Sequence record: DRR723986_4992
DNA length: 47,195 nt
Reading direction: 5' to 3' (one strand)
The position numbers and the translations under genes were made by a program. Under the pieces are notes generated by a model. It was not told where the DNA came from and did not search any database. It saw only the letters and a list, made by a program, of their open reading frames with translations. Positions 1-47,195 of the stretch are shown piece after piece (position 1 is the first letter of the stretch; each line of letters starts with the position of its first letter).

Positions 1-304
1 CGAAATAGGGGTTGGTGGCGGCGTTGTTGATGCAGATATCCAGCCGGCCGTGCTGATCACGAATATGGGCGAAGGTCGCCTGGATATCGTCCATATTGCC
101 CACATGACAGGCGAAGGCCTCGGCGCTGCCGCCAGCGTCGCGGATGGACTGGGCTACCGCGCCACAGTCATCGATTTTGCGACTGGACACGATGACATGT
201 GCACCCTGTTCCGCCAGCAGGCGGGCGACGGATTCGCCAATGCCGCGACTCGCGCCGCTAACCAGGGCGATTTTGCCACTCAGGTCGAAAAGGTTGGTGC
301 TCAT
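1..304 (-). CDS. Short-chain dehydrogenase/reductase (SDR), N-terminal part; runs off the window
   Basis: Hand translation gives MSTNLFDLSGKIALVSGASRGIGESVARLLAEQGAHVIVSSRK...LDICINNAATNPYF, with the Rossmann GxxxGIG and NNA motifs. AAGGAG SD upstream. Absent from the ORF track because it is truncated. Confidence 0.93.
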   Translation of the reverse strand, partial: MSTNLFDLSGKIALVSGASRGIGESVARLLAEQGAHVIVSSRKIDDCGAVAQSIRDAGGSAEAFACHVGNMDDIQATFAHIRDQHGRLDICINNAATNPYF

Positions 305-370
305 GGCGGGGTCTCCTTATAGCTCCGGGTTGCGGCTCCGGCAGCCGCCGGGTCGCAGAATACTACGTGC

Positions 371-1552
371 TCAGCCAGCGCTTTGCACGTCACGCAGGTC
401 GCGCCCCTGTAGCACCAGCAGGGACCAGGCGAAATAGCACAGGATGATGGCAGCACTGACGGCCCAGGCAGCCGAGTAACCAAACAATGCCAGGTTGGCG
501 CCAGCCAGCAGGGGGCCGGTGACCCGGCCCCAGGCGGCGGCGGAATGCGCGGTGCCCAGCATACGTCCCCGCAGTTCCGGGGGCGTGCGATGACTGGTAA
601 TGGCGTTGAGCAGGGGCATGCACAGGGTGGCCCCGGTCATCGCGGTAAAGGCCGCTGCCAGCATCAGGGGCATGACGTCGGCAAACACCGCGATTACCAG
701 GCCGGTGAAAAACACGCCGATCACCAGGCGCAGGAATCGCAGTTCACCAAGCACCCGGACCAGGGGCCCCATGAGCAGCCCCTGGACCACCGCCATGATG
801 GCGCCCTGGATACCGAACACGATACCGACCTCCCGCGGACCCCAGCCCAGCAGGTCACCCAGCCAAAGCGGGACCAGGTAGGTCAGCGAACTCACCCCGG
901 AATTGTGCAACAGGTACTGCAAGGTCAACAGCCGGTTACCACTGTGCCTGAGCATCTGCCAGGTGCCCAGGCGGGGACCCCGTTGCTGCAGTCGGTTTGC
1001 CTTCCGCCGCTCGGGGGTCACGGATTCCGGCAGAAAAATGCCCGCCGCCAACAGGGCCAACAGGGACACCGCACCCGCCAGCAGGCAGGGCAGGAGGAAA
1101 CTACCCCCATCGCCGGCCAGCAGCCCACCCAGCATGGGACCCATAACCAGCCCCAGCCCAAAGGCGGCGCCGATCAGCCCCATCCCCCGGGCCCGGTTTT
1201 CCGGGCTGGTGATATCCGCCATCATCGCCGAGGCAACGCCGATGCTGCCCGCCATGAGACCAGCAAAGGCGCGCGCGGCGTAGATCATCCACAGCTCGCT
1301 GGCCAGGCCCAGCATGGCGTAGGCAGACGCGGTGCCGGCCATGCAAATCATCAGGACGGGCTTGCGACCGATACGATCAGACAGGCGCCCCCAGTAGGGC
1401 CCGCAGATCCCGGCACAGGCCGCGTAAGACACGATAATCAGTGCGATATCCACCTTGTCGGCACCGAGTTGCGGCGACATAAAAGGCAGGATGGGTATAA
1501 CGATGCCGAAGCCGACCATGTCGATCAGCACGACAGCAAACAGGATGGGCAC
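371..1552 (-). CDS. MFS transporter, DHA1/TetA-like
   Basis: About 12 hydrophobic segments; motif A GRLSDRIGRKPVL; N-terminal DMVGFGIVIPILP; motif C-like GLGLVMGPMLGG. Confidence 0.92.
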   Translation of the reverse strand: MPILFAVVLIDMVGFGIVIPILPFMSPQLGADKVDIALIIVSYAACAGICGPYWGRLSDRIGRKPVLMICMAGTASAYAMLGLASELWMIYAARAFAGLMAGSIGVASAMMADITSPENRARGMGLIGAAFGLGLVMGPMLGGLLAGDGGSFLLPCLLAGAVSLLALLAAGIFLPESVTPERRKANRLQQRGPRLGTWQMLRHSGNRLLTLQYLLHNSGVSSLTYLVPLWLGDLLGWGPREVGIVFGIQGAIMAVVQGLLMGPLVRVLGELRFLRLVIGVFFTGLVIAVFADVMPLMLAAAFTAMTGATLCMPLLNAITSHRTPPELRGRMLGTAHSAAAWGRVTGPLLAGANLALFGYSAAWAVSAAIILCYFAWSLLVLQGRDLRDVQSAG

Positions 1553-1601
1553 GGCTCAGCCTGCGGTGATCAGCGGGGGTTCCGCTGGTGTGGCCACCGG
1601 C

Positions 1602-2165
1602 TTAATCACCCTGCCAGCGTTTTACCTGCTGCAGGTCGATGCCAAACAGGTCCAGGACTCGCCCCACGCTCTGGGTGACTACCTCGTCGAGGCTTTCGGG
1701 CCGGGTATAAAAAGCCGGTACGGGCGGCGCGATGATTGCGCCCATCTCCGACAGCTGGGTCATACTGCGCAGATGTCCCGTGTGCAGCGGCGTTTCCCTC
1801 ACCATCAGCACCAACCGGCGGCGCTCCTTCAGTACCACGTCTGCTGCGCGGGTAAGCAGGGTGGACGTCACGCCGGTGGTGATTTCACTCATGGTGCGGA
1901 TCGAGCAGGGCGCCACCAGCATGCCTTCCGTCTGGAAGGAGCCGCTGGCAATAGACGCACCGACGTTCTTGACCGGATGAACTTCGCTGGCCAGCGCCTT
2001 GACCTCGGCCGCCGACATATCCAGCTCGTGGTGCAAGGTCAACTCCGCCGACTTCGTCATTACCAGGTGCGTTTCCACACCGGCTTCCGCCAGCAGTTGC
2101 AATGCGCGCACCCCGAGCACAATGCCCGAGGCGCCGCTGATTCCCACTATGATTCGTTTGCTCAT
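1602..2165 (-). CDS. ubiX: Flavin prenyltransferase UbiX
   Basis: MSKRIIVGISGASG, IASGS, APCS, RAADVVLKERRRLVLMVRETP, PPVPAFY. Start reassigned to the ATG at 2165. Confidence 0.95.
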   Translation of the reverse strand: MSKRIIVGISGASGIVLGVRALQLLAEAGVETHLVMTKSAELTLHHELDMSAAEVKALASEVHPVKNVGASIASGSFQTEGMLVAPCSIRTMSEITTGVTSTLLTRAADVVLKERRRLVLMVRETPLHTGHLRSMTQLSEMGAIIAPPVPAFYTRPESLDEVVTQSVGRVLDLFGIDLQQVKRWQGD

Positions 2166-2268
2166 GCACTTGAACCGCCATACTGTGCGCAGACTGTAAC
2201 AGCACCGGGGTCGGAATTCATGCCCGATGCGGCCGCCGGGATCCCCGCCCCGGCAGCCCCTCGGCGGG

Positions 2269-4368
2269 TCAGAACCGCCAGCGCAAGCCGGCCTCGACCG
2301 AGCGCCCGGCCTCCGGCGCGACGTCGCGCAGGAAAGAGGTGCTGAGCCGGATCTCCTCATCGGTCAGGTTGTTGAACGCAACAAACAGGGTCACATCGCC
2401 GGCACGGGTGGCGAGCTGGTAATCGACTCCCGCATCCCAGCGAGTGTAAGCCCCGGTGGGTTCCTCATTGGCGCCGGGCTTGTCCTGCTCGTCGGCATCC
2501 AGCACCCGGGTCCAGATTTCCAGGGTATCGGAACTCCAGCCCAGGCGCCCACCGATGCGCATCGGCGGCAGCCGGGGCACATCATCACCGCTGTCCAGCT
2601 CGCCACGGATATAATCACCGAAGATACCCCCGCGCAGTTCTCCACCGGCTATGGCCGCCAGGTGGAAATCACTGTCCAGCTCTACCCCGTAAAACTCGGC
2701 ATCGTCCTGCGCATAAACCAGCACCGGCGTATCGCCTACCGTCAAACCCGTATTCAGCAGGTTGATGTAGTCGGAGAAATCATTGTAGAAGCCGGTCAGC
2801 TCTACCCAGGACTGCTCGCCGCTCCAGCGCAGGGAGATGTCCGCATTGTTGGACACCTCGGTGTCGAGCTCGGTATCGCCAAGCTCGATCGACCCGGTTG
2901 CGGCGTGCTCGACCCACTCGCCGGGACCGGTATTACCCGCGTTGGAATACAGCTCTTCGGTCGCCGGTGCTCGCTCGCTGCGCGACAGCGCCAGGCCAAA
3001 CTGCCAGGAAGCGGTGAGATCCCAGAGCGCCGAGCCGGACGCGCTGAAGGCGTTGAAGTCCTCAGCAGGCGCTATCTCCCGCCGGGTTTCCAGTTCCGAC
3101 CAGTCATAACGCAGGCCAAACTCAAAGGTCCAGTCACCAGCGTGATAGTCCTCGACCAGGAACAGGCCCAGCTCGGTGGTATCGGTCTCCGGGATATAGG
3201 CTTCCTCGCCCAGCGCGCTGAACTCGCCCGCCGAGACCTGCAGTCCGAATACGCCGTGGAAATTACCGACCTGGCGGTGCACCAGCTCGAGACGGCCTTC
3301 CCAGGTTTCATTGCTGAACCGGGTGCCTACCTCGCCACTGCCCTCGATCTCGGCATGCTCATAGTCGGTATAGGTGAGGAAGCCACGCATCACTTCGAGT
3401 GCTTCGATAGGCTCATGCCAGTGCAGTGCTGCATCGTAGCGGGTCTGCTCGATATCCAGACTTACACCGCCCTCTTCTTCTTCCTCCTCTTCTTCCTCGC
3501 CATGTGCTTCTCCGGCGTGATCCTCGTCTTCATGCTCGTGCGCGCCAGCGGGGATACCGTAGGTATTCTCCAGACGGTTTACCGCCAGCCCGAAAAAGCC
3601 ATCATCGAAGTGATAGGCACCACCCAGGGTCAGGCTCTTGGCCCGGCCGGCCGTGTTGCCAATGTAGCCGTCGGTGGTCTCCTCCTCGGCGTGATCCTCG
3701 TCCTCGTGCGCCTCGCCGTCATGGTCCTCGTGCTCATCGCCATGCTCACGCGCGGCCTTGCCCGGAATTTCAAGGTCGTTGTAATCGCGGTACAGGAAGT
3801 CCGCATGCCAGGCAAAACTGCCGCTGCCACCATCTGCCCGGCCAACCACCGTATCGAGGTCCGAAGCGGTGTCATGGCGATACTCGAGCGCAGCCGTGAC
3901 TGCCTGCTCCAGGGTGGTGGGGATGCGATTGTCCAGTACGTTGACCACACCGCCGATCGCACCACCGCCGTAGAGCAGGGTCGCAGGTCCGCGCAGGATC
4001 TCGATACTGTCGGCGAGCAGCGGTTCCACCGAGATGGCATGGTCGCCGCTGAGGCCACCCACATCGGCGCTGGCGGTGCCATTTTGCAGGACTGTGACCC
4101 GCGGGCCCTGCTGGCCGCGGATTACCGGCTGGCCGACGCCGGGTCCGAAGGACGCGTTGGCAAGCCCGGGGGTATTGGCAAGGGTGTCACCAATGGTGGC
4201 CGCAGCGGCGCGGCGCAGGTCCTCGCCGCTGAGCACCGTCACCGGCAGCGCGGTTTCGGCAGATTTCTTGTGCAAGGGGACCGACACCAGGACGTGCTCC
4301 ATCGGCTGGGTCTCGGCCACGGTATGCGCACTGGCAACGGCCAGTACGCAGGACATGAATCGTTTCAT
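2269..4368 (-). CDS. TonB-dependent receptor, ZnuD-like (probable Zn or other divalent metal uptake)
   Basis: Signal peptide, TonB-box-like EHVLVS, plug motif IEILRGPATLLYGGGAIGGVVN, two His/Asp/Glu-rich inserts, EHAEIEG, C-terminal WRF. Confidence 0.9.
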   Translation of the reverse strand: MKRFMSCVLAVASAHTVAETQPMEHVLVSVPLHKKSAETALPVTVLSGEDLRRAAAATIGDTLANTPGLANASFGPGVGQPVIRGQQGPRVTVLQNGTASADVGGLSGDHAISVEPLLADSIEILRGPATLLYGGGAIGGVVNVLDNRIPTTLEQAVTAALEYRHDTASDLDTVVGRADGGSGSFAWHADFLYRDYNDLEIPGKAAREHGDEHEDHDGEAHEDEDHAEEETTDGYIGNTAGRAKSLTLGGAYHFDDGFFGLAVNRLENTYGIPAGAHEHEDEDHAGEAHGEEEEEEEEEGGVSLDIEQTRYDAALHWHEPIEALEVMRGFLTYTDYEHAEIEGSGEVGTRFSNETWEGRLELVHRQVGNFHGVFGLQVSAGEFSALGEEAYIPETDTTELGLFLVEDYHAGDWTFEFGLRYDWSELETRREIAPAEDFNAFSASGSALWDLTASWQFGLALSRSERAPATEELYSNAGNTGPGEWVEHAATGSIELGDTELDTEVSNNADISLRWSGEQSWVELTGFYNDFSDYINLLNTGLTVGDTPVLVYAQDDAEFYGVELDSDFHLAAIAGGELRGGIFGDYIRGELDSGDDVPRLPPMRIGGRLGWSSDTLEIWTRVLDADEQDKPGANEEPTGAYTRWDAGVDYQLATRAGDVTLFVAFNNLTDEEIRLSTSFLRDVAPEAGRSVEAGLRWRF

Positions 4369-4369
4369 T

Positions 4370-4416
4370 GTCTACTCCTGAATTTTTTTGGGAAGAAAGC
4401 TGATTCAGGCGTAGAC
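4370..4416 (-). promoter_or_regulatory. mRNA hairpin sequestering the receptor Shine-Dalgarno
   Basis: On the mRNA, GUCUAC-G-CCUGAAU (4416-4403) pairs with AUUCAGG-A-GUAGAC (4383-4370), 13 of 14 bp with a 19-nt loop. The 3' arm contains CAGGAG and ends 1 nt before the AUG at 4368. Confidence 0.8.
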
Positions 4417-4704
4417 CGGGGGACCTCGTATCTCGGGGGTGTAACTGGGGGCTAAGCGGGGCGCAATTGGGGCAGTAACTGTGACCTGCGGCCATTCGGC
4501 CAGCAGCTGTAGCGCCGGCACTGAGGCGACGACAGCGGTGTCCGAGGACTTCTTGCACAACAGGCAGCTGGTGTAGGCCTCTGCCGCCGAGTGGCTGTGA
4601 CCGGCTTCGAGCAGGGGCGCACCGGCCAGCAACAGCGCTGCCAGCAGGACCAGTACTCTGGCCTGCGCGCCGCGCTGTCTTCGCTGTGAGGAAAAACGGA
4701 TCAT
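4405..4704 (-). CDS. DUF2946-like (CruR/CutF-type) upstream ORF; putative ribosome-arrest leader peptide
   Basis: Basic plus hydrophobic signal peptide, HSH, C47LLC50, Pro-rich tail ending IRGPPVYA. GGAG SD upstream. Lies 36 nt upstream of the receptor gene. Confidence 0.82.
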   Translation of the reverse strand: MIRFSSQRRQRGAQARVLVLLAALLLAGAPLLEAGHSHSAAEAYTSCLLCKKSSDTAVVASVPALQLLAEWPQVTVTAPIAPRLAPSYTPEIRGPPVYA

Positions 4705-4729
4705 GTCCGCTCCATAAACCGGAACAGGG

Positions 4730-4735
4730 ATTATA
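4730..4735 (-). promoter_or_regulatory. Candidate sigma70 -10 element for the uORF-receptor transcript
   Basis: Perfect TATAAT on the minus strand, 25 nt upstream of the uORF ATG. No convincing -35 element. Confidence 0.5.
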
Positions 4736-4806
4736 AACCAGCCCTCAAACCCCAGGCCAGCGGCCGCGGACCTCGCTTCATCGGCTGGCCGTGCCGACCC
4801 GGTGGC

Positions 4807-5634
4807 CTAGCGGGCGCTGAACCGCGCCAGCTCGCGGTCGTCCTGTAACAAGACCAGCACTGCGCCCTCGAAGCGGAAGGCATTTACCTCTCCCAGGGCC
4901 GCCAGGAAGGCGCGCTCCAGCTGGTCACCCTCGGGACAGGCCATCATGGTGCCGGCCAGCGGTCCAAAGGCCAGTGGCTCGCCGTGCGCGGAGGAACCCT
5001 CCCGGCTGTAGCTTCCAAAGTATCGATTGCAGCCGGAGAAACCGGCGGCCCGCTGCTCCTCGGCCTCGAACTGGAGATCGGGCACCCGGCCATCGCTCCC
5101 TGCAACACCGTCACCGCCGGCGAGGGAAACGAGTTCCCAGACGCCCTGCTCCAGCGCCGGGGCCGACCGCACCGGTTCACCGGGTACCCGCTGTACCAGC
5201 ACCTCTACCGGGTTGCCGCTAAAAGCATCGATAAAATCATGATTGGTGAACAACAGTTGCCCGTCCACCTCAATGCGGGCGCGCAGGGCATAGCGCATGC
5301 GGCCATCGATGCCGGCGGGATCGTAGTCGATCGAGAAAGGGTACGGCGGGCCGCTATCGGGGGTGATCAGTACACTGGCGAGCACGGCCGCCGGCGCATC
5401 CGCCCGGGACACATCCTCGAGTTGCACTTCCAGCTCAGCGCCAGGGGGCAGCATCATCCGCTCCCGGTAGAACACCGTGCCTGTTATCGAGCTCATCCGG
5501 TTCTCCTCCGGCGCCGTGCCGGTATCATCCGTCGAACAGGCCAGCAGCAGACACCCCGTCAGGAGGAGCAGCGAGCGCCTTAGCCCGTTGCGCGCGCCGA
5601 TGAAGCGCCCGGTCATTGCGACCCGGCCAGTCAC
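4807..5634 (-). CDS. Lipoprotein with YbaY (YscW-like) and META/HslJ domains
   Basis: Lipobox LLAC; YbaY motif ITGTVFYRERMMLPPGAELEVQLEDVSRADAPA; META motifs GFSGCNRYFGSY and TMMACP. Exact start uncertain. Confidence 0.88.
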   Translation of the reverse strand: MTGRVAMTGRFIGARNGLRRSLLLLTGCLLLACSTDDTGTAPEENRMSSITGTVFYRERMMLPPGAELEVQLEDVSRADAPAAVLASVLITPDSGPPYPFSIDYDPAGIDGRMRYALRARIEVDGQLLFTNHDFIDAFSGNPVEVLVQRVPGEPVRSAPALEQGVWELVSLAGGDGVAGSDGRVPDLQFEAEEQRAAGFSGCNRYFGSYSREGSSAHGEPLAFGPLAGTMMACPEGDQLERAFLAALGEVNAFRFEGAVLVLLQDDRELARFSAR

Positions 5635-6014
5635 GATGCCACCTGCTCAAGCATGTCCCGCATCTTCGCGTGCAGCATGTTTATTGCCTTGAGTGGTCGC
5701 ACCATAACCTTGAACTCGCAGACCTTGCCCTCGTCGTTAACCGTCATCATGTCGATCCCATTGATCGAGATACCGTCCACGGTGCTGACGAACTCAAGCA
5801 CCGCATGCGGCTCGTCGACGATTTCCTTCACGTATTCAAAGCCCTCGCCAAACACATGCATCGCCGCGGTGAGGTACAGGGTGGTGATCTCCCTGCCCCG
5901 CTGCGGGGTGTGCACCACCGGGGACAGGAACACGCAGTCATCCGCCAGCAGTTCCGCGAGCCGGGCCGGGTTGCGTTCGCTCATGATGTCATGCCAGAGA
6001 TCCAGTGCCTGCAT
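5631..6014 (-). CDS. NTF2/SnoaL-like domain protein
   Basis: LLADDCVFLSPVVHTP...G, LEF...INGIDM...EFKVMVRPLKA. Start reassigned to the ATG at 6014. Confidence 0.85.
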   Translation of the reverse strand: MQALDLWHDIMSERNPARLAELLADDCVFLSPVVHTPQRGREITTLYLTAAMHVFGEGFEYVKEIVDEPHAVLEFVSTVDGISINGIDMMTVNDEGKVCEFKVMVRPLKAINMLHAKMRDMLEQVAS

Positions 6015-6225
6015 TGTTGTGCTCCACGATTTTTCGGTGCCCTCGCGCAGCCTGGCCAAAGCTGGGCCAGTGCCTGACAGCGTTTCCAGCGCTCGGGGGA
6101 TTGGGTACTATAGCCGCCAACTTCCATTCTTGCGAGCGCAGCCGGCACCCGTAACGACGCGCTCCCCAGCCCGGTAAATGCTGCGCCTGATGGGCGCGCA
6201 GTTGCGACACCCTGGAACCGCATCC

Positions 6226-7104
6226 ATGAACCCAGCGCTTACAGTCTGGTGTGTGACCGACCAGAAGCCAGGCCACGACGCCCAGTTGCGGGGCCTGGCC
6301 CGGGCGCTCGAGGACCGCACCGGGAGCTCGACCCTGTGGCTGCCTGCGGGGGACGCGGGGCACTATCGACTGGCCGAGGGCACAGCCCACCCCCAGCTGA
6401 TCCTTGCCGCGGGGCACCGCACCCATGTCCCGGCCCTGCGCCTGCGCCGGCGCTTTGGTGGCAAGCTGGTGGTACTGATGAAACCGACCCTCCCGCGCTG
6501 GCTGTTTGACCTGTGCGTGATTCCCGAACACGACGGCATCGCAGCCGGGAAACGCGTCATTACAACCCGCGGACCACTCAACGATGTCCCACAGAGCACC
6601 AGCTCGGACGCCAGTGCAGGCCTGATCCTGCTGGGCGGAAGCTCGCGCCATTACCAGTGGGACGATGAGGCAATGCGCAAGCAACTGCGAGCGCTCGTCG
6701 CTGCCCTGCCCGGGGTCCACTGGACCATGACCTCGTCACGACGAACGCCTGACGCTTTCTGTACCCTGGCCGAAGAGCTGCAGGATGAGCGCCTGAGCTT
6801 TGTGCCCTGGCAGGATACCGACCAGGCCTGGCTGCGCGACCACTACCGACAGTGCGGCATCATCTGGGTTACCGAGGACAGCGCCTCCATGCTGTATGAA
6901 GCCCTCTCCGCAGGTGCCCGGGTCGGGCAACTGGCGGTGCCGCGCTTGCGGGACAGCCGGGTCTCCCGCGGTGTCGACCGCCTGCTGGAGGAAGGCATCC
7001 TGACCCGGCTGGATGAGGTCATTGCCGAGGGCAAGATGCGGCCTCACGGCGCAGCGCTGCGGGAAGCCGACCGTGTCGCCGCCCACATTGCAGGCTGGTT
7101 TTGA
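6226..7104 (+). CDS. ELM1/GtrOC1-family protein (putative glycosyltransferase-fold)
   Basis: DQKPGH.AQ, LILAAGHRTH, FDLCVIPEHD, LLGGSS, SRRTP, VTEDSASMLYEA signature. Start 6226, alternatively 6178. Confidence 0.85.
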   Translation: MNPALTVWCVTDQKPGHDAQLRGLARALEDRTGSSTLWLPAGDAGHYRLAEGTAHPQLILAAGHRTHVPALRLRRRFGGKLVVLMKPTLPRWLFDLCVIPEHDGIAAGKRVITTRGPLNDVPQSTSSDASAGLILLGGSSRHYQWDDEAMRKQLRALVAALPGVHWTMTSSRRTPDAFCTLAEELQDERLSFVPWQDTDQAWLRDHYRQCGIIWVTEDSASMLYEALSAGARVGQLAVPRLRDSRVSRGVDRLLEEGILTRLDEVIAEGKMRPHGAALREADRVAAHIAGWF

Positions 7105-7108
7105 GATC

Positions 7109-8221
7109 ATGACCACGATGAAAGTTCTCCAGGTATTGCCCGCCCTCAACAGCGGCGGCGTCGAACGCGGTACGCTGGACTTCGCCCGGGAACTGGTGGC
7201 GCGCGGCCACGAGTCCCTGGTCATGTCCAACGGCGGACGCCTGTGCGCCGAGCTGGAGCGGGATGGCAGCCGGCATGTGCAGTTCCCGGTACACCGTAAG
7301 TCCCTGACCTCCCTGCTCGGGGTGCGTGCCCTGCGGCGCGAACTGCTGGCGCTGGCTCCCGATATCATCCACGTGCGCTCCAGGGTACCCGCCTGGATGG
7401 TGTGGCTTGCCTTGAAGCCGCTGCCGGCAGCGCAGCGTCCCGCCCTGGTATCCACTTTCCACGGGCTCTACTCGATAAACCGCTACAGCGCCATTATGGG
7501 CTGCGGTGATCGAGTGATCGCCATCTCACAGGCGGTGGCCGATTACATCCGCAGCAACTACCCGCGCATCGACCAGTCCCGGGTAAGAATCATCCACCGC
7601 GGGGTCGATACCCGCCAGTTCTATCCCGGCTATCCGGTGCCCGACGCCTGGCGCGAGGCCCTGTTCAGGCTCGCACCGGCGGCGCGCGCCAAGCCGCTGC
7701 TGCTGATGCCAGCGCGCTTGAGCCCGTGGAAAGGACAGACCCGCTTTCTGGAGATCGTGCAGCGCCTGAAAGCCGACGGCATCGCCTGCCACGGGCTCGT
7801 GGTCGGCGAACCGACACCGGGCAAGGAACCCTACCTGCAGGAACTGCTCAGCTTGCGCGATCAACTGGGGCTGACCGACGATGTCAGCTTCCTGGGTCAC
7901 CGCAGCGATATGCCCGAGCTGTACGCGGTCGCCAGCGTGGTGTTCAACCTGTCGACTCACCCCGAGCCCTTCGGCAGGACCGTGATCGAGGCGCTGGGCA
8001 TAGGAACGCCCGTGGTGGCTTTTGACGAAGGCGGACCGGCGGAATCCCTGCGGGACTGCCTTCCGGCCGGGCTGGTGGCTCCCGGGGATCTCGATGCCGC
8101 GGTGCAGGCAAGCCGCACCTTCCTCGATAATCCGCCGCAGGTCGAGCTGCCGTCGCAGTTCACTCTCAAGGTCCAGGCCGACCGCACCCTCGAGGTCTAC
8201 CGCGAGGCGCTGGATCGTTGA
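7109..8221 (+). CDS. Glycosyltransferase family 4
   Basis: KVLQVLPALNSGGVERGT, HVRSRVPAW, STFHG, EPFGRTVIEA (EX7E). Confidence 0.92.
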   Translation: MTTMKVLQVLPALNSGGVERGTLDFARELVARGHESLVMSNGGRLCAELERDGSRHVQFPVHRKSLTSLLGVRALRRELLALAPDIIHVRSRVPAWMVWLALKPLPAAQRPALVSTFHGLYSINRYSAIMGCGDRVIAISQAVADYIRSNYPRIDQSRVRIIHRGVDTRQFYPGYPVPDAWREALFRLAPAARAKPLLLMPARLSPWKGQTRFLEIVQRLKADGIACHGLVVGEPTPGKEPYLQELLSLRDQLGLTDDVSFLGHRSDMPELYAVASVVFNLSTHPEPFGRTVIEALGIGTPVVAFDEGGPAESLRDCLPAGLVAPGDLDAAVQASRTFLDNPPQVELPSQFTLKVQADRTLEVYREALDR

Positions 8222-8277
8222 TTCACTTCGGGACAGGGATGCCTTAGGCTGTAGCGTCTACGCCCGCAGAAACCATC

Positions 8278-9297
8278 ATGCGAATACTGCACATCTTCCA
8301 TCAACAGCTGCGCAAATACGGCCAGACCCGGGTCAGCTGGGCCCAGAAGCTGTACCACGGGCTGGTCAAGAACGACTTCCTGGTGCGCACGTTCAGCGAT
8401 CGCGATGTAGCGGCCTTCGAAGCCCCGCTGGGCATACGCGACCTGGGCGGCAAGCGCGCCAATCGTCGCCTGCTGCAAACTGCGGACGCCTTCGCGCCGG
8501 ACCTGGTGATCATCGGGCACTGTGACTTCATCGAGAACGCAACCCTGGATGCAATCCGTAAGCTCTGCCCCGGGGTGGTCATCGCCGGCTGCAACAACGA
8601 CCCGCTGTTTGTGCCTGAGAACGTGGAGAAGATCCGCCACCGCTGCACCGCCGTCGATGCCATGTTCGTGTCAACCGGCCAGCGGGAACTGGCGATGTTC
8701 GAGGGCCAGCGGGCGCGCCTGCTGCACATGCCCAACCCGGTGGATCCGGCAATTGAAGGCGGGGATAACACGCAGCAAGAACGCTTCGACCACGACCTGA
8801 TTTTCTGCAGCAAGTCCCAGGATCACACCGAGCGCGGGCGCACCGTCGAGGCGCTGCGCAAGCAGTTGCCCGCCGAAGTGCGGTTCTACACCCCCGGCGC
8901 CGAGGGTGTGCCCGGAGTGTGGGGCCGAGACTACGATCTCGCGCTTGCCGCCAGCAAGATGGGCCTGAACCTGAACCGGCAGGAAGGCCTGCATTGGTAC
9001 TCTTCGGCGAGAATGGCGCAGATGGGCGGCAACGGCTTGCTGGTGTTTACCCACAGCAGCGGCGGCTTCCAGTCCCTGTTCCCGGCGGAGTCCCTGGTCT
9101 ATTTCGACGCGGCGGACGATCTGGCAGAGCAGGTAGTTCGGTTTAACAGCGACGATGCGATGCGCAGCCAATGGGCCCGCAATACCCGGGATTTTTTCCA
9201 CCGGGAGATCAACTGCACGCTGTACGCACGCTATATCGTCGAGGCCAGTCTGCAGCAAGCATTCAGCCACCCCTATGCCTGGGCCAATGACAAGTAA
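8278..9297 (+). CDS. Glycosyltransferase, GT-B (CgeB/Glyco_trans_1_2-like)
   Basis: In an operon with other glycosyltransferases; SKMGLNLNR...YSSARMAQMGGNGLL is typical of this family. Confidence 0.75.
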   Translation: MRILHIFHQQLRKYGQTRVSWAQKLYHGLVKNDFLVRTFSDRDVAAFEAPLGIRDLGGKRANRRLLQTADAFAPDLVIIGHCDFIENATLDAIRKLCPGVVIAGCNNDPLFVPENVEKIRHRCTAVDAMFVSTGQRELAMFEGQRARLLHMPNPVDPAIEGGDNTQQERFDHDLIFCSKSQDHTERGRTVEALRKQLPAEVRFYTPGAEGVPGVWGRDYDLALAASKMGLNLNRQEGLHWYSSARMAQMGGNGLLVFTHSSGGFQSLFPAESLVYFDAADDLAEQVVRFNSDDAMRSQWARNTRDFFHREINCTLYARYIVEASLQQAFSHPYAWANDK

Positions 9298-10345
9298 GCC
9301 GGACAGCGTGCGCGTGGTCCACGCGCTGGCAGGCGCGCCGCAGGGCGGCGCCGAGAGCCTGTATACCCGGCTGGTCTGTGCCCTGCAGCCGTTCACCGAC
9401 CAGCAGCAAATCGCCTTCACCCGCGATCACCCGGCGCGCACCGGCCCCCTGCGAGAACATGGCGTGGCGGTACAGACCTTTCGCTTCGGCGGCCCCCTGG
9501 ACCTGCCGGATCGACTGCACTATCGCCGGGCGCTGCGCGCGGCGCGACCGGACGTGGTGCTGACCTACATGAACCGCGCCAGCGGTAACACGCCGCGCGG
9601 CGACTACACCCTGGCCTGCCGCCTGGGCCACTACTACGACCTGAAGTACTACCGGCATGCAGACCACTGGGTCGGCATCACCCGCGGCATCTGCGACCAC
9701 CTGGTGCGCGGCGGTATGCCCGCCGACCGGATAACGCGGATCGGCAACTTCGCCTCTGAAACCGAGGTCGAGGCACTGCCGCGCAGCTCCTTTGACACCC
9801 CGGCCAATGCGCCACTGATCCTGGCCGCGGGCAGGCTGCACCGCAACAAGGCCTTCGATACCCTGCTGCGAGCACTGGTGGACGTTCCCGATACCTGGCT
9901 GTGGCTGGCGGGCAATGGCCCGGAGGAAACTGCGCTGCGCAGCCTGGCCGACGAGCTGGGCGTCGCCGGGCGGGTTCGCTTCCTGGGCTGGCGCGATGAC
10001 GTGGCAGCCCTGATGCGCAGCGTCGACCTGTTTATCTGCCCATCACGCCACGAGGGCCTGGGCAGCATCGTGGTTGAAAGCTGGTTCAATGCCTGTCCGA
10101 TCATAGCAACACGCTCCCAGGGGCCGGGCGAACTGATCGAGCACGAACAGACCGGGCTGCTAACCCCGGTGGATGATGCCCCCGCGTTGGCCACGGCGGT
10201 GCGGGAGGCACTGGCCAACCCGAGCGCCATGAACGCCATGGCGGCGCGAGCGAAGGCGCACTACAGCGAGCATTGTTCGCGCGAGGTGATTGCCAGTCAG
10301 TACCACGACTTGTTCCGGCAACTCGCGACCGAGCGGCATCGATGA
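9287..10345 (+). CDS. Glycosyltransferase family 4
   Basis: GGAE, AGRLHRNKAFD, RFLGWRDD, PSRHEGLGSIVVE. Start reassigned to 9287, overlapping the upstream stop. Confidence 0.92.
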   Translation: MTSKPDSVRVVHALAGAPQGGAESLYTRLVCALQPFTDQQQIAFTRDHPARTGPLREHGVAVQTFRFGGPLDLPDRLHYRRALRAARPDVVLTYMNRASGNTPRGDYTLACRLGHYYDLKYYRHADHWVGITRGICDHLVRGGMPADRITRIGNFASETEVEALPRSSFDTPANAPLILAAGRLHRNKAFDTLLRALVDVPDTWLWLAGNGPEETALRSLADELGVAGRVRFLGWRDDVAALMRSVDLFICPSRHEGLGSIVVESWFNACPIIATRSQGPGELIEHEQTGLLTPVDDAPALATAVREALANPSAMNAMAARAKAHYSEHCSREVIASQYHDLFRQLATERHR

Positions 10346-11043
10346 GCCAGGGCGGACAGCTCGTACTGGGCGGCGAGGCAGAGGCTTTCGCCCGCGGCGG
10401 CAACCGGCTTATCTTCGTCGATCCCCGCGATCGCAACCGCTGTATCAAGGTCTTGCGAGCCGATCGCTCACCCGCCATCAAACGCCGGGAAAGAGTGTTC
10501 CCCAAGAATCTCAAACCCTTGTCGAGCTTTGACGACAACCTGCAGGAGCTGCGGGTTTACGCACATATCCATCGCGCAGTTGGTGAGCCAGCCCTGAGCC
10601 TGATTCCCCGTTGCCACGGCATGATTGACACGGACCTGGGCCCGGGCCTGTGCTGCGACCTGGTTCGCGACGACGATGGCCGGATCGCGCAAACACTCAA
10701 ACAGTACCTGTGGCAAAACGGGCGTACCGCAGAACTGGAACCGGTACTGGCGGCGTTCAGCCAGCGCTGGGGGGAGCTGGGCATGCCGTCACGCAATCTG
10801 CTGCTACACAATATGGTATTGCTGTGCGCCGGCGGGAAACCGGATCGCCTCATGGTAATCGATGGCCTGGGGTGGCCGGACCTGGTGCCGCTCGCCTACT
10901 ACTGGCCGACGCTGGCGCGCTGGAAAGCCAAACGCAAACTGCAGACCCTGGAGCAGGCGATCACGCAGATGCTGGTGCGTCAGGCTGAGACAGGTGAATT
11001 TGGTTATCACGGCTGGCTTGAAGACAGTAAGCGTGGAATGTAA
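10342..11043 (+). CDS. YrbL-family (kinase-like fold) protein
   Basis: FARGGNRLIFVDP...RCIKV, IPRCHGMIDTDLGPGL, VIDGLG. ATGA overlap with the upstream gene. Confidence 0.8.
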   Translation: MSQGGQLVLGGEAEAFARGGNRLIFVDPRDRNRCIKVLRADRSPAIKRRERVFPKNLKPLSSFDDNLQELRVYAHIHRAVGEPALSLIPRCHGMIDTDLGPGLCCDLVRDDDGRIAQTLKQYLWQNGRTAELEPVLAAFSQRWGELGMPSRNLLLHNMVLLCAGGKPDRLMVIDGLGWPDLVPLAYYWPTLARWKAKRKLQTLEQAITQMLVRQAETGEFGYHGWLEDSKRGM

Positions 11044-12305
11044 TGGTCGATAACACCCAGCGATCACCCGCCGCCAGTCTCGACCGCCTGCGCTCACGGT
11101 TTCCCGGTATCGAATCCACCTGTGCCAGCCTCGCCGCGGTCGGCTTGCTGGCCATGAGCTGCGGCTTCTTCCTGCTCAGGGATTACGGCGACATCGCCCG
11201 AATTTTCTACCTGCTGGTCCTGCTACCGGTACTGGTGATGCTGCCCTGGCGACCGCTCGGCCCGCAGCTGGCACAGTGGCGTTACTGGGCGCTGTTTCTC
11301 GGCGCCCCCGTGCTGCTCGCACTGTCGGCACTGTGGACGGAACCGAACCAGCTGGCCGAGGGTCGCTCGCTGTTCTACTTCCAGAAGCCGCTTTTGTTCC
11401 TGCTTGCCCTGCTGCTGGGGTGCCAGGCGGCGCTGGCACGCTGGCCGCAGTTGCCGGATGTGTTGAGCAGGGCGATCACCCTGGTGGCCATTCCCAGTGC
11501 CATCATCTCACTGGCCCTGTACCTGCCCGATGCCCTGGCCACCGGCACCTGGGAGCGGATGGCGGGCTTTTCCATGCGCGGTGATATCAACGTCACCGCC
11601 ACCCTGTTCGGGGTCAATGCCCTGCTCTGCGCCTACGGCCTGTTGCACTGGAACCGGCGCTGGCGCTATCCACTGCTGGCCAGTCTGCTGGGGTCGATCC
11701 TGGTGAGCCTGTTTTCCCAGAGCAAGGTGCCGCTGCTGTGCAGCGCGGTGGCGCTTGGCTGGCTGACATTGATCGCCTGGCGACACCAGTCGCTGGCCCT
11801 GCGATTCTGGTTCCTGCTGGTGCCACTGGTACTGTTGCTGGCCTACTTCCTGTATTTCGGGCGGATTCCCCTGCTGCATCGCGCAGCGGGTTACACGATC
11901 AGGCTTGAGCTGTGGTCGCAGGCACTGGACCAGTACCTGCAGCATCCCTGGCTGGGGCACGGGCTGGGCACCCGGCTGCTGCTGTGCTGCTTCAATGGCG
12001 AGATCACCAACATGCATGCCCACAACCTGGTGCTGGATACGCTGCGCTTCGCCGGCATCTTCACCGCCGGCCTGCTGCTCTGGCAGATGCTGTTTATTGC
12101 CAACTGTGGCCGCAGGCTGCTGCAACATGATCGCGCGATGGCGCCCATTCTTATCTGGTGGCTGGCGGGCACTTTCTTCCTGCTGACCAACGGGCAGCAG
12201 CCGCTGGTAAAGCCACACCACATCTGGTTTTTCTACTGGATTCCCGGCTGTCTGCTTATCGCCAGGGCCATGCTCCACGACGCGGCCAGGCGACCGATCC
12301 CCTAG
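11043..12305 (+). CDS. O-antigen ligase (WaaL/Wzy_C) family membrane protein
   Basis: Multiple TM helices; SQSK, R.ELW...HPWLGHGLG and HAHN motifs. Confidence 0.82.
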   Translation: MVDNTQRSPAASLDRLRSRFPGIESTCASLAAVGLLAMSCGFFLLRDYGDIARIFYLLVLLPVLVMLPWRPLGPQLAQWRYWALFLGAPVLLALSALWTEPNQLAEGRSLFYFQKPLLFLLALLLGCQAALARWPQLPDVLSRAITLVAIPSAIISLALYLPDALATGTWERMAGFSMRGDINVTATLFGVNALLCAYGLLHWNRRWRYPLLASLLGSILVSLFSQSKVPLLCSAVALGWLTLIAWRHQSLALRFWFLLVPLVLLLAYFLYFGRIPLLHRAAGYTIRLELWSQALDQYLQHPWLGHGLGTRLLLCCFNGEITNMHAHNLVLDTLRFAGIFTAGLLLWQMLFIANCGRRLLQHDRAMAPILIWWLAGTFFLLTNGQQPLVKPHHIWFFYWIPGCLLIARAMLHDAARRPIP

Positions 12306-13264
12306 TAGCCGTCGACGGTACGGTAGGGCTCCAGCCTGATCCGGAAAATCCCGAGGCTGCAGCCAAGGCTGCGCCAGCAGCGCAGCCATGCGCGCACCCG
12401 GCGCTCACGCTGCAACAACAGCGCAAACACCAGGGCCTGCAAGCCTGAGCCCGCCGCCTTGAGCAGGTAGGCAAGCGAGCGCAGCAGGCTGCGCGGCTTG
12501 TCGGCCACCATCCCGCTGCCGAGCAACAGGCCCACGCGGAACTTGCGTCGGGACAACCAGCGAACATTGCAGCGTGAATCGGGGATGGTTTCGTTGACCA
12601 CGGCTTCGCGACAGTAGCGTATCGGCGTACCGAGACTTCGCAGGGTCGCGAAGAATACCGTGTCCTCACCGCCCGAATAGGCCAGCGCGGGCTCGAACTG
12701 CAGCCCATTGTCGACCACCGGTGCCAGGGGAATGAGCGTGTTATTGCAAGCGCAGTGTTTCAGCAACTCGCCAGTGCTACGGACCTTGCGCTGGAAGAAG
12801 GGGTGCAGGTGTGCCGGGGCATCCTGCGGGTAGCGCGCCATGACGCAACCTTGCACCACTGCGTCCCACTCCAGACTGCGAGCGTAGTCGGCGACCTGTC
12901 GCAGCCAGTCCGGCTCAACATCCTCGTCGTCATCGATGAACAGCAGCTGGTCGAAACCCTCATCCACGGCAAAGGCCAGCGCCCGATTGCGGGCATGCGG
13001 TATCCCGATCTTCGACTCCAGAAGAAAGGTGACCTCGAAGGGCAAATCGGGGGCAGCCTCCCGAACGATCGCTTCACTGCGCGCAGTTTCATCGTTCTCT
13101 ACTACACACAGCCTCAGGTCGAGGCCAGCGACCGGTTCCAGCGCAGCCAGGCTGCCCAGCAAGCGGGACAACATACCCGGGCGCTGCCGCGTGCAGACGG
13201 CGATCAGGATTTTGCGTACCTCCTTGGAGACGCTGGCGGCTGGGGTTTCGGCGTGTTCGGTCAC
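12302..13264 (-). CDS. Glycosyltransferase family 2
   Basis: IAVCTRQRP, VVEND, GIPHARN, FIDDDE (DxD), GGEDT. Confidence 0.9.
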   Translation of the reverse strand: MTEHAETPAASVSKEVRKILIAVCTRQRPGMLSRLLGSLAALEPVAGLDLRLCVVENDETARSEAIVREAAPDLPFEVTFLLESKIGIPHARNRALAFAVDEGFDQLLFIDDDEDVEPDWLRQVADYARSLEWDAVVQGCVMARYPQDAPAHLHPFFQRKVRSTGELLKHCACNNTLIPLAPVVDNGLQFEPALAYSGGEDTVFFATLRSLGTPIRYCREAVVNETIPDSRCNVRWLSRRKFRVGLLLGSGMVADKPRSLLRSLAYLLKAAGSGLQALVFALLLQRERRVRAWLRCWRSLGCSLGIFRIRLEPYRTVDGY

Positions 13265-13290
13265 AGAGAGAGGCCAGATAGCGAACCGGC

Positions 13291-13299
13291 ATTATAACA
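13291..13299 (-). promoter_or_regulatory. Extended -10 promoter for the GT2 gene
   Basis: TGTTATAAT (TGn-TATAAT consensus) on the minus strand, 26 nt upstream of the GTG at 13264. Confidence 0.6.
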
Positions 13300-13357
13300 G
13301 CCGAATGTCGCTTGTCTTTAGCCGCCGCGACACAGCCTCGGGCAGGCAGGTGCCCGC

Positions 13358-14218
13358 CTAAAGAGTGGCCAGGAAGGTATCTATCGAGGTCCGGGCAAGC
13401 GGTTCATCGAGAGTTGGCGCATGCCCCCTGGACGGCACTTCCGCCACCTGCAGGTCGGGGTCGAGTGCCTGCATCCGCTGGACGCAGGCGGGGGAGAGAA
13501 TATCCGAGGTCTCGCCGCGAAGCACCAGCATCGGGATGGCGCTGATCGCTTCAAACACCGGCCACAGGTCCGGGGGTACGGCCGCAGATTCGCTGGCAGC
13601 GATAGGCTGGGCAATCGCCGGGTCATAGGCCAGCACCGGCACGCCGTCTACCTCGCGGTACAAAGCCCGGGTAAATGCCTCCCACTGCTGGTCACTGAAA
13701 TCGGGAAACGCGCTGCCGTTGATCTCCCTGGCCTGCGCCACGGCTTCCTGCCAGCTGCTTACCGGGCCTGACTTGCCCACATAGGACTGGATTCTGGCCA
13801 GGCCCGCTGGATCGATTTCCGGGCCGATGTCGTTTATCACCATGCCGGCGATACGCTGTCCCTGCATCGCGGCCATCAGGAAAGACATCAGGCCACCCAT
13901 CGACGTGCCCACCAGTAACACGCGGTCGATTCCCTGCGCGTCCAGCAAGGTAAACATATCCTGCACATATACGGCGGGGGTGTAATTACTGCTCACCGGA
14001 TCATAGTCCGAACGACCGCGACCGCGCTGGTCAACACAGAGCACCCGACGATCCGTGGCCAGATGCTCTGCCAGTCCGGCAAAATCCGCCGAGTTACGGG
14101 TCAAGCCGTGCATGCACAGGGCCGGCGGCAGTTGCGAAGCTTCGGGGCCCGGGTAATCCCTGGCGTAAAGGCGCAGGCCGTCCTGACTCTGGTACCAGAG
14201 ATCCCGAAACTCAGTCAT
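13358..14218 (-). CDS. Alpha/beta hydrolase (cytoplasmic esterase/amidase-like)
   Basis: HGLTRN oxyanion region, GTSMGG nucleophile elbow, C-terminal GHAP His. Start reassigned to 14218. No signal peptide. Confidence 0.9.
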   Translation of the reverse strand: MTEFRDLWYQSQDGLRLYARDYPGPEASQLPPALCMHGLTRNSADFAGLAEHLATDRRVLCVDQRGRGRSDYDPVSSNYTPAVYVQDMFTLLDAQGIDRVLLVGTSMGGLMSFLMAAMQGQRIAGMVINDIGPEIDPAGLARIQSYVGKSGPVSSWQEAVAQAREINGSAFPDFSDQQWEAFTRALYREVDGVPVLAYDPAIAQPIAASESAAVPPDLWPVFEAISAIPMLVLRGETSDILSPACVQRMQALDPDLQVAEVPSRGHAPTLDEPLARTSIDTFLATL

Positions 14219-15767
14219 AGCCCTGCTCTCCATAGATCGTGCGCAGTTCCCGCTTGAGAATCTTGCCATTCGGATTGCGCGGCAACTCATTAATGGCCAG
14301 CACGGCGGCCAGTCGCTGCTGCCGCCCGAGCCTGGCGTTGGCCCAGTCAAGAATTGCCCTGCAGTCTGCGCCGGCTTCGCGCAATACCACGAGGGCAACC
14401 GGGGTCTCGCCCCAGCGCTCGCTGGCCGCGCCAATCACCGCTACATCATCGACATCCGGGTGCTCAACCAACACCGCTTCGATATCCTGCGGGTAGATAT
14501 TCTGGCCGCCGGAAAGAATCATATCCTTCTTGCGATCGACGATGAACAGGAAGCCCTGATCATCAAGGTAGCCGATATCCCCGGACCGCAGCCACTGGGC
14601 GCCTGCGGCGTCGATGAACTCCGCCTCGCGGTTGGCGTCATCGCGCTGCCAGTAGCCGGGCATAGTGATCCGCCCGCGGGACACCACTTCGCCACTTTCA
14701 TTGGCCGCCAGCACGCTGTCGTCATCACCAACGATGCAGATATCGGTCCCGATCAGCGGCTTGCCCACCGAACTCCAGCGCCCATCGGCATCTTCCGGGT
14801 CCAGGGTGGTGATAATCCCTTCAGTCAAACCGTAGAGCTCGATCACCCCGCAGTTGAAGGTAGAGAAAATGTCGCGCTTAAGGCCCTCGTGCAGCGGTGA
14901 GCCACAGCTCATCATGCCCTGCATGCTGGCCACCGCCCGGGGCCGGGCATGCTGCGCCTCGACCACCCGCTGGAACTGGATGGGCACCATTGCAGTATGG
15001 GTAATCCCCTGCGCGGCAACTGCATCGAGGAATTGATCGGCGTCGAAGCGCCGGTGGACTACCATGGTGCCGCCCGCCAGCAAGGTGCACAGCATGGCGA
15101 CCCAGGAGATATTCGAATACAGGCCGATCGTGAGCAGGGTTCGACAGGCGCCGTGGTAGCGCAGGGCAATCGCCAGATCGTAGGCCCAGTCACGCCGACC
15201 CCGGTGACTGTGCAGGATACCCTTGGGCAGCCCCGTGGTGCCCGAGCTGTAGATGATGTTGAGCGGCGAATCATCATTGATCTGTTGCGGAGGCAGCGAC
15301 TCGGGCATGCCCCGCTCCAGCTCGGCCATGGCCAACCAGCCGTCACCACCGGAACCGTCGGTCAGGGTCAGGCTTAGCTCGGGCGGCAGCCTGTCACGCA
15401 ACGCCTCCAGCCTGGGCTGCTGGTCCTCAGTCACCACCAGTGCCCGGATTCCCGCATCGGCGAGCATGGTGACCAGCGCGTCGTCATTGACCGAGAGATT
15501 GATCGGCACCGTGGCAGCGCCGGCGGCCATGGCGCCGAACAGGGCTTGCACCATCGGCAAACCATTGGACATAACGATTCCCACCCGGTCCCCGGCCCCG
15601 ATGCCATGCGCGAGCAGGCCATGGGCAAAGCGGTGGTTGGCGGCAGTGAAACTCGCCCAGCTCAAGCGCTGGTCGTCGCAGAGCACGGCATCTTTGCTGG
15701 CGCGCCACTTGCCGTGCAGGGCCAGGATTTCAGGCAGCAGGGGTGCTGGCGAGGAAAATCCGTTCAC
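14211..15767 (-). CDS. Acyl-CoA synthetase / AMP-forming acid ligase (ANL superfamily)
   Basis: IIYSSGTTGLPKG, ELYGLTE, SGDIGY, DRKKDMILSGGQNIYP, PRNPNGKILK. Confidence 0.93.
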   Translation of the reverse strand: MNGFSSPAPLLPEILALHGKWRASKDAVLCDDQRLSWASFTAANHRFAHGLLAHGIGAGDRVGIVMSNGLPMVQALFGAMAAGAATVPINLSVNDDALVTMLADAGIRALVVTEDQQPRLEALRDRLPPELSLTLTDGSGGDGWLAMAELERGMPESLPPQQINDDSPLNIIYSSGTTGLPKGILHSHRGRRDWAYDLAIALRYHGACRTLLTIGLYSNISWVAMLCTLLAGGTMVVHRRFDADQFLDAVAAQGITHTAMVPIQFQRVVEAQHARPRAVASMQGMMSCGSPLHEGLKRDIFSTFNCGVIELYGLTEGIITTLDPEDADGRWSSVGKPLIGTDICIVGDDDSVLAANESGEVVSRGRITMPGYWQRDDANREAEFIDAAGAQWLRSGDIGYLDDQGFLFIVDRKKDMILSGGQNIYPQDIEAVLVEHPDVDDVAVIGAASERWGETPVALVVLREAGADCRAILDWANARLGRQQRLAAVLAINELPRNPNGKILKRELRTIYGEQGYD

Positions 15768-15791
15768 CGGTCAGGCTCCTGTGGAAAGGAA

Positions 15792-15819
15792 TAAAAAGGG
15801 GCCGGCGGAACACCGGCCC
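15792..15819 (-). terminator. Intrinsic terminator between the receptor and the acyl-CoA ligase
   Basis: Minus strand GGGCCGGTG-TTC-CGCCGGCCC followed by CTTTTTAT. Confidence 0.65.
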
Positions 15820-15836
15820 AAGCGTGCCGCTCGTCC

Positions 15837-18125
15837 CTAGAAGCGGTACTCGACAGTCGCCGTTACCGTCAGCGGCGGGCCGTAGAACAAGGTGGTATTG
15901 TCTTCCAAGCCCAGCGCGCTCGGGCAGCCCCCGGTCGTGCCGAAGCAGTAGGCAGCCGTCTTCACTTCCTCATCGCTCAGGTTCTTGCCGTGCAGGCCCA
16001 CCATCCAGTGATCACTCTCGCTGATCCAGACGGCGCTGGCGTTGAAGGTGGAGTAGGACTCCTGGTCAATAGCCTTGAGCGGCGTCTCAAACTGGCTGGT
16101 GTCACCCTTGTAGTACCAGGAGAGATTCAGCGCGATGTCACCGGCAAACAAACCGGTGTTGTAGTTCAGGCCAACAAAGGCCATCTCTTCCGGTGTGTTC
16201 TGGATCACCACATCATCGGCGATGTCCTGATCAGCAACAATGTACTCCTTGATGTCCGTCTCCAGCAGGCTGAGGGCGAACTGGACCGAGAAGCGCTGGG
16301 TCAGCATGAAATTGCCTTCCACTTCCAGACCGTAGATCTCAGCTTCGCCGGCATTGGTGAGGGTACCGACAAAGTCGTCGTTAACGCCGTCACCATCGGT
16401 ATCAATACCCTGGGAGCCCGGCACCTGCAGGTCCTGGTAGTCGCTGTAGAACGCGGCGACGTTGGTCAGCGCCCGCCCATCCATCCAGATCGATTTCAGG
16501 CCGACCTCGAATGAATCAAGCTCTTCCGGCTCGACGCCGTCCTCGACAAAATCGAACACGAAGTTGGCACCGCGCGGATCGAAGGTACCGGCTTTCCAGC
16601 CCTGGCTATAGCCTGCATAGACCGTAACATCATCGTTCAGCAGGTAGCTGAGGTTAACCCTCGGGGAAAAGTCGTAGAAGGTTTTTTCGGCCTGATAGTC
16701 ACTGGTAGCCCCCAGGAAAATTGCCGACTCATTGCCAAAGGCCGGCGAGCCGGAGCCAAGGTAGCTGGCGCGGAATACATCTGCCTCGCGCTTGTCCTCG
16801 GTGTAGCGACCGCCCACCGCGAGTGACAGCCGGTCCGTCAGGTTGTAGGTCAGGTCGGCAAAAATCGAGTATGCCTCGGTCTTGGTACTGCCCCCGGTAT
16901 AGGCCGTAAGCGGCCCGCCAAAGGCGACCCGACCCAGCTGGCCGAGTACCACGTCAAAGTCATTGGACGCTTCCGCATCGAGATAATACACACCGGAGAC
17001 CAGGTGGAATTTCTCCGTGTCATACAGCAGCTGGAATTCCTGGCTGAACTGCTCGTTCTCATACACTACCGGTGCGTCGAAGTCGTCCACGGCCAGGCTG
17101 TCGAAATCGATGACGCTTTCGGTGTAGTCCTCGCGGTCAGCGGTGATCGAGCGCAGGGTAATGGTATCGCTCAGGCTCCAGTCGATGGAGAGCATCATCC
17201 CGTCGCCCTCCAGCTCGTTACGGCCGCCAATCAAGCGGGTTGACGCATTTTCCGTCGCACCTGCCAGGGTATCGCGAACATCACCCAGCACCGGGTCGCC
17301 GGAAATTGCGCCTGGGGCGATGCGATAACCTGCCACCGCGTTTGAATCATCCTGGATATCATCGTAGGCGAAACGGACCAGGATATTCTCCGTGGGCTGG
17401 AATTCAGCGCTCACGCGGTAAGCGAACAGGTCCTTGTTGTAGTTGTCATCACCCGTGGTCTTGTTGTCACCGTAACCGTCGCGCTGCAGGTACGCCACTG
17501 TGGCACCCACCCGGAACATGTCACCTATCGGTGTTGCCGCGGTTCCAATGAAGTCAGTCTGGTTGTAAGTACCCACATTGGCACGCAAGCGCAGCTCCGG
17601 CTCGTCGGCAAGACGACGGGTGACGTACTTGATGGCACCGCCGATCGCGTTGCGCCCGTAGAGCGTCCCCTGCGGTCCACGCAGCACCTCGATGCGTTCG
17701 ACGTCGTAGATATCCAGCAGCGCGCCCTGTGGCCGCGCCAGGTAAACGTCATCCAGGTAGAGGGCAATGCCCTGCTCGAAACCGGCCAGCGGGTCCTGCT
17801 GACCAACGCCGCGGATGAACGCCGACAGGGTGGTGTTGGTCGCGCGGGTAGGCTCGATAGTGACGCTGGGCACTTCCTGCGCCAGCTGACTGATATCCGA
17901 CGAGCCGCGCAGGTCCAGCGCAGCGCCAGTCAGCGCGGTCACCGCAATTGGCACATCCTGCAGGTTTTCTGCGCGGCGGCGAGCGGTGACAACCACCTCT
18001 TCCAGGGCGAAGCTTTCTTCCTGGGCCTGCACTGAGACTGCGGGAGCGGTAAGCGCCGACGCCATAGCGACAGCGGCAATAATCGGTTTACGGACGGGTG
18101 TGCTGTTCATAGGAGAATCCCTCAT
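15837..18125 (-). CDS. TonB-dependent receptor
   Basis: Signal peptide (VQA|QE), TonB box LEEVVVTARRR, plug IEVLRGPQGTLYGRNAIGGAI, C-terminal EYRF. Start 18125 or 18110. Confidence 0.95.
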   Translation of the reverse strand: MRDSPMNSTPVRKPIIAAVAMASALTAPAVSVQAQEESFALEEVVVTARRRAENLQDVPIAVTALTGAALDLRGSSDISQLAQEVPSVTIEPTRATNTTLSAFIRGVGQQDPLAGFEQGIALYLDDVYLARPQGALLDIYDVERIEVLRGPQGTLYGRNAIGGAIKYVTRRLADEPELRLRANVGTYNQTDFIGTAATPIGDMFRVGATVAYLQRDGYGDNKTTGDDNYNKDLFAYRVSAEFQPTENILVRFAYDDIQDDSNAVAGYRIAPGAISGDPVLGDVRDTLAGATENASTRLIGGRNELEGDGMMLSIDWSLSDTITLRSITADREDYTESVIDFDSLAVDDFDAPVVYENEQFSQEFQLLYDTEKFHLVSGVYYLDAEASNDFDVVLGQLGRVAFGGPLTAYTGGSTKTEAYSIFADLTYNLTDRLSLAVGGRYTEDKREADVFRASYLGSGSPAFGNESAIFLGATSDYQAEKTFYDFSPRVNLSYLLNDDVTVYAGYSQGWKAGTFDPRGANFVFDFVEDGVEPEELDSFEVGLKSIWMDGRALTNVAAFYSDYQDLQVPGSQGIDTDGDGVNDDFVGTLTNAGEAEIYGLEVEGNFMLTQRFSVQFALSLLETDIKEYIVADQDIADDVVIQNTPEEMAFVGLNYNTGLFAGDIALNLSWYYKGDTSQFETPLKAIDQESYSTFNASAVWISESDHWMVGLHGKNLSDEEVKTAAYCFGTTGGCPSALGLEDNTTLFYGPPLTVTATVEYRF

Positions 18126-18170
18126 GCCTTGATTTATTGGCGTTATTGGCTGTCGCTTTGCGGAGCAACT

Positions 18171-18186
18171 TTCAACAATTGTTGAA
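18171..18186. promoter_or_regulatory. Operator A, TTCAAC-AATT-GTTGAA (perfect palindrome)
   Basis: 16-bp palindrome just downstream of the predicted receptor -10; same core as the sites at 18200 and 19719. Confidence 0.8.
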
Positions 18187-18193
18187 TAATTAA

Positions 18194-18222
18194 AGATTAT
18201 TCAACGGATGTTGAATTGTCAA
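18194..18222 (-). promoter_or_regulatory. Sigma70 promoter of the receptor with operator B in the spacer
   Basis: Minus strand TTGACA (18222-18217), 17 bp, TAATCT (18199-18194). The spacer contains TTCAAC-N4-GTTGAA (18200-18215). Confidence 0.8.
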
Positions 18223-18230
18223 GAGGTCAT

Positions 18231-19682
18231 TCAGTCGAGGTCGCCAGCACCGTGGGGCGCGCCCTGCCGGCGGGTCATCCAGAGCCCGAACAGGCCGAAC
18301 ATAAGGGAAACAAAGATGGCATAGGTCGCCGAGACCGCGGGGTTTTCGATCCCGGCGACCAGATTGAGGATCAGGTGGATTCCAAGGCCGAGTCCGGCGG
18401 AGATGGCAACCACCCAGAGCGGAATATGCCGCCGGACAAGTACCCCGAACAACACCGGCACCAGTGAAGCCGCGGCGAGGCCATAGACGCCCTTCTGGGC
18501 AAACAGGCCGATTAGTGGCGGCGGATCCCAGGCGAGCAGCACACCGACCAGGCCAACGGCCACCAGTACCCAGCGCGACAGGGCCAGCGCATCATGGCGT
18601 TCACCGAACAAGGGGCGCACGATATCATTCACCACCATCGCAGAGAGCGCCACCAGAATCCCGTCGAGGGTGCTCATTCCGGCTGTGAGCAAGGTGATAA
18701 AGATGAACACCAGGGCGTACTCACCCCACACCGAATCGCTGAATGCGTGCAGCAGGTATTCCCGCACGACCGTATCCTGGCTGTCGATTTCCAGCCCCGC
18801 AAGCCGGGCGTAGAAACCGATCATCAGCATCAGGGTAAATATCGAGCCGACCACCACCGTGGTGGCGATAAACCGGGTCACATCCTTTTCGCTGCGCAGA
18901 TAAAGCACCTTGGTGAGGATATGCGGCTGCAGCATGAGCGCGAAGGTGATTACAAAGCCGCTGACAAACACCGAGAAGAAATCGAAGTACAGCGAACTGC
19001 CGGTATTGAACGCCGATGCATAATCCACGCCCACCCGCTCCAGTGCCGCCATGCCGTCGGAACCGAAGTACTGCAGCCCCTGTGCGAACAACACCAGGGT
19101 CACCAGCAACATCATGATCCCCTGCAGGGTATTGGTATAGGCATGCGCATAGGTACCGCCCATCAGCACGTAGGAAAAAACGAAGACCAGGACCACCACC
19201 AGGGCCGTCTTTTGCCCCACCGGGAACAAACCGGTCAACAGCAGGCTGCAACCCACCAGGATCAGCACCACAAAGGTGATCGACAGCAGATTGATAAAGG
19301 CGAAAAACAGGCTGAAGCCGCGGTGGTTATAGCGGTAGAAGATCCACTGGGGTATGGTCAGCGCGCCCCCGCTTTCACCCAGCCGCAGGAAGCCCCGGGT
19401 GAGCACCAGGAAGGCGGCGAGGATGCCCAGCGAGCCGGCGACACCGAAATGCAGGTAGGCGGACAGGCCATGGGCATAGACGAAGCCCGGATTGATGACG
19501 AAGGTCGCGGTGGAGGAAATCGAGGCCGCCAGGGTAATACCGACCACATAGGGACTCATGTCCTTGTTGCCGATAGAAAAGCCCTCGACCGTGCCGGTCC
19601 GGCGCATCCCTATCCAGGACAACCAGTACACGAGCACGGCATAGGCGCCGGTCACCAGATATTTGAAGAGTTCCGGGGTCAT
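18231..19682 (-). CDS. Sodium:solute symporter (SSS; PutP/PanF-like)
   Basis: About 13 TM helices; STATFVINPGFVY, YVLMGG...YTNTLQG, QPHIL, TAGMSTLDG. ATG at 19682, with an alternative GTG at 19685. Confidence 0.9.
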   Translation of the reverse strand: MTPELFKYLVTGAYAVLVYWLSWIGMRRTGTVEGFSIGNKDMSPYVVGITLAASISSTATFVINPGFVYAHGLSAYLHFGVAGSLGILAAFLVLTRGFLRLGESGGALTIPQWIFYRYNHRGFSLFFAFINLLSITFVVLILVGCSLLLTGLFPVGQKTALVVVLVFVFSYVLMGGTYAHAYTNTLQGIMMLLVTLVLFAQGLQYFGSDGMAALERVGVDYASAFNTGSSLYFDFFSVFVSGFVITFALMLQPHILTKVLYLRSEKDVTRFIATTVVVGSIFTLMLMIGFYARLAGLEIDSQDTVVREYLLHAFSDSVWGEYALVFIFITLLTAGMSTLDGILVALSAMVVNDIVRPLFGERHDALALSRWVLVAVGLVGVLLAWDPPPLIGLFAQKGVYGLAAASLVPVLFGVLVRRHIPLWVVAISAGLGLGIHLILNLVAGIENPAVSATYAIFVSLMFGLFGLWMTRRQGAPHGAGDLD

Positions 19683-19712
19683 CACGCTGTACAGCCGGGA
19701 AATGAATCACTA

Positions 19713-19741
19713 AGATTATTCAACATTTGTTGAATAATCAA
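19713..19741 (-). promoter_or_regulatory. Symporter promoter overlapping operator C (12-2-12 inverted repeat)
   Basis: GATTATTCAACA-TT-TGTTGAATAATC at 19714-19739. The minus strand reads TTGATT-17bp-TAATCT. A plus-strand TGcTACTGT extended -10 (19745-19753) for tetR is adjacent. Confidence 0.82.
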
Positions 19742-19766
19742 CTGTGCTACTGTTGCCGCCAGGAAT

Positions 19767-20441
19767 ATGACACCGCAGACCATGGCACGACCAAAATCCC
19801 AGACCAAGAGTGAACGCATCCTCGACGTGGCAGAAGAGCTATTCGCCCTGCACGGCTACGACGGCGTCACCTTGCGCCAGATCGCCACCGGTGCCGGGGT
19901 CGACGTTGCACTGGCGAGCTACCACTTTGGCAAAAAGCTCGATCTGTTCCACGCGGTCTTCGACCGCCGGGCCGAGCACCTCAATGAAGCACGTCTCGCC
20001 GCGCTGCGCGCCTGCCAGGACTCCGCGGGCAAACGGGGCCCGACGGTGGAGCAGATCATCGAGTCCTTTCTGCGACCGCTGGAGCTTGCCCAGGAAACCG
20101 GTGACAGCGGCTGGCGCAACTACCTGTCACTCATTGCCTATATCAACAATTCGCCCTACTGGGGCCCCCGCATGATGTCCAAGCTGTTCGATGACCTGGT
20201 ACAGGAATTCATCGCCGCGCTGCGCAAGGCGCTGCCCGGCGCCAGTGATGAGGATATCTACTGGTGCTATCACAACCTCTCCGGGGCCCTGACCCTGACC
20301 CTGGCACAGACCGGGCGTATCGACCGGCTCTCCGGCGGTAAATGTCGCTCCTCCGATTTCGAGGCCGCCTACGACCACATGATTCCTTTTGTCGCCGCCG
20401 GGTTTCGCAAGGTTTGCAAAAAATCGAGCCCCCGTCGGTAG
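19767..20441 (+). CDS. TetR/AcrR-family transcriptional regulator
   Basis: RILDVAEELFALHGYDGVTLRQIATGAGVDVALASYHFGKK HTH; divergent from the symporter. Confidence 0.95.
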   Translation: MTPQTMARPKSQTKSERILDVAEELFALHGYDGVTLRQIATGAGVDVALASYHFGKKLDLFHAVFDRRAEHLNEARLAALRACQDSAGKRGPTVEQIIESFLRPLELAQETGDSGWRNYLSLIAYINNSPYWGPRMMSKLFDDLVQEFIAALRKALPGASDEDIYWCYHNLSGALTLTLAQTGRIDRLSGGKCRSSDFEAAYDHMIPFVAAGFRKVCKKSSPRR

Positions 20442-20514
20442 CAAGCGGCATTGGTGCGGGTAAAGGAAAGGCTGCTATGCTGAATCTGAACCTGACTGGA
20501 AGCTGAACTGCCCG

Positions 20515-21564
20515 ATGGAATTCCTGACCACGACGCTGCTTACCGTGTGGCCCACAGCGACCATGCTGGTCGCCGCCCTGGTGTTGATCTTCGCGGCGCG
20601 CTGGATAACCGGGCGCAGCAACTCAGCGGCTTCGACCCTGATATTCCAGCTATCGGTCTGGTTCATTGCCTCGCTTGCGATTATCGGGATCATCGCCGCG
20701 CTGCCGATCAGTGAACAGACCCGCGGCCAGATCCTGGGCCTGCTGGGTGTGGTACTGACCGCAGTCATTGCACTGTCATCGACTACCTTTGTCGCCAACG
20801 CCATGGCCGGTGTGATGCTGCAGGCAACCCAACCGTTCCGGCCGGGGGACTATATCCGGGTTGACGGCGCCTTCGGCCGCGTGACCCGCCGCTCGATACT
20901 CCACACCCAGATCCAGACCGAATCCAGTGACTTCACTACCCTGCCCAACCTGTTGCTGGTGACCAGCCCGGTAACCGTGCTGCACCGCGAGGGCACCATT
21001 ATCCACACCGATCTCAGTCTCGGTTACGAGGTGCATTACAGCGACGCGGAAAAACTGCTGCTGCAGGCAGCCACTGATGCCGAACTGATGGAACCCTTTG
21101 TCCTGGTCCAGGACCTGCTGGACCACGCCGTCTCCTACCGGATCTGCGGTTTCCTGCCGGAAATGAAAAACCCCCTCAGCGCGCGCTCCAGGCTGCGCAA
21201 GAACGTGCTGCAACAATTGCACAGTGGCGGCATTGAGATCGTATCACCGAGCTATATGAACCAGCGGGTGCTCGACCCGGCAGTGCGGGTCATTCCCGCA
21301 TCGCCGGTCAGCCCCAAGCCGGCCGCAACGGCGTCCGAGCAGGCCCCGGAAGAAAAGATTTTCGAGAAGGCCGAAGAGGCGGCAAGCCTTGAGGAATTGC
21401 GCCAGGAACAGGAAACCCTGCGCCAGAACATCAAGCGCGAGCGGGCACACCAGAAAAACGCAGCGGATGCGGAAAAGCTGGAGCTGGACGCGGTTATCGC
21501 CCGCCTGGAACAGCGCGAGCAGTGGTTGGCGGGCCTGATAGAACGCCGCTCGAAAGAAGACTAG
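20515..21564 (+). CDS. Small-conductance mechanosensitive channel (MscS family)
   Basis: Three TM helices, ANAMAGVML...PFRPGDYIRV...GRV, TLPN; C-terminal coiled-coil-like tail. Confidence 0.88.
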   Translation: MEFLTTTLLTVWPTATMLVAALVLIFAARWITGRSNSAASTLIFQLSVWFIASLAIIGIIAALPISEQTRGQILGLLGVVLTAVIALSSTTFVANAMAGVMLQATQPFRPGDYIRVDGAFGRVTRRSILHTQIQTESSDFTTLPNLLLVTSPVTVLHREGTIIHTDLSLGYEVHYSDAEKLLLQAATDAELMEPFVLVQDLLDHAVSYRICGFLPEMKNPLSARSRLRKNVLQQLHSGGIEIVSPSYMNQRVLDPAVRVIPASPVSPKPAATASEQAPEEKIFEKAEEAASLEELRQEQETLRQNIKRERAHQKNAADAEKLELDAVIARLEQREQWLAGLIERRSKED

Positions 21565-22283
21565 GCTAAGGCGCGAACGACCGAGACTTCCACCGCATCA
21601 TGGATGGTATCGCTGTATTCCATGTGGGTGTCGTAGTGCGTGTTGTCATACCTGCCACAATCGCGCACATGGCTCAGGTAGCCCCCCGCCTCGAACATTC
21701 CCACGTTGTCCGCGACGATGATGGTGCCGGGCGCGGTGATCCCCTGGGCCTCGATCGCCAGTAAGTCAGGCAGGTACTGGTCTTTCCAGTGGTCAATAAA
21801 GACCAGTTGGTACACCTTATCGAGAGCCGGGATCACCTCTGCCGCCGAACCATCGTGCACGGTCACCACCTCAGCCAGACCGGCATGCTCGATCACCTGG
21901 CGTGCAACCGCCGCCGTCTCGGGGTTCTTCTCCAGGGAGTCGATATGTCCCTTGCCAACCAGATGCTGGCCCATAAGAACCGCGGAGTATCCGCAGTAAG
22001 TCCCGAGTTCCAGCACATTGCCCGCACCGGACGCCTGTAACTCTTTGAGGAGAATGCGCCCCTTCACGTCGCCCACGTTCATCAGGAAGCGCTGTTTACA
22101 GGCAAACTCATCCATGGCAGCAATCACGGCCGCCGCGTCCCCCGGGGGAACATGTTGGCGAAGGTAGTCCAGCACCCGCTGCGGGCGTGAGGGTCGAAGC
22201 AAGAGTTTGTCTGCAAGAGCGAGAAATCCCTCGCGCACGCCGAATCCGATGATTGCCGAGGATGGTTTTATTTTCATGGCCAT
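21561..22283 (-). CDS. SAM-dependent O-methyltransferase, catechol-O-methyltransferase-like
   Basis: MNVGDVKG, LELGTYCGYSA, FIDHWKDQYLPDL, VADNV. Confidence 0.88.
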   Translation of the reverse strand: MAMKIKPSSAIIGFGVREGFLALADKLLLRPSRPQRVLDYLRQHVPPGDAAAVIAAMDEFACKQRFLMNVGDVKGRILLKELQASGAGNVLELGTYCGYSAVLMGQHLVGKGHIDSLEKNPETAAVARQVIEHAGLAEVVTVHDGSAAEVIPALDKVYQLVFIDHWKDQYLPDLLAIEAQGITAPGTIIVADNVGMFEAGGYLSHVRDCGRYDNTHYDTHMEYSDTIHDAVEVSVVRALA

Positions 22284-22337
22284 GGCAGTGCCCTCCGGCC
22301 AGCGCCGCCAGTCTCCAGGCGGGCAGCTCTCACACCA

Positions 22338-22688
22338 TTATAAGTCGACTTCCTGGTTAAACTCCCGTTCTATTCGCTGCTGCATCTCGTACTGGGCAAT
22401 TCCCTTGCGACGCCCCGAGTCGCGCATCCGCTGCTGAAAACGCTGCCGCCGGTATAGAGCCACGAGGCGCGGAAACCGCTCAACCTCCTCCTCTCCGGCG
22501 ATCAGGGACTCGATAAACGCGATATCGATACCGACCCGGTAGGCAATCCGGCTGGGCCGAATCTTGTGGGCATGATATTCCGCAACAATGTGAACCTGCT
22601 GCTCGCGGCTGTAGTGACACTCCCTGGAATACCCGAAGGGTGGACTGGGAGTGCGGGTATCCGCTGCTGGGTCGGCGTCTTTCGTCAT
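22338..22688 (-). CDS. Hypothetical protein, possible HTH-like segment
   Basis: Compact charged ORF (IRPSRIAYRVGIDIAFIESLI) filling the gap between genes. Start reassigned to 22688. Confidence 0.65.
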   Translation of the reverse strand: MTKDADPAADTRTPSPPFGYSRECHYSREQQVHIVAEYHAHKIRPSRIAYRVGIDIAFIESLIAGEEEVERFPRLVALYRRQRFQQRMRDSGRRKGIAQYEMQQRIEREFNQEVDL

Positions 22689-22902
22689 GCCTGCTTTTCT
22701 AACAGCTGAGGCCGGGATTGCCAAGCCGAACCGCGATTCCGCACCAGAACGCCCCGCCGCAGCCCTGCTATCTGGCCGGATATGACCGCCATTTGCGGTT
22801 AAATTCTATCCAATCCGCCACTATACTGGCGGACCGTCGGCTGCCCGGAGGCAGCGGCGTGTTCCCGAAACCTGATACGAACATAAACACAGGAGCGACG
22901 CT

Positions 22903-24363
22903 ATGAACGCACCGCAGCAAGTCGGCATCGAGGGCGATGTAGAAACCCGCATGCTGGAAGCACTGAAAAACCAGCGGGCCAGCTATCTGCAGGAGGGTGC
23001 CGTCAGCGCCGAAGCCCGCATCGACCGAATCGATCGCGCCATTGATGCCCTGATCCGCTACGGGGAACGCATCAGCGAGGCGCTGAACACGGATTTCACC
23101 TGCCGCCCGCGTGAGGTGTCCATGCTCACCGACGTAATCGGCTCAGTCGGCACCCTGAAGCACGCCAAAAAGCACCTGCGCAAATGGATGAAGCCGGAAA
23201 AGCGTCCCACCGTATTTCCGCTCAACCTGCTCGGTGGTCGCTCGCGGATCGAGTACCAGCCGCTGGGCGTCGTGGGGATCGTCGCCCCCTGGAATTTCCC
23301 GGTGTCCATGGTTTTCCAGCCCCTGTCAGGCATTCTTGCCGCCGGCAACCGGGCCATGATCAAGCCATCCGAGTTCACCCCGGCCACGTCAGAAATCATC
23401 GCCGAAATGATCGCCGATGCCTTTGATCCCACCGAGGCAGCCGTGTTCACCGGCGGCCCGGAAGTCGGCCAGGCGTTTTCCTCGCTGCCCTTTGACCACA
23501 TGATTTTTACCGGCGCTACCGGTATCGCGCGTCACATCATGGCCGCTGCAAGCCGCAACCTGGTCCCGGTCACCCTGGAGCTGGGCGGCAAGTCGCCAGT
23601 GATCCTGTCCCGCAGCGCCGATGTCGGCAAGAGCATGGAACGGGTAATGCTGGGCAAGACCCTCAATGCCGGCCAGATCTGCCTGGCGCCCGACTACCTG
23701 CTGGTGCCCGAAGAGAAGCTGGACGAGGTGATTGCCGCGGCCACGAACGCGGTGGCCAGCATGTACCCCAAGCTGCTGGATAACGAGCAGTACACCTCGG
23801 TCGTCAACGAGCGCCACTACCAGCGCCTGAATGGCTATATCGCCGAGGCGGAGCAGCGCGGCCAGACCGTCATTCCGATCAATCCGGGTAACGAGGATTT
23901 CAGCCAGCAGCAGGGCACCTTCAAGATTCCGCCGACCCTGGTGCCACAGCCGGCAGATGACCTGTCGATGATGGAAGAAGAGATGTTCGGGCCGGTACTG
24001 CCGATCCGCACCTACAAGCAGTTTGACGAGACCATCGACTATATCAACAGCAAGCCCCGCCCCCTGGCCGCCTATTATTTCGGTGAGGACAAGCAGGAAG
24101 AAGAGGCAATGATCTCCCGGACCACCTCCGGCGGTGTCTGCGTCAACGACGTGATCATGCACATCATGCAGGAAGACCTGCCCTTTGGCGGGGTCGGCCC
24201 CAGCGGTATGGGTGCCTATCATGGCCTGGAAGGTTTCCGGACCTTCAGCCACGCCAAGTCGGTCTACCGCCAGACCGGGGTCAATGTCGCCAAGCTCGGC
24301 GGCATGCTGCCTCCCTACGGCAACAGCACCGAGAAAACCATCAAGATGCAGTTCAAGAAGTAA
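22903..24363 (+). CDS. Aldehyde dehydrogenase, coniferyl-aldehyde dehydrogenase (CalB)-like
   Basis: QPLGVVGIVAPWNFP, IKPSE, FTG, LELGGKSP, NAGQICLAPDY, EEMFGP, PFGGVGPSGMG. AGGAG SD. Confidence 0.93.
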   Translation: MNAPQQVGIEGDVETRMLEALKNQRASYLQEGAVSAEARIDRIDRAIDALIRYGERISEALNTDFTCRPREVSMLTDVIGSVGTLKHAKKHLRKWMKPEKRPTVFPLNLLGGRSRIEYQPLGVVGIVAPWNFPVSMVFQPLSGILAAGNRAMIKPSEFTPATSEIIAEMIADAFDPTEAAVFTGGPEVGQAFSSLPFDHMIFTGATGIARHIMAAASRNLVPVTLELGGKSPVILSRSADVGKSMERVMLGKTLNAGQICLAPDYLLVPEEKLDEVIAAATNAVASMYPKLLDNEQYTSVVNERHYQRLNGYIAEAEQRGQTVIPINPGNEDFSQQQGTFKIPPTLVPQPADDLSMMEEEMFGPVLPIRTYKQFDETIDYINSKPRPLAAYYFGEDKQEEEAMISRTTSGGVCVNDVIMHIMQEDLPFGGVGPSGMGAYHGLEGFRTFSHAKSVYRQTGVNVAKLGGMLPPYGNSTEKTIKMQFKK

Positions 24364-24384
24364 GCGTCTGTTCAGCAAGCGACG

Positions 24385-24408
24385 ACGGGGGGCATAGCCC
24401 CCCGTTTT
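24385..24408 (+). terminator. Intrinsic terminator after the aldehyde dehydrogenase
   Basis: ACGGGGGGC-ATA-GCCCCCCGT followed by TTT. Confidence 0.7.
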
Positions 24409-24574
24409 CGTTCAGGGCTGACCGGCCCGCATCTGTAGCGTTTCCAGCAGCGAAATATTGACCATCATCAAGGAAAGCCCGGTTCACGATTGGCGCTGCC
24501 GCCACACCTACCTATGCTCTATGCATAGCTGCTCGCCGGCCACGGGTCGGGGAGGTGGGCTGGGAGCATCGCTC

Positions 24575-25027
24575 ATGGAAATGTGGTTCGATCACACCGG
24601 CGTCGACGACCGGGGCATACACCGCAAGCGCGCCCTGCCCTCAAAGCAGGACACCACCCTGGCCATCGATCTCACCCCCATGCTCGATGTGGTGATGATC
24701 ATGTTGATCTTCTTTATCGTCGCGGGTTCTTTCGTGCGTGAGGTGGCCGTCGAAGTCGAACGCAAGCCATCCAGCAACCAGCAGTCGAGCGAGCCGTCCG
24801 AGAATATTTCCGTCCAGATCTCGGCGACTGACGAATTCTGGATCAAGGGCCGAAAAGTGGATGGCCGCTCGATCAGGGCCAACATCAGCCGCCTGCGAGC
24901 CGAGAATCCAAAGGCCAAGGTGGTCATCAGGGCTCACAACGGTTCTACGGTTGCCGGGGTGACCCGGGTTGTGGATGCCGCGCGAGAAGCCGGCATCTAC
25001 GCTGTATCCCTGACGACGGGGGAATAG
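24575..25027 (+). CDS. exbD: ExbD/TolR-family protein (orphan copy)
   Basis: IDLTPMLDVVMIMLIFFIV with the conserved TM Asp; C-terminal VVIRAH...VVDAAREAG. Start 24575 or 24581. Confidence 0.85.
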   Translation: MEMWFDHTGVDDRGIHRKRALPSKQDTTLAIDLTPMLDVVMIMLIFFIVAGSFVREVAVEVERKPSSNQQSSEPSENISVQISATDEFWIKGRKVDGRSIRANISRLRAENPKAKVVIRAHNGSTVAGVTRVVDAAREAGIYAVSLTTGE

Positions 25028-25042
25028 GACCAGGCGCGGTCG

Positions 25043-25234
25043 CTAGCGGATTCTGCCACCCACGGAGATGCTGGTGTGCACCCGCGGACTCCAGCCACCG
25101 TGGCCGCCATAGTAACCGCCGTAGCCACTGGAAACCCCGATACTGCCGTACACCTGCGGGTCATCACAGCCCGCCAGCGAGACCACTACAGCGGCCACGA
25201 GCAGGCTTCTGGTCCACTTCCACAAGCTGTTCAT
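25043..25234 (-). CDS. Small Gly/Tyr-rich lipoprotein
   Basis: Lipobox LAGC; GYGGYYGGHGGW; ATGA overlap with the upstream VOC gene. Confidence 0.7.
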   Translation of the reverse strand: MNSLWKWTRSLLVAAVVVSLAGCDDPQVYGSIGVSSGYGGYYGGHGGWSPRVHTSISVGGRIR

Positions 25235-26160
25235 TGTGCATCTCCCTGACCAGATTCGGCCATCAAGCCCCTGTCACCCGCTGCCAGAGGCCAGGTCTGC
25301 AGTGCGATACCGGCACCCGAGGGGCCGGCTATCACCGCAACGTGACCGCCCAGCGGCCTCGCCGTGGCCGGCATCAACACCGTGCCGCCGAGACCTTCGG
25401 TCCGGCGGACGATATCCTCCAGGCTGGCGAGGTCTGCAACCCGCAGGTAACTCACCCACATGGGCGGCATCTCCGGCACCGGCTGGTTGCGGATTCCAGC
25501 ACGCACCCGCCCCTGGGAGCTGAGCACCCGGTAGGATTCGTCGGCATCATTGCCGATCTCAAATTGCTCGAGGTCGAAAGGGGCCAGGCCCTGGTAGAAG
25601 GCGGCGGCCTGCGCCGGGTCTGCCGCCCACAGTTCATCCCAGAGAAAACCCCCGAGCTCGGCGGGCTGATCACTATCGGCGGGATCTGCGCTGCCGGTCT
25701 GCAGCAGGGCCAGCACCGCTCCCTGAGGGTCTGCTACCACACTGATGGTTCCCCGTTCGCCGAGGGACGTCGGCGGCGTGAACACCGTGCCGCCCGCCCG
25801 GGCGAGGGCTTCGGCAGCCGCGGCTACATCGGCCACCGCCATCACCACGACCCATTGGGAAATATCCGCGTCAGTTGGCAACCGGTTCTGGTCGACCATG
25901 CCGCCAATCAATCTGCCCTGGTGCCGGACCAGCGTGTAATTCGCGCCCACCACAGCCAGCGGCTCGAACTCCCAGCCGAACAGCCCGGCATAAAAGGCCT
26001 CCGTCTGTTCCGGGGTGTCGGTGAGCAGGTCGTGCCAGATGATTTTGCCAGGCAGGGTCTCAGCCGGTTCGGAACCAGCCAGCGGCGGCAAATCAAACCG
26101 GGTGCTGGCACAGGCCGCAAGCACCACGGCCAGGCTGCACAGGATAATGGTTGCTCTCAC
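25231..26160 (-). CDS. Two-domain VOC (glyoxalase/bleomycin-resistance) lipoprotein
   Basis: Lipobox LAAC; two repeats WHDLLT...FYAGLFGW and WDELWA...FYQGL; VADPQGA and IAGPSGA. GTG start at 26160 with a GGAG SD. Confidence 0.83.
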   Translation of the reverse strand: MRATIILCSLAVVLAACASTRFDLPPLAGSEPAETLPGKIIWHDLLTDTPEQTEAFYAGLFGWEFEPLAVVGANYTLVRHQGRLIGGMVDQNRLPTDADISQWVVVMAVADVAAAAEALARAGGTVFTPPTSLGERGTISVVADPQGAVLALLQTGSADPADSDQPAELGGFLWDELWAADPAQAAAFYQGLAPFDLEQFEIGNDADESYRVLSSQGRVRAGIRNQPVPEMPPMWVSYLRVADLASLEDIVRRTEGLGGTVLMPATARPLGGHVAVIAGPSGAGIALQTWPLAAGDRGLMAESGQGDAQ

Positions 26161-26279
26161 CCGTTGTTCTCCCGTCTGTTCAGACGCCACATAATAGACC
26201 AATGCGCATTAAACAGAAGGTCTGGCAGCGGGATACCAGTGATGCAATACTGCGCCTGACCGTAAACGGGAGCACGGCC

Positions 26280-26543
26280 ATGCGTTTTACCAGCCTTATT
26301 TTCGCCATCCTTTTCATAGGTGCCTGCAGCGTCGAACCCGGCAGCGAAAAGTGGTGCACCCAGATGGAAGAGAAATCCAAGACCGAGTGGACCTTCGATG
26401 AGGGCAAGACCTATGCGTCGCACTGCCTTATCGACAGCATGACAATCGGTTCAGAGGCCTGGTGTGCGGAACTGGACGACAAGCCCAAGGGTGACTGGAC
26501 CGCAACAGAAGCGGCCGACTACGCCAAGCACTGCGTCATGTAG
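26280..26543 (+). CDS. Lipoprotein with two tandem DUF3012-like repeats
   Basis: Lipobox IGAC; GSEKWC...KSKTEWTFDEGKTYASHC and GSEAWC...KPKGDWTATEAADYAKHC. Confidence 0.82.
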   Translation: MRFTSLIFAILFIGACSVEPGSEKWCTQMEEKSKTEWTFDEGKTYASHCLIDSMTIGSEAWCAELDDKPKGDWTATEAADYAKHCVM

Positions 26544-27246
26544 GCCTCTGGCCCTGCGCGGCCGGCGGCTCCAGCAACAGGGTTGGCAAACCCAGGCAAT
26601 GGCTCTTGACGGTGGCAACCCGGGTACCCGGTTTGCGACCCTCGCGGATCGCAGACAGGGTGACCCCGCGCTCGCGCAGGCGCGCAGCCTCCACCTCGAT
26701 GTCCGCGCACTGGAAGGCCAGGCCCCAGAATAGCGCCTGATCCGGACCGGTTTCCGGGTTGGCGATCACCTCCAGGGTCATCTGGCCGCAGCGGAAGAAC
26801 AGCATGCGACCGCCCCACTGCGGCTTTTCCTGGTCCAGCGCCAACCTGATGCCCAGCCGGTCCCGGAACAATTCAATACAGGACGGCGCATCCCGGGTCT
26901 GCAGGACGAGGTGATCAACCCGCAGCGGACTGATCAGGGCAGGCGCGGCGGCGCGCAGTTCCCGCAGCGCGGCGCCCCTGTCGAGCACGATATCCAGGCC
27001 CAAATTGTTTGCCACAGCTTCCGGACGCGCCGGTGCCTCCCCGGAATACAGGACCAGTCCGCTGATGCGGGCCTCGCTGGCCGCAGAGTCCGCGGTTTCG
27101 CACAATTCCAGCGCGGTATTGCCCAGCAGGAACAGGGACCGACCTGCGCTATCGGCGGCCTCGGTGGCTAGCAGGGCGGACAGCTGGCCGCTGGCAGCAG
27201 CGACGTCGGGGACACTGATCCGGATACGATCGAAAGCGCTGGGCAA
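26536..27246 (-). CDS. VOC/glyoxalase-family protein
   Basis: VDHLVL...LFRDRLG, MLFFRCG..TLEV, WGLAF, GRKPGTRVATVK. TTG start at 27246 with a GGAGG SD. Confidence 0.8.
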   Translation of the reverse strand: MPSAFDRIRISVPDVAAASGQLSALLATEAADSAGRSLFLLGNTALELCETADSAASEARISGLVLYSGEAPARPEAVANNLGLDIVLDRGAALRELRAAAPALISPLRVDHLVLQTRDAPSCIELFRDRLGIRLALDQEKPQWGGRMLFFRCGQMTLEVIANPETGPDQALFWGLAFQCADIEVEAARLRERGVTLSAIREGRKPGTRVATVKSHCLGLPTLLLEPPAAQGQRPT

Positions 27247-27383
27247 GAGACCTCCAAAGCTGACGCCGGGGTGGCGACGTCCAGAAAAAACATTGGTTCT
27301 GTTTCGGATACGGCTTAAACTGCTGACCCCCGAGAAAAAGAACAGGACCGGTTCCGGTCCAATCCCCAGCAAGGAGACACTGC

Positions 27384-28193
27384 ATGACCCGACTTTTCAA
27401 ACATTTTCTGCTCAGCGCGGCGCTTATCGCCGGTTCGCTACTGTCGACCGCCGGCATGGCGGGCGAGACACTGCAGCGCGTCATCGACTTCAAAACCCTC
27501 AAAGTCGGCATCTCCGGCGACCAGCCCCCGTTCAACATGGTCAACCGTGATGGCGTCCCCATGGGCTTCGACGTGGACCTGGCGGTTGCCCTGGCCAACG
27601 CCATGAAAGTCAAACCGGAAATCAAGCAAATGCCGTTCGGTGACCTGATGGCAGCGCTGGAGAACGAGGAAGTCGATATGGTGATTTCCGGGATGTCGAT
27701 CACGCCCGAGCGGGCGGAAATGGCGTCTTTCATCGGCCCTTACATGATGTCCGGTAAGTCGATCCTGACCAAGAACTCGGTGCTGGCCAAAGCCTCTGAT
27801 TCCGACGCGTTCAACCGCGGCGACCTTCGCCTGGCAGCGCTGAAGAACTCCACCTCTGCCAGTTTCATCAGCTCCGCGGCTCCCGAGGCGACCCTGATTG
27901 AAGTCGCCACCTACGAGGAAGCGATCAAGGGCCTCAATGAGGGCAAGATCGATGGCCTGGTAGCAGACATGCCGGTATGCGTGCTGACCGTCCTGCGCTA
28001 CCCGGATGCCGGTTTCGTTACCCTCGACAAGCCGCTCACCGTGGAACCGGTGGGCATCGCGGTCAAGGCAAGCGACCCGCAGTTTCACAACCTGGTAGAC
28101 AATTACCTCGAGGCCTACGGCAAGATGGGCATCCTGGCCAAGATTCGCGCCAAGTGGTTCGAGAACAACAACTGGGTCGCCGCCCTCCCCTGA
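27384..28193 (+). CDS. Periplasmic solute-binding protein family 3 (polar amino acid type), orphan
   Basis: Signal peptide, LKVGISGDQPPF, GFDVDLA, DMVISGMSITPER, C-terminal KWF. AAGGAG SD. Confidence 0.92.
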   Translation: MTRLFKHFLLSAALIAGSLLSTAGMAGETLQRVIDFKTLKVGISGDQPPFNMVNRDGVPMGFDVDLAVALANAMKVKPEIKQMPFGDLMAALENEEVDMVISGMSITPERAEMASFIGPYMMSGKSILTKNSVLAKASDSDAFNRGDLRLAALKNSTSASFISSAAPEATLIEVATYEEAIKGLNEGKIDGLVADMPVCVLTVLRYPDAGFVTLDKPLTVEPVGIAVKASDPQFHNLVDNYLEAYGKMGILAKIRAKWFENNNWVAALP

Positions 28194-28197
28194 GCTG

Positions 28198-29250
28198 ATG
28201 GCGAACACCAGCAATAGACTAAGGGCGGGAGCGTGGCTACCCGCCCTTTTTTTTGGAGCCTTCATCATGACTAACGCCTGCGCCGAGCCCATCGTCATTG
28301 CCCATCGCGGCGCCAGCGCATACCTGCCCGAGCACACCCTGGCGGCCAAGGCTATGGCCCACGCGATGAACGCGGACTATCTCGAGCAGGACGTGGTGCT
28401 GACCCGGGACGGGGTGCCGATCGTGCTGCACGACATTCATCTTGAACCGACCACCGATGTCGAGCAGGTCTTTCCCGGCAGGCAACGCGAGGATGGCCAC
28501 TATTACGCCATCGACTTCAGCCTCGCCGAGATACGAAGACTGCGCGCCCACGAGCGCACCGGGCTGGACGCCGATGGTCAGCGGGTGGCGGTATTCGGGC
28601 AGCGCTTCCCCGCCGGCGTGGAGCTGCTCACCGTTCCCACCCTGGAAGAGGAAATCCTGTTTATCGCGGGTATGGATCGCAGCCGCAATCGCAGCACCGG
28701 CCTGTACATTGAACTGAAAGCGCCGAACTTCCACCGGGACGAGGGCCAGGACATCGCCAGGGCAGTGCTCGCCGTGCTGGACCGTACCGGCTACGCCGAG
28801 CGCGCGGACCGGGTCTTCCTGCAGAGCTTCGACGACAAGGTGCTGCGCTACCTTCGCGAGGACCTGCAAACGCCGCTGCCGCTGATCCAGTTAATCGCCG
28901 ATAGCAGCTGGGGTGAAGACTCCGCAGTGGACTACGACTACCTGCGCACTGATCCCGGCCTGGACTACATCGCGAGCTATGCCGCGGGGATCGGGCCCTG
29001 GTTCATGCAGATCTATCTCGGTGTCGACGAACAGGGCCAGGCACGCACCAGCGACCTGATCGCGCGCTCCCACGCCAGGGGTCTCGCGGTGCACCCCTAC
29101 ACCTTCCGGCGCGACCAGCTACCCGCCGGCATCGGGTCCTTTGACCGGCTGCTCGAGCTGTTTCTGGTGCAACTGGAAGCCGACGGGGTTTTCACCGACT
29201 TCCCCGACCTTGCGCGTTCGTTTATCGACAGCATGCCGGTCCGGCCATGA
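28198..29250 (+). CDS. glpQ: Glycerophosphodiester phosphodiesterase
   Basis: VIAHRGASAYLPEHT, YLEQDVVLTRDG..VLHD, YIELK, FLQSFD, VHPYTFR, DGVFTDFPD. Start 28198 (with signal peptide) or 28267. Confidence 0.93.
   Translation: MANTSNRLRAGAWLPALFFGAFIMTNACAEPIVIAHRGASAYLPEHTLAAKAMAHAMNADYLEQDVVLTRDGVPIVLHDIHLEPTTDVEQVFPGRQREDGHYYAIDFSLAEIRRLRAHERTGLDADGQRVAVFGQRFPAGVELLTVPTLEEEILFIAGMDRSRNRSTGLYIELKAPNFHRDEGQDIARAVLAVLDRTGYAERADRVFLQSFDDKVLRYLREDLQTPLPLIQLIADSSWGEDSAVDYDYLRTDPGLDYIASYAAGIGPWFMQIYLGVDEQGQARTSDLIARSHARGLAVHPYTFRRDQLPAGIGSFDRLLELFLVQLEADGVFTDFPDLARSFIDSMPVRP
28221..28254 (+). terminator. Intrinsic terminator after the solute-binding protein gene, overlapping the glpQ 5' end
   Basis: AAGGGCGGG-AGC-GTG-GCT-A-CCCGCCC followed by eight T residues. 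Confidence 0.8.
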
Positions 29251-29624
29251 CCCACGACGAGGCACGCGCCTACCTGCTGTCCAAACCCGAGTCGCTGGAA
29301 GACTACCCCTTCGGGCCCGACATCCGGGTGCTCAAGATTCGCGGCAAGATGTTTGCCACCCTGGTGCCAGGCAACGACGGCATCGGCCGCATGAATCTCA
29401 AGTGTGACCCTGACGAGGCCATCATGCTGCGTGATATATTTCCCGCTGTACTGCCCGGCTACCATATGAACAAGCGCCACTGGAACACCGTAATCCTCGA
29501 CGGCAGCATACCCAGGGGCGAGGTCGAGCGTATGATCGACAATTCTTACCGCCTGGTAGTCGCCGGTCTGCCGGCTCGCCAGCGGCAGGCCCTGCAAATC
29601 CAATACGGCAAGGAGCAACTGTGA
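29247..29624 (+). CDS. MmcQ/YjbR-family protein
   Basis: DYPFGPD..VLKIRGKMFA, NLKCDP, PGYHMNKRHWNTV. Confidence 0.92.
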   Translation: MTHDEARAYLLSKPESLEDYPFGPDIRVLKIRGKMFATLVPGNDGIGRMNLKCDPDEAIMLRDIFPAVLPGYHMNKRHWNTVILDGSIPRGEVERMIDNSYRLVVAGLPARQRQALQIQYGKEQL

Positions 29625-31069
29625 GTATCCGCGTTAACCGACGCACCAAGATTGTTGCCACCATCGGCCCCGGCAGTGAATCCGAGACCATGATTGCCCG
29701 CCTGATCCAGGCCGGTGTGGATGTCTTCCGACTCAATTTCAGCCACGGCACCGCGCAACAGCATGCGCAGGTGGCGGCCCGTATTCGCAAGCAGGCGGCG
29801 CTGGCAGCGCGTTATGTCGGCATCCTCGCGGACCTGCAGGGCCCGAAAATACGGATTCGCAGCTTTCGCAATGATCCGGTGAAGCTGGCTGCGGGCGATC
29901 GCTTTCGGCTAGACCTGGACACAGCGGATGGCGAAGGCGACGGGCGCGGCGTTGGCCTGGAGTACGAAGGCCTCGCGGAGAACGTCATCCAGGGCGACAC
30001 CTTGTTGCTTGATGACGGCCGTATACGCCTGCGGGTGGATGACGTGGAACCCAGGGCAGTAGATTGTACGGTGCTGGTGGGCGGTAAACTCGGCTCGCGC
30101 AAGGGTATCAACCGTCTGGGTGGCGGGTTGGCGGCACCGGCGCTGACCGAGAAGGACATGGCTGATATCTGCCAATTGCCCCAGATCATGCCCGACTTCG
30201 TCGCGGTATCGTTTGTATCCAGCACCAGGGACATCAGCCACGCGAAAGCCCTGCTGCAGGAACAGGGCCTGGAGCCCGCAATCATTGCCAAAATCGAACG
30301 GGCGGAAGTGGTGGCCGACAGCGCCGTGCTCGACGGCATCCTGGAGGCCTCAACCGGGATCATGGTGGCCCGGGGTGATCTCGGAGTGGAAGTCGGGGAT
30401 GCACAGCTCATCGGTATCCAGAAAGACCTGATTTCCCGCGCCCGCAAGCGCGACCGGGTGGTCATAACCGCTACCCAGATGATGGAGAGCATGATCAGCA
30501 ACTCCATGCCCACCCGGGCCGAGGTGTTCGATGTCGCCAACGCGGTACTTGATGGTACCGATGCGGTCATGCTGTCGGCGGAAACCGCGGTTGGCGAATA
30601 TCCGGTGGAAGTCGTCGCGGCGATGGCAGACGCGGCCCTCGGTGCCGAGCGCCACCCGGTGGCACGGACGTCCCGTTACCGGCTGGACAAACAGTTCACC
30701 AGCGCTCAGGAAACTATCGCCATGTCGGCAATCTATGCCGCCAACCACTACAGTAACGTGCGTGGCATCGCCTGCCTCACCGAATCCGGCACTACCCCGC
30801 TGCTGATGTCGCGCCTCAGTTCGGGCCTGCCGATCTTTGCGCTCAGTGAGCAGGGAGCGACGTTGCAGAAACTCAGCCTGTGCCGCGGCGTGGTGCCCCT
30901 GTACTTTGACGCCGGCGCCTTCGACCGGGACAGTGTCGAAGCCAGGGCAATCGAGTTCCTGCGCGATGGCGGCTTCATAGCCAAGGGCGATTCAATCCTG
31001 TTGACCAAGGGCCAGGTCATGGGCCGTCCAGGCTCGACCAACATCATGAAGATCCTGCCGGTCACATGA
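29621..31069 (+). CDS. pyk: Pyruvate kinase
   Basis: RRTKIVATIGP, RLNFSHG, DLQGPKIR, IIAKIE, MVARGDLGVE, TATQMMESM, PTRAEVFDVANAVLDGTDAVMLSAET. Confidence 0.98.
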   Translation: MSIRVNRRTKIVATIGPGSESETMIARLIQAGVDVFRLNFSHGTAQQHAQVAARIRKQAALAARYVGILADLQGPKIRIRSFRNDPVKLAAGDRFRLDLDTADGEGDGRGVGLEYEGLAENVIQGDTLLLDDGRIRLRVDDVEPRAVDCTVLVGGKLGSRKGINRLGGGLAAPALTEKDMADICQLPQIMPDFVAVSFVSSTRDISHAKALLQEQGLEPAIIAKIERAEVVADSAVLDGILEASTGIMVARGDLGVEVGDAQLIGIQKDLISRARKRDRVVITATQMMESMISNSMPTRAEVFDVANAVLDGTDAVMLSAETAVGEYPVEVVAAMADAALGAERHPVARTSRYRLDKQFTSAQETIAMSAIYAANHYSNVRGIACLTESGTTPLLMSRLSSGLPIFALSEQGATLQKLSLCRGVVPLYFDAGAFDRDSVEARAIEFLRDGGFIAKGDSILLTKGQVMGRPGSTNIMKILPVT

Positions 31070-32028
31070 GCGAGGCGAATGCCGGACACCGCCTGGTGGC
31101 TGACGTCGGCGGTACCAATACCCGTATCGCCCTGTTCGATGAACGGGCCGGGCTCTTCAAGCACCTGCAGACCTACCGCAACAGCGACTTTGCCCGCCTG
31201 GAAGATCTGGTGCAGGACTGGTTGGCGCTGCTCACCGACGTACCAGAGAAAGGCTGCATCGCCATCGCCGCCAGTCTGGGCGGTGACCAGGTGGACATGG
31301 TCAATCGGGACTGGCACTTCTCGCGCGACGCGTTCGCCCGGGCGACCGGCATCAGGCAGCTGGACTGGATCAACGACTTCGTCGCCAATGCCCACGCCCT
31401 GCCCTATCTGACGGCCAGCGACCAGTTGCTGCTGCATGCAGGCGGCAAGCCGGCCAGTGCAAAACGCGCCGTCTTCGGCCCGGGTACCGGCCTTGGCGGC
31501 GCCACCCTGGAACCGGTCGGGGATGGCTGGCTTGCCTGTCCCTGCGAGCCCGGCCACGCCGGTCTGGCACCTGGGAATGCGCTTGAACTGGAACTGTTCT
31601 CCTGGCTGCTGGCCAGATACGACAGTATCTACACCGAGTTGCTGGTATCGGGCCCCGGCCTGCAGCGCCTGCACCGTGCCCTGGCGGACATTCACGGCAC
31701 TGCCTTCGACGAGCTGAGCCCGGAGCAGATCTCGCAACGGGGCATGGCTGACGAGGACCCGCTGTGCCGGCTGAGTCTGGACCTGTTCTGCGACCTGCTG
31801 GGCTCCGCCTGCGGTGACTTTCTGGTGTGCAGCGGTGCCCTCGGCGGAGTGCATCTTGGCGGCGGCATCCTGCCGCAGATTGCGCCCATTCTTGAGAACA
31901 GCGGCTTTCATTCCCGGCTCTGCCACAAGGGCGCGATGGGCGGCGTTCTGCAGCAGGTTCCGGTTTACCTCATTACCCGCGAACACCCGGGCCTGCTGGG
32001 TGCAGCTCACGCACCTCTGGCCAGCTAG
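31066..32028 (+). CDS. glk: Glucokinase
   Basis: LVADVGGTNTRIA, INDFVA, GPGTGLG, EPGH, ELLVSGPGL, LGGGI, GLLGAA. Confidence 0.92.
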   Translation: MSEANAGHRLVADVGGTNTRIALFDERAGLFKHLQTYRNSDFARLEDLVQDWLALLTDVPEKGCIAIAASLGGDQVDMVNRDWHFSRDAFARATGIRQLDWINDFVANAHALPYLTASDQLLLHAGGKPASAKRAVFGPGTGLGGATLEPVGDGWLACPCEPGHAGLAPGNALELELFSWLLARYDSIYTELLVSGPGLQRLHRALADIHGTAFDELSPEQISQRGMADEDPLCRLSLDLFCDLLGSACGDFLVCSGALGGVHLGGGILPQIAPILENSGFHSRLCHKGAMGGVLQQVPVYLITREHPGLLGAAHAPLAS

Positions 32029-33410
32029 ACCGGGAAGCGCAGGCGGGCGCTAAAGCCGCTAGCCCCGGGCCCGGGGCCAACGGAGAACTCCGCCCCGTGC
32101 TGGTCAGCGATACGCCGGACTATCGACAGACCCAGGCCTGCCCCCAGCCCGACACTTCCGGGCACCCGGTAAAAGCGATCCTCCAGGCGGGCAAATTCCT
32201 GCTCCGACAGGGGCTCGCAGGCGTTGCTGATAGTAAGTACGGCCGCCTCCTGCTCCGCCCGGAGGTCGACCCCGACCCGGCTACCCGGAGACCCGTAGCG
32301 AAAGGCGTTAACCAGCAGGTTGCGCAACAGGATCGCCAGCGCCTCCCGGTTGCCCTCGATAAGAATCTCTTCACCTTCCCCGGTGTCGATCTCCAGCCCC
32401 TGCTCGACCGCCAGATGGGCGGTCTCCGCGAGACTGTCGCTGAGCAGGCGGCGCAGGGCTACCGGTGCCGTGGGCAGGGGGGCCTCAGGGTCTACCCGCG
32501 CCATGGTCAATAACTGGTCCACCGTGTGGCTGGCCCTGTCGACCCGGGCGGCAATCCGGTCAAGCATTGAGGTGTGCTCACTGCCGGCCAGGCGTCGCTG
32601 GCACAGCTGCACCTCGGTTTTTATCGCCGCCAGGGGAGTCAGCAGCTCGTGGGCGGCGTTCGCGGTGAATCGCTGTTCGGCATCCAGCGCGTGATCGAGG
32701 CGCTGCAGCAGGTCATTGAGGGAATCCACCACCGGCTCGATTTCCTCCGGCACCTCGCCGGGATCAACCGGCTCCAGCGCCCGCGGATTGCGCCGCTGTA
32801 TCTGCGCCGTGAGCTTGCGCAGCGGCCGCAGGCCGCGGGTAACCCCGTAGTACAGTAGGCCGACCGTCAATGGCAGGATAATTAACAGGGGAAACAGGGC
32901 CTTCGCCAGGGTGGCGAACAAGGCCAGGCGGGCCGCATCGAGTTCGATGCCCACCAGGATCCAGAGTTCGGTGCGCTCGTCATAGCGCGCCAGCAGCCGC
33001 CAGTGGCTATGGGGATCCTCAAGGCCCTGGAAGGAAAAGCCCTCCTGCTGCGGCACCTCAAAGCGCGGGGAATCCGCGAGCACCGCCCACAGGCGACCAT
33101 CGAGGAAGATGTTCAGGGCCGGCGCGGCGTCCTCGGTAAGCTGGGCATCGATAACCAGGGGGCGCAGGTCACCGGTGCCACCCTCACGCTGCAACCAGGC
33201 CTCGGTCAGGGGGACACCGGCATCCATCTGGCGGTCGAACACCTGGGACACGTAGCTCACCAGGTCCACGTACTGCTCCAACTGGCGATCGACCTGGGCG
33301 AGCAATACCCGGGAGGCATAGAACCCGGTAATCACGGTGGAAGCGACCCACGCCGCAAGAGTAAACAGCAGCAGCGTGCCTATCAGCCGCTTGCGCAGGG
33401 ATACGGTCAT
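32025..33410 (-). CDS. Sensor histidine kinase, QseC/PmrB-like
   Basis: Two TM helices, HAMP domain, H-box FTANAAHELLTPL, N-box RNLLVNAFRY, RFYR, GAGLGLSIV. Confidence 0.93.
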   Translation of the reverse strand: MTVSLRKRLIGTLLLFTLAAWVASTVITGFYASRVLLAQVDRQLEQYVDLVSYVSQVFDRQMDAGVPLTEAWLQREGGTGDLRPLVIDAQLTEDAAPALNIFLDGRLWAVLADSPRFEVPQQEGFSFQGLEDPHSHWRLLARYDERTELWILVGIELDAARLALFATLAKALFPLLIILPLTVGLLYYGVTRGLRPLRKLTAQIQRRNPRALEPVDPGEVPEEIEPVVDSLNDLLQRLDHALDAEQRFTANAAHELLTPLAAIKTEVQLCQRRLAGSEHTSMLDRIAARVDRASHTVDQLLTMARVDPEAPLPTAPVALRRLLSDSLAETAHLAVEQGLEIDTGEGEEILIEGNREALAILLRNLLVNAFRYGSPGSRVGVDLRAEQEAAVLTISNACEPLSEQEFARLEDRFYRVPGSVGLGAGLGLSIVRRIADQHGAEFSVGPGPGASGFSARLRFPV

Positions 33411-34063
33411 GCCGGTATCCTGTAGCCGACACCGCGCATGGTCTCGATTGTCCCGCTGCCGAAGCGTTTGCGCAGGCGCGAGATGTAAACCTCAACCGTA
33501 TTCGAGCCAATCTCCTCGCCCCAGCTGTAGATGCCTTCCTCGAGCCGCGCACGCGACACGAAGCGGCCCACGTTGCGCACCAGGATCTCCAGGATGGCGT
33601 ACTCCCGGGCGGTCAATACCACCTCCTCTTCCGAAAAGCGCACCACCCGGTCCACCGGGTCGACGCTGATTCCGGCCGCGTGGAGGGTGGCAGCCCTGTG
33701 TTCGCCGCGCCGACGCAGCAAGGTTCTCACCCGGGCAAACAACTCGTCCATTTCAAACGGCTTGGTCAGGTAATCGTCGGCTCCCGAGTCCAGCCCGTCC
33801 ACCTTGTCGGCGAGGGTATTGCGAGCGGTCAGCAGGAGTACCGGCAGCGCCTGCTTGTCACTGCGCAACTGGCGCAGCACCTGCATGCCAGGTACTCCCG
33901 GCAGTCCGAGGTCGAGAATCAGCAGATCGTAGGGGGTCGCCGCCAGGGTCGCGCGCACCGGTTCGCCCGAACGCAACCAGTCCACAGCGTACTTCTCCAG
34001 GCTGAGGGCCGCCTCGAGCGACTCGCCCAGCTGGGGATCATCTTCGACCAGTAGTATTCGCAT
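33407..34063 (-). CDS. OmpR-family response regulator, QseB/PmrA-like
   Basis: MRILLVEDD, LDLGLP, GLDSGADDYLTKPF, SNTVEVYISRLRKR, ETMRGVGY. Confidence 0.95.
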   Translation of the reverse strand: MRILLVEDDPQLGESLEAALSLEKYAVDWLRSGEPVRATLAATPYDLLILDLGLPGVPGMQVLRQLRSDKQALPVLLLTARNTLADKVDGLDSGADDYLTKPFEMDELFARVRTLLRRRGEHRAATLHAAGISVDPVDRVVRFSEEEVVLTAREYAILEILVRNVGRFVSRARLEEGIYSWGEEIGSNTVEVYISRLRKRFGSGTIETMRGVGYRIPA

Positions 34064-34347
34064 CGCGCCAGCTTGGTCCCGGGGGGCCAGATAAAGGGTT
34101 GCCAGTGTCTGAATTCAACATGAAACGGGTCTTAATGTCCTCGCCAAAAACCGGAAAATTCCCAAATTATTTGTTTCACATGCCACGCGAAGCGCCAGAG
34201 CCGGTGATACACTGCAAGGGCTGGGGTATCCAGCGGTGTTTATGAAGGCGGTCGAAGTTCCTCCAAGTTCCTCGGTACGTTCAGCATAAATTAAGTCAGG
34301 TAATCTGGAACTTCGAGAGTCCAGCCAAAGCACAACAGGTATTAACT

Positions 34348-34554
34348 ATGTCTACAGTCACCGGCACCGTAAAATGGTTCAACGAAACCAAGGGCTTCGG
34401 GTTCATTGAACAGGAAGGCGGCCCCGACGTGTTCGTCCATTTCAGCGCTATCAAGGGCGACGGTTTCAAAACCCTGTCCGATGGCCAGAAGGTCGAGTTC
34501 ACCATCTCGCAAGGCCAGAAAGGCCCGCAGGCGGAGAACGTCGTACCCGTCTGA
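34348..34554 (+). CDS. Cold-shock protein (CspA family)
   Basis: [15 protein letters not shown] (RNP1), DVFVHF (RNP2), GPQAENV. Confidence 0.98.
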
Positions 34555-34587
34555 TCAGGACGGTTGCCGTGATTAACCTTGCGGCAT

Positions 34588-34618
34588 AAAAAAAGGAGCA
34601 CCTCGGTGCTCCTTTTTT
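34588..34618. terminator. Bidirectional intrinsic terminator
   Basis: A7-GGAGCACC-TC-GGTGCTCC-T6 between the convergent csp and TPR genes. Confidence 0.92.
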
Positions 34619-34640
34619 CGTTCTGGCGCCGGGCGCCGGA

Positions 34641-36005
34641 TCAAACGTCCTCAGCCAGCTTGCGCTGCCGTTCAAGCTCGGTGTCCATATACTTCATCCA
34701 CTGGCTTGCGTACTGCTCCGAGCGCTTGTCACGACCGGCCGCCTTGAACGCTTCACGTGCCTTGTCGTACTGCTTGGTGTTGAAATACGCCATGCCAAGA
34801 ACCAGGCGCGCCGTATCAGGGCGCTTCACCCCACCGCGGGCCAGCCCCTTGGTAATTGCCGAGATCGCTTTCTGGTTCTGGTCACCGTCCAGGTAGATAT
34901 TGCCCAGGCGAGCGTAGAGTTCGCCGGAGTCAGAACGCTCCGCGGCCTCTTCCATCGCCGGGATGGCCTTGGCCACTTCCTGGGACTGACGCCAGGCGTT
35001 ACCCATGATTTCGTAGTTCTTGGACGTCTTCTCGACCGACCCGTTGCCAATACCCTTGTCCAGAACCCTGGCTGCCTTGTACGGCACATCGCCGTTCAGG
35101 TAGAGATAGGCCATGGTGACCTGCTCGGTGCCCTTATCCAGCATGTCCTGCTTGTAGGCGGTTTCCATCGCCGCAAGCTGCCAGCTGTCTTTCTTCTGCT
35201 CACCGTACATGTGCGACAGCTGCACCCAGTACTGCTTCTTCGGGTAGTGAACCAGCAGCTCTTCCAGCACGTTTACCGCACTGTTGACGTCGTTCTTGTC
35301 GAAGTACAGGAAGCGAGCGAGGTTATACCACTGCTCCTTGGGCACCTTGCCCTTCTCCTTGTACATGTTCATCGCCCGCTCGACGTTGGTCAGTGCCTTG
35401 GGGTAATCCTTGACCTGGTAATAGCCCTGGGACAACAGCACATAGGCCGTTTCCGGGGGGTTTTCAGTCATCTTGAACCACTGCAGCAAGGCGTCGATAC
35501 CGCGCTGCCACTGCTCCTGGACGAAGTACAACTGCGCTACCGTGTAGCGGGTGTTGATTTCCATCGCCAGCGGAATGTCAGGCTGCTTGATGACATTCTC
35601 GTAAGCCTGCAGGGCCTTGGCATAGTCCTCGCGGGAATAGTGAATAAACGCGTACAGGTTATAGACGTTGGCCAGCTCGTAGCTGTTGAGTTCGTTCTTG
35701 CCGCCTGACGCGATCATGCTGTCGAGGACTTTCGCCGCGCCGGCGAGATCCTTGGCTTCGGCGGCAGCCTGGGCTTCCGCGAGGCGCTCGTAGACCTTGT
35801 TCCGCAGGGCCGGAGTACGCCGGGTCTCCTGCTGCTGCTTGGGCTGCCCTTCTTCCTGCGCCTGCACGGCGCCGAAGCTCGCAAAGCCAAGCTCGGACTG
35901 GACCTGGGTGACAGTCAGCTGGGCGGCGATAACCGGCACAGCCAACAGCGCCGCGCGCGCCCAGGTTCTGCTATTAAGCAATGACATAGGAACCACCCGC
36001 ATCAA
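34641..36005 (-). CDS. TPR-repeat periplasmic protein (TtpD-like)
   Basis: Signal-like N-terminus, repeated TPR-type helices; last gene of the tonB operon. Confidence 0.85.
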   Translation of the reverse strand: MMRVVPMSLLNSRTWARAALLAVPVIAAQLTVTQVQSELGFASFGAVQAQEEGQPKQQQETRRTPALRNKVYERLAEAQAAAEAKDLAGAAKVLDSMIASGGKNELNSYELANVYNLYAFIHYSREDYAKALQAYENVIKQPDIPLAMEINTRYTVAQLYFVQEQWQRGIDALLQWFKMTENPPETAYVLLSQGYYQVKDYPKALTNVERAMNMYKEKGKVPKEQWYNLARFLYFDKNDVNSAVNVLEELLVHYPKKQYWVQLSHMYGEQKKDSWQLAAMETAYKQDMLDKGTEQVTMAYLYLNGDVPYKAARVLDKGIGNGSVEKTSKNYEIMGNAWRQSQEVAKAIPAMEEAAERSDSGELYARLGNIYLDGDQNQKAISAITKGLARGGVKRPDTARLVLGMAYFNTKQYDKAREAFKAAGRDKRSEQYASQWMKYMDTELERQRKLAEDV

Positions 36006-36610
36006 TTTTCCAACTCATAGGTGAACTTGTTCTGAACCCCGGCGACCTCAATCGGCTCGCCATCCACCACCCGCGGCTTGTACTTGAATTTGAGTGAGGC
36101 CTTGACCGAGGCGCTCTCAAATACCCCTTGGGGGCTGCAGTCAACCGGCTGTGGGTCCCGAATCGACCCGGTCTTGGTCACGGTGTACTCAACAATACAG
36201 TAGCCCGTGATACCGCGGGTCTGGGCCCGACGCGGATAGATGGGTGCGACCTTCACGATCGGCAGGTACTCGCCGTCACCGGAGGACATACCTGATGCAC
36301 TGATCGCCACGTCTACCTGTTGGGCCGGCGCGGTGTTGACCACATCCACGTCCATATCCATGTCCAGATCCGGGGTATCCAGATCCGGTGGCGGCTCTTC
36401 GGGCTCATCGACCTTGTCAGGCTTCTGCTCCTTGACGTTGGTCTCGATCTCACGATCCGGCATGTGAATGTCGGCAAGCTTGCGCTGCTTGCTGTCGTCG
36501 ATCTTCGGATCAGCAGTCGCGATGAGATACTGCATGATGAAGAACAGGCCGCCGGCTACTGGAATCGCCAGTGCCGCGCCGAAGGCCAGTCTGATCAGAT
36601 TGCGATTCAT
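36002..36610 (-). CDS. tonB: Energy transducer TonB (short TonB2/3 type)
   Basis: N-terminal TM helix, EPEEPPP, C-terminal PIYPRRAQTRGITGYCIVEYTV..G and KFKYKP. Confidence 0.93.
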   Translation of the reverse strand: MNRNLIRLAFGAALAIPVAGGLFFIMQYLIATADPKIDDSKQRKLADIHMPDREIETNVKEQKPDKVDEPEEPPPDLDTPDLDMDMDVDVVNTAPAQQVDVAISASGMSSGDGEYLPIVKVAPIYPRRAQTRGITGYCIVEYTVTKTGSIRDPQPVDCSPQGVFESASVKASLKFKYKPRVVDGEPIEVAGVQNKFTYELEN

Positions 36611-36618
36611 ATTGCCTA

Positions 36619-37023
36619 CTACTTATCTTCAGTCGCCAGCGATACATCGTAGACACCGGCTTCACGCGCGGCATCCAGGACAGCAGCTACCGTCTCGGTG
36701 TTGGATTTGTTGTCCGCCTGGATAACTACCGCACCCTTCGGGTTTTCGGCATGCAGACGCTCGATGTTGGCGCGCACGGCACGCACATCAATACGACGCT
36801 TATCCATCCAGATTTCATTGTTGGCATTAACCGCAACCAGGATGTTGACGTTCTCCTTGGGCTGCGACGTAGACGCCTCCGGCCGGTTCACTTCAATGCC
36901 CGCTTCCTTGATGAAAGAGGCGGTAACGATGAAGAAGATCAGCATGATGAACACGACGTCCAGCATCGGTGTCAGGTCGATCTGGGCTTCGTCCTCGGCG
37001 GCAGCTCGATTGTTTCTGCGCAT
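36619..37023 (-). CDS. exbD: ExbD
   Basis: IDLTPMLDVVFIMLIFFIVTASF, VVIQAD. Confidence 0.95.
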   Translation of the reverse strand: MRRNNRAAAEDEAQIDLTPMLDVVFIMLIFFIVTASFIKEAGIEVNRPEASTSQPKENVNILVAVNANNEIWMDKRRIDVRAVRANIERLHAENPKGAVVIQADNKSNTETVAAVLDAAREAGVYDVSLATEDK

Positions 37024-37036
37024 GGGTAATGCTCTC

Positions 37037-37567
37037 TTAGTGATCTGTTGTCAGGTTGTCTTCCAGGAATTCGCCCTCACGTTGGGCAATCCGGGTGACA
37101 TAGGTGTTGGCGAATACGCCCGACAGGGCGGCTACCATGCCCGCCATGGTCGGAATGGTGGCGCGGGATACACCGCCCGCCATTGACTTGGCGTCGCCAC
37201 CACCGGTGACCGCCATGATGTTGAACACCTCGATCATACCGGTAACCGTGCCCAGCAGCCCCAGCAGGGGACACAGGGCAACCATAGTCTTGATTACCGG
37301 CAGATACTGGTTGATCTGCATCCGCGCCTGCGAAATCAGCTTGCCGCGGATCTGGTGGGCAGCCCAGGACTTGCGTTCCGAGCGGCCTTCCCAGGCGCCT
37401 ATTGCGAGGCCGACGTCGCGCTTCCAGCCACCCATCTTGAGGTACCAGACCCGCTCGAATATCAGCATCCACATCACAAACAGCAGGATGGCGATCAGCC
37501 AGAGTACGTTCCCGCCCATATCCATGAAGCGGGAAACGGCCTCATACGCACTATCGAACCAGTACAT
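37037..37567 (-). CDS. exbB: ExbB (MotA/TolQ/ExbB channel)
   Basis: CPLLGLLGTVTGMI, MAGGVSRATIPTMAG. Confidence 0.93.
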   Translation of the reverse strand: MYWFDSAYEAVSRFMDMGGNVLWLIAILLFVMWMLIFERVWYLKMGGWKRDVGLAIGAWEGRSERKSWAAHQIRGKLISQARMQINQYLPVIKTMVALCPLLGLLGTVTGMIEVFNIMAVTGGGDAKSMAGGVSRATIPTMAGMVAALSGVFANTYVTRIAQREGEFLEDNLTTDH

Positions 37568-37568
37568 A

Positions 37569-38963
37569 TTACTTCCTCAGGTTGGCCTCGGTGTGCTCGG
37601 CAATGATGCCCGTGGTCTGCTCGTTCAACACGTGGATGATGCGCTGGGCGCGGCCATTCACGATGGTGTGCAGCAGAACCGTCGGGATCGCAACCAGAAG
37701 ACCCAGTACGGTAGTTACCAGGGCTCCGGAAATACCACCGGCCATGGCCTTGGGATCGCCGGCGCCGAAGATGGTGATCGCCTGGAAGGTCACGATCATA
37801 CCGGTAACCGTACCCAGCAGACCCATCAGCGGGGCTACCGCGGAAATGATCTTCAGCAAGGTCAGACCGCTTTCCAGCTTGGGAGTTTCCCTGAGGATGC
37901 CTTCAGACAGCTTGAGCTCCAGGGTTTCGGTATCCATGGAGGGGTTTTCTTCGTGAATCTTGAGCACGCGACCCAGCGGGTTGTTGTCGTTGGCCTTGTC
38001 GCTCTTGAGCTGGGAATTGACCTTGGAGCTCACAGCCGACAGTACGACCAGGCGGAAGATTGCCAGGATGAAGGCAAACACACCTACCGCAGTAATCGCG
38101 TAACCGATGTAGCCGCCCTGGTGCCAGCGCTCTTCCAGGTTGGGGCTGTTGATCAGAGCCGCAAGGAAGGAGCCACCGCTAGGACCGGTCGGGTCAATGC
38201 CGAACTTGACCATGCCTTCGCCACCCGTCGCGCCAACCAGTGCGCCGGCCCAGCCGGTGTACGGTCCGCTAGGCTGCCGTGCCAGTTCCTCGAGAGTGCC
38301 CTTGGCAGGGACAAACTGCAGGTACATGCCGTCCTCGGATACCACGTTCCAGGTACCAACCCGGGTAACCTGCTGCTGTACCTTGTCACCGTTGGGCTTG
38401 GCGACTTCCGCACTGAAGGTAACCACCTTGCCGGATTCAACCATTTCACGCTGCAGCTCGTACCAGACCCGCTCGATTTCCTCGATGCTGGGCAGGGTGT
38501 CGCTGCCGCTCATCTTGGCGATCAGGTCCTGCAGGAAGTCTTGACGGTTGGGGTACTGGGCACTGACCACGGAGAACTCGAGGTTGGTGGCCAGGTCACC
38601 GGCAGTGGAGGTCAGGTGACCGAACAGTTCTGCCAGGGTACCGAGCTTCTCTTTCAGCTGCTGCTGCTTGGCCGCAACCAGCAGTTCGTTTTCTTCGAAC
38701 GTATCTTCCAGCTGGGCGCTGAGGTTTTCCTGACGGGTACGCTCAGCTTCGGCCTTGCGCAGTTCAGCCTGCTGGTTGGCCTTGTCCTGGGCGAAGCGCT
38801 TCTCGCGGGCAGCATTTTCTTTCTGCTCCGCTACCTGGCCCTGCTTCACAAAACCAAGCAGTTCGTCCAGGGTCTTCGCTTCCTGCGCCAGCAACTGTCC
38901 CGAGGACAGGGCGAGGGTGCCGCAAACTGCCAGAGTCGCCGCTTTTACAAATTTAATAGTCAT
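37569..38963 (-). CDS. Large ExbB-like protein (TtpC type) with a periplasmic coiled-coil N-terminus
   Basis: Signal peptide, long periplasmic region, C-terminal APLMGLLGTVTGMI...MAGGISGALVTTVLGL. Confidence 0.9.
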   Translation of the reverse strand: MTIKFVKAATLAVCGTLALSSGQLLAQEAKTLDELLGFVKQGQVAEQKENAAREKRFAQDKANQQAELRKAEAERTRQENLSAQLEDTFEENELLVAAKQQQLKEKLGTLAELFGHLTSTAGDLATNLEFSVVSAQYPNRQDFLQDLIAKMSGSDTLPSIEEIERVWYELQREMVESGKVVTFSAEVAKPNGDKVQQQVTRVGTWNVVSEDGMYLQFVPAKGTLEELARQPSGPYTGWAGALVGATGGEGMVKFGIDPTGPSGGSFLAALINSPNLEERWHQGGYIGYAITAVGVFAFILAIFRLVVLSAVSSKVNSQLKSDKANDNNPLGRVLKIHEENPSMDTETLELKLSEGILRETPKLESGLTLLKIISAVAPLMGLLGTVTGMIVTFQAITIFGAGDPKAMAGGISGALVTTVLGLLVAIPTVLLHTIVNGRAQRIIHVLNEQTTGIIAEHTEANLRK

Positions 38964-39748
38964 TACATTGCCTCCGGAGCTGCTACTGGCAGGTTCATCA
39001 AGTCAATAGAAGCCTCTTTGCGGGCGATGCGCAGGCCCTTCATGATGGCGTTGCGGTATTCACCGCGCGCCAGCGGTACCCAGGTACGGCTGCCCTGGTC
39101 CCAGGCGCCGGAAATCTCGGTATCAGTCGTCTGGTAAAGCAGCGCGACACGGCCGACGCGGAAGAAGTTCACGTCCCGCTCTACGCCGTCGATTTCAACA
39201 CTGCCCTTGTAGGCGTCGATCTTGCGACCGTATTCATTCTCGATCTTGTAGGCTTCCAGCACCTGGCGGAATTTCTCCGCAACCGTGACATCGGAGCGGT
39301 CGAGGTTCGCGCGCAGGAAGGCAAGACGCTGCTGGCGCTCATCCATATGGAAGGGCACGTCCAGCTCAACGAATTTCTCGAGACCGTCGATCATGCGAAT
39401 AACCAGCGGCGTCATCTGGCGCTGGATCACTGTCACCTGGCCAATGGACTCATCGATCTGGTCGATACGCTTCAGCTGGTTGTCGATCTGCCGCTGCAGA
39501 CGCGCGTTGTAGACCTTCAGGCCGTCTATCTGCTTCATGACTGTCTTGTAGTCAGTCAGCAGATCGCGGGTTTCGTCCGCCAGGCGATCAATTTTCGCCT
39601 GCGACTTACGCGCCGCTTCGTTATTGGCTTCACCAACCTTGAGGATGGATTCGAGGGTATTGGCCTGCACCGCACTGGCAGTGCCGATAACGGCACCAGC
39701 AGTAACGAGCGCAGTGAGCAATACATTCTTCAATCGATGCATAGTCAT
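38963..39748 (-). CDS. DUF3450-family protein (TtpB-like)
   Basis: Signal peptide, coiled coil, DVPFH..ER, AEKFRQVLEAYKIE.EYG, RVGRVALLYQT. First gene of the operon. Confidence 0.88.
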   Translation of the reverse strand: MTMHRLKNVLLTALVTAGAVIGTASAVQANTLESILKVGEANNEAARKSQAKIDRLADETRDLLTDYKTVMKQIDGLKVYNARLQRQIDNQLKRIDQIDESIGQVTVIQRQMTPLVIRMIDGLEKFVELDVPFHMDERQQRLAFLRANLDRSDVTVAEKFRQVLEAYKIENEYGRKIDAYKGSVEIDGVERDVNFFRVGRVALLYQTTDTEISGAWDQGSRTWVPLARGEYRNAIMKGLRIARKEASIDLMNLPVAAPEAM

Positions 39749-39982
39749 GGGAATAGCGCTTCCTATATCCAACAGAGTAATTCGGGGCTGAAAAGTCGAG
39801 ACTCGGTACTTCTTTATATAGTGGAAAATTTTGAGTCGGCAAACCGAGGGAGCGAATTTACACCTAGTCCGGGTGCTTTTTCAATCAACATCCCGACAGC
39901 AGCTGGGCAGATCGAAGCAGTGTGTAGATTCGTTACATTTATGGGCCAGCGCCGTGAGAAGAGTAACACTTGCGCCCGAACC

Positions 39983-40486
39983 TCAGCGCCGCTCGAAAAC
40001 CACGAAACTGCAGTCGTAGTCCGCCTTCCCGGCGGCCGACTGGCGCTCCCGGGAGATTTCACGCCACCCGGCCCAGTCCATATCCGGCAAAAAGGCGTCG
40101 CCCTCGACGGCGGCATGAACCTCGGTGAGGTAGATCCGCGAGGCCAGCGGCAGGGCCGCGGCATAGATCTCGGCACCACCGATAACCATGAGCTCATCGA
40201 CCCCGTCAGCCTGCGCAATCTCCTGCGCCAGCACCAGCGCCTGTTCCAGCGAGCCCAGCGCATGCACGCCCTCGTGGCGCCAGTGCTGGTCACGCGTGAT
40301 CACGATATTGGTGCGCCCGGGCAGTGGCCTGCCGATTGATTCAAAGGTCTTGCGGCCCATAACGATCGGCTTGCCCAGGGTGAGCCGCTTGAAGTGGGCG
40401 AGATCGCCGGGCAGGTGCCAGGGCAAGGCGTTGTCACGGCCGATCACCCCGTTCTCGGCAGCGGCAACAATGAGCGACAGGCGCAT
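39983..40486 (-). CDS. folA: Dihydrofolate reductase
   Basis: LIVAAAENGVIG, LPWHLPGDLAHFK, MGRKTFESIGRPLPGR, IGGAEIY, GDAFLP. Start reassigned to 40486. Confidence 0.97.
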   Translation of the reverse strand: MRLSLIVAAAENGVIGRDNALPWHLPGDLAHFKRLTLGKPIVMGRKTFESIGRPLPGRTNIVITRDQHWRHEGVHALGSLEQALVLAQEIAQADGVDELMVIGGAEIYAAALPLASRIYLTEVHAAVEGDAFLPDMDWAGWREISRERQSAAGKADYDCSFVVFERR

Positions 40487-40508
40487 CAAACCGGACCGGT
40501 AAGCGCGC

Positions 40509-41342
40509 TCATACTGCGACCGGGGCCGCAATATGGGGATGCGGGTCGTAGCCCACCAACTCGAAATCCTCGAAGCGGTAGTCGTAAATGGAATCCGGTC
40601 GACGCAGGATGCTGAGGGTGGGCAGTTGTCGCGGCGCCCGGGAGAGCTGCTCGCGCACCTGCTCCAGGTGGTTGCTGTAGATATGGGAATCACCGGTGCA
40701 GATAATGATTTCCCCCGGTTCCAGGTCGCACTGCTGGGCCAGCATCATGGTCAGCACGGCCAGGCTGGCGGTGTTGTACGGCAGCCCCAGGAACGAGTCA
40801 CTGGACCGGATCATCAGCTGGGCAGACAGTTTCCCGTTAGCCACGTAGAACTGGTACAGCAAATGGCAGGGCGGCAAGGCCATGCGCCCGGCACGCGCGT
40901 TATCCTGGGGACTGACTTTTTCGTCAGGCAGGTATTCGACATTCCAGGCGTGGAACAGGATACGCCGGCTGTCTGGGTTATTGCGCAGGCAGTCCACCAC
41001 GTAGTCAATCTGGTTGATGGTGCCGCCGTCCCGGGTAGGCCAGGCGGTCCACTGGGCGCCATAGATCGGCCCGAGATCGCCGTCCTCCGTGGCCCACTCA
41101 TCCCAGATGCTGACCCCGTTCTCCTTCAGCCAGGCGGTATTGGTACTACCGCTCAGGAACCAGATAAGCTCGTTGATGATGCTTTTCAGGTGCAGTTTCT
41201 TGGTGGTGAGCAGGGGGAAACCATCGGCCAGGTCGTGCCGGTACTGGCGCCCGAAAACCGACAGGGTACCGGTGCCGGTACGGTCGGATTTTTCCACGCC
41301 ATGGTCGAGAATGTCCTGCAACAGGTCGAGATATTGCTTCAT
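40509..41342 (-). CDS. thyA: Thymidylate synthase
   Basis: [36 protein letters not shown]. Start reassigned to 41342. Confidence 0.98.
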
Positions 41343-42148
41343 GTGACAGAGTGCCCGGTTGAGGTGGTGCCGCGACGGTAGGCCCAGGCCAGCATCAGCA
41401 GGCCAAGCAGGATCATCGGCAGGCAAAGAATCTGGCCCCGGGTCATCCAGCCGAAAGCCTGGAACCCGAGGTGCGCATCCGGCTCGCGGAAAAATTCCAC
41501 GAAAAAGCGCAGGCAGCCGTAGCCCAGCGCGAACATCCCCGCCACCGACCAGGTGGGACGGGGTCTGGCGCTGAACCACAGCAGGATGAAAAACAACAAC
41601 ATGCCTTCCAGGGCGAACTGGTAGAGCTGCGACGGGTGGCGCGCCAGTTGCAGGGGATCACGGGGGAACACCATGGCCCAGGGCACATCGCTGGCCCTGC
41701 CCCACAATTCCTGGCCGATAAAATTACCCAGCCGGCCGAGGCCCAGGCCCACGGGCGCCAGCGGCGCGATAAAATCCAATAACTGGCCGAAAGGCAGCCG
41801 ATGGCGGCGGGCAAACAGCAGCATGGCCAGCACCACGCCGATCAGACCGCCGTGGAATGACATACCGCCCTGCCACACCCGGAGCAGCCAGCCCGGATCT
41901 TCCCTGAGCTGGTCCCAGCCGTAGAACAGGGCATAACCGAAGCGGCCTCCGAGGACGATGCCCAGGGCAGCGTAGAAGATCAGGTCGTCAACCTGCGAGC
42001 GGTCCAGCACTGCCCCGGGGCGTGAGGCCCGGCGCAATGCGAACCACCAGGCGAAGGCCAGCCCGGCCAGGTAGGTCAGGCCGTACCAGTGAACTTTCAC
42101 CGGGCCGAGGGCGATGGCAACAGGGTCGATATCGGGATAGGGCAGCAC
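41339..42148 (-). CDS. lgt: Prolipoprotein diacylglyceryl transferase
   Basis: [43 protein letters not shown]. Confidence 0.98.
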
Positions 42149-42265
42149 GGGGGCCTTTTCAACTGGTTTGTCGCAGGATACAGGGCAGCGCCCCGGCGGA
42201 ACCGGTATTATCAGACAGGGCGGTAGGTTTCACAAATAGCAGCGCCTGGCGCGGAGACTTTTTTC

Positions 42266-43036
42266 ATGTGCTTGATCATTATCGGCTTTGGCGTGCACCC
42301 GGAATGGCCACTCCTGGTAGCGGCAAACCGGGACGAATTCCACGCCCGAGCCACCGCACCCGCCACCTTCTGGGGGGAACACCCGGGCTTGCTGGCCGGT
42401 CGCGACCTGGTCGCTGGTGGCACCTGGATGGGGGTTACCCGGAGCGGGCGCTTTGCCGCAGTAACCAATTACCGGGACCCGGCGCGCACCGCGCCGGCCC
42501 CTCGCTCGCGGGGCGAACTGCCCACCGGGTTCCTGGCTGGGTGCGCTTCACCGAAAGACTACCTCGAGACCGTGCGCGCCAACATGGACAACTATGCGGG
42601 CTTCAACCTGCTGGTGGGCGACAGCAACTCACTCTGGTACCTGAGTAACAGTGCTGGGGCCAAGCCCCGGGCGCTGACTCACGGCGTCTACGGGCTCAGC
42701 AATGCCCGCCTCGATACCCCCTGGCCGAAAGTCACCGAGGGCCGTTCGCGGCTGGCGGAACTGCTGGCGCGCGGTGCTCCCGCGCACAGCGACCTGGCTG
42801 CGATCGTCTCCGGCAGGACCCTGGCACAGCCCGGGGAACTCCGTGCCCTGGGACTGCACGGCGAGATGGACCAACTGCTCTCCGCCCAGTTCATCTCGGC
42901 GGGCGAGTACGGCACCCGCAGCACCACCACTATCCGTCTCGGCGAAGGCGAGATCAGCTGGCGCGAAATCAGCTTTGCAGCGGACGGGCAGGAAACCGGA
43001 CGGGTAAAAGAAACGTTCGAGCCACAGCTGCGCTAG
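42266..43036 (+). CDS. NRDE/TANGO2-family protein
   Basis: MCL, AANRDEF, GRDL.AGGTWMG, SRGEL, GFNL, YGLSN, YGTRS. Confidence 0.93.
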   Translation: MCLIIIGFGVHPEWPLLVAANRDEFHARATAPATFWGEHPGLLAGRDLVAGGTWMGVTRSGRFAAVTNYRDPARTAPAPRSRGELPTGFLAGCASPKDYLETVRANMDNYAGFNLLVGDSNSLWYLSNSAGAKPRALTHGVYGLSNARLDTPWPKVTEGRSRLAELLARGAPAHSDLAAIVSGRTLAQPGELRALGLHGEMDQLLSAQFISAGEYGTRSTTTIRLGEGEISWREISFAADGQETGRVKETFEPQLR

Positions 43037-43044
43037 GCTGTCGC

Positions 43045-45315
43045 CTAGGCCACCGGTACGTGGATGAATTTTTCCATGCCACGTTCGGCCAGAACCAACT
43101 CGAGCCGTGCCCGGATAGTGGCGGCATCATCCAGCAGCATCACCTCAGCCAGCAACTCCTGGGCCTCATCGAGACGAATACTGCGCACGGCCTTTTTTAC
43201 CCGGGGCAGGCTGGTGGCATTCATCGACAGGACGTTGAACCCCATCGCCAGCAGTAGCACCGCGGCGAGGGGGTCGCCGGCCAACTCTCCACAGATACTG
43301 ACCAGCTTGCCTTCTTCCCGCGCCGCCGCGGCGACATGGCGCAGGGCGCTGAGCACCGCCGGGTGGAAGGAGTGGTACAGGTCCGCGACCCGCGGATTAT
43401 TGCGGTCCACCGCCAGCAGGTACTGGGTCAGGTCGTTACTCCCCACCGACAGGAAATCGACCCGCCGGGCCAGCGTCTGCGCCTGGTAGACGGCAGCAGG
43501 CACCTCAACCATCACCCCGATAGGCGGCATGGCCGTGCTCACTCCCTCCTGCTGGACCTCGCGATGGGAGCGATGGATCAGGGCCAGCGCTTCTTCCAGC
43601 TCCGGCACATTGCTGACCATGGGCAACATGATGCGCAGGTTGCCGAGCCCGTCATTGGCCTTGAGCATCGCCCGCACCTGGGCCAGGAAAATCTCCGGGT
43701 GATCCAGGGTCACCCGGATTCCGCGCCAGCCCAGAAAGGGATTGTCTTCCTCAATCGGGAAGTAAGGCAGGGCCTTGTCACCGCCGACATCCAGGGTGCG
43801 CATGGTGACCGGCCGGGGGGCAAAGGCCTCCAACTGGTTACGGTAAATCTGGCGCTGTTCCTCCTCACTGGGAAAGCGCTCGCGCAGCAGGAAGGGCACC
43901 TCTGTGCGGTACAGGCCGACACCCTCGGCGCCCTGCTCCAGGGAGCGAGTGACATCCGCCATCAAACCGGTATTCACCCACAGTGGCAGGTGCTGACCGT
44001 CAATAGTCTCGGACGGCAGATCCCGCAATGACTCGAGGTCCCGGCTTACCGCCAGATCCTGGTCGACCAGCTCCTGGAACCGGGCCCGGATTTCCGGAGC
44101 CGGGTTGAGGTGCACGGTACCGTTGTACCCATCCACCACCAGCTCGACGTCCTGCAACCGGGTATAGGGCAGGTCGACCGCGCCCATAACGGTGGGCACG
44201 CCCATGGCGCGAGCCAGGATCGCGACGTGGGAATTACCGGAGCCGCGTACCGAGATCAGGCCCACCAGCCGCTCCCGGGGAATTTCACCCAGGGCGGACG
44301 CAGTCAGCTCTTCGCTGACCAGGATCGTGTGCTCGGGATAGTCCCGGGCTTCGCGCTCGTCCGCTTGCAGGTAGGCCAGGACACGGGTTCCGAGATCCTT
44401 GACGTCCACCGCACGCTCGCGCAGGTAGCTGTGCTCCATCCGCTCGAAGTGCCGAATGTGCTCGATCATGACCTGGCTGAGCGCACCCTGGGCCCACTCG
44501 CCGCTCTTGATCAGCCCCGCCACCTCGCCGCCGATGGCCGAGTCGTCGAGAATACCCAGGTACACGTCGAACAGGGCATGATCCTCGCTGCTCAGCTCAT
44601 CCTTGAGATTGGCCGCCACCGATTCAATATCGCGCCGGACCTGGCTGAGCGCATGTTTGAACGCCCGCAGTTCAGCCCGCCGGTCAGTTACCGTGCGCCG
44701 TGGCACCGCGAACAGGTCGGCCACCGGGGACACCACCACAGCGGCGCCTATGCCGATCCCGGGCGCACCGGCGATTCCCGACACCTTGGCCGAGCCGGAG
44801 AGCCGCCCGGGGGTGGCCTCGTCCTGCATCGAACCGGACACCTGGGCATGGGCAATAACACCGGCGAGCTGTGCCGACATGGTGACCAGGAATGCCTCGT
44901 CGCTCTCATCGAAGCGGCGCCGCGCAACCTGCTGTACCACCAGCACACCCAGCACATCGCGCTGGTGAATAATCGGCACGCCCAGGAAGGCGTGATAGGG
45001 TTCCTCGCCGATGCCCGGCACGAACTGGAAGGCGGGATGGGACTCGGCGTTTTCCAGGTTGATCGGCTCTTCCCGCTCCGCGACGAGGCCCACCAGGCCC
45101 TCGCCTTCGGCCAGGCTGGCGATGCCCACCTGGTCGACATTCAGGCCTTCTGTTGCGCGGAATATCAGCCGATCGGTCGCCGGGTCGCGCATGTAGACGC
45201 TGCACACCTCGGTCGCCATGGCCTCACGAACCCGGCGCACGATAATCAGCAGCGCCTGCTCGAGGCTCTCAACCGAGTTGACCTCCTGGACAATATTGCG
45301 CAGCACGCCAAGCAT
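43045..45315 (-). CDS. ptsP: PEP-protein phosphotransferase EI-Ntr (GAF plus enzyme I)
   Basis: N-terminal GAF domain, SHVAILARA phospho-His, GLYRTE, RTLDVGGDK, NPFLGWRGIR, SVGSNDLTQY, ICGELAG. Confidence 0.97.
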   Translation of the reverse strand: MLGVLRNIVQEVNSVESLEQALLIIVRRVREAMATEVCSVYMRDPATDRLIFRATEGLNVDQVGIASLAEGEGLVGLVAEREEPINLENAESHPAFQFVPGIGEEPYHAFLGVPIIHQRDVLGVLVVQQVARRRFDESDEAFLVTMSAQLAGVIAHAQVSGSMQDEATPGRLSGSAKVSGIAGAPGIGIGAAVVVSPVADLFAVPRRTVTDRRAELRAFKHALSQVRRDIESVAANLKDELSSEDHALFDVYLGILDDSAIGGEVAGLIKSGEWAQGALSQVMIEHIRHFERMEHSYLRERAVDVKDLGTRVLAYLQADEREARDYPEHTILVSEELTASALGEIPRERLVGLISVRGSGNSHVAILARAMGVPTVMGAVDLPYTRLQDVELVVDGYNGTVHLNPAPEIRARFQELVDQDLAVSRDLESLRDLPSETIDGQHLPLWVNTGLMADVTRSLEQGAEGVGLYRTEVPFLLRERFPSEEEQRQIYRNQLEAFAPRPVTMRTLDVGGDKALPYFPIEEDNPFLGWRGIRVTLDHPEIFLAQVRAMLKANDGLGNLRIMLPMVSNVPELEEALALIHRSHREVQQEGVSTAMPPIGVMVEVPAAVYQAQTLARRVDFLSVGSNDLTQYLLAVDRNNPRVADLYHSFHPAVLSALRHVAAAAREEGKLVSICGELAGDPLAAVLLLAMGFNVLSMNATSLPRVKKAVRSIRLDEAQELLAEVMLLDDAATIRARLELVLAERGMEKFIHVPVA

Positions 45316-45319
45316 AGGA

Positions 45320-45820
45320 CTAGGACTCTCCCCTGCCGACAGTTATGCGACCCAGGGGCTGGGCCAGCTCCTTCATTGCCCGCCGATAGACCTCGCGCTT
45401 GAACGCGATTACCTGGTCCAGGGGGTACCAGTAACTGACCCAGCGCCAGTGGTCGAATTCCGGTTTCGGGTTGCGGTCCAGCTGGACCGCGCTGTCTTCG
45501 GCAAGCAGGCGCAGCAGATACCACTTCTGCTTCTGGCCGATACACATCGGCTCCTGGCCCTTGCGCAGGAAACGCCTCGGCAAGCGGTAGCGCAGCCAGC
45601 TGCGGGTGGAGGCGATCACTTCCACCGCATCGGGGCTGAGGCCGACTTCTTCCTCCAACTCGCGAAACAGCGCCTCACGCGGCGACTCGCCCTCATTGAT
45701 GCCGCCCTGGGGAAACTGCCACGCATCGCGCCCGCCCACCCGGCGAGCCCACAGCAGCTGGCCCTGGTCATTGGCGACCATAATCCCGACGTTGGGCCGA
45801 TAGCCATCCCGGTCAATCAC
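45320..45820 (-). CDS. rppH: RNA pyrophosphohydrolase
   Basis: [12 protein letters not shown], Nudix box WQFPQGG...[27 protein letters not shown] start at 45820. Confidence 0.97.
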
Positions 45821-45935
45821 ACAACTGGCCTTGAAAATCCACGACCGGCTATTGTTCCACACTTTCCAGACGCAGAGAAATTGTCTCCCTGCGGGGCAGC
45901 CGCTATGCTGGCGGCCCCCGGCAGAGCAAACCACC

Positions 45936-46592
45936 ATGACCCTGGCGATCTTCGATCTCGACAGCACCCTCATTGCAGGCGACAGCGACCACCTGTGGGG
46001 CGTGTTCCTGTGCGAACGAGGCCTGGTTGACGGCACCGAGTTTGCGGCGCGCAACGAGCAGTTCTACCGGGACTACCAGGCGGGCGTCCTGGATATCGAT
46101 GCCTACCTGCGCTTTGCCCTGGCGCCGCTGGCCGGCCAGCCGCTTGAGACCCTGGCGGCCTGGCACCGGGACTTCATGCGCAGCAAGATCGAGCCGATTA
46201 TGCTGCCCAAGGCCGCAGCGCTGATCGCCCGCCACCGGGCGCAGGGCGACGAGCTGATGATTGTCACCGCCACCAATGCCTTTATCACCCGCCCGATAGC
46301 CACCGCCCTGGGAATCGAGCACCTGCTGGCCTGTGAAGCGGAAATGGTCGACGGCCGCTATACCGGCAACCCGACCGGTGTCCCGTCCTATCACGAGGGC
46401 AAGGTGATTCGGCTACAGGCCTGGCTGGCCGAGCGCGGGGAGCAACTGGCGGGTGCGTGGTTTTACAGCGACTCACACAATGACCTGCCCCTGCTGGAGC
46501 GGGTAGACAATCCGGTTGCGGTCGACCCCGACACTGTGCTGCGCCAGCGCGCCGAGGACCGGGGCTGGCCCATTATCAGCCTGCGCGACTAA
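45936..46592 (+). CDS. HAD-IB phosphatase, probable histidinol-phosphatase (Pseudomonas PA0335-like)
   Basis: [30 protein letters not shown]. Divergent from rppH, as in Pseudomonas. Start reassigned to 45936. Confidence 0.85.
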
Positions 46593-46600
46593 GGCGCTGC

Positions 46601-47195
46601 TCAGGGCAGGCGGCGCACGAAGGCCGCCTTCAGGTACTCGGTTTCCGGAATCCCGGGGTGCACCGGGTGATCCGGGCCCTGGCCACCCTGTTCGATCACC
46701 CGGGCCTCGCAGTCGGCGCGCCGAGCGGCACCTTGCAAGGCAAGATTGAGGTCAGCCCGGGACAGGTGCATGGAACAGGATCCCGCCACCAGCAGGCCTC
46801 CCGGGGACACCAGGCGCAAGCCCAGCTCGTTGATCCGGCGGTAGGCGGCGACTCCCTTGGCCAGGTCCTTGCGCCGCTGGATGAAGGCAGGCGGGTCCAG
46901 CACCACGATATCGAAGCGCCGTCCGGCCTGCGCCAGCGATGCCATTACCTCCGCGGCCTGGCCGCGCTCAATGCCCGTGCGCTCGCCCACCCCGTTCAGC
47001 GCGGCGTTGCGGCTCACTCCCTCGAGAGCTGCTGCCGAACTGTCGACACACAACACCTGCTCCGCTCCCGCCGCTGCGGCCTGCACGCCCCAGCCACCGA
47101 TATAGCTGTACACATCGAGCACCGTCTTGCCGGGCGCGTAATGCTGCAGCCGGGCGCGGGACATCCGGTGGTCGTAGAACCAGCCGGTTTTCTGG
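46601..47195 (-). CDS. RlmI-like SAM-dependent rRNA methyltransferase, C-terminal part
   Basis: QKTGWFYDHR, VLDVYSYIGGWG, FDIVVLDPPAF, SCS, DHP...ETEYLK. The 5' end lies outside the window. Confidence 0.9.
   Translation of the reverse strand, partial: QKTGWFYDHRMSRARLQHYAPGKTVLDVYSYIGGWGVQAAAAGAEQVLCVDSSAAALEGVSRNAALNGVGERTGIERGQAAEVMASLAQAGRRFDIVVLDPPAFIQRRKDLAKGVAAYRRINELGLRLVSPGGLLVAGSCSMHLSRADLNLALQGAARRADCEARVIEQGGQGPDHPVHPGIPETEYLKAAFVRRLP

Follow-up and report, generated by a model that had tools for sequence, protein, structure and literature searches.

CruR, encoded by Bp2923 of Bordetella pertussis in the arrangement cruR-bfrG(crtA)-bp2921, is the product of a small first gene before a TonB-dependent importer, and the available text of its description reports that the arrest of its translation is relieved by copper through its CXXC, this element lying 45 residues, within one or two, from the RAPP motif across the CruR family (PMC9426467). 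According to the accessible portion of a later report, toeprinting places the third and fourth codons of the CruR arrest motif in the P and A sites, and RGPP is the most robust arrest core, being refractory to EF-P (PMC12992588). The same source, a survey by Fujiwara et al. (2025), describes signal-sequence-bearing leaders of the RAPP/RGPP kind that precede TonB receptors across Gram-negative bacteria, small secretory RAPP/RGPP proteins being over-represented in that position and almost always equipped with a signal sequence (PMC12992588). For the second characterised relative, CutF of Rhodobacter capsulatus, Ozturk et al. (2023) reported, in the part of the paper available to us, 5,334 CutF-like proteins whose second most frequent downstream neighbours are 'TonB-like' (PMC9973294).

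The present locus lies in a stretch of 47,195 nucleotides from record DRR723986_4992, referred to below as the window. The sequence occurs in DNA runs, whose labels name metagenomes of marine, estuary, sediment, plastic and biofilm origin; no RNA run is listed. In the window, a 99-aa leader gene directly precedes the gene for a ZnuD-type TonB-dependent receptor. An RGPP leader before a zinc-type importer, with its last codons hiding the importer's ribosome-binding site, would most likely constitute a metal-sensing translational switch, and by analogy with the systems above we consider it probable that the leader acts as a regulatory arrest peptide, akin to CruR and CutF, and controls translation of the receptor. 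The features are as follows.

4730..4735, minus strand: -10-like hexamer TATAAT, 26 nt upstream of the leader ATG (sequence reading)
4710..4713, minus strand: leader Shine-Dalgarno sequence (SD) GGAG, 5 nt before its ATG (direct sequence reading)
4405..4704, minus strand: leader gene (uORF), 99 aa plus stop, placed directly upstream of the receptor by the family profile
4603..4704, minus strand: residues 1-34, signal-peptide-like start (sequence features and family consensus)
4591..4599, minus strand: H36-x-H38 (H36 invariant, H38 at least 90% conserved in 51 family sequences)
4555..4566, minus strand: C47-x-x-C50 (C47 invariant, C50 at least 90% conserved in 51 family sequences)
4429..4554, minus strand: spacer, residues 51-92, conserved in length and variable in sequence (module comparison)
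4417..4428, minus strand: arrest-type motif R93-G-P-P96, CGA GGT CCC CCG (conservation)
4403..4416, minus strand: hairpin 5' arm, GUCUACGCCUGAAU, comprising codons V97-Y98-A99, the UGA stop and 2 nt, and containing the anti-SD (folding, covariation)
4384..4402, minus strand: hairpin loop, pyrimidine/A-rich (folding)
4370..4383, minus strand: hairpin 3' arm, AUUCAGGAGUAGAC, holding the receptor SD (AGGAG, 4375-4379) (folding, covariation, arm swaps)
2269..4368, minus strand: ZnuD-type TonB-dependent receptor, 699 aa, with two His/Asp/Glu-rich stretches (domain, structure-relative and residue matches)

The leader and its family

The initial annotation had described a 99-aa uORF with H36-x-H38, C47-x-x-C50 and the ending IRGPPVYA, had called the ATA and CGA codons of I92 and R93 rare, and had put the CxxC about 43 residues from RGPP. 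All of this stands. The leader ends I92-R93-G-P-P96-V-Y-A-stop, ATA and CGA serve for only 2/24 Ile and 2/33 Arg codons in the window's receptor gene, and 42 residues separate C50 from R93. Its residues 1-34 comprise a basic N-region, a hydrophobic run and L-E-A before G35 (LEA/G), as in a putative export signal, and the peptide is expected to be unfolded. The TATAAT hexamer is the probable promoter of the leader itself: a TATAAT-like hexamer starts between 60 and 21 nt upstream of the leader start in 44/75 loci, as against 17/375 control windows, while a stricter two-hexamer scan of positions 2000-5000 returned no promoter.

Orthologous loci were gathered via the receptor, and in 76 of the 80 fetched, the family profile places a leader of about 97-99 aa directly upstream of the TonB receptor. 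Three of the four remaining loci have just 62-232 nt of upstream flank; a true deletion of the leader is seen in L004, and the leader of L003 carries an internal stop. A full HMMER protein search yielded 51 family representatives, a word-indexed protein search only two relatives, and a pattern search for related loci, using the leader by itself as query, gave 600 pattern matches, none of which was confirmed. The family is present in 60/301 sampled genomes of the order and includes members from the cultivable and harmless marine bacteria Haliea, Parahaliea and Pseudohalioglobus. Judged from this comparison, the leader is a real, conserved, protein-coding gene. The genes around leader and receptor differ from lineage to lineage and have no relation to metals; leader and receptor thus travel as a unit. 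Among these neighbours are genes for a YscW/META lipoprotein, SnoaL, a UbiX-type flavoprotein, MFS, DeaD, GNAT, PhoBR and others, and they give no clue to a metal.

The order of motifs is constant: a signal-peptide-like start (consensus RxxRxLALxALLxxxGxQxLEA in the 51 representatives), LEAGHxH, CxxC, spacer, R[G/A]PP and, mostly, three further residues. E33, H36, C47, P95 and P96 are invariant across the 51 representatives, with H38, C50 and R93 conserved in at least 90%, and E33, H36, H38, C47 and C50 thus form a conserved set of possible metal ligands. The conservation of CxxC, R[G/A]PP and their spacing, for which the initial annotation had recommended a check among orthologues, is borne out: of 77 modules, 49 carry RGPP and 19 carry RAPP, and CxxC stands 41-45 residues before the R in 68/75. 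The exceptions are TGPP in six modules, all of them related Haliea loci, RDPP in one, and the absence of CxxC from the expected place in 7/75, which together indicate that neither the R nor the CxxC is absolutely required. The spacer between CxxC and R, which shows little column conservation, measures 42 residues in 46 modules (range 41-45); the tail after PP is three residues in 61/75, and the stop is TGA in 66/77. The codon of the motif Arg is strongly biased to CGA, CGG or AGA (loci counted irrespective of relatedness). The gap between leader and receptor is 36 nt in the window and typically 31-47 nt in the family.

Is this family part of DUF2946, as had been suggested by a proposal to search with that model? 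A match exists, though a weak one: the window leader scores 15 bits (E 0.043) against Pfam PF11162, short of the gathering threshold of 23.7, over leader residues 34-96 and profile positions 51-117. Matches at E < 0.01 were obtained for 12/51 family representatives, the best at 3.7e-4, and no match over the cut-off was found in any of five Halieaceae genomes. An hhalign comparison of the leader family with three canonical DUF2946 members is likewise weak, with a probability of 53.7% over 18 columns around the CxxC. The spacing from CxxC to RAPP is 43 in one canonical member; the 41-45 of the leader family is near the range stated for CruR and mostly just outside it. Of the features that define the CruR family, the CXXC is present in the leader family, and the C-terminal RAPP about three residues from the end has its equivalent in the RGPP plus three residues of the window leader. 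As to the features given for CutF-like proteins in the accessible text of PMC9973294, the leader is 99 aa long, has PP at residues 95-96 and lies 36 nt from the next gene, and an anti-SD stem-loop covers the downstream SD.

The anti-SD:SD hairpin and a proposed switch

The stem that had been claimed over the receptor SD, with 13 of 14 positions paired and its end 1 nt before the AUG, is reproduced by pairing: the 5' arm (4416-4403) and the 3' arm (4383-4370) are complementary at 13/14 positions with one G.A mismatch, and the 3' arm ends 1 nt before the receptor AUG (4368-4366). On refolding, the window sequence does adopt the stem, but as a single sequence it is marginal (z -1.74, with 10/200 shuffles folding as well). 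The comparative evidence, by contrast, is strong. Among the loci whose spacer is 20-60 nt long, 63/65 have a minimum-energy fold in which six or more bases of the SD region are paired with the leader tail and stop, the anti-SD being typically CUCCUGA, made of tail codons plus UGA, and its partner the receptor UCAGGAG. When the arms are compared across loci, 5' arms pair with their own partners at -12.9 kcal/mol, as against -10.1 with swapped partners and -5.9 for shuffled 5' arms, and 0/10,000 permutations of partners reach the energy of the native arms.

Compensatory changes in the stem, a further prediction of the initial annotation, are also found. In an alignment of 64 sequences, 70.6% of cells pair, compared with 27.7-49.3% when the partner is slid, and the covariation score of 0.223 (relatedness of loci ignored) exceeds the 0.117 +/- 0.009 of shuffles, 0/500 of which reach it. 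The covariation is located in the outer stem, as in pair 8:92 (AU in 36 sequences, UA in 10) and pair 7:93 (UA in 21, AU in 11, CG in 5). No Rfam family was detected within 4200-4900 at E up to 1. A consensus scan of 2000-5000 gave neither promoters nor terminators, and the hairpin is thus not terminator-like.

How might leader and hairpin act together? We propose that the ribosome would arrest in the position that toeprints show for CruR, P95 occupying the P site and P96 the A site, and that the 5' arm, made up of tail codons and stop, would then be located inside the mRNA channel or at its mouth. Held by the stalled ribosome, the 5' arm could not enter the hairpin, and the receptor SD would be free for initiation. 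On relief of the arrest the ribosome would terminate and leave, the hairpin would re-form and the receptor would go untranslated. Relief itself would come from metal binding at the His/Cys cluster, which would sit immediately beyond the exit tunnel, and Sec pulling may assist. For an importer the logical polarity would be off when metal is replete, as in CruR.

The probable metal and possible modes of control

The receptor carries Plug (PF07715, 9.6e-21) and 22-strand barrel (PF00593, 2.9e-40) domains. Its closest solved relative, and the sole strong match among solved chains, is ZnuD (4rdr, E 9.1e-58), and the NCBIfam ZnuD model NF038289 matches over its full length with 390.8 bits (E 1.4e-116), below the 950-bit cut-off. 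The high-affinity buried zinc site of ZnuD is given, in the accessible part of its structural description, as Asp-99, His-100 and Glu-340, together with His-499 (PMC4557270). These align with D109, H110, E340 and H488 of the receptor, under an inferred 14-residue offset between paper and chain numbering that fits all four residues, and the four positions are invariant in 15 receptor orthologues. On these matches the receptor is ZnuD-type, and the zinc-receptor look noted at the outset is upheld. A ZnuD-type site is no proof of a zinc cargo, a point counted against the zinc reading.

The reported lack of a Zur box is likewise confirmed: the 160 nt upstream of the window leader hold no Zur- or Fur-like box, the best fits having 10 mismatches to the Zur and to the Fur consensus; against the Zur motif published for E. 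coli there are 7. Two other loci do have such sites in the leader promoter region, L065 with a single mismatch to the published E. coli motif (reached by 0/2000 shuffles) and L075 with three (14/2000). These are the only good Zur-like sites among 75 modules, and it may be that the E. coli motif is not valid for bacteria of this kind. The suggestion of zinc gains support from the Zur-box-like sites of these two distant modules and from the four retained ZnuD-site residues. Zn(II) is our most likely choice of sensed metal, if held with slightly less than even confidence; copper, a lesser possibility, comes second, followed by Co, Ni or another metal.

A copper version of the switch would resemble CruR, with the CxxC binding Cu(I) and a receptor that, its ZnuD-like fold notwithstanding, takes up copper or a chelate of it. 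Against this version, the receptor retains all four zinc-site residues, its only strong solved match is ZnuD, and in every locus class examined the surrounding 3 kb or so are free of copper genes. In its favour, CruR and CutF, the two characterised relatives, both respond to copper, and CXXC, a classic Cu(I) motif, is the CruR element required for copper control. Most Cys-type CutF-like proteins adjoin copper genes, and three canonical DUF2946 genes precede ORFs resembling PCuAC (translations judged by eye); in an alignment of those three DUF2946 proteins, however, the invariant HxH and E of the leader family have no conserved counterpart, and the Zur-like boxes of the two distant modules also count against copper. 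We regard this version as unlikely, if the least so of the alternatives.

The remaining alternatives concern the mode of control. Rho-dependent attenuation, in which a stalled ribosome blocks Rho, and its release leads to termination before or inside the receptor gene with the hairpin secondary, is the mechanism shown for CruR, the only characterised TonB-receptor leader, and receptor mRNA left untranslated would be exposed to Rho polarity anyway. The gap of about 36 nt (in the family typically 31-47) is nevertheless far from the 162 nt of CruR, whose authors stress long gaps, and initiation is the controlled step to which the conservation and covariation of the anti-SD:SD helix point, making Rho an improbable primary mechanism.

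Slightly less probable again is translational coupling alone, with the leader an ordinary small exported protein, such as a periplasmic metal-binding partner, and with neither arrest nor nascent-chain sensing. A ribosome terminating at the UGA, 36 nt from the receptor AUG, would cover the 5' arm and briefly open the hairpin in any case, so that coupling could explain the RNA structure without arrest, and the persistence of TGPP and RDPP variants agrees with this. What coupling does not account for is the 42-residue spacer, constant in length and not in sequence, which is the pattern of a ruler rather than of a folded domain. Nor does it explain the mostly fixed three-residue tail, which sets the anti-SD at the front edge of a PP-stalled ribosome, the strong bias of the motif Arg codon to CGA, CGG and AGA, or the choice of a motif, RAPP/RGPP, that proteomes strongly avoid other than towards the C-terminus of small leaders that are secreted.

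That the leader is a secretion monitor, released by Sec pulling alone and tying receptor synthesis to export capacity in the manner of SecM, VemP and ApdA/ApdP, is very improbable: its N-terminus is signal-peptide-like and the first RAPP-type leaders to be discovered lie upstream of sec/yidC genes, but the downstream gene encodes a metal-type receptor and not export machinery, the conserved His and Cys at a fixed distance from the arrest site would go unexplained, and the export signal of CruR is dispensable for regulation.

Comparison with known systems

Leaders before TonB receptors are a class already known, RAPP/RGPP leaders having been surveyed in 2025 and CruR and CutF characterised, and the novelty of the present family is moderate. 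What looks new is a large family that Pfam for the most part fails to detect, the Cys2His2-like set of motifs in it, and a CutF-style output placed on a zinc-type importer. To our knowledge, copper is the only metal for which a nascent peptide has been demonstrated to control gene expression (CruR, CutF), and a search of the accessible literature found no paper on a zinc-sensing arrest peptide or on a leader upstream of ZnuD. Returning to arrest as the preferred reading, we put forward tentatively, and at well below even confidence, that this would be the first zinc-sensing nascent-chain switch: the Cys2His2-like HxH...CxxC cluster would bind Zn(II) outside the tunnel and release the RGPP arrest, and the anti-SD hairpin would close the ribosome-binding site of the ZnuD-type importer, an arrangement that, among Halieaceae and marine gammaproteobacteria related to them, would take the place of Zur in controlling the outer-membrane receptor for zinc.

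The family offers a compact test case for zinc sensing by the nascent-peptide principle, with a 99-aa leader, a 36-nt gap and one target, and its anatomy gives sharp predictions, a fixed 42-residue ruler running from ligand set to stall site and a three-codon tail doubling as the anti-SD. It is also common yet almost invisible to annotation (present in 60/301 genomes, over the Pfam threshold in 0/5 Halieaceae genomes), and zinc regulons defined by Zur boxes only would therefore miss a leader-controlled receptor such as this one.

With CruR (PMC9426467, as far as its available text extends), the leader shares its position as a small first gene before a TonB-dependent importer, a start resembling an export signal, the CxxC, a spacer whose length is conserved (42 here against 45 in CruR) and, by inference for the window leader, the importer logic of arrest for on and metal for off. 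It is shorter (99 aa against 145) and has an additional conserved E-x-x-H-x-H. CruR combines its 162 nt gap with Rho-dependent termination, whereas the window combines 36 nt with an anti-SD:SD hairpin, and the target differs, being CrtA-type in the former and ZnuD-type, with no PepSY_TM gene after it, in the latter.

The accessible descriptions of CutF (cutFOG; PMC9973294, bioRxiv 10.1101/2025.02.05.636593) likewise present an exported leader with a Cys motif, a C-terminal Pro motif and a stem-loop in which an anti-SD masks the downstream gene's SD, stalling in CutF letting the ribosome melt the stem-loop. The CutF motifs are CxxxC and a PPP-type sequence for which EF-P is needed, as against RGPP in the window leader, and copper raises stalling, which turns on a detoxifying oxidase. 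In the window, by contrast, the final codons of the leader, with its stop, harbour the anti-SD, and for a target that is an importer the opposite polarity is expected.

The leader resembles the RAPP/RGPP peptides (ApdA, ApdP, ApcA and SecM variants) in having an RGPP core close to the C-terminal end of a small secretory protein that precedes a TonB receptor. The available part of the 2025 survey (PMC12992588) describes no anatomy at the level of a family and mentions neither an HxH/CxxC set nor a fixed spacer, an anti-SD in the tail or a ZnuD-type target. The receptor, finally, shares with ZnuD of Neisseria meningitidis (PDB 4rdr) the Plug and barrel fold family, the four zinc-site residues and the His/Asp/Glu-rich stretches of the barrel; ZnuD is under Zur repression, whereas the receptor of the window has, in place of a Zur box, the leader.

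The leader gene and its pairing with the receptor

The leader starts with a basic N-terminus followed by a hydrophobic run up to L-E-A, and goes on with G-H36-S-H38 and C47-L-L-C50. A stretch of 42 residues, rich in Ala, Pro and Val, separates C50 from R93, and the C-terminus reads I92-R93-G-P-P96-V-Y-A-stop. I92 is encoded by ATA and R93 by CGA (4426-4428), codons used for 2 of 24 Ile and 2 of 33 Arg residues, respectively, in the receptor gene of the window. The initial annotation had described these details (ORF, motifs, rare codons, stem, SD), and on re-reading the window we found all of them to be correct.

Features of the leader-receptor region in the window
4405-4704, minus strand: leader ORF, 99 residues
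4416-4403, minus strand: 5' arm of the hairpin, GUCUACGCCUGAAU, comprising the tail codons, the stop and 2 nt
4383-4370, minus strand: 3' arm of the hairpin, AUUCAGGAGUAGAC, containing AGGAG and ending one base before the receptor AUG
2269-4368, minus strand: TonB-dependent receptor, 699 residues, Plug and barrel domains, starting 36 bases past the leader stop
4807-5634, 5631-6059, 1602-2360 and 371-1552, all minus strand: flanking genes of the Halieaceae synteny, with no evident metal link

A 742-codon open frame (2227-4455, plus strand) runs antisense to the receptor; similar frames recur as shadows in G+C-rich orthologous loci, and it is taken to be non-coding.

A word-indexed protein search with the leader returned only two relatives. 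A full HMMER search of 1.84 billion representatives gave 51 with E no higher than 0.001; these are, with few exceptions, 96-101 residues long, and the named members come from Halioglobus, Haliea and Parahaliea assemblies. When these 51 are aligned with the window sequence, five positions (E33, H36, C47, P95, P96) never vary, three more (H38, C50, R93) show at least 90% conservation, and the consensus C-terminus is ARGPPxxS; from the CxxC to the R there is almost no conserved column.

Receptor orthologues are plentiful in Halieaceae (60-78% identity). Through an alignment of 15 of them we fetched 80 loci (contigs standing for one genome per species), which extend down to 38% receptor identity and take in Cellvibrionaceae, Porticoccaceae, Spongiibacteraceae, Salinisphaerales and Abyssibacter assemblies. 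Searched with the leader-family profile, 76 of the 80 have a leader immediately before the receptor gene and in the same orientation. Loci L007, L010 and L035 gave no match, but the upstream flank there is only 62-232 nt. In L004 the leader is deleted, the receptor ATG following 12 nt after the stop of the upstream META-domain gene (L004:2990-3010), and in L003 (2651-2980) its frame is broken by an internal stop ahead of the RGPP-encoding part; these two are natural loss variants. Among 301 genomes sampled from the order, the profile also has a single match in each of 60.

In Halieaceae the gene order is SnoaL-like protein, YscW/META-domain lipoprotein, leader, receptor, UbiX-type flavoprotein and MFS transporter. 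Since the genes around the module vary from lineage to lineage and have no relation to metals (YscW/META lipoprotein, UbiX-type flavoprotein, MFS, DeaD, GNAT, PhoBR, methylase), the leader-receptor pair is the conserved unit. In 44 of 75 loci a TATAAT-like hexamer begins between 60 and 21 nt before the leader start (control windows: 17 of 375), which suggests that the module has a promoter of its own and a short 5' leader.

The arrest-type motif and the hairpin over the receptor SD

Anatomy of 77 modules (76 loci and the window)
Arrest-type motif: RGPP 49, RAPP 19, TGPP 6 (one Haliea clade), RDPP 1, irregular 2 (L003, L020)
Tail of three residues after PP: 61/75
Final leader residue Ser: 45/75
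Leader stop codon TGA: 66/77
Spacer from CxxC to R: 42 residues in 46 modules, range 41-45
CxxC absent at the expected place: 7/75
Gap between leader and receptor: mostly 31-47 nt, 36 nt in the window

Codon choice at the motif Arg is unusual. Among 68 modules it is CGA in 27, CGG in 23, AGA or AGG in 10 and CGC in 8, while CGC makes up 52.5% of the Arg codons in the receptor genes of the same loci; the 27 CGA codons compare with 4.4 expected from receptor-gene usage per locus (binomial p 3e-15, kinship ignored). These purine-ending, mostly rare codons could serve slow decoding or provide SD-like GAGG/GGGG. The six TGPP modules (L019, L025, L031, L034, L038 and L060, from related Haliea) have an ACA codon for the T in an R-Q/L-T context and keep the three-residue tail and the anti-SD hairpin; either Arg is not strictly needed for arrest, or the switch may be weakened in this clade.

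The stem that the initial annotation had drawn does pair in the window, GUCUACGCCUGAAU matching AUUCAGGAGUAGAC at 13 of 14 positions, though taken alone it is marginal (z -1.74; 10 of 200 shuffles fold equally well). Comparison across modules is more informative. The common ending C-UCC-UGA spells the anti-SD CUCCUGA, facing UCAGGAG of the receptor, which accounts for the preference for a final Ser and TGA, and where the tail has four residues or the stop differs the anti-SD is retained with a shifted register. At least six SD-region bases pair with the leader tail and stop in the minimum-energy fold of 63 of the 65 modules with a gap of 20-60 nt. We projected the 14 pairs of the window structure onto an alignment of 64 distinct sequences, each trimmed at a constant distance from the MAFFT-placed SD: 70.6% of cells are paired, against 27.7-49.3% with the partner slid by one to three columns. 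The covariation score is 0.223, as compared with 0.117 +/- 0.009 for shuffled alignments (0 of 500 as high, kinship ignored). Two-sided changes occur in ten pairs, a count reached by 53 of 500 shuffles. The exchanges sit in the outer stem, which tail codons form with the spacer between SD and AUG (pair 8:92, AU 36 and UA 10; pair 7:93, UA 21, AU 11 and CG 5). In an alignment-free control, each module's own arms average -12.9 kcal/mol, swapped partners -10.1 (0 of 10,000 permutations as low, kinship ignored) and shuffled 5' arms -5.9.

Taken together, these comparisons indicate that the anti-SD:SD hairpin is under selection as RNA. Conservation in orthologues, on which the initial annotation had made its proposal depend, extends to the CxxC, R[G/A]PP, their spacing and the stem, and its interpretation - a metal-sensing arrest leader gating the receptor by sequestering its SD - is supported as far as sequence comparison reaches. 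The helix is not terminator-like, as it lacks a U-tract and a terminator scan was empty, and Rfam has no family at the leader/hairpin region of the window.

How might such a device work? Counted from the first base of the P-site codon, a bacterial ribosome covers about 15 nt of downstream mRNA. CruR stalls with the third codon of its motif in the P site and the fourth in the A site (part of PMC12992588), a register that would put P95 of the window leader in the P site; the three tail codons would lie within the mRNA channel, and the stop codon where the channel begins. Held in the stalled ribosome, the 5' arm could then not pair and the receptor SD would be free; on release of the arrest and termination, the helix would re-form over it. 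A tail mostly kept at three codons and a spacer of fixed length both fit a geometry-dependent device of this kind, and RGPP is described, in the same part of PMC12992588, as the most robust arrest core, resistant to EF-P. As to polarity, CruR arrest is relieved by copper via CXXC, the spacing to RAPP being important (a section of PMC9426467); this analogy and homeostatic logic suggest that metal would release the arrest and switch the importer off. A CutF-like polarity, with metal prolonging arrest of the leader, is possible.

The metal that may be sensed

ZnuD is the sole strong match of the receptor among solved chains (E 9.1e-58). Against the NCBI ZnuD model the receptor scores 390.8 bits over the full length, but does not reach the cut-off of 950 bits. 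The four zinc-site residues of ZnuD, D99, H100, E340 and H499 (part of PMC4557270), correspond in the HMMER alignment to D109, H110, E340 and H488 of the window receptor, given a 14-residue offset between paper and chain numbering that we infer and that is consistent with all four; they are invariant across 15 receptor orthologues. Two stretches rich in His, Asp and Glu, at about residues 205-230 and 275-300, recall, by likeness of sequence, the zinc-catching clusters that part of PMC4557270 describes in ZnuD loop 3; nine consecutive Glu close the second stretch. In the leader, two His, two Cys and the invariant Glu would be the ligands expected of a Zn(II) site; three canonical DUF2946 proteins, when aligned, share only CPxC over the corresponding region.

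In the 160 nt upstream of the window's leader there is no Zur- or Fur-like box. Two distant modules do have a Zur-box-like site in the promoter region of the leader. Measured against the E. coli motif in print, TRWNAYRWTATAWYRTNWCA, the site of L065, about 26 nt before the leader start, has one mismatch (as good in 0 of 2000 shuffles), and that of L075, about 65 nt before it, has three (14 of 2000 shuffles). In the L075 module, moreover, the gap is long and RDPP replaces R[G/A]PP. In L022, a near-perfect 21-nt palindrome, ACATGCGCTAATATAGCATGT, lies about 43 nt before the leader start, overlapping the -10 region; it has six mismatches to a Zur consensus (3 of 5000 shuffles reach this), and may be the operator of some regulator.

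We tentatively favour zinc as the metal sensed, at a little short of an even chance. Copper is somewhat less probable, yet a serious contender. Three points count against zinc: copper is what every characterised relative senses, Cu(I) is a classic ligand of CxxC motifs, and homology alone does not give the specificity of the receptor. That another metal, or none, is sensed seems unlikely.

Relation to known stalling leaders

The kinship with DUF2946 raised in the initial annotation holds as a weak similarity but stops short of membership: the window leader scores 15 bits against a Pfam threshold of 23.7, and by this measure does not qualify. Among the 51 family members, 12 match DUF2946 at E < 0.01. 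No protein above threshold occurs in five Halieaceae genomes, and of 201 genomes sampled from the class, three have a canonical DUF2946 gene that passes it. Profile-profile comparison of the family with these three gave 53.7% probability over 18 columns. A language-model search for look-alikes placed the leader near unnamed clusters of about 100 residues; 5 of 30 matches share a family set in whose listed cluster 44% of members have DUF2946, a figure to be read as a lead only.

Small secretory proteins with RAPP/RGPP upstream of TonB receptors are already in print as a class, as a bioinformatic observation (part of PMC12992588), and TonB-like proteins are among the commonest neighbours in CutF-like lists (part of PMC9973294). 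Our literature search found no description of a zinc-responsive arrest peptide or of a leader upstream of ZnuD.

With CruR the leader has in common its motifs, tail and downstream TonB receptor, and the spacing is close (42 residues in the window, 41-45 in the family, 45 in CruR); the output differs, CruR acting through a 162-nt gap and Rho where the window has 36 nt. In CutF, the stalled ribosome melts a stem-loop that masks the SD of the next gene (part of PMC9973294). The anti-SD stem-loop and the short gap are shared with this system, while motif, target and expected polarity differ. The leaders are a large, largely unannotated gammaproteobacterial family in which, to judge from these likenesses, a CruR-like sensor and arrest module is joined to CutF-like unmasking of the SD, with a ZnuD-type importer as its target.
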